Positions 1-64,000 of a stretch of DNA of 64,000 nucleotides are shown piece after piece. This stretch comes from Candidatus Bathyarchaeota archaeon. Lineage in GTDB: Archaea > Thermoproteota > Bathyarchaeia > Bathyarchaeales > Bathycorpusculaceae. Within the stretch, counting starts at the first letter, position 1, and each line of letters opens with the position of its first letter. The notes below the pieces were generated by a model. It did no database searches, was not told where the DNA came from, and saw only the letters and a program-made list of their open reading frames with translations. Location of the stretch: NCBI GenBank assembly GCA_963707955.1, contig OY970176.1, positions 1,280,001 through 1,344,000 of the forward strand, in the 5' to 3' direction. A program made the translations under genes and the position numbers.

Positions 1-663
1 AGACAAAGTGCAATTAGAAGAATATTCGAGCCAAATGCCACCGTTGCTGTTTGCCGTGACGTTGTTGCCAGACAAAACATTATTAGAAGAATAGTCGATT
101 TCAATACCATAAAAATCGTTTGTGACGTTATTGCCTGACAAAGTGTTGTTATCAGAAGATTCGAGCCAAATGCCCGTGGCGTTATTTGTGACGTTGTTGC
201 CTGACAAAGTGTTGTTATCAGAAGAAGAGTCGAGCACAATGCCTTCCCAGTCGTTTGTAACGGTGTTGCCAGACAAAGTGCTATTATCAGAAGAGTAGAG
301 GAAAATGCCATTGGCGAAGTTTGTTATCGTCATGTTTTTTACTGTCACGTTGCTCATGTTCGTGAGCGTTGTTCCATTCTCGTCGTATCCTTTTCCACTT
401 CCTGTCACGGTGTAGCCTGCCCCGTTCAAAACGATGTTATTTCTCTCAATCTCAATTCCGTTAGTAGCGCTGGTGATGTTACCAGTTAAAGTGTATGTGA
501 TGTTGTCTGCCGTGTAGATGGGAGCAGTTGACGGGCTTATGCTTCCGTCAGCATTGATGTAGATGGGTGCACCATCGGCCCTGACTATTTGAATCAATCC
601 CGTTATTGATGATATGGAAAGCAAAAACAGAATTGCAACCAAAGCAAAAACAACTCTGTTCAC
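1..663 (-). CDS. NosD-like right-handed parallel beta-helix surface protein (3' end outside window)
   Basis: Manual translation from GTG at 663: MNRVVFALVAILFLLSISSITGLIQIVRADGAPIYINADGSISPSTAPI..., with a signal peptide and then repeated GIxLxxSxNNTLSGNNVT units. The frame is open to position 1. Confidence 0.9.
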   Translation of the reverse strand, partial: MNRVVFALVAILFLLSISSITGLIQIVRADGAPIYINADGSISPSTAPIYTADNITYTLTGNITSATNGIEIERNNIVLNGAGYTVTGSGKGYDENGTTLTNMSNVTVKNMTITNFANGIFLYSSDNSTLSGNTVTNDWEGIVLDSSSDNNTLSGNNVTNNATGIWLESSDNNTLSGNNVTNDFYGIEIDYSSNNVLSGNNVTANSNGGIWLEYSSNCTLS

Positions 664-804
664 CCTTTGTCACTTTCAGACATAGTTTAGATTAAACTAA
701 TTTATACGATTGTCGGAAGAATCTTCAATTGAAATCGTGACCGTGAGAAGCCAAAAGAGAGTCAAATCAAGCGTTTCCTGTTCTGCACTTTCGACACAAA
801 CATT

Positions 805-990
805 TCTGTTTGTGTGTTTGTCTGCGTCTGTCTGTGTGTCTGTCTGCGTCTGTCTGTGTGTCTGTCTGACTGTAAGCTTTCCTAGAGGGAGAGAGAGGGA
901 GAAGGAAGGAAGGGGAAGTGAGGAAGTGAGCGTATGCGTGAAGGAAGAAGAAGAAAAAGATAAAACTTTACCCCCAAACCAAACAGACAC
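805..990. repeat. Low-complexity block A: (GTCT/GTGT)n tract, polypurine tract, TTTACCCCCAAACCAAAC motif
   Basis: Directly visible; a related block lies at 3638-3812. Confidence 0.8.
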
Positions 991-1051
991 GCGGAAACGG
1001 AAAAGCTATAGCCTAACTCATCACAGAACATTCGCTTGGTCTTGAACAAGA

Positions 1052-1267
1052 TTGTCTGAGACCTATCACAGCCGACTTCACAAACGTTTGATAGCATTTG
1101 TAGTAGTATTGGCAGCTCTCCTCATTTTTCTAAATGCTATCGGTTTTGGTTTTCCCAACCCTACTCTCAGGTTGATTTTTATTCTGTGGATGATTTTTCT
1201 CATTGTCATGGCTCTTGCCGCATGGCATTGGTGGGGGCGAGGGATATTCAAGCCAAGACCCCCTTGA
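1052..1267 (+). CDS. Small two-TM membrane protein, hypothetical
   Basis: 71-aa ORF with two hydrophobic helices and a basic/aromatic C-terminus. Confidence 0.55.
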   Translation: MSETYHSRLHKRLIAFVVVLAALLIFLNAIGFGFPNPTLRLIFILWMIFLIVMALAAWHWWGRGIFKPRPP

Positions 1268-1570
1268 CCACGTGTATGACATTAGCAGATTAGTAACGCG
1301 TGCGCTAGAAACTATAATTCTGATTGGGTACCTAGCCGTATCTGGATTGGGGAATCGATTACTTCGCGAGAGTGACATGCGCTAGCGCGCGCCGCCGAAG
1401 AAAACGCTTTCAAATCTAATCTGTACACAAAAACATCAACCAATGTCTGTTAACCACCAGAACTTTCCTCTATAATCCACTTACGGAAACTGTTAAATGA
1501 CCATTTCAAGACACTACATTCACTGCTCTCGCGCGCGCTTTGCACCCAAGGGAGGAAGGGAAGGGGGAAT

Positions 1571-3536
1571 ATGTGGAAAGATAAGAAGACAGTATTGGCG
1601 ACGTTAATCTTGCTGAGCCTTTTGGTTCAGACGACTTCGTTCATGCTTGTCGGCAAAGCTCAGCCGATTACGGCAGAGCAGTTTTCTATCATAAACCCTG
1701 GGCCCACCAGTTTCCCGTCAAGGTGGAACGCATCCTCAACAGTGCGCAACTATAACACGACAAACTTCATCTTCTACAGCAATGAAACTGCCTTCGACTC
1801 AACGTTCTTCATGAACGTCACAGTGACCAACGTGACAAGCCTGTTCGGATGGGGCATAGGCGTAGCTTACGACAGCACTACTCTTCAGTTTGTCAAAGCT
1901 TGGCTTCCAACCGACAACGTATTCGCGGGTGCTGTGGACGCGGGTGCAAGTGTGGTAGCGCCTTCGCCAGTGGTTGCGCCTTTCAATGCTACTTATCAGG
2001 AAGTGGAGTATGGGGCCTCATTTACTCCGCCTACGCCTCCTTGGAGCTTCAACGGCACAGGCACGATGGCCCAAGTGGAGTTTCAAGTAATAGCAGCAGT
2101 GAACAGCACAAACACCCAAGTGAGTTCATCGTTCACGTTTGATCCAGCTTGGACGGGTGTTTACTTCTGGCCAAGCGGGTCGGAAGTTCCCACGTCAAAC
2201 ACCGGGAACTTTGTTTACGCGTGGGCGCCCGCCCGCTCTTTGACATTAGTTGTCACTTCACCAACCTCTACTGCTGTCGGTTCAGCCGTCAACTGTACCG
2301 CCACCGTGACGGGATCAAACCCCACGGGCACCGTCACTTGGAGCACGAACAGCAGCACCGGCTCGTTCAGCCCATCTATCTGCACACTGTCATCTGGAAC
2401 CTGTTCAACCATGTACAACGACACCAGCCCAGGCACCGTTAACATTAATGCAAATTACAGCGGGGACTCGCACAACCTTCCGAGCAACGGCACGAGTATT
2501 TTGACACTGACTGCACCCTCTAGGCATGATGTTGTCGTGAGTAGCGTGTCTACGAGCGCTAACGTGACTCAAGGCGCCTTGTTACCCATCAGCGTTGCAG
2601 TTCTCAATGACGGGACGGCTACTGAAACTTCGGTTGTCGTAAATGCTACAGCTGATGGGATTCTGATTGGATCACCACAAATTGTGCCGTCGCTCCCTGC
2701 TGGCAACACGACGACCCTGGTCTTCAGTCTGGAACACTGCGGGCGTGCTTGTTGGAACCTACAATGTGACGGTTACCGTGACGCCCGTGCCGGGACAGAC
2801 TGACTTGAGCGGCATTTCTAAGACCACCACAGTCCAAATTCTAGAGGCCCCGCTCAAACAGTACTACCTAACCGTCACTTCAGCATATGATTCGCCCTCT
2901 CCGTCGAGCGGTTGGTTTGACTCCGGCACGAACATAACGGAATCCGTGACCTCGCCAGTGTCAGGCGGAAAAGGCGTTCAATACGTTTGCACGGGCTGGA
3001 ACGGAACTGGAAGCATCCCAGCTTCTGGTGCTGCGTCGTCCGTGACGTTTGAGATTACTGCAAACTCAGCCATAACTTGGAACTGGAAAACCCAGTTCCA
3101 GGTGACTTTTGGTCAGTCAGGCGCCGGCTCGGATTTCACGGGCACAGTAGTCACTGTAGACAGCGTCAGCTATAGTGTTAGAGGTCTGACGGTTTCCTTC
3201 TGGTGGGACAGCGGATCAAGTCAAACCTTCTCCTTCACCTCGCCACTAATCGTCAATGCAAACAAACAGTACGTATGGAGCTCAACCTCCGGCCTGTCAA
3301 CTCAACAGAGCGGAACACTGACAGTAACGGCTTCAGGAAGCGTCGTAGGAAACTACGCTACGGCATCTTCCCATCAAATGCCACCTCTGTTGTCGCCCTG
3401 GCTGGTCCTAGGTTCCGTCATCGCGTTGGGTCTCCTCGGTGCCTCTGTTTTATTCATGTTTATTGAGATAGACCTAACAATAAAGAAGAAGAAAAGAAAG
3501 AAAGACGCGAACAAATCCCATAGAACGTTGAATTAG
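1571..3536 (+). CDS. Multidomain cell-surface protein (cohesin-like, Ig-like, CARDB-like, beta-repeat domains, C-terminal TM anchor); frameshift near 2725
   Basis: ORFs 1571-2803 and 2667-3536 join at TTC(A)GTC TGG AAC to give ...TLVFVWNTAG.... Signal peptide, cohesin-like NVTVTNVTSLFGWGIGVAYD, and a TM helix followed by a KKKKRKK tail. Confidence 0.8.
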
Positions 3537-3637
3537 TTTGAAGTTCTACGCTTAGATTCTATGCACCTGATTATATACTTAAAAAAGAATGCCGTCATCC
3601 CATCGGAATCATCACCGCGCGCGCGGAGTTTAAGTTG

Positions 3638-3812
3638 GGTCTGTCTGTGTGTCTGCCTGTCTGTGTGCCTGCCTTTCCTGTCTGGGTCTGTCAGAGAGAG
3701 AGGTATAGTATAGGTGATTAGTAGAAAGGCGTATTCGTAGTCGTTGTTCTTGAAGTAAGTGTTTGGGTTTGGGGGGTAAAACCTTACCCTTTTTCTCTCC
3801 TCTTCTTTTGCT
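3638..3812. repeat. Low-complexity block B: (GTCT)n tract plus an inverted copy of the block A purine/TTTACCCCCAAACC module
   Basis: The reverse complement of 3759-3797 (AGAAAAAGGGTAAGGTTTTACCCCCCAAACCCAAACAC) resembles 952-989 (AGAAAAAGATAAAACTTTACCCCCAAACCAAACAGAC). Confidence 0.75.
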
Positions 3813-3913
3813 CCGGGGCAAGCCAATAGCCTATGTAAGCAATCATAGCGTTACGCGCGCGTTAGATGTCTGTGTTTTGGAAGGATGCTGGTTGTGTTTT
3901 CTCTGAGTTCTGT

Positions 3914-4651
3914 CTAACTTTGGCTTGTTTTCACGGCTTTCCTTTTGTAGATTACGACTGCTAATAGTGTCAATAACATGAAAAACATCGTGGCTTGAAT
4001 CATTGGAAACTCTGGAACCACTACAACTGGAACCATAAGCGGGTAATAGTCAGTCGTCGTGCCATTTTTGTGACCCACCCAACCAATTGCGCGCGCTATA
4101 CTTTCGTGTCCTATTTGGTTTGAGGACCTGTTAGCGTCTTGGATTTGATTGGCCGGCTTAAGGTAGCTATAGAGTTTGCCCGAAGCGGTGAACGTGCCAT
4201 ACCGGGTCATGACAACTCTTTTGTTTCTTTTTTCCCAGCGAACGATCAGACTTAGTCTTGAAAGAAAATAAGTGAAGAATCCCGCGAAAAGGAAAAATAT
4301 CTCTCCAAAAACGAAAGCGCTTCCAAAGAGGACGAAGAAAAAATTGATGAACAAAAACACCGGTAATCCAACTGTCGCTGCGTATACGACGGACCTGTTT
4401 CTTAATGTAAATTCTCCTTTTCGACTTAAAACTCTCAGTTCGCCCTGAGTGGTCATTATAGCTGCAATTACACCCGAAAGTAACCCAAAAACGATGAAGG
4501 AAACGACAATAACCACCGAAGTCGGATCAACCGGGTTTAGAGTAACTATTTGATGAAGCAGTATGATGCTGCCGAAGAGCAAAAAACCCGTGAAAACAAC
4601 CTCAAAACTCAACATGTTAACTTCTCTGTACATCATGAACGTTACCTTCAC
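3914..4651 (-). CDS. Four-TM membrane protein fused to a PEF-CTERM-type sorting tail (probable chimera)
   Basis: The N-terminal region is hydrophobic. The C-terminus TDYYPLMVP..VPEFP-TM-KRK resembles the tail of NosD-type surface proteins. The junction falls on GCGCGCGC at 4089-4096. Confidence 0.65.
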   Translation of the reverse strand: MKVTFMMYREVNMLSFEVVFTGFLLFGSIILLHQIVTLNPVDPTSVVIVVSFIVFGLLSGVIAAIMTTQGELRVLSRKGEFTLRNRSVVYAATVGLPVFLFINFFFVLFGSAFVFGEIFFLFAGFFTYFLSRLSLIVRWEKRNKRVVMTRYGTFTASGKLYSYLKPANQIQDANRSSNQIGHESIARAIGWVGHKNGTTTDYYPLMVPVVVVPEFPMIQATMFFMLLTLLAVVIYKRKAVKTSQS

Positions 4652-4959
4652 GTTGCTCTCTAGGTATCAAGAATTTTGTAATTCATATACTTTTACGCGC
4701 GCGCTCCATTGACCAGCATTAACTCACACACATGCGACAGTCTGCACTGCTCGTCGCGCTAGGGTACAGAACGGTAGGCGGTTGTCAACATAATTAAACT
4801 TCATTTTAACTTCACTCTCTGCTGCTCGGAGACGTCGTCTCACCGCTGCCTTTTTAACAACTTAGCCCGAACTGTACATGGTACGCGCGAATTCTTTAGC
4901 CGCCTTTGAGTGGCGTCACGTTACGTCATTTCTCGCAAGCAACTGATGTTGAACTGGAC

Positions 4960-5087
4960 GTTCTGTAAGTGCCGCTGGATGATTGATCAAGAACAGACTT
5001 TGCTAAGCATGCTGAAAAAAGGGCTGAAGCAGGGAGCAAAATTGGCTTTTCGAGAGCTGAAAGAGGCGTGAAGCCCAGAGTGGGTTT
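4960..5087 (+). repeat. 5' part of a conserved ~190-nt non-coding element (interrupted copy)
   Basis: Aligns with 63134-63266, e.g. TGGATGATTGATCRAGAACAGACTTTGCT and TTTTCGAGAGC. Confidence 0.9.
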
Positions 5088-5267
5088 GGTTACTGGTGCG
5101 TGATTGGACATGAAATCTTCGCGTGCACTATGGACAGTTTAAGTCACAAGTCCTAGATGGGGGTTGACCTGCCGAATTTGATGTATACGTGTTGTTCTTC
5201 TACGTAGCAAGGTTTATATGTAGATAACTACACATGTAGTCATCGCCCATACATGTGAGGTGAAAAA

Positions 5268-5441
5268 ATGGGGAAATTGAACATAAACGTGCAGAAAGAT
5301 GTTGACGAGAAGTTCAGAACAGAAGTATTCAGACGAAAAGGATTGAAGAAGGGCAATATCAAAGAGGCAGTGGAGGAAGCAATGATACTTTGGATTAGCA
5401 CCACACAAAAACCCATTAAGAAAGAAGATAGGAAACCCTGA
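5268..5441 (+). CDS. Small ribbon-helix-helix-like DNA-binding protein (57 aa, not in ORF track)
   Basis: GAGGTGA RBS followed by MGKLNINVQKDVDEKFRTEVFRRKGLKKGNIKEAVEEAMILWIS..., a beta-strand plus two-helix pattern. Confidence 0.75.
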   Translation: MGKLNINVQKDVDEKFRTEVFRRKGLKKGNIKEAVEEAMILWISTTQKPIKKEDRKP

Positions 5442-5454
5442 ACGAAAACTCCAA

Positions 5455-5685
5455 ATGAAAATGAAAATGGAAGAGAGAAAAATGCCCCCAAAACATGAGT
5501 TTCAGTGTTTAATGTCATTGCCCAACCTAGGAGATTACCTCGGAAAATGGATTGCCATAGTAGGAGATCAGGTCGTGGCAAGCGGAACTGATGGAATAGC
5601 AGTATTCAAAGACGCAAAGGAAAAATGCCCAAATAAAGAACCGCTTATCCTGAAAGTTCCGTCTGACAGAGTAATGTTGCTGTGA
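5455..5685 (+). CDS. DUF5678-like small protein
   Basis: YLGKWIAIVGDQVVASG...KCPNKEPLILKVP pattern; the stop overlaps the next gene's start. Confidence 0.8.
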   Translation: MKMKMEERKMPPKHEFQCLMSLPNLGDYLGKWIAIVGDQVVASGTDGIAVFKDAKEKCPNKEPLILKVPSDRVMLL

Positions 5686-6146
5686 TGCACATGCCACGAG
5701 TAGCTATGACTTGTAAATACCTGAGCTACATGCTGCCTGGCTCCAACCCCCCAGTTTCTCTTAACTTACCGATGCTTCACATCAGATTGTCCTGTGGCAA
5801 ATCATCCCTAACCACTATCGGTCTCGTGGATTCCGGCTCAACCACAACCTTTGTTCCTCTGGAGTTAGCAGAGATGCTCTCTATACCAGTTCAGAGAACA
5901 GATACAGCTGTCGGGGCGGGAGGAGGATTCGACAACACCATTAGAAAAGTGAAGATCGACATACTGAAGGGTAAAACGCCTATCGCTATCTTCCCAGATT
6001 TTCCAGCCTATGTCCCAACTGAACCAGACAGAATTCCTTATGTTGTGCTGGGTAGGGACTCGATTTTCAGAAAATTCGACATTACTTTTCGGGAGAACCT
6101 GCAGAGAGTCATTTTTAGAACGCCAAAGAAGAAGAAACTCAGCTGA
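5682..6146 (+). CDS. Retropepsin-like (clan AA) aspartyl protease
   Basis: GLVDSGSTTT catalytic motif, GAGG flap and VVLGRD motif. Confidence 0.88.
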   Translation: MMHMPRVAMTCKYLSYMLPGSNPPVSLNLPMLHIRLSCGKSSLTTIGLVDSGSTTTFVPLELAEMLSIPVQRTDTAVGAGGGFDNTIRKVKIDILKGKTPIAIFPDFPAYVPTEPDRIPYVVLGRDSIFRKFDITFRENLQRVIFRTPKKKKLS

Positions 6147-6302
6147 TCCTCTCGAAGTTTCATAAGTATCCCTCTTCACTCAGGAAGCTTATCACCATAG
6201 TCCTGACAACTTCAGAATCGCTTTCTCCAAGTCTTCCTTCATTAGTCAGATTTCTATAGAAGATTCAAGTTTTCCAATCATGTCCAATCACGCACCATTA
6301 CC

Positions 6303-6366
6303 GTGGGCTTGATTGATGGGTAGGCAGGAATGAACGTGTTTGTCGGTTTCATATTTGGATCATATC
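6303..6366 (+). repeat. 3' part of the conserved non-coding element (interrupted copy), directly upstream of the terminase-like operon
   Basis: GGGTAGGCAGGAATGAACGTGTTTGT matches 63274-63299. Confidence 0.9.
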
Positions 6367-6384
6367 GGTGACCGGGGGTAGAGT

Positions 6385-6693
6385 ATGTCAGAGCGAGAGA
6401 AGAAGAGGTCGGCAAGTCTTGAAAGCCTCATCGCGGATGAATGGGAAATTCTCCGCAGCTTAAAGGACATGATGGAGAACCCTGAGCTGTCTATACAGGA
6501 GAAGCTCAGTACAGCGAACGCTCTTGCTTACCACGCGAGTGTTTTCAGCAAGCTTCTTACGCAGAAGGGTGCAGACGCCGAGCTGAACGAAGCGACTCTG
6601 GGCGACTTCATCAGGGACGTTCAGCCGAGGATTACAAGACGCGGCAGGATGGGCTTCAGACGTTGGATGAGAAGACTTTCGTTGAAAAGGTGA
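6385..6693 (+). CDS. Helical 102-aa protein with basic C-terminus; candidate terminase small-subunit-like partner
   Basis: Overlaps the start of the terminase-like gene; its size and position match TerS. Function is inferred from position only. Confidence 0.65.
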   Translation: MSEREKKRSASLESLIADEWEILRSLKDMMENPELSIQEKLSTANALAYHASVFSKLLTQKGADAELNEATLGDFIRDVQPRITRRGRMGFRRWMRRLSLKR

Positions 6694-8138
6694 CCAACGA
6701 CCTGGCTTTTGCAGCGTCCGTTTCTGAAGGCTTGAGGCGGAGACCGACGGCGTTGAGGCAGCTTCTCGGTTTTGCAGAGGTGACCCGCAGACTCGTTGAC
6801 GACCCCGTTTTCTTTGCGATTCTGATGTGTGGAGACAAGTGGCTCGTTCAAGCCTCAGACCATCAGAAGCTGCTCAGGGACATGAGCCTCAAAACCGTCG
6901 TCGTCTGCGGAAGAGGCTGGGGCAAGAGCCTAGTGTTCAGCAGGAAAAACCTGTGGCTGCTGTTCACAAGGGTCAAGGTGGAGAGCCTCATCATCAGCAG
7001 CACTCAGCGCCAGAGCATGATCATGTTTGACTACTGCTACTCCACCATCATGGCCAACCCGCTCATGAAAGAGATGGTCCAGCATCCGGGAACGACGCAC
7101 ACTACCATCAGGCTCAAACCGCCGCTCGGCGGAAGACTCGTTGCCCTCCCATGCTCACCAGACAAGCTCCGAGGCTACCATCCGGACTGGGTCTTCATAG
7201 ACGAGGCCAGCATCGTTCCCAGCGAGATGATCACAAGCGAAATAATGATGATGCTAACAAAGCCCAACGCTGGCCTAGTCATGAGCGGCACACCCATGGC
7301 CTTCAACCACGTCTTTCACAAAGCCTTCCTAGACAGGAAACGCTACTCAGTGCACCATTATCCAAGCGGCTCAAGCCCCCTCGTAAGCCAACAACAACTC
7401 GACGAATGGCACGACGTAATGACATCAGAAGAATGGAAAAGAGAGGTAGAAGCACAATGGGTTGAAGCTGCAAACGCGTTCTTTCCAATAGACCTGATCG
7501 CACAGTGCATAGACCCCGAGCTGGACAACCCCGACTCAGCCGCCGCCTACATCGAAGACATCGAAAAAGCCAAGCCACAACAGCTTAAACAGCCCTACTA
7601 CGCAGGCCTGGACCTCGGCAAACAAGTCGACCACACCGTCCTAATCATCGTGCAAAAAAACGAAAAAGGCCAAGTCAAACTCGCACACAAACACCAGTTT
7701 CCTCTGGGCACACCTTACCCAAGCATCGTCGGCTACGTGGCTAGAGCCCACCAAATCTTCAACTTCGAACGCCTCTACGCAGACAAAACGGGCGTAGGAG
7801 ACGCCGTAGTCGACGAACTACAAGCCATCAGAGCCGGAAGCGTCAGCGGCATCTTCTTCACAGACATCGAAAAAGAAAACATGCTCAACCACCTCAAGAT
7901 CCTCATGGAAAAACAACTCCTCAAAATCCCAAGCGACGACCAGCAACTAATAACACAGATGAACGAACAGCAATACGAATACCTACAGCCACAAACCGCA
8001 CAACCACGAATCCACCTCAAGTTCTGGCACCCACCAGGCCGCCACGACGACCAACTCTACGCCCTAGCCCTCGCCTGCCGCGCAAGCCTAGAAGCCCCAC
8101 CGCCCGGAGTAGGCGCCATGATGCTCCCACATCGGTAA
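6663..8138 (+). CDS. Terminase large subunit-like ATPase/nuclease
   Basis: Walker A CGRGWGKS, Walker B VFIDEAS, motif III SGTP, and RNase H-like nuclease motifs AGLDLGKQVD, DKTGVGD and HDDQLYALALA. Confidence 0.92.
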   Translation: MDEKTFVEKVTNDLAFAASVSEGLRRRPTALRQLLGFAEVTRRLVDDPVFFAILMCGDKWLVQASDHQKLLRDMSLKTVVVCGRGWGKSLVFSRKNLWLLFTRVKVESLIISSTQRQSMIMFDYCYSTIMANPLMKEMVQHPGTTHTTIRLKPPLGGRLVALPCSPDKLRGYHPDWVFIDEASIVPSEMITSEIMMMLTKPNAGLVMSGTPMAFNHVFHKAFLDRKRYSVHHYPSGSSPLVSQQQLDEWHDVMTSEEWKREVEAQWVEAANAFFPIDLIAQCIDPELDNPDSAAAYIEDIEKAKPQQLKQPYYAGLDLGKQVDHTVLIIVQKNEKGQVKLAHKHQFPLGTPYPSIVGYVARAHQIFNFERLYADKTGVGDAVVDELQAIRAGSVSGIFFTDIEKENMLNHLKILMEKQLLKIPSDDQQLITQMNEQQYEYLQPQTAQPRIHLKFWHPPGRHDDQLYALALACRASLEAPPPGVGAMMLPHR

Positions 8139-8373
8139 CAGCTCCCACAGTTCAAGCGAATCGCCATATCTGACATTTGCGAATGCTCGACGTTGCTAGA
8201 AAAGCGCGCACCAGAAAAAAAGTATACACAAAATTGAGCTAGATTCTGCGCTTCATTCATTATCCGCCCCATATTAGCGTGCGCTAAAGACCATTGAGGA
8301 CGTTGTGTTCATGCGTTTGAACAGTAAATAAGAAATAAAAACAGGCGGATATATAGAACGGGGGGCCACGGGT

Positions 8374-9921
8374 TTGACGGACATCGTTTTGGTTTTTGAG
8401 GTTCATCAGCCTCACAGGATAAAGAAGGGCTTCTTCTGGGGCAACATGGATTTCAAACGCGTGAAGAAGGAGGAACTCTTCGAGTACTACTTCGACAAGG
8501 AGGAGAACAGGGAGATCTTCGACAGAGCAGGCAAGAAATGCTATTTCCCTTCCAACAGCATCCTGCTTGAACTGGTCGACAGGTACAAGAACGAGAGAAA
8601 AAAGGTTAAAGTGTCCTTCAGCCTCAGCGGAATCTTCTTAGAACAGTGCGAGATGTTCAACAAAGACCTGCTCGAAACGTTCAAACAGCTCGCACAAACA
8701 GGACACGTCGAATTTCTCAGCCAAACCTATTATCACTCGCTTGCAAGCCTGTACCCGGAAAGAGAAGAATTCATCGAACAGGTAAAGATGCACCAGCAGA
8801 CAATGCGAGACCTGCTCGACTACACTCCACACGTTTTCGAAAACACAGAACTGCTCTACAACAACGCCGTAGCCCGAACTGTGGAAAAGCTTGGATACAA
8901 AGGAATCTTCACCGAAGGCGTCGAACGGATACTGAAGGGAAAGTCGCCGAACTACCTCTACTCGCCGAAGGACTCCAAGAAACTCAAGGTTTTCCTGAGA
9001 AACTACAAACTGACAGACGACATCGGCTTCAGGTTTTCAGCAAGATGGTGGAACGAGTGGCCGCTGACCGCGGACAAATACGCGAGTTGGCTGGCAGCTA
9101 CACCGGGAAACTGCATCAACATCTTCCCAGACTACGAAACCTTCGGAGAACACCACTGGCCAGAAACAGGCATCCACGAATTCCTCAGACACTTGCCAAG
9201 CGAAATCGTGAAGTGGTGGAACCTCCACATGTCCACGCCTTCAGAAGTGGTGGAAAAGTACGCTTCTGCAGGGGAAATCGACGTCCCAGAACTCGGCGGA
9301 ACCGTTTCCTGGGCAGACCTAGAAAGGGACGCAAGCTGCTGGCTCGGCAACGCCATGCAGTGGGCATACTACACGAGCTTAAGACGATTAGAACCACTCG
9401 TCAAAGAGGCGGAGGACAAGGAGTTCTTAAAAACCTGGAGATACTTCCAAACAAGCGACCACCTTTATTACATGTTCACAGCCGGAGGAGGCCCCGGTGA
9501 AGTTCACTCCTACTTCAGCCCTTTCGCCACGCCGGCAGACGCTTTCGTCACCTTGCAAGCCGCGATACTGGACTTTGAAAACAGAATAAGACTCGCAACC
9601 GTCGTGGCAGATGAACCGTTCCTCTTCTACACAGGCACCGGCGAGAAATACTTCACGGGAACAACGGTCTGGAGCTTAAAAGGGTTCACAAAAGCCATCC
9701 AGCAGGTCAGCGTGAAATCAGTTGAATTTCACAACAAACGCGGAGACTTTGCAAACTGGGCTGAAAAATCACTCCAAGACCAAGTGCTGGCAAAGGAATT
9801 CAACGAAATAAAGCTTGCCAAAACGGAAGGAGAACAGCTTAGAAACGGAATAGCCAAAGCCTCGAAAAAGAGGCTGAACGATTTGAGGGCCGAAATACAG
9901 TCAGCGACAAGATACTTCTGA
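8374..9921 (+). CDS. GH57 alpha-amylase with C-terminal DUF5752-like domain
   Basis: FEVHQP, QTYYHSL, FENTEL, DYETFGEH and QTSDHLYYM motifs; C-terminal PFLFY...SL..F...SVEFH..RGDFANW. Confidence 0.92.
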   Translation: MTDIVLVFEVHQPHRIKKGFFWGNMDFKRVKKEELFEYYFDKEENREIFDRAGKKCYFPSNSILLELVDRYKNERKKVKVSFSLSGIFLEQCEMFNKDLLETFKQLAQTGHVEFLSQTYYHSLASLYPEREEFIEQVKMHQQTMRDLLDYTPHVFENTELLYNNAVARTVEKLGYKGIFTEGVERILKGKSPNYLYSPKDSKKLKVFLRNYKLTDDIGFRFSARWWNEWPLTADKYASWLAATPGNCINIFPDYETFGEHHWPETGIHEFLRHLPSEIVKWWNLHMSTPSEVVEKYASAGEIDVPELGGTVSWADLERDASCWLGNAMQWAYYTSLRRLEPLVKEAEDKEFLKTWRYFQTSDHLYYMFTAGGGPGEVHSYFSPFATPADAFVTLQAAILDFENRIRLATVVADEPFLFYTGTGEKYFTGTTVWSLKGFTKAIQQVSVKSVEFHNKRGDFANWAEKSLQDQVLAKEFNEIKLAKTEGEQLRNGIAKASKKRLNDLRAEIQSATRYF

Positions 9922-9992
9922 CTCGTGCGCACGGTTGGGTTTATAAGAAAAACTCGAAGAATACTGATCATAGTCTAACACAAGGTGGAAAC

Positions 9993-10244
9993 ATGCGAGA
10001 AGAGCTTCCGCTTTCGGAAAAGATCCTGCAAACGCTGCACAACCTCTGCGCGACCGCGCCTGATTTAGCGAGAAGAAGTGAGGAGCTGGCGCAAGTCTTG
10101 CAGATCGACATCAACGAGCTGGAGAGAATTCTCGACGGCTACAAGGCTGAAGGTTTTGCGCAGAGCTTCACGGACAATGAGGGAAAAAAGCGCTACTACT
10201 TGACTGGAAGCGGAATAATAAAAGTGTGCGCGCTTTTCACGTAG
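9993..10244 (+). CDS. Small winged-helix protein
   Basis: EELAQVL...LERIL...G...RYYLTGSG wHTH pattern. Confidence 0.75.
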   Translation: MREELPLSEKILQTLHNLCATAPDLARRSEELAQVLQIDINELERILDGYKAEGFAQSFTDNEGKKRYYLTGSGIIKVCALFT

Positions 10245-10253
10245 GAAAGGCGA

Positions 10254-10877
10254 ATGCGCGAAATAATCTTTTCATGGGAATACCCCCCTAGAATTGTTGG
10301 TCAGCTAGCAGCCTACGTGAAATCGCTTGCTGTGCAACTCGTCACGAGTCACACGGAGCCCTACGTGGTCACTTATGACGATTACTTGACAGGCGAGTAT
10401 GATGAACCTGAAGGCGTCAAAACATTCAGGGTGACCAACCCAGTTCGCACACACATCGGCGTCCTCACGTGGGTTTTAACTCTGAACCAAGAGGTTGAAA
10501 GAGTGGCCGCCGACATTTACTACGACAAGAATAGACAGGTAGACCTCATAGACGTCCATGACTGGCACTTCATACCCGCCGCGGTCACGTTGAAGAAAGC
10601 GCTGAACATCCCGTTTGTCTACTCAGTTGAAAGCCTAGAGGACCATCGCTCACACGGTTCCAACTCGCCCTTCACCATGGCCATCAAAAGCATCGAATGG
10701 CTCGGCATGCACGAAGCCTCTACGCTGGTCGTGAAGTCCGAATGGATGCGGGACGAAGCCCTCAGACTTTACAGAGCGCCCATAGAAAAGATGAACGTGA
10801 TTCCACCAGAGTCCACAGGCTGGATGAAGGGCATCCTGGCAGTTTACAAGAACACCGCAGAGGCTGGAGCATCTTAA
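10254..10877 (+). CDS. Stand-alone GT4 N-terminal (acceptor) domain protein
   Basis: SWEYPPRIVG and DVHDWH motifs; ends before the nucleotide-sugar-binding domain. Confidence 0.8.
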   Translation: MREIIFSWEYPPRIVGQLAAYVKSLAVQLVTSHTEPYVVTYDDYLTGEYDEPEGVKTFRVTNPVRTHIGVLTWVLTLNQEVERVAADIYYDKNRQVDLIDVHDWHFIPAAVTLKKALNIPFVYSVESLEDHRSHGSNSPFTMAIKSIEWLGMHEASTLVVKSEWMRDEALRLYRAPIEKMNVIPPESTGWMKGILAVYKNTAEAGAS

Positions 10878-12094
10878 TGGACCACGACTTAACCGTCATG
10901 ATGCTCACCTGGGAGTTCCCGCCGAGAATCATCGGAGGAATATCATCACACGTCTACTACCTGTCAAAAAGCCTAGCGAGAAACGGCGCCAAGGTCTACG
11001 TGGTTACCTGCGATTTTCCCGGCGCCCCACAGCACGAAGTGTTGGACGGCGTGGAAGTCTTTCGAATAGACTCATACAAGAACCCTTCACCCGACTTTGC
11101 AACGTGGGTCTACTTGATGAACATGAACATGCAGAAAGAAGCCGCTGCACTCGCCAAGAGCTTAAAGGCCAAGGTGGACCTCTTTCACGCTCACGACTGG
11201 CTCGTTGCAACCGCAGGGATCGGCCTAAAACACGTTTTCAGACGGCCACTCTTTGGCACCATGCACTCTACTGAAATCGGGCGCAAAAACGGAATTCACG
11301 CCGACTACGAAAGGATGATCCATGAGACAGAAGCCTGGCTCACCTACGAAGCATGGAAGGTCATATGCTGCAGCGACTACATGATCTCACACGTGCGATG
11401 GGCTTTCGGGTTGCCCCCAGACAAGATGATGATGATTCCGAACGGTGTCAACGCTGACGTCTACGCTGCAATCAAGAAAAACGAGTTAAGCCAGTTCAGA
11501 AGCAGGTTCGCTTTGCCCGAAGAAAAAATCGTGCTCTTCGTCGGCAGAATGGTCTACGAAAAAGGAGTTCACGTGCTGGTTAACGCAGCTCCGAAGGTGC
11601 TGGAAAAAGTCAACGCAAAGATCATAATCGTCGGCAACGGGTACATGAAAGAGCAACTTTCGGGAATAGTAAAAGGCATGGGAATAGCCCACAAAGTCTT
11701 GTTCACAGGGTTCGTCGACGATGAAACGCTGCGAGGGTTGCAAACGTGCGCGGACGTTTCCGTTGTACCGTCTCTTTTTGAACCCTTCGGAATAGTTGCA
11801 CTCGAGGCCATGGCTGCAAAAAGCCCCGTTGTAGTCTCCGACGCGGGCGGCTTGGCAGAAATAGTTGACCACGACGTGGACGGCGTCAAGGTCTACCCAG
11901 GCAACCCTGACTCGCTGGCCTGGGGAATAACCAAAGTTTTGACAGACCAAACGTACGCGAATCATCTGAGAAACAACGCGTACAAGAAGATCCAGGAAAA
12001 GTACAACTGGGACAGAATAGCTCAACAAACCATGCGTGCCTACAAATCCGTCTTGGGCGAGTATTCAAAGAGCTTCTGGGCTCAAAAGAGTTGA
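10877..12094 (+). CDS. GT4 glycosyltransferase (glycogen synthase-like)
   Basis: TWEFPPRIIGG, HAHDW and EPFGIVALEAM motifs; ATG at 10877 is coupled to the upstream stop. Confidence 0.9.
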   Translation: MDHDLTVMMLTWEFPPRIIGGISSHVYYLSKSLARNGAKVYVVTCDFPGAPQHEVLDGVEVFRIDSYKNPSPDFATWVYLMNMNMQKEAAALAKSLKAKVDLFHAHDWLVATAGIGLKHVFRRPLFGTMHSTEIGRKNGIHADYERMIHETEAWLTYEAWKVICCSDYMISHVRWAFGLPPDKMMMIPNGVNADVYAAIKKNELSQFRSRFALPEEKIVLFVGRMVYEKGVHVLVNAAPKVLEKVNAKIIIVGNGYMKEQLSGIVKGMGIAHKVLFTGFVDDETLRGLQTCADVSVVPSLFEPFGIVALEAMAAKSPVVVSDAGGLAEIVDHDVDGVKVYPGNPDSLAWGITKVLTDQTYANHLRNNAYKKIQEKYNWDRIAQQTMRAYKSVLGEYSKSFWAQKS

Positions 12095-12117
12095 CCAGGC
12101 AGAGTTTTGTTGAGAAG

Positions 12118-13086
12118 TCACGGGTACGTCAGTTTGATGGCCTTGTGTTCGCACGCGTCGGCGCATTTCATGCAGTAGATGCATTCTGGGTGGCTGAACT
12201 TCTCCCATGGCAGCTCCAGTATCGGAACACGGGTTGGACACACCTGCACGCACTCTCGGCAACCGCCCTTCTCGCACTTGAAGGGTTCTCGACGCAGACC
12301 GATGAAACTGAACCTGTTCGTTATAGCCAAGAAGGCCCCAGTTGGACAGAAGTACCTGCACCAGCTTCGCGGAACGTAAACCGCAAAAATAAGAACACCA
12401 ATCATAATCGCAAATTGAACCCAGAAGAGCGGAGGCAGAATCGAGAGCCCGTTCAGAAAGTCTGAGCCCACGGTTTGAAGACCTGAAAAGTGAAAACTCT
12501 GGATCGTTTTCGGCACGGTTGAAAACAGAGTGTCTGAAGGGCTCAAGGCGGTGAACGGAGTTCGCGAAAAGACACCGAATGCACTTTGATAAGCCAGACT
12601 TACGCCCGCCGTGCTCATTGCTGAAAAAGTGATGGGAATCAGCAACGCAATGGCCAGAACGAAGTATTTTACGTAAACCATGCTGTCATGCGTTCTAGAC
12701 GACAGATCAGCATGCTTCCGACGAATGAAGCCTGTCAGGTCCTGAACAAAACCGAAAGGGCACACCCAGCCACACAGCGACCTTCCAATCAGCACGCCGA
12801 CTATCAGAAATGAAGCCAGTGCGATCCATGGAAAAACAGCGTAAGTAAGGCCCCATCCACTGAACATAAGCTGTATGGCCGTGAAAGCGTCGCCCACAGT
12901 GCTCCCTTTTCCCGCTATTAGCCCCCCTGTCCACAGCACTGGAAGCACTAGTGGAAGCACACCTAGGTTGAAGATTATCGTGCTGAAGAACAGGAACGAT
13001 AACACCTGGACCACTCTGCGAGGCGTGTTGTACTCCAGTAGCTTTGCCTTGACTGCTTGGGTCTTCAATCGTCGCGCCTTCTCCAT
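12118..13086 (-). CDS. NapH/NosR-like membrane 4Fe-4S-binding protein
   Basis: CGWVCPFG and CRYFCPTG motifs, TM helices, and C-terminal ferredoxin Cys motifs. Confidence 0.88.
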   Translation of the reverse strand: MEKARRLKTQAVKAKLLEYNTPRRVVQVLSFLFFSTIIFNLGVLPLVLPVLWTGGLIAGKGSTVGDAFTAIQLMFSGWGLTYAVFPWIALASFLIVGVLIGRSLCGWVCPFGFVQDLTGFIRRKHADLSSRTHDSMVYVKYFVLAIALLIPITFSAMSTAGVSLAYQSAFGVFSRTPFTALSPSDTLFSTVPKTIQSFHFSGLQTVGSDFLNGLSILPPLFWVQFAIMIGVLIFAVYVPRSWCRYFCPTGAFLAITNRFSFIGLRREPFKCEKGGCRECVQVCPTRVPILELPWEKFSHPECIYCMKCADACEHKAIKLTYP

Positions 13087-13191
13087 GCTCTAAACAAGGT
13101 CCGAGTTATTTGTTTTCCGATGACTTTAAGGTTTTCTGCAAAACGATACTGTTAAGTCTTTTAACCTAATCGACCTGACCAAAAGATGGTC

Positions 13192-13463
13192 TTAGCCCAT
13201 GACAACTAGCAGAATAATGGCAATTAAGAAGAAGAAGACAGTTGCATCGTATATCCATTTCTTGGCGAAACGCGCTAAGCAAAGCGCAGACGTTACAAGC
13301 GTTAACATGAAAAACAAATGCGCAGCAACAATCAGATAGCACCAAATCACCTGTCATCGCGTACGAATAGACGGATAAAAATCGAGACATACTGGAGAAC
13401 CATAAATACAAACAACATGACGAGCGAAACCACCAGAATCCACGCAACATTTCTTTCAGACAT
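13192..13463 (-). CDS. Possible small membrane protein(s), split in two frames
   Basis: MSERNVAWILVVSLVMLFVF...RDDR* overlaps (GTGA) with VIWCYLIVAAHLFF...IILLVVMG*. Confidence 0.4.
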
Positions 13464-13709
13464 TTCCAAGGAGCCACCCTCATCTGTTGACTGTCTCCAT
13501 GCGCATAAAAAACCGTCTGCCTAGGACTCGGCAGCGCGCACGGCGCCGCAAGCTGTTACACAACACCGTACGCCTCGCAAACTGAAACACCATTCAGGAA
13601 AAGGATCGTTCAAAACTAAGAGAAGTTCCTAATTGTCTTAACCTGTCCACGAATGAAAAACGGATTCAGCACTTGTAAAGAAAAGTGACGATGTGAAACA
13701 GAAATGCCA

Positions 13710-14048
13710 CTATGCTTCCTTCAAAAGCTTCGTCATCTCACTGACGAAGCATGCTCCGTTTCTAAGTTTCTCCACATGTGGCTTCTGGACCACACCGTAA
13801 GTCGACCAGACGTCCTCAAGAATCTTTCTTTCGATGACGTAGGCGCCGGATTTCAAAAAGTCTTCAAGACCTTCGGCGAAGAGCTCGAACTTCTCACTCA
13901 CCTCATCGCGCCTGACCGAGTACTTGCGCTCTAAGTGCTTATAGATCAGATGAGTGGCCTCCTTCCCAAATATCTGAGTCAGGACTCTTTCGATGATTTT
14001 TGAGACCTTGTCGTCCTTTGCGTCTGTTTGTTGCGTTATGGCCTGCAT
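13710..14048 (-). CDS. Conserved archaeal hypothetical protein (DUF3227-like helical domain)
   Basis: IFGKEAT.LIY.HLE...FAEGLE.FL.SGA.VIE..IL pattern. Confidence 0.7.
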   Translation of the reverse strand: MQAITQQTDAKDDKVSKIIERVLTQIFGKEATHLIYKHLERKYSVRRDEVSEKFELFAEGLEDFLKSGAYVIERKILEDVWSTYGVVQKPHVEKLRNGACFVSEMTKLLKEA

Positions 14049-14140
14049 TTGGGTTACCCGCGATATCTGGTCTCTTGCGACTAAATAAGGCTTGCCGTAG
14101 ACTTGTACGACAGATGTACAGAGAAAGCACGAACAGGAGG

Positions 14141-15430
14141 CTACAAAGTGAAGTCTGTAAGGTTCAACTGTTGAACTCTTCTCCGAACAACCTGCCTCGT
14201 CTGAGACTCGTTCGAGAATATCAGTTGCCCGTAGACGCCGTCGTAGCCCGGCACAACCTTAGCCTTTCCCTCTCGAACCCTGACCACCGCATCGGCAACT
14301 TCCACGCCGGCGACCACGCTCAGTTCTTCCTTCGAAGCGTCGATCAGAACTGCGTACTCATCGCCGAACTTTTCAACGAGCGGGTTGTAGACGTTCCAAA
14401 CCTTCTGCGCATAGGGCGAATCTGTTCTCAGTACTGTTGCGATGATCTCCGAGAGCGGAAGCAGACGCATGAAACCAATCGCGCCGTCAGGCTGAAAACC
14501 CTCCGGCCGGTCAGCGAGTTCCTCGACTCTCTGCTCAACGCCCTTCGTGAGTTGTCTACGGCAGACTGGACAAACGTTCGCAAACTTTATAGCTTCCCGC
14601 GCCGAGAGCGCCACGTGGCAGTTTCTGTGTCCTGTCCAATGGTATTTTCCGTAGGCTGGATCTGTTTCGATCGTAAACTTGAAGTGCCGCTTGTCCTTCA
14701 ACCGAATAGCTTCGGTTACTCCGCTGTAGCTCGGCTTTTCCAGTTCAAAAACGTTGGCTTCTCTGCCAATCCGCCATGGCCAAAAGCTGTGGCTGTCACT
14801 GTTTGAGACCAGCGTGAACCTGTCGAGCCTGCTCAGACGCCAGTTCATAGGCGGATCTGATGAAAGACCGGTTTCCAAAGCGTGAATATGCCTACTCATA
14901 TCTTGATAGCATTCTTCAACGCTGTCGAAACCGCTGAAGGCCCCGAAGATGCTGAACCAAGGTGTCCAAGCGTGGGCCGGAAAGACCATGTTGTCACTTG
15001 AAACTTCCATTACTTCTTCAACCAAGGTTGCTGGATCAACGTTCAAGGTTGGTCTGCCATCTGTCCGCAGGTTTCCCCACTTTGACAGTCTATCGTTTAC
15101 TTGGGCGGCGGTTTGCAAGTTCGGAGTTAGGATGACGTGGTGAACCTTTTTTGTCTCGTTCTTGCGCGTGAAGACCGTGCTGACCTCGGTTGTCATCATG
15201 AAACGAATCGGTGACTCTGTGTTGTTTGCAAGTTTGTACAGGCTTGTTTCCGGCTCTGGAACGAGATTTTGATTCAGTTCTTCAAACCATTTTGGGTGCG
15301 TGAAGTCTCCAGTGCCGACGATGTTCAAGCCTTTGACCTTGGCGAAACGAGCTATCTCCTCGACGCAAATTCTTTCGCTGGTCGCGCGACTGTAACGACT
15401 GTGAATGTGTAGGTCAGCTATCACCCTCAA
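14141..15430 (-). CDS. PHP-family endonuclease Q-like protein with Zn ribbon
   Basis: ADLHIHSRYSRATS, GTGDFTHP, PAHAWTPW, SNSDSHS, GKYHWTGHRNC, CPVC and GYDGVYG motifs. Confidence 0.9.
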   Translation of the reverse strand: MRVIADLHIHSRYSRATSERICVEEIARFAKVKGLNIVGTGDFTHPKWFEELNQNLVPEPETSLYKLANNTESPIRFMMTTEVSTVFTRKNETKKVHHVILTPNLQTAAQVNDRLSKWGNLRTDGRPTLNVDPATLVEEVMEVSSDNMVFPAHAWTPWFSIFGAFSGFDSVEECYQDMSRHIHALETGLSSDPPMNWRLSRLDRFTLVSNSDSHSFWPWRIGREANVFELEKPSYSGVTEAIRLKDKRHFKFTIETDPAYGKYHWTGHRNCHVALSAREAIKFANVCPVCRRQLTKGVEQRVEELADRPEGFQPDGAIGFMRLLPLSEIIATVLRTDSPYAQKVWNVYNPLVEKFGDEYAVLIDASKEELSVVAGVEVADAVVRVREGKAKVVPGYDGVYGQLIFSNESQTRQVVRRRVQQLNLTDFTL

Positions 15431-15700
15431 CCTGTTCACCCGACCTGACTTTTCTTCTAAGTACCTTCTCTGCGATCTTTTCAACGTCGACTTTCAGCGC
15501 GCACTAATGCCGAGCAAAGCTTCAACAGACCACAGGTTTGAACCCTTCGAAGCCTCTGTTAGTAGCTGAAATTAATAAAGCAACCGCAAACCCTCTTTCT
15601 GGTCTCGTCTGAAGGACGCAAGTATAGCCGCCCGTTGAGCATCACGTTTAAATCAAGGCACGTACTACCAAAATCTACAAGTCTTTTGAGAGGTTCACAG

Positions 15701-16231
15701 TTGACGCCTAAAAGAGAACCTATCTGGATAGCAAGAGAACTGTCCAGGTGCAGCGGGTGCAGGAAATGTGAGATTGCGTGCTCACTTTTCCATGAGAACT
15801 GTGTTTGGCCTGAGGCATCTATGATCAGGGTCTTCATGCTGGTTCCTGGGCTGGAGTTTCCGCATTTCTGCGCGCAGTGTGAGGATTATCCCTGTGTAGA
15901 ATCGTGTCCGGTTGACGCTCTCTCGGTGAGTAAGAAGACCGGTGCAGTTCTGGTGGACAATGAGAAGTGCACTGCTTGTGGGCAGTGTATTGATGCTTGC
16001 CCGGGAAGGATTCCGCACATGCATCCGAGGGAGAAGCATATCGTTATCTGTGACCTGTGCGACGGCGACCCGCAGTGCGTGAAGGTCTGTCGGGAAGGAA
16101 GCTGGAACGTGCTGAGGACTGTTTCCAGGCGGGATGAAACTGCTTACAGGCTTTATGCGCGGAAACCGGCGGAAGTGACGCGAGATTTGGCGGCCAAGAT
16201 CTACGGTGAGAAGGGGGATGAATACCTTTGA
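15701..16231 (+). CDS. 4Fe-4S dicluster subunit of aldehyde:ferredoxin oxidoreductase
   Basis: Four Cys cluster motifs; overlaps the AOR start. Confidence 0.9.
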   Translation: MTPKREPIWIARELSRCSGCRKCEIACSLFHENCVWPEASMIRVFMLVPGLEFPHFCAQCEDYPCVESCPVDALSVSKKTGAVLVDNEKCTACGQCIDACPGRIPHMHPREKHIVICDLCDGDPQCVKVCREGSWNVLRTVSRRDETAYRLYARKPAEVTRDLAAKIYGEKGDEYL

Positions 16232-18102
16232 TTCTGGGGTACGCTGGTAAGTTTCTTGACGTGGACCTTTCAACGCAGACCATCAAGGAAACAAGGTTCA
16301 GCGACGAGATTTTGCGAGATTATGTTGGTGGCAGAGGGTTAGCCTCGAAGATCCTGTGGGACAGGCTGGGCGACAGATGGGAAAAGGTGGACCCTTTAGG
16401 ACCCGATAATCTATTGTTACTCTTGACTGGGCCGCTGACCGGGTATTTTCCTGGAGGCAGAACGTGTGTGTCTGGTAAGTCTCCGCAGAGCAACGGGGTT
16501 ATTGGCTCGACGCTTTCAGGGGAGTTTGGGGTTGAGTTGAGGTGTGCAGGTTTTGACGGCGTGATCGTCAGCGGTGAATCAGCGAAGCCGGTTTACCTGT
16601 TCATTAAGGATTCAGACGTTGAGCTTCGAGACGCTAGCCGCGTTTGGGGTAAGGATGGAAAGCAGACGGTCACCGTGCTTACTAAGGAAGGTAGGCAGCT
16701 TCTGAATGAGCGTTATCCCCGGTTTGGCGAGTGGAAGGAGCCTGCGATGCTGTATGTTGGTCCAGCCGGCGAGAACAAAGTGCGAACCGCTGTTGTGATG
16801 ACGAAGTGGTCGCACGCTGCGGGTTATGGCGGTTACGGAGCGGTTATGGGTTCCAAGAAGCTTAAGGCAGTCGTCGTCAGGGGGACGGGTCCGCTGCCGG
16901 AAGTCGCTGACATCGGCAGAGTGAAGAGGCTGATCAGGAGCTTGTGCAACAATGTGTACGAGGGGGAGATGTGGAGGCGCTGGGGAACCGGGGGCGGGGG
17001 CTACTATTTCGGTGCGAAGACGAGTTCCGAGCCGGTGCGCAACTGGCAGGAGGAATGGCATGATGAGAAGGGCTACGGCGTTGACAAGTTTGAGAACCGC
17101 TTCTGGGTGAAGCAGTACTGGGGCGACTTCGGCTGTCCGACGACTTGCCTGAAGCTCGCCGTGGTGAAGAATGGAAAGTACAAAGGAGCGATAACCGACA
17201 ACCCTGACTATGAGATGCAGGCCTACTTGGGACCGAACTTGGGCATCTTCGTGCCTGAGGAGAACGTGTTTCTCTCGTCGCTCGTTGACGACTTGGGCCT
17301 CTGCGGCATTCAGACGGGCAACGTAATGGGCTTTGCGGCTGAGTTGTATCAGAGAGGAATACTGACGAAAGAGAACTTGGAAGGTTTGGAGCTCAAGTGG
17401 GGCAATACTGAAGCCTTCGCGGCTCTGGTCAAGAAAATCGCTTTCCGAACGGGCATAGGTAACGTGCTGGCCGAAGGAACATACCGCGCGGCGTTGAAGC
17501 TCGGGAAGATGAAGAAGAAGAACCTGTTGCCCTACGCTGTGCAGTCAAAGGGCGTAAGCATCGGCGCACACGGAATCCGCAGTGGTAAGGACTTCCCTGA
17601 AATCATCTCCTACGCATGCGGAGTCCAATGCGGAGATCACACGTCGCTGACGGGACTGCCGCTGGAGAGGAACAGCGAGCTGATGGAGACTTTCAACGAT
17701 TCAGGAGTTTTCTGCAGCTTCAACAGCTTCGCAGGATCGACGAAAGTCCGTTTCGACTTCTACTCTGCGGTTACAGGTGTAAAACTGACGAGAAAAGAGT
17801 GGTGCAGGAACAAAGCTTTGAAGACGCTGCAGCTTCAGAGGACGCTGCTGCTGCTAGGCGGGCCTGACGCGACGTGGAACCCGAGGGTCGATGATGACAA
17901 CCCGCCGAGGTTCTACGAGCCCTTACCAGCCGGACCCGAGAAGGGGAAGACAGCAGACAGGGTTGCAGTCGAAGAGTACAAGCAAAGATATTACAGGGCA
18001 GTCGGCTGGGACGAGAACGGCATACCCACATCGGAGATTCTCGCAAAACTAGGCCTGAAAGATGTTAACAAAGCGTTGCAAAACGTGCGACAAAGGAGTT
18101 AA
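16228..18102 (+). CDS. Tungsten-dependent aldehyde:ferredoxin oxidoreductase family protein
   Basis: GGRGL, KSPQS, GPAGE, GAVMGSKKLKA, DDLGLC and YY..GWDENGIP motifs. Confidence 0.92.
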   Translation: MILGYAGKFLDVDLSTQTIKETRFSDEILRDYVGGRGLASKILWDRLGDRWEKVDPLGPDNLLLLLTGPLTGYFPGGRTCVSGKSPQSNGVIGSTLSGEFGVELRCAGFDGVIVSGESAKPVYLFIKDSDVELRDASRVWGKDGKQTVTVLTKEGRQLLNERYPRFGEWKEPAMLYVGPAGENKVRTAVVMTKWSHAAGYGGYGAVMGSKKLKAVVVRGTGPLPEVADIGRVKRLIRSLCNNVYEGEMWRRWGTGGGGYYFGAKTSSEPVRNWQEEWHDEKGYGVDKFENRFWVKQYWGDFGCPTTCLKLAVVKNGKYKGAITDNPDYEMQAYLGPNLGIFVPEENVFLSSLVDDLGLCGIQTGNVMGFAAELYQRGILTKENLEGLELKWGNTEAFAALVKKIAFRTGIGNVLAEGTYRAALKLGKMKKKNLLPYAVQSKGVSIGAHGIRSGKDFPEIISYACGVQCGDHTSLTGLPLERNSELMETFNDSGVFCSFNSFAGSTKVRFDFYSAVTGVKLTRKEWCRNKALKTLQLQRTLLLLGGPDATWNPRVDDDNPPRFYEPLPAGPEKGKTADRVAVEEYKQRYYRAVGWDENGIPTSEILAKLGLKDVNKALQNVRQRS

Positions 18103-18493
18103 CATACTCTGTTTCGCGCAGGTGACATACGCTACATCCCTGTATTCGCGTTTTCACCCCGTCTATTCCACCCTCCCCCTCCCCCCTAGGGTACTAGTAC
18201 TGCACGTGGGCCCTATTGAAGGCCCTGGCGGATTTGTACTGGCTTCAAGCCGAGAACGTGCCGAGGGCTTGAAAAAGAACCTAGGCAAGGATATTGACTT
18301 TTCAACGCACTACACTATCAAAGCGTCTTCTGGTTCTATCTCTCTGATCACAGTTTGCCTGAAGTGACTTTCCCTCGGCCCTAGGGTGCCAGCCCCCACT
18401 TCGGGCATTTACATGAGACCCCGCGCGCCCTCATTTTTTGGCCCGTTTTGACTAGTAACTCAAGGATGTGGGTTTGGCTGGACTGGTGATGAG

Positions 18494-18901
18494 CTACTTT
18501 CTTTCGATGAGTTCGATCAGTGTGCCGTCAGGGTCCTCTATGAACGCTATCAAGGGGCCGGTTGAGCCGAGTTTGAAGGGTTCGTCTGTGACTGTGACCT
18601 TGTTCTTTCGCATCGTGAATATTGTTTGCTTCATGTCTTTGATCTCGAAGGCAATGTGGTCGAACAGTCTGTCTTCATAGACGGGTTGGATGAACTTCTT
18701 CTGTTTCCTGTAGAAGGTCAGTTCAAGCTTTGCTCCTTTCTCATCTGGGCCCTGCAGAAAAGCGATTTCAGCGTTATTCTGCGGTATTTCGTGGCGACCC
18801 ACGAGTTTGAGCCCCAGCAGCCTGATGTAAAAGTCGATTGACCTGTCCATATCGCTCGTTCTGATGCTCGCGTGGACAAACATCATGTTCCTCACAGACA
18901 C
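18494..18901 (-). CDS. VOC family / glyoxalase I-like protein
   Basis: HASIR, LELT, HIAF and FIEDPDGTLIELIE motifs. Confidence 0.9.
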   Translation of the reverse strand: MSVRNMMFVHASIRTSDMDRSIDFYIRLLGLKLVGRHEIPQNNAEIAFLQGPDEKGAKLELTFYRKQKKFIQPVYEDRLFDHIAFEIKDMKQTIFTMRKNKVTVTDEPFKLGSTGPLIAFIEDPDGTLIELIERK

Positions 18902-19076
18902 TTCATTTCAGCAGCCCAGGTATATAGAAGCGACGGCGACCTTGCATGTGGCTAGCACTACGAAAGGGACTGACTTAATAGCCTACTGCTTGATATCTGT
19001 TTTCAGTGTAAACATGTCGGAACAACAAGAGTCTCGTCCAAGCTCTTTGCATAATTCAGCTAGTTCTTGGAAGTAG

Positions 19077-19829
19077 TTGACCGTCATGATCGACAAAGAG
19101 GTTTATGTGAAGACCATTCTGTCCAAATCGAAGGTCTTTGATTATTCCGTTAATCCCTACATTGGTTGTGAGCACGGCTGCACATACTGTTACGCACGGT
19201 TCATGAAGAGGTACACTGGTCACAAGGAAGAGTGGGGCGAGTTCGTGGATCCGAAGATCAACGCACCAAGCCTGCTGCAAGTGGAGTTGAAAAAGAAAAC
19301 AGCGGGCAGAGTCTGGATGAGTGGAACGTGCGACCCTTACCAGCCTCTGGAAAAGAAATATGAGCTGACGAAGAAGTGTCTGGAAGTGCTGTCGGAACAC
19401 GCTTGGCCCGTTACCGTTCAGACAAAATCTTCACTTGTTAACCGAGACGTAGACCTGCTCAGAAAAATCAACGACGTAGAAGTCGGAGTTACGATTACCA
19501 CAGCCGATGACGGTATTAGGAAGATCTTTGAACCTAACTTGCCGCCGATCAGCGAAAGGATTGAAACGCTCACGAAACTTCGTTCAGCAGGCATCAGAAC
19601 CTTCGCGATGATAGCGCCACTACTGCCGAAAGCCGAAGGTCTGCCGACTCTTCTAAGAAGAAGAACGAACTATGTACTAATCGACAAGACGCACTATCAT
19701 TACGCAGATTGGGCGTACAGAAAATTCAAATTGCAATATGCAATGACTGACGACTTCTTTGCCTCCAAGAAAAAAGAGCTGGTCAGCGCCTTTGAAAAGG
19801 AAAGGATACCCTGCCAAGTGCTATTCTAG
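19077..19829 (+). CDS. Radical SAM protein (SPL-like family)
   Basis: NPYIGCEHGCTYCYA and DPYQPLE motifs. Confidence 0.9.
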   Translation: MTVMIDKEVYVKTILSKSKVFDYSVNPYIGCEHGCTYCYARFMKRYTGHKEEWGEFVDPKINAPSLLQVELKKKTAGRVWMSGTCDPYQPLEKKYELTKKCLEVLSEHAWPVTVQTKSSLVNRDVDLLRKINDVEVGVTITTADDGIRKIFEPNLPPISERIETLTKLRSAGIRTFAMIAPLLPKAEGLPTLLRRRTNYVLIDKTHYHYADWAYRKFKLQYAMTDDFFASKKKELVSAFEKERIPCQVLF

Positions 19830-19906
19830 TGTTTCAAGCAGGGGCTAATCGTCGCATAGATAAACCTGCTAAGGCCTTAAATACTCAAATACGAAAGGTT
19901 TTGTTC

Positions 19907-20767
19907 ATGGGATACCAATCGCGGATAAGGTCACCCGGAAACTCCGGCCGAGGACATGGAATGCCGCGACGTAAAAAGGCCAGAGCCAAAGCTACAAGAG
20001 AAAAACGCCGATCTAGTAGCAGCTACATGTCAGAGGAACATAATGTTCCGACCTTAGAAGAAGTTTCGGACAGGACTCTAAACAGGCTACGTAGCCTAGG
20101 AAACCAAAGATTTGCTCTTTCCCCCTTCAGTGAGCACTTCGGCCGTTGGCTTGTCGACCTGAGAGATGTTGTATTCGAGTTTGAGTCAAGTCCCACGATA
20201 AGCGTAGATGGCCAATTCTTGAAGGAACGTTCACAGATACTTTCGAATGTTGAGGTTGACCTTGAGGAAAGACGGCACAAGGAAGCTACGCTAGACGGAA
20301 TTACCAAAGACCTCTCGGGCAACAGAATTCTTCTCGAACGAATCGAAGAAGAATACACTGATAAGACGAAAGAGATCGAAGGGCGGAAAGCTAATGAAAT
20401 CAAGCGTCTGTCAAGCAATATTGATGGCCTCAGAGAAGAGCTGGATCGTATAGCTCGAATTAAAACGGGCATCTTCAGACGCGTCACGGAGAAGGCTAAG
20501 GCACAAAAAGAGGCAGAGGCAACCCACAGACTGAACTCTGAACAAAGGGAGCTCGCATTAGCCATGCAACACTTCAGTGCTGAAAAAGAGAAGCTCCGAG
20601 ACGAATACGAGAAAAAGAAGCAGCCCGTCATCGAGCAGATGCTAGATCAACAGAAAGAGATCGAAAACCTAGAGATCGATGGCTCTCTCGAAACCAGACG
20701 AGCCGCATCCGAGGCCCTCATCAACGCAGTAGACGGACTTCTCCAGAGAGAAAGATCGCTTCATTAG
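19907..20767 (+). CDS. Coiled-coil hypothetical protein with basic N-terminus
   Basis: Long E/K/R-rich heptad region. Confidence 0.7.
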   Translation: MGYQSRIRSPGNSGRGHGMPRRKKARAKATREKRRSSSSYMSEEHNVPTLEEVSDRTLNRLRSLGNQRFALSPFSEHFGRWLVDLRDVVFEFESSPTISVDGQFLKERSQILSNVEVDLEERRHKEATLDGITKDLSGNRILLERIEEEYTDKTKEIEGRKANEIKRLSSNIDGLREELDRIARIKTGIFRRVTEKAKAQKEAEATHRLNSEQRELALAMQHFSAEKEKLRDEYEKKKQPVIEQMLDQQKEIENLEIDGSLETRRAASEALINAVDGLLQRERSLH

Positions 20768-20843
20768 ACCCGGTGACCTAGAGCGCGCTGAAGCCTTCAA
20801 GTAATACTTCCATAAAAGTAACATTGCGGTGGGCTGGTTTAAG

Positions 20844-21481
20844 ATGGGTATTTCAGTCAAATGGTTGGGACACGCAAGCTTTGAGATAAAGGCCGACGAT
20901 AAGACAATCTACATCGATCCTTATGAAGGAGAATACAAGGACAAAGCGGACCTGATACTGGTCTCGCACTCCCATGACGACCATTGCGACACGTCGAAAA
21001 TAAAGAAAATCCGAAAAGAAGACACCCTAGTCATTGCTCCCGCCGATTGCGCATCAAAGATAGGAGGAAAAGTGAAATCGCTTAAGCCTGGAGAAAAGGT
21101 TTCTCTTGCAGACATCACAGTGGAAGCCGTCGCAGCTTACAACTACAAGAGGTTCAGGTCTCCTGGCAACCCATTCCATCCGAAAGGCTTCGGAGTCGGA
21201 TATCTGATAAAGATAGGGGACAAAACCATCTATCATGCAGGAGACACAGACTTCATTCCGGAGATGAGAAACCTCAGAAACGTCTACCTCGCCTTACTCC
21301 CCAGCGGCGGAACCTACACCATGGACAACCATGAGGCTGCAGAGGCGGCGCTGTCAATCAAACCACAATTCGTCATCCCAATGCACATGTGGAACACAAG
21401 TCCTAGTGGACTAAAGAACGATGTAGAAGCAAAATCCAAGTCATCCTGCTTAAACCTGGAGAAGAATTCACAAAAGATTAG
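20844..21481 (+). CDS. MBL-fold metallo-hydrolase; frameshift near 21438
   Basis: WLGHASF, SHSHDDH, YHAGDT and IPMH motifs; the typical C-terminus VILLKPGEEFTKD* lies in another frame. Confidence 0.85.
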
Positions 21482-21581
21482 AACGTCAGGACAATTCTCT
21501 TTTTTCTTTTTCGGTTTTTCGCACAGTTCATGAAAGGCTCATTGACACCAACGCATGCTGAGTTTCTTTCGGTAAAGTTCT

Positions 21582-21659
21582 TGGTGGGCCGGACCGGACT
21601 TGAACCGGCGACCTTTGGCTCGTAAAGCCAATGTCCTAACCAAGCTAGACGACCGGCCC
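21582..21659 (-). tRNA. tRNA-Val (anticodon TAC), CCA encoded, no intron
   Basis: Reverse complement GGGCCGG...TTGGC-TTTACGA-GCCAA...GCCGG-TTCAAGT-CCGGT-CCGGCCC-A-CCA folds as a cloverleaf. Confidence 0.97.
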
Positions 21660-22017
21660 TCTTCCTTTTGAGTAAAGCAGACGTTATTTAAGAAATTTGG
21701 GTCAATGATATTTTGGTCAATTATGGGTCAACGTTCTTGGTGTTGTCTGAATCATCCAAGAGCGCGTTTGAAGTCCTGACTTCTTATGGTGGTTTTAGAG
21801 ACTCCTTAGAAGTTTTTCATCGAACATCCGTTAGTGTAAGCATAGAGCAAAGTGAGGAACAGGCCGATTTGTTTTGAAGTCAGTTGAGTATTTGCACTTT
21901 TCATTCAAACATGCTGGTTGCAAGAGAACAAATATTAGGATGCAATCTGTATATGCAAAGCAAAAAATTGCTATTAGAATCTGCGCAGCCTCTCGAGGCC
22001 ATAGTTGGTGTGCAAAG

Positions 22018-23091
22018 ATGAAGAGAATTCTGGTTACAGGTGCTGGAGGACCCGCTGGACTGAATTTTGTCAAGTCTCTGAGAATTGCACCTGAAAAGAT
22101 GTTTATAGTCGGAACGGAAGCCAACGAATATTTCATACACCTGGCTTCTGGAGACAAGAATTATCCAGTTCCTGAAGCAACTGAAGCTACCTATATTGAA
22201 AGGTTAAATGAAGTCACGCGGAAAGAGAAAGTTGAATTTATCCATGCTCAGCCAGATGTTGAGGTCGCAACTGTTTCAGAAAACCGTGAAAGACTGGATG
22301 CAGACGTTTTCCTCCCATCGAAAGAAGCCATACGAAAATGTCAGGATAAACTAGAATCTGCAAGAATATGGCATAGAGGCGATGTTCCAGTTGGAAGAGC
22401 ACTTGAGCTACGTGGAGAATCAGACGTTGACAAGGCGTTTGAAGAGTTTGGAAGCCCCATCTGGATTAGGGCTAGACATGGTGCTGGTGGCAGAGGAAGC
22501 ACCGCGGCCTTCAACAAGAAAACTGCTTTGGCATGGATTGAGTATTGGAAATCCCGAAGAATGAATTGGAAATTCATTGCACAGGAGTATTTGCCAGGAA
22601 GAAACATAGGTTTCCACAGTCTATGGAAGAACGGCGAACTCGTCACATCTATGGCAAGAGAACGCATCGAGTACATCTATCCAAACCTCGCTCCTTCAGG
22701 TGTTACGGGTACACCTGCGACCCAGAAAACGATCTACGACGACAAGGCAAACGAAATCGGAACAAGAGCCGTCTTAGCCATTGACCCTGATTTCAACGGG
22801 ATCGCTTGTGTGGACCTGAAAGAAAACAAAGAAGGCAAGCCCTGCGTGACAGAAATCAACGCTGGAAGAATGTTCACCACGTCCTTTTTCTTCTCTTATG
22901 CAAGCAAAGTGTTGCGCAAGGATTATTGTGCTAACATTCCATACTTGTACGTGAGGCTTGCGTTCAAAGAGAACATACCAAAAGTGCCAAAGTATAACAT
23001 TCTGCCGGAGAACACTTATTGGATCCGCCATATTGACGCGCCCGCAAGACTGGTTAAAGATGGGAAGATCCTCGGGGAAATGTACCGTTGA
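22018..23091 (+). CDS. ATP-grasp protein (carbamoyl-phosphate-synthase-like) in glycosylation cluster
   Basis: ILVTGAGGPAG, QEYLPG and EINAGR motifs. Confidence 0.85.
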   Translation: MKRILVTGAGGPAGLNFVKSLRIAPEKMFIVGTEANEYFIHLASGDKNYPVPEATEATYIERLNEVTRKEKVEFIHAQPDVEVATVSENRERLDADVFLPSKEAIRKCQDKLESARIWHRGDVPVGRALELRGESDVDKAFEEFGSPIWIRARHGAGGRGSTAAFNKKTALAWIEYWKSRRMNWKFIAQEYLPGRNIGFHSLWKNGELVTSMARERIEYIYPNLAPSGVTGTPATQKTIYDDKANEIGTRAVLAIDPDFNGIACVDLKENKEGKPCVTEINAGRMFTTSFFFSYASKVLRKDYCANIPYLYVRLAFKENIPKVPKYNILPENTYWIRHIDAPARLVKDGKILGEMYR

Positions 23092-23582
23092 TCGAAGCTG
23101 TGATATTTGACCTCGACGGAACATTGATTCATCTGCCAATAGATTACGAGAGGCTTTTTCGAGAATTCGGCAAAATCATGAAGACTGGTAATGTGCGCCC
23201 GTTAACAAAGACAATTTCTAAATTGGATGAAAAAGCAAGAAAACAACTTTTTAAAGCTTGGGATAGAGCCGAGCTCGAAGCGCTGGCAGACATGAAATTA
23301 AATGACGATGGAATCGCCCTGTACAAGAAGTTTTCTGAGGAGCCCAAGGTTCTCGTAACGATGCAGGGCAAGGCTTTGGTGCAGACCGTCCTCGAACGTT
23401 TGGGTTTGTCATTCAACCTTGTTATCACTAGAGAAAACTGTCTCGACAGAGCTGAACAGCTCAAGACCGCCGCAGAGAAGCTTAGAATGCCTCTGCCAAA
23501 TATCCTGTTCATCGGAAACACCGACGAAGACCGCCTCACGGCAAAAATGGTCTCGTGCCAATTCTTGAGGGTTGGAGAATGA
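23088..23582 (+). CDS. HAD-family hydrolase
   Basis: FDLDGTL and FIGNTDED motifs. Confidence 0.85.
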   Translation: MIEAVIFDLDGTLIHLPIDYERLFREFGKIMKTGNVRPLTKTISKLDEKARKQLFKAWDRAELEALADMKLNDDGIALYKKFSEEPKVLVTMQGKALVQTVLERLGLSFNLVITRENCLDRAEQLKTAAEKLRMPLPNILFIGNTDEDRLTAKMVSCQFLRVGE

Positions 23583-24562
23583 AGATTTGGTATGACGCTG
23601 GTACAGGAAAGCAAGTGAGATATGCCGTCGCGATTGCAAGACGTCTCCGAAGCTTGGGACATGAAGTCACACTAACAACGAGGAGGCATCCTGACACCCT
23701 GCCGCTGGCTGAGTTTTTGGAAGAAAAGTTCATTGTAGCAGGGAGGTACAACCCCAGATCCCTGATGACAAGACTGAGAGAAAGCATCCGCCGACAACGA
23801 TTTTTCTGCAAGATCTTTGACCAAGGCGCTCTGGACGTTGCCATCTCGCATGGCTCCGTGGACCAATGCAGAGTAGCATTTGGTTTAGGAGTCCCAATAA
23901 TCTCAACGGTTGACACTCCTTATGCAGAGGCTGTGCACAGACTTACGCTGACCTTGTCAGATTACATCATTGCCTCAAAGGCAATTCCAAGAAGAATCTT
24001 GCAAACCTACAACATTGGGGGACAAATAAAAAGTTTTGACGGCGTGGACGAGGTTGCATGGATCAAGGACTTTGAGCCGAAGACAATGTTTGATTTCGGA
24101 AAACCACTAATCGTGGTTAGACCGCTTGAAGAAAGAGCCGTCTATACCAAAGAGAAAGTAGACCTGCTTGCGTTAGCAAAAAAGTTGACTCTGCTTGGAA
24201 AAGTTGTGTTTCTTTCAAGGTACACTCGCAAATCTATCAAAGACCTAATTGTGCCCAAAGGGTTCGTTGACTCACCCAGCCTGATTGCACAGGCGGATCT
24301 TTTTGTCGGCGTTGGAGGCACCAGTACACGAGAAGCAGCGCTGCAGGGAATACCTGCAATAATCGTTAACGTGTTTCGAAAACAACACGTAAATGAGTTT
24401 TTAGCCAAGAAAGGCTTTCCGATTTTCAGGGTTGAGCCCGCGGACGCGTTGAGACTTGCGGAGAAACTCCTTGGCAAGAAGTATGACGTTGAACATTTGC
24501 TGGCTGAGCTTGAAAATCCAGTTGACGTTGTTGCTGATGTTGTAAAGAAAATCGGGGCATGA
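23579..24562 (+). CDS. DUF354 family GT-B fold protein
   Basis: MKIWYD..TGKQ, GVDEVAW and GGTSTREAALQGIP motifs. Confidence 0.85.
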   Translation: MKIWYDAGTGKQVRYAVAIARRLRSLGHEVTLTTRRHPDTLPLAEFLEEKFIVAGRYNPRSLMTRLRESIRRQRFFCKIFDQGALDVAISHGSVDQCRVAFGLGVPIISTVDTPYAEAVHRLTLTLSDYIIASKAIPRRILQTYNIGGQIKSFDGVDEVAWIKDFEPKTMFDFGKPLIVVRPLEERAVYTKEKVDLLALAKKLTLLGKVVFLSRYTRKSIKDLIVPKGFVDSPSLIAQADLFVGVGGTSTREAALQGIPAIIVNVFRKQHVNEFLAKKGFPIFRVEPADALRLAEKLLGKKYDVEHLLAELENPVDVVADVVKKIGA

Positions 24563-24732
24563 AGAGGCTCTCGCATTGTGTATTCACGTTTATATGTTAC
24601 CCCAGCAATTTTGATGTTCTGATAGGTGAAATGCCAAGAGAAAACGTTTGGATTGTCGGTTGAATTGCATATATCAATAATATATGGTGGAAACAGCCTT
24701 TGAGGCAATAAGAAGAAATTGGAGGAATTTCA

Positions 24733-25731
24733 ACGAAACCGAAAATCGTCCTTGTCGGCGTCGGGAGATTCGGAAAGAACCATTTACGCGTATTAAAGGA
24801 GCTGGAAAATGATGGGTTATGCACACTTTACGGAATCGTGGATAAACGAGTTGAGGTCTTGGACAGCATTAAGAAGACTTATGGCGTTTCAACAACCTCA
24901 AACCTGGCTGACTTTCTAAATAGTGAAGCAGACGCAGTGGATGTGGTAACCCCTTCTGACACTCACTTCGAAATATGCAAAGAGTGTCTAGCATCTGGGA
25001 AGCATGTTTTGGTTGAGAAACCGCTAACCACATGTTATTCTGACGCGAGGAAGCTGGTTCAGTTCGCGGCTAAACGTAACAGAATTCTGATGGTGGGACA
25101 CATTTTCAGATACAATCCAGCCGTGAAAAAACTCAAAGAGTTGATCAGAAGCGGCGAGCTGGGGCAAATTTACTACATGTTTGGACACTACATGGGTTTT
25201 AAAGACCCAAGAGCAGAGCTAGGCGCATTGTTAAATTTCGGTATACACCAGATTGACATCTACGACTATTTGTTGGATGAAATTCCAGAAGAAGCCACTT
25301 GTAACACAGCTCATTTTCTGGGAAGGAAAGAATTCGAGGATTTGGCGATTACTGTCTTAAAGTATAGGAACGGTGCCTTGGGAATTATTGAGAGTAGCTG
25401 GTTGCCGCCTGGAAATTATCGAGACCTGACAGTCGTTGGAAGCAAAAAAAGTTTGACTTCAGATCTTGCAAAACAAACGATAATTGTTCATGACGTTCAC
25501 ATCGAAAAACAGAATGACACGTTGAAAGCAGCGGACAAAGGTTCATTAGATGTTGATGTAAAATTCGAGGAGCCGCTTAGACTTGAACTTAAGGATTTTG
25601 TAGAATGCATTAAGACTGGAAGGAAACCATTAGCCAACGACCAGGTGGCATTAAGAACAATAATGATAGCAGAGAAAGCGTTAGAATCGGCCCGGTTAAA
25701 GAGAAGCGTGAGGATAGATGAAAGTAAGTAA
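24733..25731 (+). CDS. Gfo/Idh/MocA oxidoreductase (WbpB-like); apparent ACG start
   Basis: In-frame upstream extension KPKIVLVGVGRFGKNHLR; VEKP and GHIFRYNP motifs. Confidence 0.85.
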   Translation, partial: TKPKIVLVGVGRFGKNHLRVLKELENDGLCTLYGIVDKRVEVLDSIKKTYGVSTTSNLADFLNSEADAVDVVTPSDTHFEICKECLASGKHVLVEKPLTTCYSDARKLVQFAAKRNRILMVGHIFRYNPAVKKLKELIRSGELGQIYYMFGHYMGFKDPRAELGALLNFGIHQIDIYDYLLDEIPEEATCNTAHFLGRKEFEDLAITVLKYRNGALGIIESSWLPPGNYRDLTVVGSKKSLTSDLAKQTIIVHDVHIEKQNDTLKAADKGSLDVDVKFEEPLRLELKDFVECIKTGRKPLANDQVALRTIMIAEKALESARLKRSVRIDESK

Positions 25732-26401
25732 GAATGTTGTGATTTATGAACACGTTAAAATAGGAAAAGACCCCATCATTGAGGACTTTGCAATCTTAGG
25801 CAAGCCGCCTGTTGGAGCTGAAGCTGATGAGATGGAATTGGTTATCGGCGACTTCCCTATTATCAGGTCTGGGACAATAATCTATGCTGGAAATACTATT
25901 GGAAACAGCTTTCGCACGGGAGACGGTGCTAGAATAAGGGAGAAAAACAGGATAGGCAACAACGTCAGCGTCGGATCAATGTCTGTCATAGAACGTGAAT
26001 GTGACATAATGGACAATGTCAAAATTCACTCTGGCTGCTTCATACCTGAATACACTATTCTTGAAGAGGGAGCTTGGATTGGGCCAGGTGTCATCATGAC
26101 AAACGTGTTGCATCCGCCATGTCCGGCGTTTAAGAAATATGCTCCTGTTCGCGGGAAAGAATGCCTTCAAGGACCAATAGTAAACAAGAACGCTGTCGTC
26201 GGAGCAGGAGTTGTTATCCTGCCAGGAATAGTCATTGGCGAGAACTCGCTTGTCGGAGCCGGATCAGTTGTGACAGACGATGTGCCGCCTGAAAGGGTGG
26301 TCATAGGCAACCCTGCCAGGATAACCAGAAAGGTTGAAGAGCTAGAATGCCCCTTGGGGCTTTACAAGCGGGGAGAGGTCTACTCGTGGAGAAGAAAATG
26401 A
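25718..26401 (+). CDS. Hexapeptide-repeat N-acetyltransferase (WbpD-like)
   Basis: Left-handed beta-helix repeats and VGAGSVVT..VP...GNPA motif. Confidence 0.9.
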   Translation: MKVSKNVVIYEHVKIGKDPIIEDFAILGKPPVGAEADEMELVIGDFPIIRSGTIIYAGNTIGNSFRTGDGARIREKNRIGNNVSVGSMSVIERECDIMDNVKIHSGCFIPEYTILEEGAWIGPGVIMTNVLHPPCPAFKKYAPVRGKECLQGPIVNKNAVVGAGVVILPGIVIGENSLVGAGSVVTDDVPPERVVIGNPARITRKVEELECPLGLYKRGEVYSWRRK

Positions 26402-27489
26402 ACGTTCCACTGTCGAAAGTCTACATGGATGACGCTATCAAGAAGACGGTTTTGGAAGTTCTGGACAGCGGATGGTATATTCTGCGCGAAAAAGTTAAGG
26501 AGTTTGAAGATAAGTTTGCAGAATTCTGCGGTGTAAAAAACGCGGTCTGTGCGAGTTCAGGAACCGCAGCCATTTTTCTGTCATTGCTGGCGCTGGACAT
26601 CAAAGCTGGAGACGAGGTCGTAGTTCCATCTTTCTCCTTCATAGCTTCTGCTGCACCAGTTGTACAGGTTGGAGCCAAACCAGTCTTCGTAGACGTAGAA
26701 GCTAGAACGTATACGGCTGATCCTGAAAGAATAAGAGAGGCAGTGACTAAGCGGACCAAAGCCATATTTCCGGTCCATTTGTTTGGGCATCCTGCAAACA
26801 TGGATGCAATATTGGAGATAGCGGAAGAGAATGACCTCTACGTTATTGAGGATGCTTGCCAAGCGCACGGGGCGGAATACAAGGGACGAAAAGTTGGTGG
26901 AATAGGGCATGTTGCATGTTTCAGCTTTTACCCCTCAAAGAACATGACTGTTTGCGGTGACGGCGGTTCTGTTGTAACGAACGATGAAGAAATCGCAGAG
27001 AAAATTAGGATGCTTAGGGATCATGGCAGGCGGGAGAAGTACATCTTCGATGCGTTGGGTTACAATTTAAGGTTTAACGAGATTCAGGCAGCTATTGGAA
27101 TTAAGCAGTTGGAGAAGCTTCCAAGATGGAATGAAGCCAGACGAAACATCGCAAAAATGTATAACCAAGCCTTAGAAGAGTTGGTGACTACGCCGATTGA
27201 GGAAGAATGGGCTAAGCATGTCTACCATCTTTACGTGATAAGGACTAAAAAACGCGATAAGCTCGCGGAGTCCCTGAAGCAACACGGCGTGTCCACACTC
27301 GTGCATTATCCAGTTCCGATTCATAAGCAGCCAGCCATAACTGGGGTTTTAGGTGCTCAACCAGCGTTGAGGATTACTGACACAATCTGCCAGGAAGTGC
27401 TTTCGCTGCCAATGTATCCTAGTTTAACTGAACCCGAGGTTGAGTACGTTTCTGAAAGAATATCGGACTTTCTGAAAACCTTCAGATGA
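26398..27489 (+). CDS. DegT/DnrJ/EryC1/StrS aminotransferase (WbpE-like)
   Basis: SSGTAA, EDACQAHG and SFYPSKNM motifs. Confidence 0.93.
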   Translation: MNVPLSKVYMDDAIKKTVLEVLDSGWYILREKVKEFEDKFAEFCGVKNAVCASSGTAAIFLSLLALDIKAGDEVVVPSFSFIASAAPVVQVGAKPVFVDVEARTYTADPERIREAVTKRTKAIFPVHLFGHPANMDAILEIAEENDLYVIEDACQAHGAEYKGRKVGGIGHVACFSFYPSKNMTVCGDGGSVVTNDEEIAEKIRMLRDHGRREKYIFDALGYNLRFNEIQAAIGIKQLEKLPRWNEARRNIAKMYNQALEELVTTPIEEEWAKHVYHLYVIRTKKRDKLAESLKQHGVSTLVHYPVPIHKQPAITGVLGAQPALRITDTICQEVLSLPMYPSLTEPEVEYVSERISDFLKTFR

Positions 27490-28341
27490 CTATTTGCCTA
27501 TTACTGTAGACTTCAACATTTCAAGGTAGGATTCGGCTGTCCCTATGTCTATTCTTTTTTCATTAGATCCCAATTTTAAACCGAAAACCTTGCAGTTCCA
27601 TTCTATCAATAGTCGAAGTGCTTCTGCTAATTGGATTTCTTCGTTCTTGTCGGGTCTCACTTCCTTGATGGCTTTGTATATTATCGGTTTGAACATGTAC
27701 AGGGCAACTATTGCTAGGTTTGATTGGGGTTTCTGAGGCTTCTCAACGACGTTTGTGACTCGAAATATGCCAGGTTTTATTTCTTTTCCTGTCACTACGC
27801 CGTAGTTTCTAGGGTCTGGGACTTCTTCGAGCAAAAATAGGGTGTCTGCGTCGTATTCTTCAAAGGTTTCTGTTGCCCTTCTCAGGTGATTGTTGTTTTT
27901 TGAAATGACTAGGTCGTCGCCTGCTTGCATCAGGAATTTTTCGCTTCCGGTGAATAAGGATGCTCTCCCAACAGCGTCTCCAAACCCTTTTGGTTTCGGT
28001 TGGTTTATGAACACTACGTTTGACTCGTTTATCTTTCTGTAGAAATCCTGCAGTTCTTCCGCGTTGTCTTTCCTATTTCTGTTTTCCAAGTATTTTATGA
28101 AATCTTCGTCTGGCGAGAAATGGTCTTCTATTGCTCTCTTGCCTTTGCCTACTATGAAGGCGAATTCCCTGAAGTGCACGTCATATAATTGCTCGAAGAT
28201 CGCTTGCAGCATTGGTTTCATGCATAGTTTGCCGTTTTTCGTAAGGGCGACAATCGGAAGCATCTCTTTCGGTAGTTCCTTTGTTATTGGCAGAAGTCTA
28301 GTCCCGAGACCTGCTGCCGGAATCACTGCCTTCTTGAGCAA
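27490..28341 (-). CDS. galU: UTP--glucose-1-phosphate uridylyltransferase
   Basis: AVIPAAGLGTRLLPITKELPKEMLP and VEKP motifs. Confidence 0.85.
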   Translation of the reverse strand: MLKKAVIPAAGLGTRLLPITKELPKEMLPIVALTKNGKLCMKPMLQAIFEQLYDVHFREFAFIVGKGKRAIEDHFSPDEDFIKYLENRNRKDNAEELQDFYRKINESNVVFINQPKPKGFGDAVGRASLFTGSEKFLMQAGDDLVISKNNNHLRRATETFEEYDADTLFLLEEVPDPRNYGVVTGKEIKPGIFRVTNVVEKPQKPQSNLAIVALYMFKPIIYKAIKEVRPDKNEEIQLAEALRLLIEWNCKVFGLKLGSNEKRIDIGTAESYLEMLKSTVIGK

Positions 28342-28364
28342 AGATGAACCTCACGTTGTTTTGG

Positions 28365-29726
28365 TTATGAGGGTGGAATTAAAGCTGCGGGTTCTCCGAG
28401 GCCGACCGCTACGTAGCGCAGTTTTTTCGAGAATTTTCCCGGGTCGTAGATTCTTCTGCCGTCTATTAAAATTGGTTTTCGCATGTTGCGTATGAAGTCT
28501 TCTGGACTCAGTTTCTTGAACTCTTCCCATTCCGTCACGAGTATAGCGCAATCAGCATTTTTTAGACATTCAATCGCTGAGGAAGCGTAGCCTATTTTTT
28601 CTTTGAGAATTTTTCTGGTGTTCGCAATTGCCATCGGATCGTATGCCGTTATCGCCGCTCCTTCTTTCAGAAGCCCCTTGATCAATTCCATTGAGCGTGC
28701 CTCTCTCAAGTCGTCCGTGTTTGGTTTAAATGCTAAGCCCAAGATAGCTATATTCTTGCCTTTTAGTACTCCAAGTTCTTTTTTCGTTTTTTGTATCGTG
28801 AACCTTACCTGGTCCTCATTTGCTCTCCATGCTGCCTGTATCAACTCTGGATTATAGCCAAGTCCTTTGGAAAAGCTAATGAGAGCTTTCAGGTCTTTGG
28901 CGAAGCAGTTTCCTCCCCACCCCAAGCCTGCGTCTAGAAAGTACGGGTTTATTCTATGGTCTTTTCCTATTGCCTCTGCAATTTTTCTCACGTCTGTGCC
29001 CGGAGTTTTTTCACATATGTTGGCTATGGTGTTTATGAAGCTTACTTTTGTGGCTAAGAAGGCGTTGTTGGCGTATTTTATTAGCTCTGCTGTTGGGATG
29101 TTTGTCCTGATTATCGGCGGCAAGTTTTCGCCGTGGAATTCTCTGTAAAGATCTTCCAGCGTATCCGCAGATCTTTTGTTGCATCCTCCTATTACTACAT
29201 AGTCTGGGTTTAGCGTGCCTCTGATCGCGTTACCTTCACGTAGGAACTCTGGGTTGGCGCACAAGAGAAAACCCTCGCAGCATTTTTGGCCGCTGTTCCT
29301 TTCGATTGTTGGCCTTACAATATTCTGCGTGGTACCCGGAGTCACCGTGCTTTTTACCACAACGAGGTGAGCTACCCGGCCGTCTTTCTTTTTCAGGGCC
29401 TTACCCACTTCCTTTGACGCTTTTATTATATAGCTGAGGCTTATGCTTCCATCCGTCTTTGATGGTGTTCCAACTGTGATGAAAGTGATATCTGATTTAA
29501 GGATGGCTTCCTCGTTGTTTGACGTGATTTTTAGGTTTCCAGTTTTTATTGCTTTTATGAGCAGTTCATTGAGGTTGGGTTCGTAGAAGGGAGGGTTTCC
29601 CCTTCTTATCTGGTTCGCTTTGGCCCGGTCTATTTCTGAGCCTGTGACTTTGTAGCCTTTTGTAGCGAAGCAGACTGCTGTGCAAAGTCCAACAGATCCT
29701 AAGCCTATGAAAGAAAGCTTGTACAT
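28365..29726 (-). CDS. UDP-glucose/GDP-mannose dehydrogenase family protein
   Basis: GLGSVG, NPEFLREG, KYANNAFLA, GWGGNCFAKD and GLAFKPNTDD motifs. Confidence 0.93.
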   Translation of the reverse strand: MYKLSFIGLGSVGLCTAVCFATKGYKVTGSEIDRAKANQIRRGNPPFYEPNLNELLIKAIKTGNLKITSNNEEAILKSDITFITVGTPSKTDGSISLSYIIKASKEVGKALKKKDGRVAHLVVVKSTVTPGTTQNIVRPTIERNSGQKCCEGFLLCANPEFLREGNAIRGTLNPDYVVIGGCNKRSADTLEDLYREFHGENLPPIIRTNIPTAELIKYANNAFLATKVSFINTIANICEKTPGTDVRKIAEAIGKDHRINPYFLDAGLGWGGNCFAKDLKALISFSKGLGYNPELIQAAWRANEDQVRFTIQKTKKELGVLKGKNIAILGLAFKPNTDDLREARSMELIKGLLKEGAAITAYDPMAIANTRKILKEKIGYASSAIECLKNADCAILVTEWEEFKKLSPEDFIRNMRKPILIDGRRIYDPGKFSKKLRYVAVGLGEPAALIPPS

Positions 29727-30093
29727 ATGCTCATTCCTTTTTGAGAGACTTCAATGAAATGATGATAATTAACTTTTGCATTTGCACTATTTACAAACTG
29801 GTAGGCAGCTGAGAATCTGTAAGTCCAACAAAAATCCCACTTGAGGTAAAAAAAGAAAACAACATTTAATGCCGATGAAGAACACGTCGAGAATTATCAA
29901 GGGGTGAAGAATGGCCAAAGATTCTATTAGATTGCGGCATTCACGGTTCGTCGCGCGCGCTGCTTGCAAACTAATTCGACTGGCAAATTCTCGCGGAAAA
30001 ATGCGGCGTGATATAGAAGATTCTTGAGAATTGAAACAGTGGACCCCATCGACTTCGTTCAAGGTGTCATGCAATGCTACGCTTCAGGGGGCG

Positions 30094-31032
30094 CTAATAT
30101 TCATTTTTGATTAGAGACTTTAGCCCATTCTTCAATTCAGTCTTGGGCTTGAAGTTAAGCGATTTCCTAGCCATATTTATATCCGCATAACTGTTTTCTA
30201 CGTCTCCCTTTCTCGGTTTTTCATAGACTGGTTTAAGGCTGGTTTTGCCCGAAAGCTCTGTTATAATGTCTGCAAGTTCTCTGATCGTCGTAGGCTTTCC
30301 GGTTCCAACGTTGAACGTTCCACCATCAATACGCACGCTTTCCAGGGGCAGCACGCACGCGTCGATGACATCTTCGAGGTGTATGAAATCACGCGTTTGT
30401 TTCCCATCGCCATAAACGACCGGTGATTCGCCGCTCTGTATCTTGCGGATAAACCTTGATATTACTCCGCTGTACGAGTTCGCATGCTGTCTGGGACCGT
30501 AAACGTTGAAGAGTCTCAAACAGCAGGTTTTAAGTCCGTGGATCTCATGATAGTTTCTGCAATAATTCTCAGCAGCGAGTTTTGAAACACCGTAAGGCGA
30601 CAGAGGCGTCGTTGGGTGCTCCTCATTTATCGGCAAGTAGCGGGCCTCGCCATAGACCGCAGACGAAGAGATGTAGATGAATCGATCAACGTTTTCCGCA
30701 AGGCTTGCCTCTAAAATGCTTAGCGTTCCTCTCACGTTTACGTCATTGGTGAGAACTGGGTTTTCTACAGACAGGGGCACGTCTACTAAAGCAGCTAGAT
30801 GAAAAACTGTAGTTGCTCCTCTCACAGCCTTTTTAACAGCTCTCGAGTTACGTACGTCCGCCTTTATCATGTGAAGGCTGGTGCTGCTCAAATGCTCCTT
30901 AAGGTTTTTAGTTGTACCAGCAAGGAGATTGTCTAGAACAGTTACTTCATGCCCTTCTCTGAGGAGGCGGTCAACCAATCTGCTACCTATAAACCCAGCT
31001 CCGCCGGTCACCAGAATCCTTGAATTGTTCAT
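30094..31032 (-). CDS. NAD-dependent epimerase/dehydratase
   Basis: [13 protein letters not shown] and NVYGPRQ motifs. Confidence 0.93.
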
Positions 31033-31039
31033 TGTTGTT

Positions 31040-31372
31040 TCACCAGCTGATACCAAGTAGTTCAGAATATATCTTCATCAGCCTCCTAGCTAGCAACGGC
31101 GCCAAATGTGTAGAACTCACGTAGAATAATTGGTCTTTCACTCTCCCATTCTGCCATTCATCACTGGTAAGCGCCTTGGAGATGACTCTTATGGCTTCGT
31201 CTGTTTCCTTGAGCTCTTCTAGGAGGCATTCTTGAAAAAACCTCTTGGAAACTGAGTGCACAACAGGGCGTCCGCACGCCATAGCTGCGATGGCAACTGT
31301 ATCCAACTGTCCAACTTCAAAACTGCCCAACACCAAATCACTTTCCCAATACAACTCATTCATCTTGGGTCT
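31040..31372 (-). pseudogene. 3' remnant of a GT4 glycosyltransferase, paralogous to 41088-42023
   Basis: LYWESDLVLGSF..GQL..VAIAAMACGRPVV matches YYWNADIVIDRF..GSL..VSLEAIACGRPAL; the N-terminal two-thirds is missing. Confidence 0.75.
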
Positions 31373-31383
31373 CTAGGCTTTTT

Positions 31384-32082
31384 TTAACTTAACGGTTTTT
31401 TGATGTTCAAAACGTTTCGCAAGGCCAAAAGAATTGGAACGCCAACGATAAGGGTGATTAACACAACAAGGGCATCTTCAATGAAAGAGTCAACCCCGCC
31501 GCCCACGAACACAGCTGCGGTATACGCAGGAGACCAGCCCAGAACACTGTAGAGCCTAGCTGGTATCAACAGAAAGACTCGGGTTAGACCGTCCATGGCG
31601 ATTGTTGTGAAAGATACGATGACTAGGGATACAGGAAGAAGCTTCACGTTCTCGCTGAACAGGTTTTTACTCAACTTACCTGCAGGATACACTAAACAAA
31701 CGGCAGCAATGGTGTCTAGCATAGGCCAGAGCGGAAGCGACTGGCCCAAGGGACTGATGAAGTATGCGGCAAGCATAACGGCGTAAATCGCTATGACCGG
31801 CTGCCACTTGTCTCTTGTCAAGAAGCCTGCAGTCATTACACTCAACGGCTCTGCGATTATCCCGAACATCCACAAAGGACTGGGAAGCACCACTCTGCCT
31901 ATGGTACTGCCGATCAAAGCGGCTATGAGCCCTGCCCAGGGACCCAGAACCATCCCCTCGATAGGCGATAAATAGATAGCCCAATTTCGCCATAAAATCG
32001 CGGGCGAAATCAAATACAACGTGGCATGAAAAGCCGCAAAAACCCCGATGAACGCCACAGTTTTCGTCGACAAGGGCTTCAT
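31384..32082 (-). CDS. ECF transporter S-component-like membrane protein
   Basis: STKTVAFIGVFAA and GMVLGPWAG..A motifs; about 6-7 TM helices. Confidence 0.7.
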   Translation of the reverse strand: MKPLSTKTVAFIGVFAAFHATLYLISPAILWRNWAIYLSPIEGMVLGPWAGLIAALIGSTIGRVVLPSPLWMFGIIAEPLSVMTAGFLTRDKWQPVIAIYAVMLAAYFISPLGQSLPLWPMLDTIAAVCLVYPAGKLSKNLFSENVKLLPVSLVIVSFTTIAMDGLTRVFLLIPARLYSVLGWSPAYTAAVFVGGGVDSFIEDALVVLITLIVGVPILLALRNVLNIKKPLS

Positions 32083-32328
32083 ATTTCAATCGAACGTAAT
32101 TTTCTACATCAGCTAATATGCATTATGGGTTGCAATAGCTTAGCGCCAGACGAACCCACCTCCTGGGCTTGGGCGTAAGCCACAAAATGCGAGACCCTGC
32201 GTGCCAAAATAAGGTTTAATTAATTTAGGGACAAGCCAGCGTGCCTATACTATGAAAGCAGTTATATCAACCTTTATCATCTAAAAACTCCAACTGTTCG
32301 CGCAATGGTAGGAGAACAAGCTGAGTAA

Positions 32329-33801
32329 TTGATAAAACTGAGAATAGACGTTGACTACCCCTATCCTTCAAGAAACAAGAGCTTCTTCTACACAGCGCTG
32401 AGCATCAGACCAGACAAAGATTATCTGAAGAACTCGAAAATAATCGCAAGGATGATAAACGAATCACCGGAAGAAGTGGAAGCCACGTGGTTCTTCACTC
32501 CAGCAACAACCCCGGACAGGGAGCTACTGAGCCTGCTGAACAACGATAGACACGAAGTTGCACTTCACATCGTCAACAACCCTTATTCTGAATGGAAGAA
32601 TATGGAGAGAATGACAGGCAAAAAGATGCGTTATTACACCGTCCACGGAACAGAAAGGTTGCTCGCGAGAATCATGTGGAGACGGTGGACAACGAGATCA
32701 CCAAGAATCCCGCAAGAATTCCCTCTAATCTCCTTCTATCAGTTTCCCACAAAACATCTGGACGCTATATGCTACTCCACTTCGACTGACAAAGCTGTAA
32801 AGATCGCCCAAAACGCCATACGAGAAGGCCATGTCCTGCATTTCCACCCGATCTGGCTTTTTCAAAAAGGAAAGATTAACCACAGAGGGCCCTTCTACGA
32901 CACGTTAAGAAAGATACTTGACGTGGACAAGGACGTTGAAGCAATAGCGTATCGCAAGAAAATCTTTTTCACAATAGCTAAAAACGCGGAAGAATATGAA
33001 AAAGATGTTGTTCCAACAGGCGAACTCGTCGCGAAGATGCGAGAAAGAGGAGCTGACGTGTTCACCTTCCTAGAGAGAGGGTGGGTCCGCACACTCTCAT
33101 GCTCAAAATCATGGGTCAAAGGAAGCGACAACATCGCACTTCTTCACGTAACAAGCTACGATGACTGGTGGAAAAGCATAGGGAAAAAAACCCGTAACGT
33201 GATTCGCAAGGCAGAAAAAAGCGGAGTGAAAACGAGAGTAGCCGAACCAGACGAGAAGCTAGCAGAAGGCATGTGGAAAATCTACAACGAAACCCCAATT
33301 AGACAGGACCGCGCGTTCCCACACTACGGTGAATCCCTGGATGCAATAACTAGAGGCTTGCACTCGACACGAAACGTCACATACGTAGGAGCCTTCTTGC
33401 AGGATGAACTTACAGGATTCATACAGCTAGTTCACGGTGACCGCATAGTCATAATCTCCCAGATACTTTCATTGCAAAAACACTGGGATAAGGCAGTGAG
33501 CAACGCTTTAGTAGCAAAGACGGTTGAAGTTTGCGCAAGCAAACATGAAGAATGGCTCATGTATGCACGCATGGGAAACCACCCTTCGCTGGACAAATTC
33601 AAACAGAGCAACGCCTTCGTCAAGTTCCCACTGACACGTTATTACGTGCCACTAACAGGAAGGGGCAGAGTGGCCCTAAGACTTGGGTTGCACGTAGAAA
33701 TGAAAGACGCTCTTCCGCAGAGAATAAAGTATCCGCTCATCCCATTTTACAACTGGATAAGCAGAACAAAAGTGAGAATCAGGCTTCGTTTGAAAACGTA
33801 G
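32329..33801 (+). CDS. Polysaccharide-deacetylase-like domain fused to GNAT/FemAB-like domain
   Basis: N-terminal LRIDVD, HEVALH and HFHP motifs; C-terminal KKTRNVIRKAEKSGV and SLDKFKQSNAF motifs. Confidence 0.7.
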   Translation: MIKLRIDVDYPYPSRNKSFFYTALSIRPDKDYLKNSKIIARMINESPEEVEATWFFTPATTPDRELLSLLNNDRHEVALHIVNNPYSEWKNMERMTGKKMRYYTVHGTERLLARIMWRRWTTRSPRIPQEFPLISFYQFPTKHLDAICYSTSTDKAVKIAQNAIREGHVLHFHPIWLFQKGKINHRGPFYDTLRKILDVDKDVEAIAYRKKIFFTIAKNAEEYEKDVVPTGELVAKMRERGADVFTFLERGWVRTLSCSKSWVKGSDNIALLHVTSYDDWWKSIGKKTRNVIRKAEKSGVKTRVAEPDEKLAEGMWKIYNETPIRQDRAFPHYGESLDAITRGLHSTRNVTYVGAFLQDELTGFIQLVHGDRIVIISQILSLQKHWDKAVSNALVAKTVEVCASKHEEWLMYARMGNHPSLDKFKQSNAFVKFPLTRYYVPLTGRGRVALRLGLHVEMKDALPQRIKYPLIPFYNWISRTKVRIRLRLKT

Positions 33802-33977
33802 AACAGCACCTTAACGCGTACCCGAGGGTTTTGCTCGCTTCTGCCAAGTGTTATGGCGCAGCTTAGTCTCAGGCATACGATCGAAAAACTGATCCAAAAC
33901 GTGGGAATCATATTGCACTAGAACACAAAAAAATATACCCGTACACTGTTATGATCTGATTCGACAAGGGTGGCTTC

Positions 33978-35468
33978 TTGGCAAAGAAGGAAATAAGAGT
34001 TCAGTATTCAGGACTCATATTTTTCGGAGCCAAACTGATCAGTGTTGCCACAGGCATCCTCTTCACTCTACTGCTGGGTTCATTGTCGCAAGATAAGCTA
34101 GGAGCCTGGGGCATCCTTCTCAACATAATAGTCCCGTATTTCACGCTGTTGTCAGGAGCACTCTCATTCTGGACGATGCGCTTTGTCGCCAGAGACAAAG
34201 AAGGGGCAGCTAAAACGGGGATCGTGGCAAACATGACCATTGCGACAATAGCCACGCTCATCTACCTAGCGTTGCTGCCGTTGGTTACGCAAGCGTTTAG
34301 CCTACAAGATTACGTTATAGCATACATTCTAGTTGCAACACAAATAATCGAAACTTACATTATCACAGTCTTTGAAGCGTGTATGCAAGCTCAGCGACCA
34401 CAGTTCGTAGCTTACGGTTTGTTGATTGGAGAAGTGCTCAAAGTCGTCCTTGCTTACACTTTTGTAATAGCACTTCACTTGGACCTCGTGGGCATGATTC
34501 TCAGTCTTGCAATAGCATTCGCCGTCAAAATAGCATTCTATTTCAAGAATATGTTGATCGAACTTCGACAGAAGTTCGTCTTCAGCCACGTGAAAGAGTG
34601 GCTTAAAGGTTCAACGTTCAACTTATACAGCGCTATAGGTGACAGAATTGCCAGTGTCATATTCATCATGCTCAGCGTTTACGGCCAGAAGATCGGCGTG
34701 AGTTACTACACTGCAGCGCAACTAATCACGAATGTAATAGCGTACTCCGGCGCTGTGGCCTTTGCACTGTACCCGAAAATTCTGGCCGAGCGGAAAATGG
34801 ATGAGGTCACCTCCTCTCTAAGGATGGTCTTGATGTTCGCAATTCCTATGACTGTCGGAGTCCTCGCGATTCCTAACTCGTATCTCATCTTTTTCAATGT
34901 GCAGGGCACGTACGTAGTTGCCATGCCAGTCCTGATAATATTGGCGATCGACGCCCTGATCCAGACAAACGCAGGGTTCTTCACCAATATACTCTACGGA
35001 ATTGAGAGTGTGGACGAAGAAGCAAAGATACCTGTAGGGCAGCTCGTGAAAAGCAGGCTGTTCATATCCTTCTCTTTGCCTTACCTTCATTCAGCGATAA
35101 CTCTGCCGATAGCTTACTACGCTCTGACGCACTTCGCGAACAACGACCCGCTGCTAGTTGCAGTCTACGTCACTGGAATATTCATGATGGGACATCTGAT
35201 CTGTTTTCTAGTTTTGCTCGGTGTCTTGCATAAGGCCGTCAGGTTGAATATTCCATGGAAAAGCATTGTGAAGTACGTAGTTGCATCAGCGATTATGGCG
35301 CTAATTCTGATCGCAGGTCACCCAGTAGCGAGAATTTCAACACTCATATTCACTGGTGTTGGAGGATTGGCTTACCTATCATTGCTCGTTGCAATTGACA
35401 AAGAAACAAGAAACCTCGCAATAGTAATATGGGGAACATTGAAGACAAGATTCGGAAGAGGTTATTGA
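33978..35468 (+). CDS. Oligosaccharide flippase (Wzx/MATE-like), copy 1
   Basis: About 14 TM helices; paralog of 39226-40749. Confidence 0.85.
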   Translation: MAKKEIRVQYSGLIFFGAKLISVATGILFTLLLGSLSQDKLGAWGILLNIIVPYFTLLSGALSFWTMRFVARDKEGAAKTGIVANMTIATIATLIYLALLPLVTQAFSLQDYVIAYILVATQIIETYIITVFEACMQAQRPQFVAYGLLIGEVLKVVLAYTFVIALHLDLVGMILSLAIAFAVKIAFYFKNMLIELRQKFVFSHVKEWLKGSTFNLYSAIGDRIASVIFIMLSVYGQKIGVSYYTAAQLITNVIAYSGAVAFALYPKILAERKMDEVTSSLRMVLMFAIPMTVGVLAIPNSYLIFFNVQGTYVVAMPVLIILAIDALIQTNAGFFTNILYGIESVDEEAKIPVGQLVKSRLFISFSLPYLHSAITLPIAYYALTHFANNDPLLVAVYVTGIFMMGHLICFLVLLGVLHKAVRLNIPWKSIVKYVVASAIMALILIAGHPVARISTLIFTGVGGLAYLSLLVAIDKETRNLAIVIWGTLKTRFGRGY

Positions 35469-35472
35469 CACA

Positions 35473-35502
35473 ACGCGCCAAGCAATGCTAAAAATGGCGC
35501 GT
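35473..35502. terminator. Hairpin between convergent genes
   Basis: ACGCGCCA...TGGCGCGT 8-bp perfect inverted repeat. A terminator role is inferred from position. Confidence 0.4.
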
Positions 35503-35582
35503 CCTCAACCTCTTGATTGAAACAGTTCTTCGTCGCCTCAGAAATTGGTCCTGAAACGTGTCTAATTCTCCAAGAAGAGTCA

Positions 35583-35852
35583 CTAGGCCAACAGCTCAGA
35601 AAGAAGGGCGTTCAGTTCGTCTTTGTCTCTGAGACCCCTGAAAATGGCTTTGCCACTTCCGTAAAGTCGAAAAGAAAAATCCCTGTAGGTCAGTTCGGAA
35701 ACTATTCCAGCGATAGACTTCTTTGTAACGGCTTTTTTCAGAATCTTCTTGACAACTTCTTCTCTCTTATCGTATTTGAAGATCACAATAACATCTTTCT
35801 CTTTGCCGCATGTCCCTTCAACCCTGACCACGTAGTCTTCTAATCTGACCAT
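35583..35852 (-). CDS. Small hypothetical protein, coupled to sufS
   Basis: 89-aa ORF whose start overlaps the sufS stop; GTCG and FRLYGSGKAIFRG motifs. Confidence 0.75.
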   Translation of the reverse strand: MVRLEDYVVRVEGTCGKEKDVIVIFKYDKREEVVKKILKKAVTKKSIAGIVSELTYRDFSFRLYGSGKAIFRGLRDKDELNALLSELLA

Positions 35853-37090
35853 TAGAACTGCTCGATCTCCTTCAGCACCTCAGTGAAACTGTCAATCTCT
35901 TCGCGAGTATTGTATATGTAGAAACTCGCCCTTGCTGAGGAACTCAGCTTAAACATCTCATGCAACGGTTGGGCACAGTGAAAACCGCTTCTTATCATTA
36001 TTCCATAATTGTCAAGGAACAAGGCAACATCGTGTGAGCTTAGACCATCCACGCCGAAGGGAATTATTCCACATCTAGCAGACGTGTCCTTGGTTCCGTA
36101 AACTTCAAGCCTCTTGCAACAATCTTGCATGCGAGGCAGGGCATACTCGGTCAACCTTTCCTCATGCTCTTTCACGTTATCCATGCCGACGCGTTTGAGG
36201 TATCTCACGGCTTCCATGAACCCAACCGCTCCACCGACGTTCGGTGTTCCAGCTTCAAACTTCCACGGCAAAACATTCCAAGTTATTGAACAACGCTTCG
36301 TCCTTTTGTCGAAGGAGACCTCCCGTATCATTGCGCCCCCGCCCTGGAAGGGCTCCAGCTCCTCAAGAATCTCACGCTTTCCATACAGGACTCCTATGCC
36401 CGTTGGTCCTAACATCTTATGGCCCGAAAAAGCAAGAAAATCCGCGTCGAGATCCTTAACGTTCACCGGCATGTGCGGAACAGATTGAGCTCCGTCCACC
36501 AACATCAGGGCTCCGTGTTCATGCGCTGTTCTCGCAACTCTCTTCACGTTGTTGATTGTTCCTGTGACGTTTGAGACGTGAGAAAGGCAAACCATCTTGG
36601 TCTTCTTAGAGATCACTTTTTCAAAAGAGTCGTAGTTCAGGGTTCCGTCTCTGTTCACTCCGACGTATTTGATTTTGTAACCCCTAATCTTCGAGATTAT
36701 TTCCCAGGGAACTATGTTGCTGTGGTGCTCCATCAGCGACAGGACAACTTCGTCGTCCTCTTTTAGGTTGCGAAGTCCCCAAGCGTAGGCAACCAGGTTT
36801 ATGGCCTCAGTTGTGCCTCTGACGAAGATTATCTCTTCCATCCCTCTTGCGTTTATGAACTTGGCAACTTCTTCGTGAGCGCTCTCATAGAGTTCCGAAG
36901 CCTCTTGAGAGAGCGTGTACACAGCCCTGTGAACGTTTGCGTTGTGGTTTTCATAGAAATCTTTGATGGCGTCGATCACTTGTCTCGGTTTCTGTGTGGT
37001 CGCTGCGTTGTCGAAGTAGATCAAGGGGTGATTGTTTATCTTCCGTTTCAAAATCGGGAAATCCTTCCGAATACTGTAGGGGTCTAACAT
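35852..37090 (-). CDS. sufS: Type II cysteine desulfurase
   Basis: YFDNAATTQKP, EHHSN, SGHKMLGPTG and RSGFHCAQP motifs. Confidence 0.95.
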   Translation of the reverse strand: MLDPYSIRKDFPILKRKINNHPLIYFDNAATTQKPRQVIDAIKDFYENHNANVHRAVYTLSQEASELYESAHEEVAKFINARGMEEIIFVRGTTEAINLVAYAWGLRNLKEDDEVVLSLMEHHSNIVPWEIISKIRGYKIKYVGVNRDGTLNYDSFEKVISKKTKMVCLSHVSNVTGTINNVKRVARTAHEHGALMLVDGAQSVPHMPVNVKDLDADFLAFSGHKMLGPTGIGVLYGKREILEELEPFQGGGAMIREVSFDKRTKRCSITWNVLPWKFEAGTPNVGGAVGFMEAVRYLKRVGMDNVKEHEERLTEYALPRMQDCCKRLEVYGTKDTSARCGIIPFGVDGLSSHDVALFLDNYGIMIRSGFHCAQPLHEMFKLSSSARASFYIYNTREEIDSFTEVLKEIEQF

Positions 37091-37590
37091 TATTTTCCTT
37101 CTGCCGCTTTCATCCTTTTCTCAAGCATCTTTGCTAGTTGTTCCTCTTCCAAAGCCTGTTTCTCTTCGAAGCTCGGCTCTTTCTGCAACCAGCTGGGAGA
37201 AGCCCCTATCTTTTCAAAGTACTTTCTTAACGCTCTCTTCAGTGCTCCCACGGCTAAGATGCCGCAGTGAAATTTGACGGTTGGCAACCCGCCCACGGCT
37301 TCTGCCACGCTCTTGTAGGATACTTTCCACGCGTCTTCAAGCTTCATGCCTTTTACCATCTCAGTTACTATGCTTGACGTGGCTATGTTCGCGGCGCAGC
37401 CATAACTCTCAAACGATGCCTTCTCAATGACGCCTGCGTCGCTGATCTTCAGGTAGAAGGTTATCATGTCTCCACACATGGGGTTTCCCGCGACGGCCGA
37501 TATGCTGGCGTCCTCCATTTTCCCGAGGTTCTTCGGGTTCCTGAACAACTCTAATATTTTTGGGTTGTAGGGCAAGGGGGCACGGGACAA
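37090..37590 (-). CDS. iscU: Fe-S cluster scaffold
   Basis: NPMCGD, GCAANIA and KFHC: all three Cys present. Confidence 0.93.
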   Translation of the reverse strand: MSRAPLPYNPKILELFRNPKNLGKMEDASISAVAGNPMCGDMITFYLKISDAGVIEKASFESYGCAANIATSSIVTEMVKGMKLEDAWKVSYKSVAEAVGGLPTVKFHCGILAVGALKRALRKYFEKIGASPSWLQKEPSFEEKQALEEEQLAKMLEKRMKAAEGK

Positions 37591-37592
37591 TG

Positions 37593-38816
37593 CTACTCCG
37601 CTCCTGTAGAACCGGTTATACCTCTTATTCGATCAACAGCCTTGGGAATTACTTCCAAGGCATAATTTATGTCTTCCTCGGTGTGAACCCTCGAAACCTT
37701 CATCAGTATACTGCCGTGAGCTTGGTCGAACTTTCTGCCTATCGCAACCAGAACATGGCTCGGCTGCAGCAGCCTTCTGGAGCAGGCGCTTCCGCTTGAA
37801 ACGTAGACGCCGCTGAGGCTGAGCTCTATCGTCAGAGCCTCTCCTTCGCATCTAAGGAAGCTTATGTTCGCGTTGTCAGGAGCCCGCCTCGCTCCGACGG
37901 GACCGTTAAGCTCAATGTCCACTATTCTGCTGGTTATTCCATCAACAAGCTTGTCCCGCAGCTTCTTTATTCTCCCAACGTTCTCTTCAAAATCTTGGAA
38001 AATAAGCTCAGACGCTTTCGTGAAACCGACGATCAAAGGCGTATTCTCTACCCCAGGCCAGAGCCTCTGCGTTCCTATCTGCCCTTCCAAGATTCTTTCC
38101 AATTCAACACCTTCCTTCACGTACAAGCAGCCCATTCCTCTCGGCCCCAAAATCTTGTAGCTGCTGACCGTTGCCATGTCAACGCCCAAGTCTTGCACGT
38201 CGAACGGCACCTTGCCATATGCGTCCGAAGCGTCCGTGTGAAAGACGGTTTCCTTGTTCTTGTCCTGAACTATCTCCACTGCCTCCTTTATCGGTTGAAC
38301 CGTGCCTATCTCATGGTTCACCGTCGACAAGCTCACGAGGGCAGTTTCGTGGTCGATGGCTTCGCTCAGTCTGTCAAGGTTCAAGAAGCCCTCACTGTCA
38401 ACCGGAATCTTCGTTGCCGTGAAACCGCTTTTCTGAAGCATCTCGACGACGTGCAAGACGTTTATGGGTTCGACCTCTGAAACCACGATCTTCCTAGCTT
38501 TTTCCCTGATCGCAAGAGCAGTTCCCATTATTGCCAAGTTGTTGGCTTCGGTTTCCCCCGGAGTGAAGTTTACTTCCTCCACGTTTTTGCACTTGAGGAA
38601 GGACGCTATCCTCTGAGACGATTCCATTATCGCTTCGAACGCTTCCCAGCCCGGCTTGTGCGTCAAAGTGGGGTTTCCATAGGCAAGTCGACTGTAATAA
38701 GGCAACATCGCGTCAACGACATCTGTTGGGACGGCGCTTGAATTCTCGATGTCCAGATACACTTCACGTTTCACTCGCTCGTGCGCCTTCAACAGTTCCT
38801 TAACGTTTTCAACCAT
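37593..38816 (-). CDS. iscS: Type I cysteine desulfurase-like protein with divergent PLP site
   Basis: SSGSACS, TEANN and NHEIGTVQP present; SSYK replaces SxHK. Confidence 0.8.
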   Translation of the reverse strand: MVENVKELLKAHERVKREVYLDIENSSAVPTDVVDAMLPYYSRLAYGNPTLTHKPGWEAFEAIMESSQRIASFLKCKNVEEVNFTPGETEANNLAIMGTALAIREKARKIVVSEVEPINVLHVVEMLQKSGFTATKIPVDSEGFLNLDRLSEAIDHETALVSLSTVNHEIGTVQPIKEAVEIVQDKNKETVFHTDASDAYGKVPFDVQDLGVDMATVSSYKILGPRGMGCLYVKEGVELERILEGQIGTQRLWPGVENTPLIVGFTKASELIFQDFEENVGRIKKLRDKLVDGITSRIVDIELNGPVGARRAPDNANISFLRCEGEALTIELSLSGVYVSSGSACSRRLLQPSHVLVAIGRKFDQAHGSILMKVSRVHTEEDINYALEVIPKAVDRIRGITGSTGAE

Positions 38817-38861
38817 ACGCTGCTCAGCTCTTCCTTCTTGATCGCCTTCTACTATTCACTG

Positions 38862-38919
38862 TTTCTGATAGAAAAGCGTAACCCAGAAGAGAAATCGTTC
38901 CCGCACTCAACGCGTTAAA
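38862..38919 (+). repeat. Left direct repeat of the glycosylation island
   Basis: TTTCTGATAGAAAAGCGTAACCCAGAAGAGAAATCGTTCCCGCACTCAACGCGTTAAA, similar to 52232-52288. Confidence 0.88.
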
Positions 38920-39225
38920 ACGTGCGCTAATCATGAATCTTAAAGAGAGAACACACAGCTACACGCAATAGAAAGAACACGACTATTTAGTGAGCGAGGA
39001 TTAGATAAGCACTATTCTGGAACAATTGTACTTTACGAATCCTAAAAATGAGAACTACAACGAGTTTCACGCTATTTGCTTAAGGTTAAGGCTTTGTCTA
39101 AACTTTCTCTTATTAGAGCGCGCGAAAAACGGTTTTTAAGGATCCTTCATTCAGTTCAAGATATTAAAGAGGAAACAATAACTCGTGTGGGAAAACGGAA
39201 ACAGCGCGTGCTAAAGGGACGACGT

Positions 39226-40749
39226 GTGAGTAGGAATAGAATAAGGGTTCAGTATTCAGGTCTCATAATATTTGTGGCTCAGATGCTAAGTGTCATAACG
39301 GGATTAATTTTCATTCTCCTGCTCACGAGAAGCATGTCAAATGATCAATACGGTGTATGGTCAAACATTTTTGATTTGACGGGATATTTTTTGCTTCTAA
39401 GCGGGCTGTTTCCGTTTTGGGCAACGCGCTTTGTTGCTCGCGGAAATGAAGGGTCAGCGAAAACGGGGTTTTATGCAAATCTACTGGTGTCTTTGGCTTC
39501 AATAGTGATTTACGTTCCTCTGGTTCCTCTGCTCATGAGCAAATTCAACGTAAGTGGAACATATCTGATGGTATATGTTGTTGCATCTGTATACATAGTC
39601 GCTATTTACTTGATTACTATACTAGAAGCCATTTTACGTGCGGAAAAACCTCAAGCTACAGGATACGGACTGCTTATAGAAGAGATATGTAAAATTTCGT
39701 TAGCATACTTGTTGATAGTGAGGTTTCAATTTTTTGGTCCAGTGAACCAGTTTTTTGGGGCGATGATAAGCCTCGTCGTGGCTACTTCGATTCAAGTAAT
39801 ATACTACTTGAAACTGGTGTTAAGAGATCTTAAGCAGAGGATTCAATGGAGCTACGTAAGAGAATGGCTGAAAGGTTCAGTCGGGTACATTTACAACGCG
39901 GTTGGTGTTCAGATAGCTGGTTTCATTTTCCTTCTGCTCTTCATCTATGGCGGTGAAGCAGCCAGAGGAGATTACCAGGCAGCAGCAACGTTTGCAGGCA
40001 TAGTTGGATATTCTTCATCCTTGGCCTTTGCACTATATCCAAAACTGTTGGCGGAGGATAGCCTGAAGGATGTCACATCTTCACTGAGAACAGTGTTGAT
40101 GTTCGCGATCCCGATGGCAGCAGTTGCCATGTCCATGTCCAAATCACTTTTGACAGTTTTGAAAGGGTCTTATGCAGATTCCTCGCTTGTACTATTCCTG
40201 CTAGCAATCGACGCAGTCATTGTCCTGATATCACAGTTCTATACTTCAGTGCTCCTCGGAATAGAAAAGCTGGATCAAGGAGCAAAAATCCCGCTTAAGC
40301 AATTTCTAAGGAGCAAGATGTTTAAAGTGTTCACATTACCCTACATACAAGCGGCTATTGCCTTACCAGCAGGATTATATGTTTTGACACAGCTTGCGAC
40401 CGGTAATCCTTTGCAAGCAGCTATCTACGTAACTATCATAAACATGGGGGCCCACGTTGCCGCAATTCTTGTTCTGTACATGATTACGCTTGGGGCAGTA
40501 ACGATAGTCGTTCCCTGGAGAAACATAGGAAAATATGTCTTCGCATCAGCAATCATGGTAACTGTTCTATACCTACTTCCACATCCAACAACAATACTCC
40601 CTACGCTTGGCACCGTCGTAGTGGCCGGAGCAATTTACGCTGCACTACTATTAGCGATCGATAGGGAGGCGAGAATTTTTGTTAATTCTATATGGGAAGA
40701 GATCAAGAAGTCATGGAAGCAGTTTTTCGGCGGGGAGGCAACGACATGA
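39226..40749 (+). CDS. Oligosaccharide flippase, copy 2
   Basis: IRVQYSGLI, EWLKGS and AFALYPK shared with copy 1; GTG start inferred from the alignment. Confidence 0.85.
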   Translation: MSRNRIRVQYSGLIIFVAQMLSVITGLIFILLLTRSMSNDQYGVWSNIFDLTGYFLLLSGLFPFWATRFVARGNEGSAKTGFYANLLVSLASIVIYVPLVPLLMSKFNVSGTYLMVYVVASVYIVAIYLITILEAILRAEKPQATGYGLLIEEICKISLAYLLIVRFQFFGPVNQFFGAMISLVVATSIQVIYYLKLVLRDLKQRIQWSYVREWLKGSVGYIYNAVGVQIAGFIFLLLFIYGGEAARGDYQAAATFAGIVGYSSSLAFALYPKLLAEDSLKDVTSSLRTVLMFAIPMAAVAMSMSKSLLTVLKGSYADSSLVLFLLAIDAVIVLISQFYTSVLLGIEKLDQGAKIPLKQFLRSKMFKVFTLPYIQAAIALPAGLYVLTQLATGNPLQAAIYVTIINMGAHVAAILVLYMITLGAVTIVVPWRNIGKYVFASAIMVTVLYLLPHPTTILPTLGTVVVAGAIYAALLLAIDREARIFVNSIWEEIKKSWKQFFGGEATT

Positions 40750-41087
40750 AACCATCGGAGCAGTACTCAACCAAAATTTGCAAGATCTCGCGCTGTAGGT
40801 TGAATGTTCAGTTGTACTTAATTACAGCGCGCCCTGCCAAGTTTCGGATGCGCGATCAAGTCCCTTAAAAAGCCAAGATATATGGTGACCCTAAGACCCA
40901 ACTGAACGAGATCGAACAGCGGTCTCATCCACCTAAAGACTGTTCGTTCTTGGATTCTGAGAGGCTTGTTCACTTAGGCTTCTCAACCATTTTCTATATG
41001 AAACATGGTCTATCTATCTCCAGAGCATTCGGTCACAAGGCTGAACGATATGCAAGAACAATTTGTTTCCTTCATCGATTCTTGGCC

Positions 41088-42023
41088 TTAAAGCAGCCCT
41101 TGGTAAATGGATTCAAGCCGCGAGATTACCGCATCAACGTTGTGATGTCTTTCTAGAAACTCGTGTTCTCTTTCCCATAGATCTGACGGCAGATTTGCTA
41201 TTGACTCAGCAATCTCCTCTTCAACCCGAAGATCTTTCAGCGGAAAATCCCTGTTTTCTGGATAATCCGATGAGACGTAGCAGAGAGCAGGTCTTCCGCA
41301 GGCTATTGCCTCAAGCGAAACCATTCCCAGTGACCCTAAGGTGAAACGGTCTATAACTATGTCAGCATTCCAGTAATACTCGCTTAGCCTGTCATGAGGT
41401 GCTTTTGGCAAAATGTTCAGACGCAACCCTAACGAGTTAGCCAGCTCTACGGTCTTGGCAAAGTCTATCCCAATGGCGATTATGCTGACATTCACAATAT
41501 CTTTGATCTTTGCCAAAGCCCTTATGCTGATGTCTGTTCCTTTGACTGTCCAGTTTGAGTCGCTTGCTATCAGTACACGCTTTGGTCCATCGTGCTGATT
41601 AGCAGACTTAGAGTGGAAAAGCTCCTTGTTGACCGGGTTTGGCATGTATTCTGCATCCTCTCTGAACACTTTGGCTTGACCTAGGATATCGGGGGTGCTC
41701 ACAAGAACCCTGTCACATTTTTTGAGGTTGTGTCGGACAATTCGTCCCCAAACCTTATGCTTCAAACTCGATCTCAGGTCGCTGCCATGCGCATGTCCAA
41801 CTAAAGGTTTCTTCCCCAATCGATTCGCGATGTAAGTGTCCTGAAGAAGATAATGCGCGTGATACACGTCCGCTTCAGCTCGAAAAATCTTGTAGGCAAT
41901 GCCGAACGTCTTGCTCCACAGGCCTCTGGTACGCTTGACGTGTTCCTTTTCGATGCTAGCAGGCAAGTATTTCAGTAAGGTTTCACCCACAAAGGCGCAG
42001 TCGTTGATCATCACAACCTTCAT
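41088..42023 (-). CDS. GT4 glycosyltransferase
   Basis: HAHGSD, KGTD and EAIACGRP motifs. Confidence 0.88.
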   Translation of the reverse strand: MKVVMINDCAFVGETLLKYLPASIEKEHVKRTRGLWSKTFGIAYKIFRAEADVYHAHYLLQDTYIANRLGKKPLVGHAHGSDLRSSLKHKVWGRIVRHNLKKCDRVLVSTPDILGQAKVFREDAEYMPNPVNKELFHSKSANQHDGPKRVLIASDSNWTVKGTDISIRALAKIKDIVNVSIIAIGIDFAKTVELANSLGLRLNILPKAPHDRLSEYYWNADIVIDRFTLGSLGMVSLEAIACGRPALCYVSSDYPENRDFPLKDLRVEEEIAESIANLPSDLWEREHEFLERHHNVDAVISRLESIYQGLL

Positions 42024-42293
42024 CTAAGCATCATCACACAGCATGGCATTGGTCTATATCTGGAAAAGCAGTTATATCAGTGTTTATTACCTTAAATCGA
42101 GGCTATTGACAAAAGCCCGAATTTGCCGCTTTATACCTCGTCAGAGCCATCGCCAGCTAGTTTTGGTTCCCCAGAAACGAGTGTGAAGAACGAAACGTAC
42201 AATAGCATATCACCTATCTTTATAAGATATAAGGAGGCTTGTCTAATTGAAATTCCTGCAGAATGAGAGCCGCAGTTCAGGAGATGAACTAAG

Positions 42294-43277
42294 TTGATCA
42301 TCAGCAAAACGCCTCTTCGTTTGACGCTGGGCGGGGGTGGGACAGACTTGCCTCCGTACTACTCCATGTACGGGGGTTTTGTTGTAACCGCCGCATTGGA
42401 CAAGTACATCTACTTGGTGGTCAAGCGCAGATTTGAAGAAGAAATCAGGTTAAGCTATTCTATAACCGAAATCGTAAAGTCCATAGACGATATTAGACAT
42501 CCCGTCGTCAGAGAAGGATTGCGGCTCCTAGGATTGGCGAGCCATCTTGAGATTGTTTCGATAGCAGACATGCCTGCTGAAACGGGCCTAGGCTCTTCAG
42601 GAAACTTCACCGTCAGCCTCCTACACGCTCTTCACGCTTTCAAAGATGAAAACCCTTCACGGCAAAAACTTGCGGAAGAAGCCTGTTCCTTAGAAATGGA
42701 CATATTGAAAGGACCGAGCGGCGTGCAGGACCCTTACATAGCGGCCTTCGGAGGCTTCATATGTCTAGATATAGCCAAGGATGGAAAAGTCAAGGTTTCA
42801 CGGCTGAAGATTGCAGATGATACTATTCATGAACTTGGAAATAACATGATTTTCTTCTACACCGGGCTCAAAAGGAGCTCTGCTACGGTGCTTCAGGATC
42901 AGAGAAAATCCATACTAGATGACAAGTCTGCGGCGTTGGATTCAATGCACCGCATCAAGGAGATAGGCTTCAAAGTCAGGCAGGCCCTTGAAAATGGAGA
43001 CTTGTCCGAGTTTGGAAGGCTTCAACACGAACACTGGCTGGCAAAAAGAGGCACATCTCCAAAGATTTCAAGCGACCCGATAGACAGGTACTATCAGAAG
43101 GGGTTGGAGAACGGAGCCTTAGGTGGCAAGCTAGCAGGGGCTGGTGGCGGAGGCTTCCTAATGTTTTATTGCGAGAACGGCAAGGACAAGTTGAGGAAAA
43201 CCCTGTCCAAGGAGGGCCTGACAGAAGTCAGATTCAGCTTTGAACCCGAAGGTTCAAAGATAGCCATCAACATTTAA
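42294..43277 (+). CDS. hddA: D-glycero-alpha-D-manno-heptose-7-phosphate kinase (GHMP)
   Basis: PLRLTLGGGGTD, GLGSSG and GAGGGGF motifs. Confidence 0.88.
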   Translation: MIISKTPLRLTLGGGGTDLPPYYSMYGGFVVTAALDKYIYLVVKRRFEEEIRLSYSITEIVKSIDDIRHPVVREGLRLLGLASHLEIVSIADMPAETGLGSSGNFTVSLLHALHAFKDENPSRQKLAEEACSLEMDILKGPSGVQDPYIAAFGGFICLDIAKDGKVKVSRLKIADDTIHELGNNMIFFYTGLKRSSATVLQDQRKSILDDKSAALDSMHRIKEIGFKVRQALENGDLSEFGRLQHEHWLAKRGTSPKISSDPIDRYYQKGLENGALGGKLAGAGGGGFLMFYCENGKDKLRKTLSKEGLTEVRFSFEPEGSKIAINI

Positions 43278-43285
43278 GTGATCCC

Positions 43286-43886
43286 ATGAGACGCAACGAC
43301 TTTGTAAATCAATACCTCCAACAATTGGAATCAATAATCAAGAGTATATCCCAAGAAGACATCAACAGCGTGATAGAGACTTCTATACACTGCTTGGAAA
43401 GAAGGAAGACAAGTATTTCTTGCAGGAAACGGGGGCTCTGCGCCGACGGCAACTCACCTTGCGTGCGACTTGGCCAAGTTCACATCTGTCGAAGGCAAGA
43501 AGAGATTCAGAGCCATTTCTCTGGTTGACAATGCGCCGCTTGTTTCGGCGCTCACCAACGATCTGGGCTGGGAAAACGTTTACGTAGAGCAGCTTAAGAA
43601 TTTAATGCGAGAAGGAGACGTCTTCGTGGCAATTAGTGTTCACGGAGGCTCTGGAGCAGAATTAGCCGCCCCTTGGTCACAGAACCTTTTGAAGGCTGCC
43701 AAGTTCATAAAAGAAAATGGCGGCAAGGTTGTGGGCTTAGCTGGTTTCGACGGAGGAGCCCTGAAACAGATAGCCGATGCCTGCATAGTCGTGCTTATAA
43801 ACTCCACGCCACAGGTCGAAGGCTTCCACTCCGTGCTATCGCATCTTATATGCGCTAGACTCCGCGAGTTAATAGGAGAGTCGTGA
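43286..43886 (+). CDS. gmhA: Phosphoheptose isomerase (SIS); frameshift near 43380
   Basis: The frames join to give ...IELLYTAWKEGRQVFLAGNGGSA.TA.HLACDL; ALTND and QVEGFH motifs. Confidence 0.85.
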
Positions 43887-43887
43887 A

Positions 43888-44034
43888 ATGAAGCGCATCA
43901 TCGTATGGGTGGACACCCAAAATACAGAAGTCGCTCAAACTCTTGAGAGACTCAAGAAATTTCTGAGTTCAGCAGGACTTCAGTACAGTATTATAGATAT
44001 CTGTGAACTTGCAAAACTAGGAGAGGACAAATGA
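43888..44034 (+). CDS. 48-aa hypothetical protein inside the heptose operon (not in ORF track)
   Basis: MKRIIVWVDTQNTEVAQTLERLKKFLSSAGLQYSIIDICELAKLGEDK*; fills the gap exactly, with ATGA overlap onto gmhB. Confidence 0.6.
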   Translation: MKRIIVWVDTQNTEVAQTLERLKKFLSSAGLQYSIIDICELAKLGEDK

Positions 44035-44687
44035 ACCGAGCAGTTTTCCTTGACAGAGACGGTGTAATAAACGAAATTGCCTATTTTCCAGAGTTGGGGT
44101 TGCTTGACTCGCCTCTAAACGTCAAGCAGTTCAGGCTACTGCCTAGAGCAGCCGAGGCGATAATGGTTCTCAACCGTTTGGATCTTAAGGTAATAGTTGT
44201 GTCAAATCAGCCTGCCATAGCAAAGGGAAAAATGACAATGAAGGCCTTTGAAGAAATAAGGCTGAAAATGAAGAAGGAACTTGAAAGAAAAGGTGCTCAT
44301 CTAGATGGTGAGTATTACTGCTTTCACCATCCTTCAGCAAAAATCGCCAAGTATAGAACCAGCTGCGATTGTAGGAAGCCGAGACCTGGCCTTTTCCTGA
44401 AGGCAGCAAAAGATTTTGCACTGGACCTGAAAAAAAGCTATGCTGTAGGTGACAGCCTTACAGATATTAAAGCTGGCAAGGCTGTCGACTGCAGAACGAT
44501 CTTGATTGGTTCTCTGAAATGTGATCTTTGCAGACTCATGGAACTCGAAGGCGTCAAACCGGACCACATCGTGGCCGACTTGCTTGACGCATCGAAAATA
44601 ATCCAGAAAGAAATCAACGAAAGCGTCAGACCGGACTTGATCATATCAAAAGCATTTCGCACATCAAGATCAGTAAAAGGTGAATGA
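44031..44687 (+). CDS. gmhB: Heptose-1,7-bisphosphate phosphatase
   Basis: FLDRDGVIN, SNQ, CFHH...CDCRKP and VGDSLTD motifs. Confidence 0.92.
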   Translation: MNRAVFLDRDGVINEIAYFPELGLLDSPLNVKQFRLLPRAAEAIMVLNRLDLKVIVVSNQPAIAKGKMTMKAFEEIRLKMKKELERKGAHLDGEYYCFHHPSAKIAKYRTSCDCRKPRPGLFLKAAKDFALDLKKSYAVGDSLTDIKAGKAVDCRTILIGSLKCDLCRLMELEGVKPDHIVADLLDASKIIQKEINESVRPDLIISKAFRTSRSVKGE

Positions 44688-45379
44688 AAATGGAAATATT
44701 CCTTGACACAGCAAGTATCAAAGAGATAAAGGAGATACTGCCGTGGGGCATCATCAGCGGGGTTACGACAAACCAGAAAATTTTCTTAGCTGAAAAAGGC
44801 GTCAACTTTAAAGACAGAGTCCTCGAAATCTTGTCTCTCGTAGACGGGCCGTTAAGCGTGGAGCTGACCAAGACAGCAGAGGGCGACGAGGAGCTAGTCA
44901 AAGAAGCAAAGGAGTACTCGAGTTGGAACCCGAAGAACATCGTCATCAAAGTTCCAATGTTCGGCGACGGCCGAGGACTTCGAATCGTCAGCAGGCTCAA
45001 GAAGGAAAACATCAAGACAAACATGACTTGCATGATTACCACGAATCAGGTAATGTTAGCAGCCAAGGCTGGAGCCACATACGCCAGCATATTCTTTAAC
45101 CGCGTACGAGATTCTGGCATCGACCCGATGAAGGTTATACAAGAGTCAAGGCGCATAATAGAAGAGGGACGTTTTTCCTCGAAGATTATTGTGGGCAGCA
45201 TCAGAAAGCCTGAGGACGTCACTGAGGCAGCTGTGGCTGGAGCCCACATCATAACGATACCCTACAAGATTCTGATACAGATGCCTTCCCATCAGAAGAC
45301 AGAAGACACTATCAAAGAATTCGACCAAGCATGGTTAGAGTTCAAGAAGTGTGAAGATCAAAAGCGAAGTCTACGATGA
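44684..45379 (+). CDS. tal: Transaldolase (TalC/FSA-size family)
   Basis: FLDTA, GVTTN, SVE, VIKVP (Schiff-base Lys) and GSIR motifs. Confidence 0.85.
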   Translation: MKMEIFLDTASIKEIKEILPWGIISGVTTNQKIFLAEKGVNFKDRVLEILSLVDGPLSVELTKTAEGDEELVKEAKEYSSWNPKNIVIKVPMFGDGRGLRIVSRLKKENIKTNMTCMITTNQVMLAAKAGATYASIFFNRVRDSGIDPMKVIQESRRIIEEGRFSSKIIVGSIRKPEDVTEAAVAGAHIITIPYKILIQMPSHQKTEDTIKEFDQAWLEFKKCEDQKRSLR

Positions 45380-46119
45380 TCGGCATTATTCTTGCAGGTG
45401 GGTATGCCAAGAGACTCTGGCCGTTGACCATGGATAAACCTAAAGCTCTGCTGCCGATAGCTGGAAGACCCATACTTGACCATGTTGTTGACAAACTTGC
45501 TTCATTAGAACCGCCGATGCACAGAATAGTGTTGTCAACGAACCTAAAGTTTCAATCGCAGTTCCAGAAGTGGCTCGAAACTGGTTCATACCGTAACATT
45601 GAACTTACACCAGAGAAATCTTCTTCTGAAAAGGAGAAGCTCGGGGCCGTTAGAGCCCTTGCCGACATAGTTGAGACGGTAGTTTCTGAAGATATCTTGG
45701 TTCTGCCTGGCGACAACCTATTCACCGACAAACTTGGGAACTTTATCCATTTCTTCTGCGAAAAGCGCGCCCCAACCGTAGCTTTATACCACGCTAGGAA
45801 TCTGACCGAAACCGAAAAAGGTTCCACTGTCAAGGTGGACGAAAACGGCAGAATACTAGAGTTTAAAGAAAAGCCTAAACACCCAACAACGACCCTAGTG
45901 GGTGCTGCCATCTACGCCTTTCCAGCAGGCATAAACAGAAGATTCGGCGAATACTTACAATCGGGACTCGCGACTGATGAGCCTGGAAGATTTATTGAGT
46001 GGCTCCATAAACGAGAGCCAGTTTTTGGCTTCATGCTTAAAGATTACTTGTGGGACATAGGAACATTAGACTCGTACAGAGCTGCTGACGAATTCTTTCG
46101 CGCGCATACTCTTTGCTAA
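45376..46119 (+). CDS. Sugar-phosphate nucleotidyltransferase (HddC-like)
   Basis: LAGGYAKRLWPLT..PKALLP, EKP and DIGT motifs; operon context. Confidence 0.88.
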   Translation: MIGIILAGGYAKRLWPLTMDKPKALLPIAGRPILDHVVDKLASLEPPMHRIVLSTNLKFQSQFQKWLETGSYRNIELTPEKSSSEKEKLGAVRALADIVETVVSEDILVLPGDNLFTDKLGNFIHFFCEKRAPTVALYHARNLTETEKGSTVKVDENGRILEFKEKPKHPTTTLVGAAIYAFPAGINRRFGEYLQSGLATDEPGRFIEWLHKREPVFGFMLKDYLWDIGTLDSYRAADEFFRAHTLC

Positions 46120-46537
46120 GAATGGTTGAATGCGCGCCTTGCAATCAATGGAGTAGCCACAAAAGATTTTCTATCCGAGAGAGATATAGGAGGTCAGGAC
46201 ATGGTGTGTGAGATTCTGCGCGCATGCAGAGGACCAAGAATTCAGCCTCTCTGAATCAGTGCTCAAACTTTTGGGGAGTGACCAAAACGTTTATTTCAAT
46301 TGAGTACTCATGATGGCGATAGTTACTGGCGTGAAGTTTGTACGAGTATTCCACTCGTGAATCACATTTCCCTCAAGAAGATGGTTGAACAGATAGGAAA
46401 GGCAAAGCGCACTATGGCTATTGGAAGGCGATATAGCACTGACGTGCTAGAAAAGCACCGGAAGAATTGAGGAGATTGAACGGTCATTGCAATGGGTTCC
46501 ACTTGAAAGTGAGAAGAAAGAGGATGATGATTGAAAA

Positions 46538-47497
46538 ATGAAGGCTTTAGTGACTGGAGGAGCAGGGTTTATAGGAAGTCATCTAGTAGACAGACTTCTT
46601 GCTGACGGACATTCAGTAACTGTGATGGATAATTTTTCATGTGGGACACGAGAAAACTTGCGTTCTTCCAAAAGTCTTTCTTCTACAAGACTTGAGATTT
46701 CAAAAGTGGATATCGCAGACGGAAAACGAGTCAATAAAGTATTTAGTGAAAATAAATACGATGCTGTTTTCCATTTAGCGGCACAAGCTGATATAAGAAA
46801 GAGTCTTTTGGGATTCAAAGGCGATTTAGACAATAATGTGATTGGAACATTAAACATACTAGAAGCAATGAAGAAGTATGGTGTAAACGATCTTGTGTTT
46901 GCTTCCTCTTCAGCTCTCTATGGAGAAGCTACTGTTAGACCAACACCGGAAGATTATAGTCCTATTCAGACATCGTTATATGGTGCTTCTAAACTTGCTT
47001 GTGAGGCATTTACTGAAGCATATACAGAGTTCACTAAAATAAAGCTGTGGGCTTTCAGATTTACTAATGTGATTGGTGAGAGATGTCGAAGGGGGGTTAT
47101 TGGTGATTTTGTTAGGAAGTTTTTGAAGAATCCAAAAGAGCTTGAAATACTTGGAAATGGTAAACAGAGCAAAGAGTATTTGTACGTTAAGGATTGCATC
47201 AACGGGATGCTGACAGGTCATCTACAATCTTCAGAGAAGACAAACATTTTCAATTTGGGTGTGAGTTGTCAAACAACAGTTGACGAAGTTGCTAGTATTG
47301 TTATTGAAGAAATGGGATTGAGTAATGTCAAACGGAAATACACGGGTGGCAATAGAGGCTGGATAGGCGATAATCCAATAGTTGAGCTTTCTTTGAACAA
47401 GATTAAAGGTTTGGGATGGAATACTGAAGTTTCATCAGAAGAAGCAATAAGGCGTACAGCTAGATGGAACATTGAAAATGAACAGGAGGAGGTGTAG
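46538..47497 (+). CDS. NAD-dependent epimerase/dehydratase
   Basis: [10 protein letters not shown] and YGASK motifs. Confidence 0.92.
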   Translation: MKALVTGGAGFIGSHLVDRLLADGHSVTVMDNFSCGTRENLRSSKSLSSTRLEISKVDIADGKRVNKVFSENKYDAVFHLAAQADIRKSLLGFKGDLDNNVIGTLNILEAMKKYGVNDLVFASSSALYGEATVRPTPEDYSPIQTSLYGASKLACEAFTEAYTEFTKIKLWAFRFTNVIGERCRRGVIGDFVRKFLKNPKELEILGNGKQSKEYLYVKDCINGMLTGHLQSSEKTNIFNLGVSCQTTVDEVASIVIEEMGLSNVKRKYTGGNRGWIGDNPIVELSLNKIKGLGWNTEVSSEEAIRRTARWNIENEQEEV

Positions 47498-47499
47498 AG

Positions 47500-47757
47500 A
47501 TGAAAATGAAAGACATATTCAGATATTTGGCAATGTTTGTAGTTATTGCCTTGCCTATGATAATTGGTTTTGCATGGGGCTATCTCTTTGAGCAGAATAT
47601 TGCAGTCGAGGCTGGGTATACATATTCGTATATCAGACCAAGTTTGTCCTTGTCGTTTTATGTAGAACTATTATGGTTCTTCCCTGTGGCGATCTTCATA
47701 TTGCCAAAAATGGTCGGGAAAATTTCAGAAAAAGTGGAGCCAGATCCGAAAAAGTAA
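47500..47757 (+). CDS. Small two-TM membrane protein
   Basis: Strong GGAGGTG RBS and two hydrophobic segments. Confidence 0.7.
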   Translation: MKMKDIFRYLAMFVVIALPMIIGFAWGYLFEQNIAVEAGYTYSYIRPSLSLSFYVELLWFFPVAIFILPKMVGKISEKVEPDPKK

Positions 47758-47765
47758 GTGACCTT

Positions 47766-48746
47766 ATGAAAACGGTTGTTGCAGGTGGTGCAGGTTTCAT
47801 AGGAAGTCACCTTGTAAAGAGGCTTGTCGATGAAGATAGTGACGTTGTTGTCATAGATGACCTTTCTAGGGGAAGTCGCACTAACCTAGTAGATTTAGAT
47901 CATAGACTGCTTGATGATATTTACATTGAACTGTTTGATTTGCGTAATGGAAGGAAACTTTCTGACATAATGGATGGAGCAGATACAGTTTTTCATTTAG
48001 CTGCTCGCGTTGGAAGCGTTGACTATCTTCATGGCAGTAATCTCGCAGAATTAACAGCTTTTCAGGACAATGTGCGTATTGATGCGAATGTTTTCAGTGC
48101 TTGTAGAGAAGTTAGTGTAAAAAAGATTGTTTATGCATCGAGTGTTTCTGTTTATCCAATGAACAGTCAAAGTTCACCTGATGCGATTTTTAGTGAGAGG
48201 GATATGAACTATCAGAATCCCGATGGTGGATACGGTTGGGCTAAGTTGTTAGGAGAATATCAGTTGGGTTTGATGAAGAATACGAAGATTAGTATCGCTA
48301 GGATATTCAGCATATATGGACCTTGCTCGGCTATTGACGAAACTGCTCAAGCCATACCAGCACTCATAAGGAAAGCGGTCAAGTATCCAACAGAAGATTT
48401 TGTGGTATGGGGAACGGGAAGACAAAGTAGAGACTTCACATACGTTTCTGATTGTGCCGATGCCCTTTTGCTACTAGAGAAAAACGCCAACAATCCGCCT
48501 TTCATAGCTAATGTTGGAACAGGTGCATCTACTTCTATTAGCGATATAGCTCGACTTATCGTAAGCATTTCTGGAAAGGCAATACCGATGAGATTTGATG
48601 AAAATAAGACAACGGGAACAGTTAGTCGAACTGCGAACATAGGAAAATTGTTGAGTTTAGGATGGAAACCAAAGGTAACATTAGACGAAGGTTTAAAGTT
48701 AACCTATAAATGGCTAGAAAAGAGGTACAGATCCGAACGAAGTTAG
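47766..48746 (+). CDS. NAD-dependent epimerase (GDP-mannose 3,5-epimerase-like)
   Basis: [14 protein letters not shown] and VWGTG.QSRDF motifs. Confidence 0.88.
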   Translation: MKTVVAGGAGFIGSHLVKRLVDEDSDVVVIDDLSRGSRTNLVDLDHRLLDDIYIELFDLRNGRKLSDIMDGADTVFHLAARVGSVDYLHGSNLAELTAFQDNVRIDANVFSACREVSVKKIVYASSVSVYPMNSQSSPDAIFSERDMNYQNPDGGYGWAKLLGEYQLGLMKNTKISIARIFSIYGPCSAIDETAQAIPALIRKAVKYPTEDFVVWGTGRQSRDFTYVSDCADALLLLEKNANNPPFIANVGTGASTSISDIARLIVSISGKAIPMRFDENKTTGTVSRTANIGKLLSLGWKPKVTLDEGLKLTYKWLEKRYRSERS

Positions 48747-48748
48747 CC

Positions 48749-49354
48749 ATGTTATGCAGGGATGTTCCATTTGAAGAAAGAATAGGGCTAAAGGACAATA
48801 TGAGCGTTCTGGACGTAGGATGTGGTTATGGAGAAATTCTATCTAGGTTGAATGCGGATGATGCGTTTCGTGTTGGTCTCGATATGACCAAGAACAAGTT
48901 GATAAACGGACACGACGATTTTGCTAATGTTAATTTCGTGTTCGGTGATGTAAGTTTCTTACCATTCAGGAATGCTACTTTTGACGTGGTTATGTCAAGG
49001 CAGGCAGTTAGTCATTTCTGGAATCTTGATAAGGCAATTGGGGAAATGAGAAGGGTAACTTGTGAACGAGTTTACATAGAGGATTCAAACATATTCAACA
49101 TAATTGTGTTTTTGAAGCTGCTGTTCCGTTTTGGTCCAGATTGGTTGTGGAATAAACAGAAGGTGCTTGAGAATTTTGGAAAAATGGAAGATATACACTC
49201 AGTTTTTTGGTGGAAGAGGAAAATTAGAGATCCTATTAAACTTCGGACAAGAAAAGAATTTTGGAACTCATTGCTCGATACAATTTGGAAGTTTTTCGGA
49301 CCTGATTGCATTTTTAGTTTTGAATTGCATCAAAGAGATTGTGGGAATGAATAA
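48749..49354 (+). CDS. Class I SAM-dependent methyltransferase
   Basis: VLDVGCGYG and LPF...FDVV motifs. Confidence 0.88.
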   Translation: MLCRDVPFEERIGLKDNMSVLDVGCGYGEILSRLNADDAFRVGLDMTKNKLINGHDDFANVNFVFGDVSFLPFRNATFDVVMSRQAVSHFWNLDKAIGEMRRVTCERVYIEDSNIFNIIVFLKLLFRFGPDWLWNKQKVLENFGKMEDIHSVFWWKRKIRDPIKLRTRKEFWNSLLDTIWKFFGPDCIFSFELHQRDCGNE

Positions 49355-50672
49355 GATCAGAGTGTTAATGGCATCAGTTTCCTTCGGAGTAGGTGGGTCG
49401 TATGTACAGATTCATTCTAAATACATGAACAAGGACCATTTTGATGTTACTGCGTGTGCTTTGTTTGATGATGGTGAGAAAGGTGAACTTTTGAGAAGAA
49501 GTGGCATAAAAACAGAGGTGTTGCATGGTGACTTCTCTACAGTTGAGGATTTGCTAAGAAATGTCGATGTTTTACACATTAATCAAACTGGGTATAAGCA
49601 CCAATCGATATTGAGAATGGCAAAAAAGGTTGGAGTTCCTGTTGCGATTGAGACTGACATATTTGGTTGTTATCCAAATTCTCCAGACGTAGAGAAGATC
49701 GTAGACTTACATTTATGGGTGAGTAAAAATTGCGCTTGGTCATATATGAACAGAGAGAACATTTCAATTGGAGATTTTCTAGTAAAGGGCAGAGTGTTAT
49801 ATGATCCTATTGATGTTGAAGAGTTTGACAAACACAAACCCTCTGAGCAACAAATCTATGATTTCAGGGATGAACTTGGAGTAAATAATGGCGTGACGCT
49901 GATTTGTAGAGTTGGTAGACCAGATATTTCAAAATGGTCTCCCTTTATAATACATATGCTTTGGTATCTGGTTCGTAAGATTCCTGTTAAACTTTTGATA
50001 GTTGGTGGCACGCCTAAATGGGTTTCTAGGAAGATAGCCAAGTATCATTTAGAAAAGAACGTTATAGATTTTGGTGTTGCAACTGAAGACGAGCTGATCA
50101 AAATATATCATTCGATTGATCTCTTGACTCACTGTTCCAGGATAGGTGAGTCTTTTGGGAGAACAATAGGAGATGCTATGGCAGCAGGAAAGCCTGCAGT
50201 TGTGAATTCAACTCCGTGGATGGATAATGCTCAGATTGAACTTGTCGATAATTTTGTTACAGGGTTTGTTGCTAACACTCCAAGTGTATTCTCGGATGCT
50301 GTAACATTAATTGCTAATGACAAGCATCTTGCAAGGACTATGGGAAACTTGGGCTTTCAAAAGGTAAAGGGTCAGTATGATGCTAGGAGTAACACTAGGT
50401 TGCTTGAGAAATATTATGTTGAAATGCTGGCTAGAAAGGGAATGCTGGGTGATGAGGAGCTGTTGTCTGAGTATAAAGGAGTTGCAGAATTTCCTTCTAG
50501 TGATGACATCAGAGCTTATCCGATAGAATATCAAAGGAGGTTAAAAAATTATTTTGGGAATGTGTCTATGATTAATAGGTGTTGGTTAAAGATTAAACAG
50601 TTTACCCAACAACGCCCACGAAGAGGTTACATCTTTAAAGACACGCACTTGCATATCCCTCCAATATTCTAA
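49347..50672 (+). CDS. GT4 glycosyltransferase
   Basis: GESFGRTIGDAMAAGKP motif. Confidence 0.85.
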   Translation: MNKIRVLMASVSFGVGGSYVQIHSKYMNKDHFDVTACALFDDGEKGELLRRSGIKTEVLHGDFSTVEDLLRNVDVLHINQTGYKHQSILRMAKKVGVPVAIETDIFGCYPNSPDVEKIVDLHLWVSKNCAWSYMNRENISIGDFLVKGRVLYDPIDVEEFDKHKPSEQQIYDFRDELGVNNGVTLICRVGRPDISKWSPFIIHMLWYLVRKIPVKLLIVGGTPKWVSRKIAKYHLEKNVIDFGVATEDELIKIYHSIDLLTHCSRIGESFGRTIGDAMAAGKPAVVNSTPWMDNAQIELVDNFVTGFVANTPSVFSDAVTLIANDKHLARTMGNLGFQKVKGQYDARSNTRLLEKYYVEMLARKGMLGDEELLSEYKGVAEFPSSDDIRAYPIEYQRRLKNYFGNVSMINRCWLKIKQFTQQRPRRGYIFKDTHLHIPPIF

Positions 50673-50760
50673 AGTCGTGGTTATATGAACAAGGTAACTT
50701 TGGAGCGCGCACGCTGAAATTATGACAATCACGATTAAAACACAGTGAGATGAAACATGC

Positions 50761-51303
50761 ATGAAATTTCCGTTCTCCAGAACAATAAGCAATTGGTACA
50801 AATATCACAGATACAAAGCTGACGGCTGGAAGTTCAGTGACGAACGTAGGATGTTTTACATTCGAGAGTATGATGAGTGGTTACAATTTTATTTGCCCAT
50901 TGCAGTGGAAGGATTGACTGTGTTAGACGAGGGAGCTGGAGAAGGAGAAAGTGCAAGATTCTTTTTAGAGCATGGTGCAAGGAGTGTGATTTGCGTGGAA
51001 CCAGACGTTGTGGCGTTTAAAAATCTTCTCATAAACTCTAAAGAAAGACCGATAGTGTGCGTGAATAAGAGGTTTGATCTGTCAGACTTAAAGTTTGACT
51101 TTGATTTTATGAAGATGGACATTGAAGGTTTTGAGGAAGCAATGCTATCTGTTTCTGACTTTGACAAGCCTTGTGTGATAGAATATCATGGACTTCAACT
51201 CAGAGAGGCATTTGAGAGATTAGGATATATAATACGCAACAAACCGACTCCCCCATATACTATTGGGTATGCTTACAAGAACTTGGGAGATATTAAACCA
51301 TGA
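50761..51303 (+). CDS. FkbM-like methyltransferase
   Basis: VLDEGAGEGES, VEP and KMDIEGFE motifs. Confidence 0.85.
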   Translation: MKFPFSRTISNWYKYHRYKADGWKFSDERRMFYIREYDEWLQFYLPIAVEGLTVLDEGAGEGESARFFLEHGARSVICVEPDVVAFKNLLINSKERPIVCVNKRFDLSDLKFDFDFMKMDIEGFEEAMLSVSDFDKPCVIEYHGLQLREAFERLGYIIRNKPTPPYTIGYAYKNLGDIKP

Positions 51304-52216
51304 TCTCTACTATTGTGCTTTCAAAGAATAATGATGATACGCTTGATGCGTGTTTAAGGTCTGTTGTAGATTCACTTCCGTATGATAAAGAGGTTCTAGT
51401 TGTGGATGCGCATTCAACAGACAATACGCCGAACATTTTGAAGAAGTATGATGGGAAGATACGTGTTGTTTATGATAAGGGTGAGGGACTAGGCTGGAGT
51501 AGAAATTTTGGAGTTAGAAATGCGACTCATGACATAATAGCGTTTGTTGATTCAGATGTGATATGTGAAAAAGAACATTTCCTAAAGATAATGAACTACT
51601 TCAATGAACATCCAGATATAGGTGCTCTTGACACTTCGGGAATACATCCGATGATTGGTACGAAAGTGCAAAGGTTAGAATCGTTGTTTTGGGCAACAGC
51701 TGAGTCAGGCATTTCTAGTCAGGCTTCTTAAGAGGGTGGTCGATATCGTTCAGACGCAGTGCTTTTGATGCTGTTAATGGTTTTAGAAGAGGAGGTGCTG
51801 ACGATAATGATTTCACTTACAAGCTGAAGAAACATGGTGTCAAGATAGCAAGTATAAGGACAAACAGTTGGCATATGCCAAGAAGAACTTTGCCTGAGTT
51901 GATCAAGGAGATGGAACTTTGGGGAAGGATGGGGGCTTATCTTCAATATCAATGGAGAAGTAATCGAGTCTTCACAAGAGATATGATGAACAGAAGGATA
52001 TTTCGTATTTTGAGGAACGGTAGGGTGATGATGTTTGTTGCCTATTTGGCGTCTCCGATAACTGGGATAAAGTATCTTCGAAAGGCGAAGAACTTTCAAT
52101 TGTATTTGCATTTTATCGTGAGGCAATGGGCGTGGACATTTGGGTTCATACAAGGCAATTTCGACATTGCATTCAATCACGACAGGTATTTGAGGGCACA
52201 TCTTGAAGATGTTTGA
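51300..52216 (+). CDS. GT2 glycosyltransferase; frameshift near 51727
   Basis: VDAHSTDNT and FVDSD motifs; continues in the -1 frame as LRGWSISFRRSAFDAVNGF...DNDF into ORF 51875-52216. Confidence 0.8.
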
Positions 52217-52231
52217 AACCAACGCGCGCGC

Positions 52232-52288
52232 TTTCTGATAAAAAAGCGTAACTTAGAAGAGAAATCGCTCTGCACACAACGCTTTAAA
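52232..52288 (+). repeat. Right direct repeat of the glycosylation island
   Basis: TTTCTGATAAAAAAGCGTAACTTAGAAGAGAAATCGCTCTGCACACAACGCTTTAAA, immediately after CGCGCGCGC. Confidence 0.88.
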
Positions 52289-52335
52289 CTGTCCCAGTGC
52301 TAATGGTGTCTAGCAGAAAACATAGGCGCATCAGA

Positions 52336-54568
52336 GTGAAGGTAACGGACTTACCCATACCAGAAACCGTTAAAGAACTCGTAATCAGGTCTGGAATCGT
52401 TGAACTTTACCCTCCGCAGGAAGAAGCCATAAGAGACCGGAGCTCTTGAAGGAAAAAACCTCGTTCTGGCAAGCCCCACCGCTTCTGGAAAAACTCTGGT
52501 CGCCGAGTTTTGTGCCCTTAAACACATCTTGGAGAAGAACGGGAAGACCGTTTACCTGACGCCGCTCAGGGCTTTGGCGAATGAAAAGTTCGATGAATTC
52601 AGAAAATACGCGACGATAACGAAGAAGGATGGAAGAAAAGTCAGAATAGGCATAAGCACAGGCGATTTTGACAGCACAGATCCCTGGCTGGAAAGGTATG
52701 ACATAATCATAACCACGAACGAGAAGGCAGACTCGCTTCTGAGACACAGGGCCAAGTGGATGGACGAAATCAGCCTCGTGGTCGCCGACGAAGTGCACCT
52801 GCTAAATGAAGCTGAGCGAGGGCCAACTCTCGAAGTTGTCTTGGCGAGGCTCATGCAGGTCAACCCGGATGTTCAAATCTTGGCTCTAAGCGCAACGATA
52901 AACAACGTGGATGAAATCGCAGGATGGCTCAAGGCACAACACGTCACCACTGAGTGGCGCCCCGTGCCTTTAAAGGAAGGAGTCTTGCTCCACGAGGAGA
53001 TTCAATACAAAGACGGCGACGCCCGGAAAATAGAAAAGAGAGCAAGAGATGCCGTCACAAACTTGGCACTGAACACGATCAAGACAGGAGGCCAAGCGTT
53101 GGTCTTCGCGTCAACGCGGAAAAATGCCGTGACACTTGCTAAGAGGATGGCGACTGAAGTTGTCGGAGTCCTATCTAAACCCGCAAGGCGTTCTCTAGAA
53201 CACGAAGCAGAAAGGATCATGTCGACGGGAGAAAGAACAAGGCTCGGCGAATCCCTCAGCGAACTGGTCAAGTGCGGTACGGCCTTTCACCACGCGGGCC
53301 TAGCTGGTGGACATCGAAGAATAATAGAAGATTCTTTCCGAGAGGGAAAAATAAAGGTGCTGACGGCCACGCCAACGCTCGCCTTCGGCGTGAACCTTCC
53401 TGCCAGAACGGTCATCATCCAAGATTACAGACGATATGAGGCTGGGTACGGCTACTACCCCATCAGCGTGTTAGAGTATAAACAGATGGCTGGCAGAGCT
53501 GGAAGACCCAAATACGACAAGACAGGTGAAGCCATACTCGTAGCCAAGACCAGTGACGAAGCAGACTATCTTATTGAAAGCTACATCCTTGCAAGACCAG
53601 AGCGCATTTGGTCGCGACTTGCAGTCGAGAGGATAATGAGGTCTCACGTGCTCGCAACCATCGCTGCAGACTTCGCTCACACTGAAAACGGAATCTACGA
53701 GTTCTTCGGCAAGACCTTCTACGCTTACCAGTACGACATAGAAGCGATCAAGAGCATAGTCGCAAAGATTCTCAAGTACCTGTACGACGAGGAGATGATT
53801 GAAGTCTTCGCCGAAAACATCAACGCAACAAAGTTTGGAAAACGCGTCAGCGAACTTTACATAGACCCAGTCTCAGCTGTCATAATCCGCGATGCGCTAA
53901 GCCGAAAACCCGCGTACCTGACAGACGTCAGTCTTCTGCACATGATCTCTCACACGCCTGACATGAGCCCCGTGCTGAGACCTTACACGAACGAGATGGA
54001 CCAAGTGACACTGTTCATGGAGGAACACAGAGAAGAGTTCCTGATAGCCCCCCCAGACGAATGGGAAGACAGGATATCCTACGAACAGTTTCTCGGCGAA
54101 GTCAAGACGGCCATGACACTCAAAGCATGGATCGAGGAGACAAGCGAAGATTGGCTGATCGAAAAGTTCAGGGTGCAGCCCGGCGACCTCTACAGGACGC
54201 TTGAAAGTGCGAAGTGGCTGCTCCACGCCACACATGAACTGACTCTTCTATTCGGCAACAAACAGGCTTTAACCCAGACTCTTGAAACACAGCAGAGAGT
54301 TGAGAAAGGAGTTAAAAAAGAGCTGCTGCCGCTTGTGAAGCTTGAAGGAGTTGGCAGAGTCCGCGCCCGCATACTCTTCAACTCTGGGTATAAAACGATT
54401 GATGACATCAAACGCGTCCCGATTGACCAACTCCAAAACCTCCCGCTTATCGGACCCAAACTGGCGAAGAAGATAAAGGAGCAGGTCGGCGGCTTCGTGA
54501 AAAAAGAAACATGGGAAAAGCTGGAAAGAGAAGACGAATGGAAACAGAAAGCGCTCACCGAGTACTAG
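52336..54568 (+). CDS. hel308: Ski2-like DNA helicase Hel308/Hjm; frameshift near 52436
   Basis: Upstream frames give LYPPQEEA and PTASGKT; DEVH, LSAT, QMAGRAGRP motifs and a C-terminal HhH. Confidence 0.93.
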
Positions 54569-54731
54569 CGCGCGCTTCAATTGCACTTGAACCCTTGCGC
54601 GGTTTGTTTTCGAAAAGAAATTTCACTAGGGCCTCCGTGGGCACTGGTTTCTCCAAGAATTCGGCTCCAACCTCATACACTCTGCAGTATCTCTCATCGT
54701 AGGCACGCGCGTCATACGAGTACTTACTCAT
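54555..54731 (-). pseudogene. Probable 5' remnant of a class I methyltransferase coupled to purB
   Basis: ATGA overlap with the purB stop. MSKYSYDARAYDERYCRVYEVGAEFLEKPVPTEALVKFLFENKPRKGSSAIE breaks at GCGCGCGC, where a GxGxG motif would be expected. Confidence 0.5.
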
Positions 54732-56095
54732 GCCTGCCCTCTACTCTTACGCTCTCTCTTCGTCTTCTTGACCATAAGGTCGACTTGCCTTGCCGCGGTG
54801 CCCAAGTAGTTCTTCGGGTTCAAAGCTGCATCGACCTCTCTCTTTGTCAGCTTTTGACTTACTGTCGAGTCTTCGAGAAGAACTTCCCCGAAACCTCGTT
54901 TTTCAAGCTCGCTTTTTATGGTCAGTTTCCTGAGAAGCTCATGAGCCGCTTGCCGATTCACACCCTTTCTTGTAAGCACCACCATAACAGCTTCCGACAT
55001 ATAGCGCCCTTGAGTTACCTCCATGTTCTTGAGCATGCGTTCCTCATCAACCCGCAGGCTACTCACTATGTTATTCATCAGGAACAGCAGGTAGTCTGTC
55101 AAGATACACGTTTCTGGGAGAAGAAAGCGTTCAGTAGATGATTGAGTCAAGTCTCGTTCATGCCAGGTTGTAACATCTTCCAAAGCTGGCACGACTAGGC
55201 TTCTCACGATTCGAGCCAAGCCGCAGACTCTTTCGCACAGCTCGGGGTTTCGCTTTTGAGGCATCGTTGAACTTCCAACTTGCTTCTCAAGTTCGAAGTA
55301 CTCAGAGAGTTCACCGATCTCGGGCCTCTGCAACTCTCGAATTTCGGTGGCAAAATTTTCCAGCGAAGATGCAATCAAAGCCAGCACGCATGTGAGTTCA
55401 GCATGACGATCTCGCTGCACAATCTGCGTTGAAATATCGGCGGCGCATATCCCTAGTCTCTGCATGACAAGCTCCTGAATCTTCATTGCATGCTCTCCCA
55501 GACCGGCCTGCGTGCCCACTGCACCGCTCATTTTTCCAACCAAAACGCGCTCTCTGCACTGTCTGAGCCTCTGCATATGCCTTGAAACTTCACGCATCCA
55601 AACCGCGAACTTGAAGCCAAGCGTTATGGGCAAAGCGTGCTGGCCATGCGTTCTGCCAACCATCAACATGTGCTCGTACTGCAAAGCCTTGTCGATCAAG
55701 GTTTTTTCGAAGCTGCCTAGTTTTTTCTCGATCAATTCCAGAGCGTCCTTCAGCTGCAAAGCGTTAGCTGTGTCCACAATGTCGTAGCTCGTGGCTCCAA
55801 GGTGAACATACCCGCCGCTTGAACCGCAGGCCTCTGCTAAAGCTCTGACGAGTGAAGCAACATCATGCTTTATTTCACGTTCAATCTCCTTGATGCGGGT
55901 CAGTTTCACATGCTTCAGTGAAGCAGTTGCCTCGATCTTCTCGGCGTCCTCTTGCGGTATGTCACCGACCTCAGCGTGTGCCCATGCCAAAGCGGCTTCG
56001 ACGTCGAGCATTTTTTGAACGCGGCTCTCTTCTTCGAAAATTCTCCTCATTTCCGCTGTTCCGTAACGACCCGTATCAATTGGGAGAATAGGCAA
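54728..56095 (-). CDS. purB: Adenylosuccinate lyase
   Basis: HLGATSYD, GRTHGQHA and GSSTMPQKRNP motifs. Confidence 0.95.
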   Translation of the reverse strand: MPILPIDTGRYGTAEMRRIFEEESRVQKMLDVEAALAWAHAEVGDIPQEDAEKIEATASLKHVKLTRIKEIEREIKHDVASLVRALAEACGSSGGYVHLGATSYDIVDTANALQLKDALELIEKKLGSFEKTLIDKALQYEHMLMVGRTHGQHALPITLGFKFAVWMREVSRHMQRLRQCRERVLVGKMSGAVGTQAGLGEHAMKIQELVMQRLGICAADISTQIVQRDRHAELTCVLALIASSLENFATEIRELQRPEIGELSEYFELEKQVGSSTMPQKRNPELCERVCGLARIVRSLVVPALEDVTTWHERDLTQSSTERFLLPETCILTDYLLFLMNNIVSSLRVDEERMLKNMEVTQGRYMSEAVMVVLTRKGVNRQAAHELLRKLTIKSELEKRGFGEVLLEDSTVSQKLTKREVDAALNPKNYLGTAARQVDLMVKKTKRERKSRGQA

Positions 56096-56188
56096 GGCTG
56101 CAAATCCCTCGCAGATAAACTACATCGATTAAAGATTAATGTTTTACCGAACTACTACATACCCACATGAACGGATGGGTCTTCTAGA

Positions 56189-57652
56189 ATGGGCGCGATA
56201 ACAGCTGTTCTTCAAAAGAAAGGCCAAGATGCAACAAAAACAGCGTTGGAAATGCTGAAAACGATGAAGGGCACGAACATAGAAGCCTACGGAATAGGCT
56301 CAGGAGCGACGATTGAAGTAAAGAGAGCCTTGGATCAGTTTCAGAATCAAAAAACAGAATCGTCAATAACTATTGGGTATGCCTTTTCCAGAATTCTCGA
56401 ACGAGATAGAACTCAACCATTGCGCTTACAAGACGCAATCATAGTTTTTGATGGAAGAATCTTTCCAGCAGACGAACTAAAGTGTGATGCAGAAATCTTT
56501 GCACTCAAGTTATCAAGAAATCGAGAAGAAAACGCCAAGACATTTATCAAGCAAACTGAAGGCGACTTCGCCTTTGCAGTTGCTGAACAGGAAAGGCTCA
56601 TCGTCGGCAGGGACAGCCTGGGTTTACGCCCCCTCTACTATGGAGAGAACAATGTCTTGGCGGGCTTAGCTTCTGAACGCAAGGCACTATGGAAGATTGG
56701 AATACAACACGTGGAATCGTTCCCTCCAGGTCACGTGGCTCTAATAGGCAAAAGCGGCTTCAAATTCACTCTGGCAAGAACAGTTGTCCACTCAGAGCCA
56801 AAAAAGGTCACGATGGAAACTGCTTCTAGAAGACTCCGAACTCTACTGGAACGAGCCGTGAGGGAAAGAGTTGCAGGATTAAGAGAGGTAGCAATCGCGT
56901 TTTCAGGAGGCCTGGACAGCAGCATGCTAGCGTTCTTTGCCAATAGGACTGGAGTCAGAGTCGAACTCGTGCATGCAAGCATGAAAAACCAAGATGAAAC
57001 GGAGCATGCAAAAAAGATGGCTGACGAGCTTAAACTGCCATTTCACTCCGTCTCGCTAACTGAGGATAACGTGCTCGAAGCTCTCCCCATCGTCCTGTCT
57101 CTGATCGAGGAACCCGACCCCGTCAAAGCGAGCATCGGCATCCCTTTCTACACTGCAGCAGAGAAAACGGCAGAAATGAAAATCAGAGTAATGTTGGCAG
57201 GTCAGGGTGCAGACGAGCTTTTCGCAGGTTATAAACGGTACGTTGACGATTATATTCTGAAGGGAAGAGAAAAAGCAGAAGAAACGATTTTCAGAGATAT
57301 TGTTGGGATGCACAGGAACAACTTCGAAAGGGACATGAAAATCTGCAACTTTCACGGTGTCGAAATGAGACTGCCTTTCGCAACGTATGAGATCGCGAGG
57401 TTCGCAGTTGATTTGCCCATTGAGCTGAAGATTCAGCCAATGGAAACCACGTTGAGAAAGCTTGTACTGAGAAATGTGGCATGCACCCTTGGACTTCCAC
57501 AGTTGATAGTGGAGAGACCTAAGAAAGCGGTGCAATATTCGACAGGGATAAATCAGAGTCTTAAGAGAGCCGCAAGACGGAACCATCAGACACTGAAACA
57601 ATACGTGCAGGAAAAATTCCAAGCCGACGTGAAAAAGATGATGCAAAGTTGA
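56189..57652 (+). CDS. Asparagine synthetase B-like protein lacking the N-terminal Cys
   Basis: RD.LGLRPLY, FSGGLDSS, GQGADELFAGY and RPKKAVQYSTG motifs. Confidence 0.85.
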   Translation: MGAITAVLQKKGQDATKTALEMLKTMKGTNIEAYGIGSGATIEVKRALDQFQNQKTESSITIGYAFSRILERDRTQPLRLQDAIIVFDGRIFPADELKCDAEIFALKLSRNREENAKTFIKQTEGDFAFAVAEQERLIVGRDSLGLRPLYYGENNVLAGLASERKALWKIGIQHVESFPPGHVALIGKSGFKFTLARTVVHSEPKKVTMETASRRLRTLLERAVRERVAGLREVAIAFSGGLDSSMLAFFANRTGVRVELVHASMKNQDETEHAKKMADELKLPFHSVSLTEDNVLEALPIVLSLIEEPDPVKASIGIPFYTAAEKTAEMKIRVMLAGQGADELFAGYKRYVDDYILKGREKAEETIFRDIVGMHRNNFERDMKICNFHGVEMRLPFATYEIARFAVDLPIELKIQPMETTLRKLVLRNVACTLGLPQLIVERPKKAVQYSTGINQSLKRAARRNHQTLKQYVQEKFQADVKKMMQS

Positions 57653-57763
57653 ATAGCGAACAGGGTGAACAGGTTAAAAAGCAAGTGAAAAAAAGTCTAC
57701 AGAAGCTCTTGTGGCCCTACGTTAGCACCGTGCGAAGGATGTTCAATTAAGTAAGGCTCGCGG

Positions 57764-57946
57764 TCACTCGACCACTTGGATCGCTGTCTCTGGGCATTGG
57801 ACTTCACATGCTCTGCACACCAGACATTCTTCAGGTTTTACCGGAACCGATTTTCCATCTTTGACCTCGTAGACGGCCACTGGGCATGTATCAACGCATG
57901 TTCCACAACCTGTGCATTTAGCATTGTCAATCACTATCTTCACCAT
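57764..57946 (-). CDS. 2[4Fe-4S] ferredoxin
   Basis: CTGCGTCVDTCP and CLVCRACEVQCP motifs. Confidence 0.93.
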   Translation of the reverse strand: MVKIVIDNAKCTGCGTCVDTCPVAVYEVKDGKSVPVKPEECLVCRACEVQCPETAIQVVE

Positions 57947-58014
57947 TTCTCATTCCTTCTGATGTGAGAATTTCTTTCAGAGCGAAGCAGCAGAATAAAA
58001 GGGTTTAGGTGCAT

Positions 58015-59760
58015 TTAGCCAGTTTCTTCACGTAATCTTAGGAGGACCCCGTTCATGGTTGCTTCGGCCTTTTCTTTTCTGCGCTGGTAATCCCCTAGGA
58101 GTTTTCGGTATGCTTCCAAGGAAAGTTCTCCGCGGCTGTGACGTGCTTCGATAGTCTTGACGCTAGATTCGACCTCATTCATTCCGGTCTCTGCCACTTC
58201 AAGTTCACGCATCAAACCTGCGTAGTGACCGCCCGCCGACCTCATCCTTTCCCTGCTTTCGTTCAAGCTTCTAGACACTGCGTTAAGACGCGTTTCCAAG
58301 GTTCTTCGTTGCACTTTGTACCGTTGCCTGGGTAACTTGCCTTTCCTAGCTTTGCTTTCAAGAGAATCGATTTCAGAAGCTATCTTCATCCTCTCCTCGT
58401 ACGACTCCACGAAAGACCTGATGTATTCCGGACGAATCCTCATGCCCGCCGTGCCTACGGCGGCGACAGGTATCGGAGCTTTAGGCCTCCTCAAAACCAC
58501 AACTGCCAGACAGCCGACCATTGAGAGGGCCAAAGCCCATATGGTAGACGCATAGCCTAACCATAACGGGCTGTAATCATAAACTATTCTGACGCTGAAG
58601 TTGTCTAACGAGAACACGCTCTGAGCGCTTATAAAAACCTCTTCCTGGAAGACATTCTTGCTAGTACCGTATGAGCCGCCAGCCAAAGAGTCTTCAAACG
58701 ACTGCAACGTTGCACCTTGAGGCAAGACGAAGGTCACCGTTGTTTTATTGATGTAGTAGTCCAAGTCTTCGAACATGGTCATACTCAGAGCAAAACTGTT
58801 GGCTCCACCCTGCTGCTGAAGATAGATTCCACTTGGCAAGCTATAGGTTACGGTGAACAAGGTTGATCTCGCAGGGTCCACAGCTGTCGAAAAAGTGATT
58901 GTGTAGCTGCTCACGTTGGCAACAGTCTGCGTTGGCGGGAGCATCGTTCGGCCAAATTGATCCTGCGCGTTCACCTGAGTTGCGTCTGGAGGCAAAAGAA
59001 CTTCAACAGAACTCAAAGTGCTGTTCACCTCCGTATTCGTTACGTAGTAGGAATCTGTACCCGTTATATCTCCAACCGGACTTACACTTATCTGGCGGTT
59101 AAGCTGGTTCACATCATAAAGTTGCATCGCACTATTAGCAACGTTAAACACCTCAGTTGACGAGTTGTAAGCAAACGCGGCTAAATTCGTCTGTGAATAA
59201 GTCAAATTATTCATCGTCCCCCCGACTAAGACTGAGCTTGTAGGCAAGACTATTGAACCGTTGAAGGTGTCAGCAGATGTCACTAGACTCGGAAACATGG
59301 GAAAAGCAACAGCAAACAATGTGGCATTGTCAGGGTCTTGCTCAATCAGAGCGCTTGAAAACAAGACTTGAACGCTGAAGGCTTGTGGCGCACCATTTGA
59401 AAAATCAACCTCTATGCCGTAGAAGCCGACGTGATCTTCCAAAGGCACGCTTAGGCTAACGGGAAAAGTGTTAGATGTGTTACTAGCGTCTGAAGCGACA
59501 CAACGGAGAACATAAGAGCCAAACGTGTACGGGAAACCGAGCAGAAAACTTGGCGGCACTTGCCCAGACAACGTCAGCGTATCATTCATCAGAACAAAAC
59601 CATTAGACAAGACGCTTATCGTATGATTGACGTTTTGCACTTCATAATTCGCATCTGCCCTAACGCTTCTGGCGTTGAACGACATTGAGACAGAGAATAT
59701 CATGGCCACAACCAGCAATGTGAACACCCATGTTGCCTTTCTCAAGCCGTTATCCTCCAC
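58015..59760 (-). CDS. Ribophorin-I-like type I membrane protein
   Basis: Signal peptide, large external beta domain with RPN1-like motifs, one TM helix and a cytoplasmic helical bundle. Confidence 0.7.
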   Translation of the reverse strand: MEDNGLRKATWVFTLLVVAMIFSVSMSFNARSVRADANYEVQNVNHTISVLSNGFVLMNDTLTLSGQVPPSFLLGFPYTFGSYVLRCVASDASNTSNTFPVSLSVPLEDHVGFYGIEVDFSNGAPQAFSVQVLFSSALIEQDPDNATLFAVAFPMFPSLVTSADTFNGSIVLPTSSVLVGGTMNNLTYSQTNLAAFAYNSSTEVFNVANSAMQLYDVNQLNRQISVSPVGDITGTDSYYVTNTEVNSTLSSVEVLLPPDATQVNAQDQFGRTMLPPTQTVANVSSYTITFSTAVDPARSTLFTVTYSLPSGIYLQQQGGANSFALSMTMFEDLDYYINKTTVTFVLPQGATLQSFEDSLAGGSYGTSKNVFQEEVFISAQSVFSLDNFSVRIVYDYSPLWLGYASTIWALALSMVGCLAVVVLRRPKAPIPVAAVGTAGMRIRPEYIRSFVESYEERMKIASEIDSLESKARKGKLPRQRYKVQRRTLETRLNAVSRSLNESRERMRSAGGHYAGLMRELEVAETGMNEVESSVKTIEARHSRGELSLEAYRKLLGDYQRRKEKAEATMNGVLLRLREETG

Positions 59761-59902
59761 TGCGTTCCCAAAGATTTAGGCTTCCTATCTATTGATGAGC
59801 CCATTTATTTACTTTTGGAGATAGACCACATACGTCACGTATATACTTACCCATCGAAGGGAACAATGAGAATCAGTACTTAAAATTTAGGCGCTTTTCT
59901 CG

Positions 59903-60250
59903 TCAGAGTTCCCCGTGTCTTAGGTAGTAGTCCTCTTCTTTCTTCGCTCCGAAGTTTCTGACACCTTTCTCCTTCAGCTGCTCTTTCAGCTTCTGAGCGT
60001 ACAGTCTATCGATTTCGCCTCTCTTTTCCATGAAATCTATGATCCGCTCTGCCTGCTCCGGCGTGTCACATCTCCGAATAAAGTCTACGACGTCAGGTAC
60101 ATAGTGAACGAAGGTTTCTCTCGTGGCATGTCTTTCTCCAGCCTCATTGTCTGTTCGAACAGAGTTAACTGAGACCTTGTTCTCGCCTGATCCCAATTCT
60201 TGGGCCAGGTTCGGAAACATCTTCTTGAAGGCTTTCTTTTCGAGCTCCAA
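59903..60250 (-). CDS. DUF2095-like archaeal protein
   Basis: FKKMFPNLA.EL, P.VVDFIRRCDT.EQA and GVR.FG.KK..YY motifs. Confidence 0.85.
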   Translation of the reverse strand: MELEKKAFKKMFPNLAQELGSGENKVSVNSVRTDNEAGERHATRETFVHYVPDVVDFIRRCDTPEQAERIIDFMEKRGEIDRLYAQKLKEQLKEKGVRNFGAKKEEDYYLRHGEL

Positions 60251-60349
60251 CGTTGCACCTCGAGTACCAGCCGTGTTTCTTCACGCATCTATGGAAAACG
60301 CAAATATTTAAACGTCTTTTTTGGCCCGTCATCATATGGACATAGGCTT

Positions 60350-60973
60350 CTACCTTTCAGGAGGAACAAACCTACGAGTTGGGGTTTCTTCAAGGATTTT
60401 CTGAAGTTCTCGCAAGCGGAGACCGACTATTTCGTCGCCGTATATTTCGCATTTCTCGCTGAGACAGGCTTCGTCTGGACTGTGAACAATAATTTCAACT
60501 TGCTCTTTGATCGGAGACTCTGTATGAATGTGGAAGGAACCTTTCTTCTTTCCCCGCTTCGTAACGTTGACCCATTCAGCCCGTTGAATCTTTAAGCCGG
60601 TTTGTTCAACCGCCTTCAAAACTTCTCCAGGTTCGTCATGATGGACTATTATGTCCAAGTCGCTGTCATGGTGAATTGTGCCACGCCACACGCTTCCAAC
60701 CAGCACGGGGTCGAACCTCTTCAGAGTAGTCATGATCCTGAAAGCTTCTTTGCGCATCCTGACTAATCTTTCCTGTCTAGCAGCCCCTTCATTCTCCTCT
60801 GCGATCCTGTCAATTTCCATGGCAACCTCAAGGTTTGTCGGCATGAAGTGAAGCCCAAACGTTTTTGCAGCCTTCAACTTCGCCTGCTTGTACTCTTTCT
60901 CAACTCCGTTGTAAAGAAGATTAGCAGCTTCTATGGTGACCTTCTTTCTTGAACTCACAGAATCGGCGGTCAA
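60350..60973 (-). CDS. Nucleotidyltransferase-domain protein
   Basis: EYKQAKLKAA and LVGSVWRG....SDLDI motifs. Confidence 0.85.
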   Translation of the reverse strand: MTADSVSSRKKVTIEAANLLYNGVEKEYKQAKLKAAKTFGLHFMPTNLEVAMEIDRIAEENEGAARQERLVRMRKEAFRIMTTLKRFDPVLVGSVWRGTIHHDSDLDIIVHHDEPGEVLKAVEQTGLKIQRAEWVNVTKRGKKKGSFHIHTESPIKEQVEIIVHSPDEACLSEKCEIYGDEIVGLRLRELQKILEETPTRRFVPPER

Positions 60974-61015
60974 CGCGTCACCGAAGAAAAACTGCGTTCA
61001 ACGCGGAACTTAAGC

Positions 61016-62269
61016 TTAGCGCTTGAGAATCTGCTCATAAAGTTCCAACGTTTTCTCAGCTATCTTGTCCCACGTGAACTCGCTCAGAACCCTGCGTCTA
61101 CCGTTTTTCCCAAGCCATTTCCTTTTCTCATCACTTTCGAGGGCGCTGTTTATGCCCCAAGCGATGTCCGACGGGTTGTTCGGGTCAATGTGGTAACCAC
61201 ACTGTTCCTCACCGCAGCAGACAACTATCTCTCGCATCCCACTGATGCCAGCGGCGCCCACTACGACTGGACGCTCCATGCTCATCGCCTCCAGAACCAC
61301 TATTCCGAAAGGTTCATAGAAGCTTGGGAAAACCGCAACGTCACAGGTTGCATAGTGAAGGATGCGCTCCTCCTCAGGAATGAACTCAAAACGAAACTTT
61401 ACGAAATCACTCATCCTCGTAGCTTTAACCAGGTTCACCAAGTATTCCTGAAGGTCGCCGAGACCAACGATTACGAGTTTCGCCTTCGGGTTTTTCTGCA
61501 AGATGTGCGGCAACGCCATCACAAGCTTATCAACACCTTTAACGCCCACAAGCCTGCCTATGAAGAGAATCATGAAATCGTCATCCTTGATGCCGTACAA
61601 TGCTCTAACCTTCTTGACCTGATCGGCAGTCACGGTCGCCGGGTCGTATTTCTGCGGGTCAACTCCATTGTAGGCAACCTGGATTTTCTCTTTCGGAAAC
61701 CCTAGGCCTATCAGCTCATCCTTCATCGCATAAGAAACTGTCACGATCAAGTCAGCTGCTCTTGCCGCGTGAAGCTCGATGTTGCTCACCGTGATAGATC
61801 CGTTTCCAAGCGTTCTTCCTTTCTCCGTTGAGTGAACGTGAAACGCAAAAGGCAATCCTGCCTCTTTCTTAACAGTCATTCCGCCTATAGCTGAAAGCCA
61901 GTCATGAGCAACGATAAGGTCGAATTTTATGCCTTCCTTTCTTATCAGCTCATTAACGAGTTTTGCAGCGCTAAGATAATTGTACACGAGGATTTTTGAG
62001 AACAGCTGAATCCCCCTGCCCCACTTCTTTATATCCTCTGCAACTACGTCAGGCAGTGAGTCAGAAATGTCAATGTGCAGCGGCCGATGAATTTCGATAC
62101 CACGCCATATCTCCCGCGTCGGTAAACTGCCAGCATCATCATTCATCGTGAAAACTGTAACATCGTTGTCTGTCAGGACAAATTTCCTAGTGATCTCAGC
62201 CGCGTAAGTGCCCAAGCCGCCAACGATCTTCGGAGGGTACTCGTAAACGAGGACAGACAGCTTCATCAC
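61016..62269 (-). CDS. GT4 glycosyltransferase (glycogen synthase-like)
   Basis: EYPPKIVGGLG, AHDW and EPFGIVVLEAM motifs; paralog of 10877-12094. Confidence 0.9.
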   Translation of the reverse strand: MMKLSVLVYEYPPKIVGGLGTYAAEITRKFVLTDNDVTVFTMNDDAGSLPTREIWRGIEIHRPLHIDISDSLPDVVAEDIKKWGRGIQLFSKILVYNYLSAAKLVNELIRKEGIKFDLIVAHDWLSAIGGMTVKKEAGLPFAFHVHSTEKGRTLGNGSITVSNIELHAARAADLIVTVSYAMKDELIGLGFPKEKIQVAYNGVDPQKYDPATVTADQVKKVRALYGIKDDDFMILFIGRLVGVKGVDKLVMALPHILQKNPKAKLVIVGLGDLQEYLVNLVKATRMSDFVKFRFEFIPEEERILHYATCDVAVFPSFYEPFGIVVLEAMSMERPVVVGAAGISGMREIVVCCGEEQCGYHIDPNNPSDIAWGINSALESDEKRKWLGKNGRRRVLSEFTWDKIAEKTLELYEQILKR

Positions 62270-62503
62270 TTTTCACCAGTCCACTCTAACAACAATTCCT
62301 TAATGGTTATTGAACAATGGTTTATTTACCTTGCTCACTCAGCATACACTTCAGACCGCATTGACGACCATCCACCCCCGAATAGACGCCTTCTCAGCCT
62401 AGAAGCAGAAACATCAAATTGTCATTCAAGGCAGATTCCCAAATTGGAAAATTGTGAAAAACCTATTAGGTAGGTGCGACACAATTAGGTGAAGTGCAAC
62501 AGC

Positions 62504-63052
62504 ATGAGTGTATCACCTGTTAAACGTTTGATTCTTGAAACCATGTGGATGCTTGACAAGCCCGCAAAAGTGACGGAAATAGCCAAAGACACGGGTGTGA
62601 AATTTCCTGCCGTCATGATGCACATCCTAGGACTCAGCACGATGCAATGCGTAGCCTCGCCTGAAAAGGGGATCTATGTCATAACAGAGAAGGGAAAGAA
62701 GACTCTTGGCATTCCAGAGGTTGACAAGGAAAAAGCAGCCGAAATCTTGAGATATTTACCCGCGGAAAAATCGTTCCACTTCTACGCAGACGTTGGAAAG
62801 CCCTTGAACGTTTTCGCGGCGAGCCTCGGAGACTTCTGCGAAAAGATACAGAGAATCGACATCGGCTCGATAGAGTTTCACATAAACCGTGGAGATTTTG
62901 AGGCATGGTTCACTGACTTGGGCGACATTGAACTGGCGAGGAAAACACTGCTCGTCAGAGAGCAGAAGATGAACGCGGAAGACCTTCGAAAGAAACTCTA
63001 CGAGATCGCAAAAAAACGATGTGAAGAGTTGGCCAAGGTTAGAGGTGCTTAG
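62504..63052 (+). CDS. wHTH regulator with C-terminal DUF5752-like domain
   Basis: N-terminal wHTH; SFHFY..G....A.SL..F...SIEFH..RGDF..W resembles the GH57 C-terminus. Confidence 0.8.
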   Translation: MSVSPVKRLILETMWMLDKPAKVTEIAKDTGVKFPAVMMHILGLSTMQCVASPEKGIYVITEKGKKTLGIPEVDKEKAAEILRYLPAEKSFHFYADVGKPLNVFAASLGDFCEKIQRIDIGSIEFHINRGDFEAWFTDLGDIELARKTLLVREQKMNAEDLRKKLYEIAKKRCEELAKVRGA

Positions 63053-63133
63053 GACCGCGCTGAACTAGGCTGGCTAAACCGTTTCTTCAGCCTCTTCAAC
63101 ACTTGTCCCAGCGTTGTGTACTCCGTTTCTTCA

Positions 63134-63325
63134 GTTTTATAAGCGCCGTTGGATGATTGATCGAGAACAGACTTTGCTGGCCATGCTGAAAAAGGGGAGC
63201 AGAGGCAACGAGAAAAACAATTGGTTTTTCGAGAGCGGCAGGAGCCGTGAAGCTCAGAGTCAGCTTGAGAGGCGGGTAGGCAAGAATGAACGTGTTTGTT
63301 GGGTTTATATCTGAATCCAAATATC
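63134..63325 (+). repeat. Uninterrupted copy of the conserved ~190-nt non-coding element
   Basis: Collinear with 4960-5087 plus 6303-6366. Confidence 0.9.
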
Positions 63326-63807
63326 CATGGTACGTTGAAACCGAGGAGGGGAGGGATCCCTAGCCTGCCAGGAAGAGAAAGTGAGTCTATGGGTTTACGC
63401 TTCGACGCCACGGATGGAAGTTGGACCCTAACGCGCACGCTTGTTCCTAAATTCCTAGATTCTGTTCAAGGGAGAAGCATGGCGTTTTCAGATAGGGGGA
63501 TGGTTACTTTCACGGTTCGAGCTGGGTGCTCTCTCGCTCTCACGCCCTCCCCCCCGGGTATCCTATATGGTCCAAATATGGTTGAAGAGCAGAATGAGTA
63601 GCGCAAGCTGCTTCCCAAAAGAATTCAGGAACACGCTAGCGCGCTGTCTTATGAGAGATCGTTCTTCCTTCTAGCCAGGCATGATCACTTAGGACTTCCT
63701 TTTCGCTCCAGATTTGTCCTGTTGATTTTAAGAATTCCGAAGAGAAAAACAATAAGGCTACTATCAACCAAACAGTACTCTTAGAGTTGAAAAGTGAGGG
63801 CACTTGG

Positions 63808-64000
63808 ATGGATGAGTTAAAAGTTGTCTCTGCAAAGATTCCTGAAAACGTCTACGAGGAAATGCTATTGCGAGTGCCAGAAGGAGACCGCAGCAATTTC
63901 ATTCGAGACGCCATAATGGAAAAGCTGCAGAAAACGCCTAGACCAGACAGAGTGTTGGAGCTAAAAAACCGCGTAGACAAGATGGAGGAGGACTTGTCGG
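63808..64000 (+). CDS. RHH/CopG-like protein (3' end outside window)
   Basis: MDELKVVSAKIPENVYEEM...RSNFIRDAIMEKL. Confidence 0.8.
   Translation, partial: MDELKVVSAKIPENVYEEMLLRVPEGDRSNFIRDAIMEKLQKTPRPDRVLELKNRVDKMEEDLS

Follow-up and report, generated by a model that had tools for sequence, protein, structure and literature searches.

A transposase-less element with IS6-related ends and a protease operon as cargo in a genome of the Bathyarchaeia

Introduction

Mobile insertion cassettes (MICs) have been found in a small number of bacterial IS families. Examples are MIC231, for which IS231A of Bacillus cereus provides the mobility, and MICs of Proteeae and Aeromonas that carry qnr. They consist of transposon ends that enclose unrelated passenger genes and no transposase, are flanked by a target duplication and depend on a related autonomous element. 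MITEs are likewise non-autonomous deletion derivatives that retain both transposon ends, but they are non-coding.

The IS6 family is of great practical importance. As described in a review from 2021, its members are 700-890 bp long and contain a single open reading frame, generate 8-bp target duplications and end in repeats of 15-20 bp with GG tips and the inner motifs cTGTt and caaa, while a zinc finger is restricted to a clostridial clade (PMC7986276). Only one cargo-carrying member, ISDsp3, and two non-coding MITEs are listed there (PMC7986276). A survey of archaeal IS elements contains neither the term “passenger” nor “Bathyarchae” in its main text (PMC13343696). A search of the literature on Bathyarchaeia and IS6, at the level of main texts, found no description of the lineage reported below.

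Small operons that combine a DNA-binding protein, a small protein and an enzyme are familiar from toxin-antitoxin systems, of which omega-epsilon-zeta is a three-part example. The retropepsin-like enzymes known from prokaryotes, Rickettsia APRc for example, act as processing proteases. Type II toxin-antitoxin systems with ribbon-helix-helix (RHH) antitoxins have been described, in a text that contains none of the words “aspartyl”, “aspartic” or “pepsin” (PMC2701414). A search of main texts returned no published toxin-antitoxin system with an aspartic protease; the papers obtained dealt with toxin-antitoxin systems, defense or archaeal genomics in broad terms, and the term “retropepsin-like” is absent from them.

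Here, we analyzed a window of 64,000 nucleotides (positions 1,280,001 to 1,344,000 of contig OY970176.1, assembly GCA_963707955.1) from the genome of a Candidatus Bathyarchaeota archaeon in the family Bathycorpusculaceae, in which an initial annotation, made from the sequence alone, had described a cargo transposon with a three-gene operon.

Results

Inverted repeats and target duplication

The arms of the inverted repeat were placed by a program at 5091-5113 and 6278-6300 (23 nt, 96% complementary), and are longer when read off the sequence (Table 1). The repeats of about 25 bp with a perfect 20-bp core in the initial annotation were thus recovered: the core is identical in the two arms, has exactly two occurrences in the window, one per strand, and had no match in 100 dinucleotide shuffles. 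With up to two mismatches allowed, the core was found at no further place in the 2,346,764-base genome besides the two ends of the element.

Table 1. Features of the element, its cargo and the unoccupied paralogous site, in window coordinates.
Feature	Position	Strand	Remarks
Transposase-less element, 1.2 kb	5088-6302		bounded by inverted repeats of 25/26 nt
Left target-duplication copy	5080-5088	.	GTGGGTTT (5080-5087) plus a G that also belongs to the repeat tip; length 8 or 9 bp
Left terminal inverted repeat, 26 nt	5088-5113	+	perfect 20-nt core at 5094-5113
Cassette upstream region, putative promoter and RHH operator	5202-5267	+	role predicted
TATA-like box TTTATATG	5213-5220		overlapped by near-palindrome ATGTAGATAACTACAC at 5218-5233
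RHH-like protein, 57 aa, first cargo gene	5268-5441	+	RHH_6, E 6e-4, below the Pfam cut-off
DUF5678 protein	5455-5685	+	Pfam, E 1e-13
Retropepsin-like aspartic protease	5682-6146	+	146-154 aa depending on the start codon chosen; DSG motif
Remnant of 51-aa RHH gene, which follows the transposase in full-length relatives, 76 nt	6164-6239	-	residues 20-45
Right terminal inverted repeat, 25 nt	6278-6302	-	core at 6278-6297
Right target-duplication copy	6303-6311	.	GTGGGCTT (6303-6310) plus G; spacing checked against empty sites
Paralogous unoccupied copy of the ~180-bp intergenic module	63134-63317	+	equivalent of the insertion point at ~63260-63268

The flanking duplication had been recorded as 8 bp with one mismatch. 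Position 5085 is a C in contigs of the public runs X1 and X2, where the duplication is perfect, and the single mismatch is therefore a variant of this assembly; because a G follows each of the two copies, a length of either 8 or 9 bp is possible. Both junctions of the element are spanned by independent contigs and were reproduced in four runs. No joint that skips the element was found in the Logan contigs of four runs, which are blind to rare alleles. The perfect duplication in the metagenome contigs and the identical 20-nt cores indicate that the insertion is recent.

The repeats align with those of the related elements described below, which have GGTACTGG as the family tip. At the left end, the window element has one extra T relative to this tip, which gives GGTTACTGG if the duplication is taken as 8 bp, while the right tip, GGTAATGG, differs from it by a single change. 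Such a deviation by one change at both tips could cripple the ends of the element.

Empty sites and the insertion neighborhood

The element lies in an intergenic module of about 180 bp, of which two other copies, both unoccupied, were identified. One is located in the window and includes, at 63250-63281, the 32-mer that the initial annotation had quoted as the empty paralog; the other is located 3 kb upstream of the window (genome positions 1276987-1277157). When the flanks of the element were aligned with both paralogous copies, the sole gap consisted of 9 columns, corresponding to the extra duplicate copy, such that removal of the element restores the spacing as had been claimed. In the sister species G001, the orthologous locus (contig 3, 167633-168010) is likewise unoccupied. 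The sequences on either side of it, 93% and 83% identical to the flanks of the element, meet directly with an overlap of 8 nt, which places the insertion after the divergence of the two species.

Within the repeated module, the element was inserted in the 3' arm of a small hairpin, at a distance of 82 nt upstream of the small ORF at 6385, which is followed by a terminase-like gene. The module gave a folding z-score of -0.29 and no meaningful match in Rfam when assessed as an RNA gene. It also fails as a coding region, since the copies differ by a 1-nt indel within the sole ORF. As for the “terminase genes” of the initial annotation, a gene similar to the terminase large subunit is indeed present, but it stands alone with the small ORF and is located in a chromosomal region for sugar metabolism. 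A prophage neighborhood was rejected, as the genes of the window include those for glycosyltransferases, sugar-nucleotide enzymes, aldehyde:ferredoxin oxidoreductase and similar proteins.

A rare transposon lineage with an IS6-type transposase

Repeats related to those of the window element were found elsewhere in this genome, in G001 and, among 120 further genomes from the family, in 6. Autonomous relatives with a transposase, for which the initial annotation had proposed a search, were identified as well. The initial annotation had regarded a repeat found nowhere else, with no empty allele in relatives, as evidence against a mobile element; related repeats occur elsewhere and the site in G001 is empty. 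The ends of the window element belong to a rare transposon lineage in the family of the host.

Seven two-ended elements were examined, five of which contain a transposase (L013 in this genome, L012, L051, L052 and L054), while two do not, namely the window element and L011 in G001. The full-length members are 2.46-4.38 kb long. Besides the transposase, they encode two small proteins, an RHH protein of 51 aa and another protein of 64 aa, and usually have one to three variable passenger genes. They start and finish with repeats of the form GGTACTGGTGCGT.A..GGACAT, and the repeats of the lineage as a whole, which are about 25 nt long, read ...ACTGGTGCGT.A..GGACAT. The transposase is of the IS6-type DDE class with an additional Zn-ribbon (N-terminal CxxC...CxxC); it scored 134.7 bits against the NCBIfam equivalog model transpos_IS6, which has a cut-off of 125, and matched DDE_Tnp_IS240 in Pfam (E 6e-20). 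The target duplications are unambiguously 9 bp in four of the seven elements (L012, L013, L052 and L054), 8 bp in L051, matching at 7 of 8 positions in L011 and 8 or 9 bp in the window element.

The lineage thus shares with IS6/IS26 a transposase that passes the NCBIfam IS6 model, ends that start with GG and a short target duplication. It differs in its greater length (2.5-4.4 kb), in having three conserved genes in addition to the cargo, in repeats of about 25 nt that lack caaa and the IS6 inner motifs, in the N-terminal CxxC...CxxC ribbon of the transposase and in the 9-bp duplications of four of the seven elements.

The repeat core of the resident L013 agrees with that of the window element at 18 of 22 positions, with 3 differences over the 20-nt core, and those of L051 and L052 differ at 1 of 20 positions. 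An identical 20-nt core with GGT tips was recovered from metagenome contigs, where it adjoins a transposase gene (L061, 89% amino acid identity) and also the 51-aa and 64-aa genes (L058). A second transposase gene in the genome (1267472-1268338) is 73% identical, and no terminal repeats were recognizable around it.

The other transposase-less element, L011, recurs as L053 in another genus, at a different site and with a cargo protein that is 72.5% identical. From this pattern, a second transposase-less cargo element of the lineage has evidently moved.

Origin of the window element

No transposase ORF was found inside the element, neither in the ORF list nor in the Pfam and PHROGs scans nor by tblastn with the transposase of the lineage, and the Pfam and ORF scans agree with the initial annotation in that the cargo consists of three compact genes, with matches to RHH_6, DUF5678 and Asp_protease_2. 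Of the parent transposon, only the two ends and a 76-nt piece of the 51-aa gene remain. This piece has no start codon and has an in-frame stop upstream; it is 79-86% identical to L013, L012, L051, L052 and L054 in blastn and 84.6% identical over 26 aa in tblastn. The rest has been replaced by the oppositely oriented three-gene cassette. With only the ends and this remnant kept, the element at 5088-6302 is non-autonomous, in agreement with the initial annotation, and derives from an unusual transposon lineage related to the IS6 family.

Structurally, the window element is the archaeal equivalent of a bacterial MIC. It has the same architecture as the MICs, and its autonomous relatives were found by sequence. 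The differences are that the host is archaeal, that the parent is related to IS6 and not to IS4/IS231 or others, and that this parent already has passenger genes as well as two extra conserved small genes. From MITEs, it is distinguished by three intact genes that are under selection.

We moderately favor a scenario in which the element arrived as a transposase-less unit that was mobilized in trans by a cognate transposase. The candidate mobilizer would be the transposase type that is associated with the identical 20-nt core in the metagenome contigs. The exact element is known from one site only, its core is absent elsewhere in the genome, and the metagenome scan did not recover the core together with this cargo from any other place.

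Alternatively, a full-length transposon may have inserted here, with subsequent deletion and recombination at the site accounting for the loss of the transposase and the acquisition of the protease cassette, in which case the element would be a dead end that never moved as a cargo unit. The single copy, the one-change deviation of each tip from the family consensus, the lack of a transposase with the repeat core of the window element in the genome and the finding that the protease cassette is never located within such repeats in 17 other genomes are all consistent with this course of events. It is nevertheless unlikely, because at least two rearrangements would be needed, a loss of about 2.2 kb that ends in the middle of the 51-aa gene and a replacement of the downstream part by the inverted cassette, and the insertion is recent; to fit both rearrangements into the short time since the insertion makes decay in place the less economical explanation. 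A further argument against it, in line with arrival as a unit, is that the lineage has another element without a transposase (L011 and L053), which occupies different sites in two genera.

Structure of the cargo genes

The nucleotide homology between the cargo and the corresponding cassette in the genome G076 (L018) begins at 5202, and the palindrome over the TATA-like box is kept in L018. Matches to RHH_6 were obtained for all seven of the seven cassette homologs of the RHH-like protein, the best with an E-value of 1.2e-4 and all below the cut-off, and a profile of these proteins matched PDB entry 2k6l with an E-value of 0.022.

The DUF5678 protein is 76 aa long if translated from the longest ORF and 67 aa from the Met codon at 5482, which corresponds to the start of most homologs. 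Its stop codon TGA (5683-5685) overlaps the ATG of the protease gene at 5685 by 1 nt, and its C-terminus, ...VPxDRVMLL, is nearly invariant in the alignment. The AF2 model (pLDDT 79.6) predicts a helix, a beta hairpin, a helix, a strand and a loose tail. No informative structural neighbors were obtained for the model (best E 2.5 with Foldseek against PDB; best Z 3.4 in a wide search with VIA-align), the best match of the sequence profile in PDB had an E-value of 0.16, and the best score in the ESM Atlas, 0.81, was under the usable range. The protein library contains 925 representative clusters of the domain, and no function for it was found in the literature. Among its longer relatives, 2 of the 10 examined combine it with response-regulator receiver domains in a single protein.

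The protease scored 24.1 bits against Asp_protease_2 in Pfam, just under the cut-off of 24.3, and many of its homologs are annotated as PF13650. In 35 sequences, D50-S51-G52, G80-G81 and L123-G124-R125 are invariant and D126 is nearly so. The AF2 model (pLDDT 86.8) has a retropepsin fold, for which Foldseek returned Rickettsia APRc, the HTLV, FIV, RSV and HIV proteases and Ddi1 (probability 1.00, E 1e-5 to 1e-3), and a profile of the protease family matched the HTLV-1 protease with an E-value of 5e-4. The cargo protease is thus predicted to share its fold, the DSG motif, the GG flap and LGRD with the clan AA retropepsins (APRc, PDB 5c9f, the retroviral proteases and Ddi1). It differs from them in its low sequence identity of 10-20%, in being a soluble stand-alone protein of about 150 aa that is extended by about 45 aa at the N-terminus, and in its pairing with DUF5678.

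Distribution of the cassette

Of 301 genomes of the class, 18 contain the cassette; they represent 15 of 107 genera. In the 17 other loci, DUF5678 is located immediately upstream of the protease in 15, and the RHH gene is present in 7. Comparison with the G076 cassette gave pN/pS values of 0.17/0.73 for the RHH gene, 0.10/0.67 for DUF5678 and 0.19/0.77 for the protease gene. These values indicate purifying selection on the RHH-DUF5678-protease unit, which forms a self-contained cassette.

Repeats of the lineage type were not found around the cassette in any of the 17 other genomes that carry it, which gives no support to the suggestion in the initial annotation that the element is spreading this module. 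The neighbors at 4 of the 17 loci include an integrase, ParE, VapB-PIN with AbiEii, and MazE-PIN. At the other 13 loci, no mobile-element, toxin-antitoxin or defense genes were found among the scanned flanking ORFs, and the neighbors that could be named with Pfam are housekeeping genes. The tree of the cassette departs from the taxonomy in that the copy in G020, which belongs to the family of the host, groups with that of another family (support 88/89).

Possible functions of the cargo

The toxin-antitoxin, regulatory or defense role considered in the initial annotation received little backing from the profile libraries with regard to toxin-antitoxin and defense. None of the three cargo proteins matched a toxin-antitoxin family in Pfam, NCBIfam or PADLOC, and the RHH and DUF5678 proteins had no match to PADLOC profiles at E-values up to 5. 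The protease family matches gene B of PDC-M52 in PADLOC weakly, with an E-value of 5e-5 for this protein and of 3e-8 and 2e-7 for relatives, and PDC-M52 is itself an unvalidated candidate system only, for which no mention was found in a search of main texts.

The arrangement of the genes is nevertheless similar to that of toxin-antitoxin operons, with an RHH protein, a small protein and an enzyme encoded in a compact order, a small upstream partner, an overlap of stop and start codons, a palindrome at the promoter and a patchy spread. As toxin-antitoxin genes do, the cassette sometimes adjoins other toxin-antitoxin genes. The main difference is that the candidate toxin would be an aspartic protease. 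By analogy with omega-epsilon-zeta, we tentatively propose, with less than even confidence, that the cargo may be a self-regulated protease/inhibitor module, similar to a three-part toxin-antitoxin system or serving in abortive defense. The RHH protein would bind the palindrome that covers the promoter and so repress the operon. The protease would be the effector and act as an active dimeric aspartic protease, and the translationally coupled DUF5678 protein would restrain it by means of the invariant C-terminal tail, either as an inhibitor or as the first substrate.

The cassette might instead be a regulatory or processing module, in which the protease cuts the RHH repressor or DUF5678 upon a signal, or matures a host protein. 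The top structural match is to Rickettsia APRc, a processing protease, and 13 of the 17 other loci are without a mobile-element, toxin-antitoxin or defense gene in the scanned flanks, both of which are compatible with such a module. So is the output position of DUF5678 in the response regulators (2 of 10 longer relatives), which suggests a role in signaling output or DNA binding rather than inhibition, and a precedent for cleavage of a repressor is provided by ImmA/ImmR, a repressor-antirepressor pair (PMC2701414). However, the cassette has no constant neighbor that it could regulate, its distribution is patchy (18 of 301 genomes) with a tree at odds with the taxonomy, and 10 of the 17 other loci lack the RHH gene, which means that repressor cleavage cannot be the general mechanism. 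On balance, we regard a regulatory module as less probable, and the protease/inhibitor module as the preferred, if tentative, reading of the cargo.

Discussion

The best overall explanation for the window element, to which we assign a probability of roughly 75%, is that it consists of IS6-type transposon ends that lost their transposase and received a protease operon as an inserted cargo cassette. That the inverted and flanking direct repeats merely reflect chance similarity or an assembly artefact can be dismissed, as nothing speaks for it other than the confinement of the exact repeat to this locus within the genome, and it is contradicted by the 100 shuffles without a match, the six other elements with target duplications that are bounded by the same repeat family, the junctions recovered in independent contigs of four runs and the unoccupied orthologous site with its exact spacing.

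A broader reading would combine an IS6-derived cargo shuttle, with a three-gene core, swappable passengers and cassettes moved in trans, with a payload that represents a new three-part class of toxin-antitoxin or abortive-infection systems, in which an aspartic protease is restrained by the tail of DUF5678. We consider this combination quite doubtful.

The window element illustrates that transposon ends can serve as a vehicle for small gene cassettes. The lineage to which it belongs differs from known IS6 elements in that it is archaeal, has two extra conserved genes and variable passengers, and has given rise to at least two different transposase-less cargo derivatives. The compact conserved operon around a retropepsin-like protease and the uncharacterized DUF5678 domain is newly identified and provides a tractable entry to DUF5678 and to the role of stand-alone archaeal aspartic proteases, while the ends and the transposase of the lineage constitute a defined pair for study at the bench. 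Movement of genes by the route of ends plus cargo thus operates in uncultivated archaea too.

Ends and insertion site of the element

The element is well supported as a cargo-bearing, non-autonomous derivative of an archaeal transposon related to IS6 and as a recent insertion into a site found empty in the sister species, G001. The inverted repeats with a perfect 20-nt core described in the initial annotation are real: the core is identical on both sides, is confined to these two places in the window and had no match in 100 shuffles. With up to two mismatches, it occurs only at these two places in the whole 2,346,764-base single-contig genome. A looser, scripted census (at most five mismatches to either of two core variants) returned 26 places, of which four are true ends, namely this pair and that of one other element, and the remaining 22 are unpaired with four to five mismatches.

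The element is bordered by GTGGGTTT on one side and GTGGGCTT on the other, and both of its tips are one change off GGTACTGG. The 8-bp target duplication with one mismatch, also described previously, is present; since a G follows each flank copy, its length is 8 or 9 bp. Four publicly available metagenome runs of freshwater sediment, all from a single study, yielded contigs with the occupied locus; these runs may include the genome's own source sample and are no independent proof of the organism's existence. A single contig covers positions 4700-6415, and position 5085 is a C in two of the four runs, in which the duplication is perfect; the mismatch is thus a variant.

The flanks are part of an intergenic repeat module, about 180 bp long, of which this genome has three copies. 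The sole gap in the three-copy alignment, nine columns at the second duplicate of the occupied copy, corresponds to the extra duplicate, and excision restores the spacing of two empty paralogs, as had been claimed for one. An empty site in a relative, which the initial annotation proposed to look for, was found at the orthologous locus in G001, where the same small ORF and terminase-like gene are located downstream and the flanks (93% and 83% identity) abut directly. It aligns to the computationally excised window site without gaps at the junction. Since the orthologous site is empty, the element inserted after the two species had diverged. It sits in the 3' arm of a short hairpin, AAGCCCA-GAG-TGGGCTT, which is kept with some changes in all five module copies of this genome and G001. 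A coding function of the module was ruled out by a 1-nt indel between copies, and no RNA-gene signal was detected in it (folding z of -0.29, no Rfam match).

Locations of the element, its genes and the loci compared (window positions unless stated otherwise)
Feature	Location	Strand	Size	Remarks
Left inverted repeat	5088-5113	+		sequence reading and repeat scan
Right inverted repeat	6278-6302	-		sequence reading and repeat scan
RHH gene	5268-5441	+
DUF5678 gene	5455-5685	+
Retropepsin-like protease gene	5682-6146	+
Stump of 51-aa RHH gene	6164-6239	-	76 nt
102-aa ORF	6385-6693			precedes terminase-like gene
Terminase-large-subunit-like gene	6663-8138			PHROG 2, E 9e-34
Module copy, occupied	4960-5087 and 6303-6361
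Module copy, unoccupied	63134-63317
Module copy, unoccupied	genome 1276987-1277157			3 kb upstream of window
Module copies, sister species	G001 contig 3, ~167800-168010 and 177180-177420
Second transposase gene	genome 1267472-1268338 (L015 4440-5429)	-		17 kb upstream of element
L013	this genome, 2027101-2030196		3.1 kb	with transposase
L012	G001		2.9 kb	with transposase
L051	G109		2.46 kb	with transposase
L052	G403		4.4 kb	with transposase
L054	G392		2.57 kb	with transposase
L011	G001 contig 13, 30575-32947		2.4 kb	transposase-less; four ORFs unlike window cargo

A transposon lineage with related ends

The lineage that owns these ends was assembled from the blastn search that gave the empty site, in which repeat-like matches elsewhere were identified and their loci fetched. 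Seven two-ended elements were examined; five contain a transposase and two, the window element and L011, do not. All five full-length elements share a 295-301-aa transposase directly followed by genes for a 51-aa RHH protein and a 64-aa protein (L013 3270-3616, with equivalents in L012, L051, L052 and L054), and the two small genes are also found in the metagenome contig L058. The 64-aa protein has weak matches to CasR and to FeoC, a winged helix protein. An extra upstream membrane protein of about 360-385 aa, poorly conserved, is encoded in three of the five, and extra downstream ORFs, which gave no Pfam match, are likewise present in three. The cargo ORFs of the L011 type encode 92-93 aa, 124-125 aa (weak HEPN match, E 0.017), 187-188 aa and 166 aa, the last being two repeats of the 92-aa domain. 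The one-ended contig L053 from another genus (G392 contig 21, from 701) has a lineage-type end at a different site, next to which a protein 72.5% identical to the first cargo protein of L011 is encoded.

Members of the lineage are rare and occur in few copies. Of 121 genomes of the host's family, 7 (this genome among them) contain the repeat pattern with at most one mismatch, as compared to none for reversed-pattern controls, and close relatives of the transposase (E ≤1e-100) were found in two of 301 genomes sampled across the class. L013 and L052, which come from two genera, occupy the same target of about 26 nt in opposite orientations with the same 9-bp duplication, TGTCGAAAG, and this 9-mer is also present at the one visible end of L053. 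Sequences that contain it may be a preferred target of the lineage.

The transposase scores 134.7 bits against the NCBIfam IS6 equivalog, above its cut-off of 125, and also matches DDE_Tnp_IS240. The available portion of a review on IS6 (PMC7986276) gives a length of 700-890 bp, one ORF, duplications of 8 bp, and repeats of 15-20 bp that have GG tips and contain cTGTt and caaa motifs, and it mentions two MITEs, a single cargo-carrying member and a zinc finger confined to a clostridial clade. The lineage has the transposase family and the GG tips in common with IS6, but departs from that portion of the review in element length, in the genes carried, in the motifs inside the repeats and in the length of the duplication (9 bp in L012, L013, L052 and L054, 8 bp in L051, and 7 of 8 positions matching in L011); accessory genes of the 51-aa RHH and 64-aa types fall outside the same description. 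It is therefore referred to here as IS6-related rather than as a typical member.

Derivation and mobility of the window element

The proposal of a cargo element without transposase was borne out, in that the ends match those of transposase-bearing elements and the cassette is located between them, and the suggested search by repeat for an autonomous transposase led to the IS6-type enzyme of the five full-length elements. The stump, which starts about 40 nt from the right repeat, is 79-86% identical in nucleotide sequence to the middle and 3' part of their 51-aa gene. It translates to residues 20-45 of the 51-aa protein (84.6% identity), and a reading of the sequence shows an in-frame stop ahead of it and no start codon. 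As compared to a full-length element, the window element lacks the whole interval that starts shortly after one end and stops midway through this gene. Homology to the full-length elements does not go beyond the stump's stop codon, after which the protease cassette follows in reverse orientation. The free-standing cassette in the genome G076 has nucleotide homology over positions 5202-6089 (70%).

Arrival of the element as a unit already without transposase is the more economical interpretation (probability about 0.6), because the duplication and the cores are pristine and the interior required at least two rearrangements. Decay in place, which is less economical on the same grounds, is an alternative that retains appreciable weight.

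The core of the resident full-length element, L013, is off at 4 of 22 positions (...TTAAGGGACAT vs ...TGATTGGACAT), and a cognate autonomous element with the same core is absent from this assembly. The second transposase gene of the lineage is 73% identical and looks intact; no terminal repeats were recognizable around it. Its locus keeps the 51-aa gene and part of the 64-aa gene, and adjoins a 412-aa ORF without Pfam match and a HATPase_c_3 protein. This transposase is possibly immobilized or domesticated. In JGI metagenome contigs, the exact 18-nt core was found in six stretches, three of which have the family tip GGT and the exact 20-nt core. In L061, a transposase follows (89% identity over residues 7-104); in L058, the 51-aa and 64-aa genes are located before the core; and in L060, a 351-aa membrane protein comes next. 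The remaining three stretches have no such tip and may be unrelated. The exact core beside a transposase shows that a cognate autonomous element exists in nature. This genome, G001 and G392 each contain a full-length element with an AAGGG core and a transposase-less element with an ATTGG core, which would be compatible with cross-mobilization. The off-consensus tips and the single known copy count against present-day mobility of the window element.

Downstream neighborhood

The element is located 82 nt upstream of the 102-aa ORF, in the same orientation, and about 47 nt upstream of a TATA-like motif. Only a four-T run separates the protease stop from the right end, so that read-through into this ORF may be possible. 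As to the terminase genes previously noted downstream, a terminase-like gene is indeed there, but it is a lone gene accompanied by the 102-aa ORF. Next come genes for a GH57 enzyme and glycosyltransferases, an arrangement also seen in G001, and no other virus-like genes were identified nearby. A prophage was rejected, the gene pair standing alone in a chromosomal sugar-metabolism region. A terminase-like paralog (30% identity) is encoded at genome positions 2054857-2056230.

Two further repeats were observed here. Genome positions 830900-831000 hold a 101-nt copy of window 6348-6448 (96% identity) in another genomic context, which spans the promoter-like stretch and the first 21 codons of the 102-aa ORF. 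A MITE-like family of about 215 bp, with ends ...GCGCGC..GTTCCTGAATTC in inverted orientation, is represented at window 63429-63646 and about 24 further places in the genome (25 blastn hits); a 50-nt inner piece (TCATATTTGGATCATAT...) corresponds to the promoter-like stretch at 6349-6402, just upstream of the ORF at 6385.

The protease cassette

For the protease, 75 relatives were identified among 129 candidates in a large protein collection, one of them named [quoted passage not shown]. D50-S51-G52, G80-G81 and L123-G124-R125 are invariant in 35 aligned sequences, and D126 nearly so. The AlphaFold model (pLDDT 86.8) has structural matches to Rickettsia APRc, retroviral proteases and Ddi1. In the protease tree, the window copy groups with that of G076 (98/97 support), and the copy of another genome of the same family sits with a different family (88/89); most remaining branches were not resolved.

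The DUF5678 protein has 32 close relatives and 925 representative clusters at E ≤0.001; almost all are free-standing, 52-120 aa long, and have the domain at their extreme C-terminus. In the cassette type, this terminus reads nearly invariantly ...VPxDRVMLL. Ten longer relatives include two fusions to response-regulator receivers, three tandem duplications and one DUF6899 fusion. The modeled fold is a helix, beta hairpin, helix, strand and loose tail, for which a structural search gave no informative neighbor. The small first gene is RHH-like in all seven homologs, each below the Pfam cut-off.

Across the class, the protease was found in 18 of 301 genomes and 15 of 107 genera, with one match per genome. 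At the 17 other cassette loci, DUF5678 is directly upstream of the protease in 15 and RHH is present in 7; transposon-type repeats were found at none. The flanking genes vary: four loci have an integrase, ParE, VapB-PIN plus AbiEii, or MazE-PIN, and 13 have housekeeping genes or ORFs without Pfam match as neighbors. A Nitrososphaeraceae MAG contains a DUF5678-protease pair with the protease broken into two ORFs, adjoining what reads as a primase-helicase-like gene. The sole PADLOC match in the cassette was between the protease family and PDC-M52B, an unvalidated candidate.

In comparison with the G076 cassette, pN is far below pS in all three genes. The DUF5678 stop overlaps the protease ATG, and both cassettes have a near-palindrome over a TATA-like box upstream of RHH. 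Tentatively, the cargo may be a self-regulated protease/inhibitor module of the toxin-antitoxin or abortive-defense kind; a signal-dependent regulatory or processing module, the main alternative, is somewhat less likely.

Follow-up and report, generated by a model that had tools for sequence, protein, structure and literature searches.

The presence of a terminase gene is usually taken as a hallmark of a virus or prophage. The window analysed here, i.e. the whole 64,000-nucleotide stretch covering positions 1,280,001–1,344,000 of a Bathyarchaeia genome, contains a gene resembling that for a terminase large subunit (TerL), which overlaps a small upstream gene. Does this pair represent the remains of a virus or a working unit, and in the latter case, what might the unit do? 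The original prediction for this locus proposed either a domesticated two-gene system, serving defence, packaging interference, or transfer in the manner of a gene transfer agent (GTA), or the core of a minimal mobile element.

Gene organization of the terminase unit

The overlapping arrangement of a 102-aa helical ORF and a 491-aa TerL with intact ATPase and nuclease motifs was borne out by the ORF coordinates (Table 1), PHROG and PDB-profile searches, and motif alignment. In the window, the two genes overlap by 31 nt according to the ORF listing, and a host GH57 gene indeed lies directly downstream of the module. When aligned with the syntenic locus of genome G001, window positions 6304–8205 are matched, after which G001 contains a 1.8-kb insert and the alignment resumes at window position 8203; in another subclade, homology stops at the TerL stop codon. 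The window had also been described as devoid of portal, capsid, and integrase genes, and this description holds for the families searched: the single genome-wide matches to PF04860 (portal, at 2.057 Mb) and PF25209 (capsid, at 2.062 Mb) and all nine matches to PF00589 (integrase) are located outside positions 1,280,001–1,344,000.

Table 1. Features of the terminase locus and its leader copies (coordinates refer to the window unless stated otherwise)
Feature	Position	Strand	Remarks
Leader, distal piece (copy b, left part)	4960..5081	+	80–86% identical to window 63134–63260 and to genome 1276985 onwards
Insertion splitting the leader (1.2 kb)	5089..6303	+	Absent from the syntenic G001 locus; outside the terminase unit
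RHH-like gene in insertion	5268–5441		Pfam RHH_6, 6.4e-4
DUF5678 gene in insertion	5455–5685		Pfam DUF5678, 1e-13
Aspartyl-protease-like gene in insertion	5682–6146		Pfam Asp_protease_2, 6.2e-5
Proximal leader	6304..6384	+	Promoter-like motif CATATTTGGATCATAT at 6350–6365; G-rich Shine-Dalgarno-like run just before ATG
Small ORF	6385..6693	+	ATG start, 102 aa, four predicted helices
TerL-like ATPase and RNase H-like nuclease gene	6663..8138	+	TTG start, 491 aa
3' tail of unit	8139..8205	+	Ends at the junction where G001 has an extra 1.8 kb
GH57 gene, downstream of TerL	8374..9921		PF03065, E 4.4e-85
Second leader copy, uninterrupted	63134..63340	+	Runs into a different 'type 2' tail, not terminase genes

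The leader upstream of the small gene is, as far as sequence comparison can tell, a genus-level mosaic present in three copies and joined to a short promoter-like block, and only the proximal motif of this region is widely common. The non-coding element that had been reported to recur at 63.2 kb is a real repeat, with window positions 63134–63317 matching 4960–5023 (86%) and 6307–6361 (82%), but it does not constitute a single conserved component of the terminase module: it belongs to this mosaic, which is split in the window by a three-gene cassette. The third copy is located at genome positions 1276985–1277182, 3 kb upstream of the window, and in G001 the distal and proximal pieces are contiguous. 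In a PADLOC search, the cassette matched PDC-M52B (5.4e-5). The motif CATATTTGGATCATAT, a possible promoter, occurs 32 times in the genome (0.84 expected), and many relatives have it, frequently as a double copy, 25–40 nt ahead of their small ORF. Repeated short motifs upstream of the small gene form doubled or tripled arrays, and the promoter-like block is also present within a MITE family. The 'type 2' tail at 63 kb contains the palindrome ATATTTGGATCCAAATAT in imperfect form, and exact copies of this palindrome exist at seven genome sites. The search of the window against Rfam at gathering thresholds returned tRNA-Val only, with no match in the leader.

Another motif, CACTTTCACTCTACCCTCC, located distally upstream, was scanned for in 130 loci, comprising 80 metagenome loci, 49 genome loci, and the virus contig L087, and was found once per locus in 33 of them and twice in three more. 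Its interpretation as the mark of an element end was rejected because no partner was present downstream of TerL. The leader was also considered as the remnant of a gene for a peptide containing ...WMIDxEQTLL..., and this candidate was discarded because the peptide motif was found nowhere but in the two copies that this genome itself carries.

Identity of TerL and its small partner

The window TerL matched phrog_2 'terminase large subunit' over residues 67–476 (E 9e-34) as well as five more TerL PHROGs. When searched against the PDB, the family profile matched the TerL nuclease of a Thermus phage (5m1f, E 5.7e-12; ~6e-12 for 5m1f and 5tge) and the ATPase domain 4zni (E 2.2e-6). In Pfam, the Terminase_6N score of 19.0 bits is below the curated cut-off of 22, and PF03237 or PF17289 is precomputed on approximately 30 of the 120 listed homologues; in assigning the protein, the PHROG and PDB evidence outweighs this weak sensitivity of Pfam. 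Among 28 aligned family members, the ATPase residues are invariant, i.e. Walker A (C82-G-R-G-W-G-K-S89), Walker B (D180 E181), and the coupling motif (G209 T210 P211), and so are D317, D374, D380, and H461 D462 D463. The D317, D374, and D462–D463 blocks align with GADFGK, ADTWGVGD, and GHDD of the solved nuclease, respectively, which we take to be the blocks holding the catalytic residues. Of the 491 positions, 114 do not vary across 40 sequences, and conservation reaches at least 90% at 122. Judged by its profile matches and motifs, the window protein is a true TerL, consisting of a P-loop ATPase and an RNase H-like nuclease with acidic ligands.

The small protein can be called TerS-like by position only: its gene is directly upstream of TerL and overlaps it, likewise in the virus-like contigs L087 and L093. 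The ORF has no match in Pfam, PHROG, or PADLOC, and it is not similar to the 117-aa ORF of the provirus carried by the same genome (E 6.2). Its predicted structure comprises four helices (mean pLDDT 77), for which a Foldseek search of the PDB and BFVD returned nothing at E<=0.001, i.e. no TerS family or fold (HTH plus oligomerisation helices) was recognised by Pfam, PHROG, or Foldseek. The predicted complex of the small protein with TerL scored 0.27 (mark, 0.32). Between loci L050 and L060, the small genes have diverged to a dS of 2.7 and a dN of 0.42, and homology begins only ~20 nt before the TerL start. Such divergence, and even replacement, of the small gene next to an unchanging TerL fits a specificity subunit.

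Distribution, selection, and horizontal transfer

The Bathyarchaeia family of the window TerL comprises more than 120 protein clusters (69–83% identity). Within the host's family, 41 of 332 genomes carry the unit, and 40 of these 41 have a single copy, indicating that the unit does not proliferate like a transposon. In the 51 loci examined, the small gene and TerL overlap in all 40 intact modules (by 22–58 nt). Of the 51 genome-set loci clustered, 49 have no portal, capsid, or tail genes adjoining TerL, and the other two, L083 and L087, have virus-linked neighbours; no such genes were found in the 80 metagenome loci except L118 and L175, which are the same contigs as L087 and L093. Virus tail genes adjoin the unit at only two distinct loci of ~130, and the neighbours of the unit differ among loci. 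In 1157 neighbour ORFs, relatives of this genome's nine integrases were absent apart from one borderline match (E 0.00099), and neither inverted ends, nor target duplications, nor other repeats were seen at the aligned unit borders. Copies of the unit also decay: TerL frames are split or truncated away from contig ends at 7 of 49 genome loci, and 5 of 42 family matches in genomes of the host's family are partial although not at a contig end.

In its stand-alone state, the pair is under purifying selection. The dN/dS values of TerL in syntenic stand-alone pairs are 0.066 (window vs G001, dS 0.33), 0.067, 0.071, and 0.079, and these pairs, with dS of 0.33–0.66, show no frame disruption. Over 75 pairs, the median dN/dS is 0.107 for TerL and 0.198 for the small gene. 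TerL is 95% identical between the window and G001, and five of six flanking host genes are 90–93% identical. An orphan arrangement confined to this genome or evolving neutrally, the outcome that would have spoken against the original prediction, is contradicted by these values (TerL dN/dS ~0.07) together with the numbers of intact pairs and carriers and the rarity of adjoining tail genes. The unit is a working one, neither prophage debris nor the remains of a dead virus.

In the TerL tree, genus g17 does not form one clade, and at least 4–5 changes are needed (AU p 1e-49). Locus L040 of genus g52 and locus L058 of g17 are 91.6% identical at the nucleotide level over a stretch that begins 148 nt ahead of the small ORF and ends with the stop codon, and their flanks are unrelated. 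The dS of TerL between the two is 0.39, and the GH57 genes of the same two genomes are 70.7% identical with saturated synonymous sites. This conflict between gene tree and host genera, together with a 1.9-kb unit that is nearly identical in two genera, indicates horizontal transfer, and the pair evidently moves between genera. What stands of the domesticated system or mobile element originally envisaged is a recurrent, selected, and horizontally mobile pair; its GTA-like form is not supported, and defence, for which PADLOC gave no match, stands as a hypothesis.

Viral relatives and the resident provirus

In contigs L087 and L093, tail-tube, neck, and tail genes precede the same small gene–TerL pair (67–78% identical), and the TerLs of both nest within the stand-alone clade. 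In L215, the same tail genes come after a gene for a major head protein, and in L217 and L220, the terminase pair that accompanies them is a different one. In the virus-context members, which amount to two distinct contigs, TerL is followed by ABC/GNAT, not by portal. Judging from this gene order, the terminase pair type serves real tailed viruses of Bathyarchaeia. Terminase modules are swapped among related Bathyarchaeia viruses.

The proposed search of the host genome for HK97 capsid and portal genes located both in a separate provirus at 2.05–2.08 Mb, which has an HK97-type capsid gene and, in canonical order, its own small ORF, a TerL 33% identical to that of the unit, and the portal gene. 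In four of five carrier genomes (93–100% complete), portal PF04860 and capsid PF25209 had no match, these being two Pfam families that divergent head genes could escape. Genome G601 has portal and capsid matches ~210 kb from its unit, and no second TerL match was found in G001.

Possible functions of the unit

The best explanation is that the unit, comprising an upstream control region of ~80–300 nt, the 102-aa protein, and TerL, represents a holoterminase that originated in viruses and stands alone in Bathyarchaeia chromosomes. We regard it, with a probability of roughly 0.4, as a candidate satellite-like terminase that acts on infecting viruses by hijacking or sabotaging their packaging. The small protein would play the role of TerS and bind a site that it recognises within the unit or close to it, and TerL, translationally coupled to it, would cut and translocate DNA. 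Since most carrier genomes are without capsid genes, the partners would have to come from infecting viruses, namely the procapsids and DNA of tailed viruses of the L087/L093 lineage, whose terminase is of this type. The outcome would resemble that of PICIs and SaPIs, in that capsids would be diverted to DNA starting at the unit, the packaging of the virus itself would be disturbed, and the unit would be spread along with neighbouring host DNA. Several points weigh against this reading. The upstream motif, which is also present in unrelated miniature elements, may be just a common promoter; no integrase, inverted ends, or target duplication explains entry into new chromosomal sites; the TerS role is suggested by gene position, with no match to a TerS fold or family; and decaying copies exist, whereas virus-context members are few.

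A more specific version, which we consider doubtful, is a packaging parasite devoid of capsid and integrase genes, in which the 2-kb unit, made up of no more than a recognition region, a specificity protein, and TerL, would load the empty heads of an infecting tailed virus with DNA starting at itself. If so, the unit would spread between Bathyarchaeia genera, together with tens of kilobases of the host DNA next to it. No smaller virus satellite would then be known, and, within the reach of our searches, none would have been reported from archaea before; the unit would also act as an inbuilt driver of gene flow resembling lateral transduction.

Pure host defence, in which the unit would cut the DNA of related invading viruses or titrate their procapsids (packaging interference or superinfection exclusion) with no self-transfer, is a tentative possibility. 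The patchy, accessory distribution among the 332 genomes is consistent with it, as are the fast evolution and swapping of the small subunit and the placement in a variable region, i.e. next to the PDC-M52B-like cassette and at the border of an island of 38 kb that G004, G008, and G009 lack. At L170, the unit adjoins a helicase gene and a gene for a 972-aa methyltransferase, and PIN/AbrB-like pairs lie within seven genes in 13 of 51 loci, with family names mostly read by eye and one weak PIN match. No PADLOC model (PADLOC-DB 2.0) matched TerL or the small protein, however (0 families at E<=0.1), which leaves defence a proposal, and defence alone does not explain the transfer of exactly the 1.9-kb unit between genera. 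Host defence and the satellite reading overlap, since satellites also interfere.

The horizontal transfer of so discrete and sharply limited a unit could also be read as the work of a minimal mobile element, with TerL (an RNase H-fold nuclease and motor) as recombinase or transposase and the small protein as its DNA-binding partner. No other recombinase is nearby, two miniature elements carry the first 53 nt of the unit, and a 104-nt relic of its 5' end (UTR and first 21 codons), 96% identical to the window copy, lies at genome positions 830897–831000 upstream of a tyrosyl-tRNA-synthetase-like gene. This reading appears improbable, because the borders lack inverted ends and target duplications, the miniature elements have inverted ends of their own that are absent from the unit, and carriers with one exception have one copy; furthermore, we know of no TerL that catalyses strand transfer. 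It is very improbable that the unit is the packaging part of a GTA-like system with head and tail genes elsewhere in the genome. This genome does have one head–tail gene set, and the G601 matches would fit, but the set at 2.05–2.08 Mb has its own canonical terminase, and the lack of portal and capsid matches in four of five carriers, together with that of a second TerL in G001, speaks against the dispersed genes that had been suggested. Broken copies and close relatives in real viruses would be expected of prophage remnants without present function, their conservation reflecting the recent independent decay of many proviruses. This explanation is extremely unlikely and is already contradicted by the selection data: frames remain unbroken at the synonymous divergence given above, the 40 intact overlapping pairs are without flanking virus genes, and TerL is more conserved than five of six neighbouring host genes.

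Comparison with known systems

The satellite-like terminase proposed here shares with the TerS–TerL holoterminase of Caudoviricetes the two-domain TerL, Walker A/B, an SGTP-type motif, three acidic nuclease blocks, and a translationally coupled small upstream partner gene, and the same pair is present in Bathyarchaeia tailed viruses; the nearest solved structures are the Thermus phage TerL nuclease (5m1f and 5tge) and the ATPase domain 4zni. It differs in that no portal, capsid, or tail genes adjoin the window unit, which is selected as a chromosomal unit, and in that no TerS family or fold was recognised for the small protein.

SaPI and PICI satellites, which have their own terS and include some capsid-forming PICIs, are chromosomal, depend on helper particles, redirect packaging, and are patchy and horizontally spread. 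Phage satellites carry an integrase, att sites, a repressor, and replication genes, and usually TerS only. The window unit is likewise patchy and horizontally spread, and by analogy may redirect packaging by its own terminase component; unlike these satellites, it consists of two genes only, encodes both subunits, has no integrase, and resides in an archaeal host. Of the satellite hallmarks, neither an integrase, apart from the one borderline match among the neighbour ORFs, nor border repeats were found at the unit. GTAs carry a full head–tail set in the genome, and lateral transduction from in-situ packaging sites needs a resident prophage. A chromosome-resident terminase could, by analogy with both, start the packaging of host DNA, but four of five carriers of the unit, unlike GTA genomes, show no head genes of the portal and capsid families. 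The unit also does not resemble an insertion sequence or transposon, having no terminal inverted repeats or target-site duplication and a single copy in nearly all carriers.

In Bathyarchaeia, an abundant uncultured archaeal class, a terminase pair is thus selected and exchanged between genera without particle genes. If the unit hijacks or blocks viral packaging, it would be a new, very small type of satellite or defence and a route of gene flow in this class. In practical terms, a lone TerL match in these genomes is not to be scored as a provirus. The parts of the literature consulted on Bathyarchaeia and on orphan, stand-alone, or domesticated terminases describe no such unit. Among these, excerpts of PMC11697101 report that a Bathy-6 genome has a provirus of 46.8 kb that includes a terminase, and the supplementary regions of that paper might bear on this locus; Fuxivirus hallmark genes are treated in a preprint likewise consulted in part (bioRxiv 2023.08.24.554615).

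A five-gene cassette was observed in other Bathyarchaeia, consisting of genes for a 129-aa protein, a 91-aa membrane protein, the small ORF, TerL, and an ABC-ATPase fused to GNAT. It resembles the window unit in having a stand-alone TerL and a small partner without head genes, whereas the unit is without the 129-aa, 91-aa, and ABC/GNAT genes. In the tree, the TerL clade of the window branches from the TerLs of this cassette. For the ABC-ATPase/GNAT fusion, DNA-base acylation has been predicted (Iyer et al. 2013, as cited in the portion of PMC7824862 consulted).

Terminase pair and its host genome

The TerL gene is overlapped by the last 31 nt of the 102-aa ORF (Table). PHROG 2 ('terminase large subunit') covers residues 67-476 of the 491-aa protein (E = 9e-34), and five further TerL PHROGs also match it; searched alone against Pfam, it remained below the cut-off (Terminase_6N, 19 bits versus 22). 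A profile of 28 family members matched the solved Thermus-phage TerL nuclease 5m1f (5.7e-12) and the ATPase domain 4zni (2.2e-6). In the alignment of 28 members, Walker A (C82-S89), D180/E181, G209-T210-P211, D317, D374/D380, and H461-D462-D463 are invariant; in an alignment with the solved nuclease, the acidic blocks of the two correspond. The small ORF had no match in Pfam, PHROG, or PADLOC; its predicted structure consists of four helices (pLDDT 77), and a fold search with this model gave no significant match. The original prediction of an overlapping two-gene module with intact TerL motifs, followed by a host GH57 gene, was thus borne out.

Table. Features of the terminase locus and related sites
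Feature	Window	Genome (contig)	Remarks
Small ORF, 102 aa	6385-6693		ATG start; ORF listing
TerL, 491 aa	6663-8138		TTG start; ORF listing, PHROG match
GH57 glycoside hydrolase	8374-9921		Downstream of TerL; PF03065, E = 4.4e-85
Leader copy at terminase locus, split	4960-5081 and 6307-6361		
1.2-kb insertion between leader pieces	5089-6303		Absent from the syntenic locus of G001
Leader copy, contiguous	63134-63317		
Third leader copy		1276985-1277182	
Perfect 18-bp palindrome ATATTTGGATCCAAATAT		94556, 874968, 1163998, 1374407, 1882670, 2200319	
Imperfect copy of ATATTTGGATCCAAATAT	63307-63340		
215-nt miniature inverted-repeat element	63429-63646		~23 further genome sites; ends GCGCGCTAGCGTGTTCCTGAATTC
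104-nt relic of unit's 5' end		830897-831000	Just upstream of a tyrosyl-tRNA-synthetase-like gene
Two 198-nt elements		1438993-1439183 and 1563692-1563889	First 53 nt of the relic in common
38-kb region		1250083-1288375	Unit at right edge
25-kb region		1221178-1245870	
Provirus-like region		2054544-2076920	Loci L012, L013
Tandem repeats, 66-69 nt, and simple repeats	1-311, 811-883, 3636-3686		Tandem repeats in minus-strand surface-protein gene; simple repeats in two intergenic spots
Paralogous ~500-aa genes	33978-35468 and 39076-40749		Repeat families D5, D6; 5.2 kb apart

The host genome is a single contig of 2.35 Mb. Genome-wide searches for PF04860 (portal) and PF25209 (capsid) yielded one match each, at 2.057 and 2.062 Mb, respectively; the proposed search for these genes thus found both, far from the pair. 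None of the nine integrase matches in the genome falls inside the window, and the reported lack of portal, capsid, and integrase genes in the 64 kb stands. The provirus-like region is a compact head-tail set (117-aa ORF, TerL, portal, HK97-type capsid, tape measure, and tail genes), ending with genes for a 129-aa protein, a small membrane protein, and an ABC-ATPase/GNAT. Its TerL is 33% identical to that of the window.

Family, distribution, and selection

At E<=1e-20, a protein search identified 633 TerL relatives. Members of the best 120 clusters have lengths of 435-502 aa and identities of 69-100%, lie on contigs of up to megabases and, where named, are Bathyarchaeota 'terminase family' or 'FluMu gp28-like' proteins. 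Neighbours were clustered for 51 loci sets, comprising 49 genome loci, one IMG/VR contig, and the locus in the window itself. In 44 sets, TerL is directly preceded by a member of the small ORF family, and an opposite-strand gene of 115-166 aa, which looks RHH-like by eye and is unmatched in Pfam and PHROG, lies downstream in 25; all other neighbours vary. The two genes overlap by 22-58 nt in 40/40 intact pairs; the two-gene arrangement, noted at a single locus, thus recurs. Among 1157 neighbour ORFs, phmmer detected no portal or capsid with all provirus proteins and only one borderline integrase match (E = 0.00099) with the genome's nine integrases. In metagenome loci, both genes were found in 66/80, and in five more the small ORF was detected via a match to the copy on virus contig L093; of the nine lacking it, eight have the TerL start at or near a contig edge, and L108, the ninth, has a frame-shift in the small ORF. 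Decayed copies also occur: TerL frames are split or truncated inside contigs in 7/49 genome loci, and in the family census five of 42 matches are incomplete with no contig end nearby, while a sixth is truncated by a contig end.

With an orthologue threshold of E<=1e-100, the gene is present in 14 genomes of a class-wide sample of 401, 13 of these belonging to the host's family, and in 41/332 genomes and 12/70 genera of that family, including 27/120 genomes of genus g17 and 2/11 of the window's genus. Forty of the 41 carriers have one copy.

Median dN/dS (Nei-Gojobori; 75 pairs with dS 0.05-1.5) was 0.107 for TerL and 0.198 for the small gene. In stand-alone pairs syntenic on at least one flank, which diverged in the stand-alone state, TerL values were 0.066 (window versus the same-genus genome G001, dS 0.33), 0.067, 0.071, and 0.079, with no frame disruption; neutral evolution is not supported. 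TerL is 95% identical between host and G001; for five of the six host genes compared on its flanks, identity is 90-93%. In G001, an extra 1.8 kb (L038 11477-13510) between TerL and GH57 contains ORFs of 215, 201, and 143 aa, the last matching phrog_5176 (function unknown).

Horizontal movement

In the TerL tree, 22 g17 rows split into two subclades mixed with other genera, which requires at least 4-5 changes; a single clade was rejected by the AU test (p = 1e-49) for this group, which is defined by database genus labels and was tested after an earlier tree was viewed. Locus-to-genome mapping was verified by sequence. Loci L040 (genus g52) and L058 (g17) are 91.6% identical in nucleotide sequence over a stretch that starts 148 nt before the small ORF and ends at the TerL stop codon (TerL dS 0.39), between unrelated flanks; identity between the GH57 genes of these genomes is 70.7%, and their synonymous sites are saturated (pS 0.77). 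Neither inverted ends nor target duplications were seen at the unit borders in this alignment. Between the otherwise syntenic L050 and L060, homology begins ~20 nt upstream of the TerL start, and divergence of the small genes is high (dS 2.7, dN 0.42), indicating that the small gene was exchanged separately.

The 38-kb region is missing from three compared genomes (G004, G008, and G009), and G007 has a 'type 2' repeat at the site. The region contains genes named by eye as large surface proteins with a PEF-type C-terminal sorting signal, an MFS transporter, and radical-SAM-like and HSP90-like ATPase proteins. The 25-kb region is also missing, between conserved flanks, from the same three genomes.

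Leader and promoter-like block

The leader recurs at 63.2 kb as originally described, but it is not a single conserved element. At the terminase locus it is split by a 1.2-kb cassette, an insertion by its absence from the syntenic site in G001, with genes for an RHH-like protein (57 aa), a DUF5678 protein (76 aa), and a retropepsin-like aspartyl protease (154 aa; PADLOC match PDC-M52B, 5.4e-5). Beyond their common part the copies diverge, the terminase copy continuing into the small ORF and the other two into the 'type 2' tail, which is based on the palindrome ATATTTGGATCCAAATAT. The small-ORF ATG is preceded, within ~40 nt, by the motif CATATTTGGATCATAT and a G-rich run; the CATATTTGGATCATAT block precedes the small ORF in many relatives, often doubled, and occurs 32 times in the host genome (0.84 expected), mostly inside the 215-nt miniature element with inverted ends (~24 copies, 67 end-matches). 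The 'multicopy leader' is thus a mosaic of a genus-level repeat joined to a short, widely shared promoter-like block. An Rfam search of the leader gave no match. The relic (5' UTR and first 21 small-ORF codons) shares 96% identity with the copy in the window and 97% with that in G001.

The palindrome heads a 45-120-nt repeat (the 'type 2' tail) and resembles an operator at which a dimeric DNA-binding protein would bind. The miniature element carries the unit's promoter-like block (CATATTTGGATCATAT, G-run, GTG).

Viral relatives

The pair also occurs on two IMG/VR virus contigs, L087 and L093 (78 and 67% identical, respectively), preceded by tail-tube (PF18906, 1.3e-9), Neck1-like (phrog_5, 9.5e-19), and tail (phrog_400) genes and by genes for a pair of small membrane proteins and for a 129-aa protein, and followed by an ABC-ATPase/GNAT fusion. 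In L215, the same tail genes come after a major head protein gene; in L217 and L220, whose tail genes are ~70% identical to those of L087 and L093, they accompany the other, provirus-type terminase pair, indicating that terminase modules are exchanged between related viruses. The stand-alone clade is compact and has a long stem; L087 and L093 branch from within it at separate points. In many relatives, distant TerLs (35-41% identical) belong to a five-gene cassette (129 aa, 91 aa, small ORF, TerL, ABC/GNAT), near which no head/tail homologues were detected in two 20-kb contexts (L036, L037). A portal follows TerL only in the type of this genome's provirus.

The cassette (L017-L022, L026-L028, L032, L033, L036, L037, L083, L119, L170, L171, L179) is spread across several Bathyarchaeia families; its 91-aa protein is a membrane protein, and the ATPase precedes TerL in some loci. 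In L170 (115-8171), genes for a helicase, a 972-aa DNA methyltransferase (phrog_10183, E = 1.9e-137), and a 988-aa protein immediately precede a 129-91-small-TerL cassette, a neighbourhood that looks like restriction or BREX-type defence. The ABC-ATPase/GNAT fusion is predicted to acylate a DNA base, according to Iyer et al. 2013 as cited in PMC7824862.

Possible function

With close relatives in real viruses and no capsids of its own, this functional and mobile terminase of two subunits has infecting viruses as its most plausible target. Their heads could be diverted to DNA starting at the unit (satellite-like self-transfer), and their packaging could also be wrecked (defence). Phage satellites both divert heads and interfere with packaging, and we tentatively favour a model in which packaging is diverted and disturbed (probability about 0.4). 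Defence without transfer is a less probable alternative, and TerL acting as the unit's own recombinase is unlikely.

A gene transfer agent with dispersed genes, as originally suggested, is very improbable: PF04860 and PF25209 were both unmatched in four of five carrier genomes (94-100% complete), and no second TerL was found in G001, although the remaining carrier, G601 (93% complete), has both matches ~210 kb from its unit. A dead remnant has the smallest chance and is excluded by the data. Literature on Bathyarchaeia, on orphan, stand-alone, or domesticated terminases, and on terminase/GNAT/ABC ATPase, supplements of PMC11697101 being outside its scope, yielded no description of such a unit. 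The window also contains TGTC/TGCG-rich simple repeats in two intergenic spots and two paralogous genes with ~70% DNA identity, probably encoding membrane proteins.
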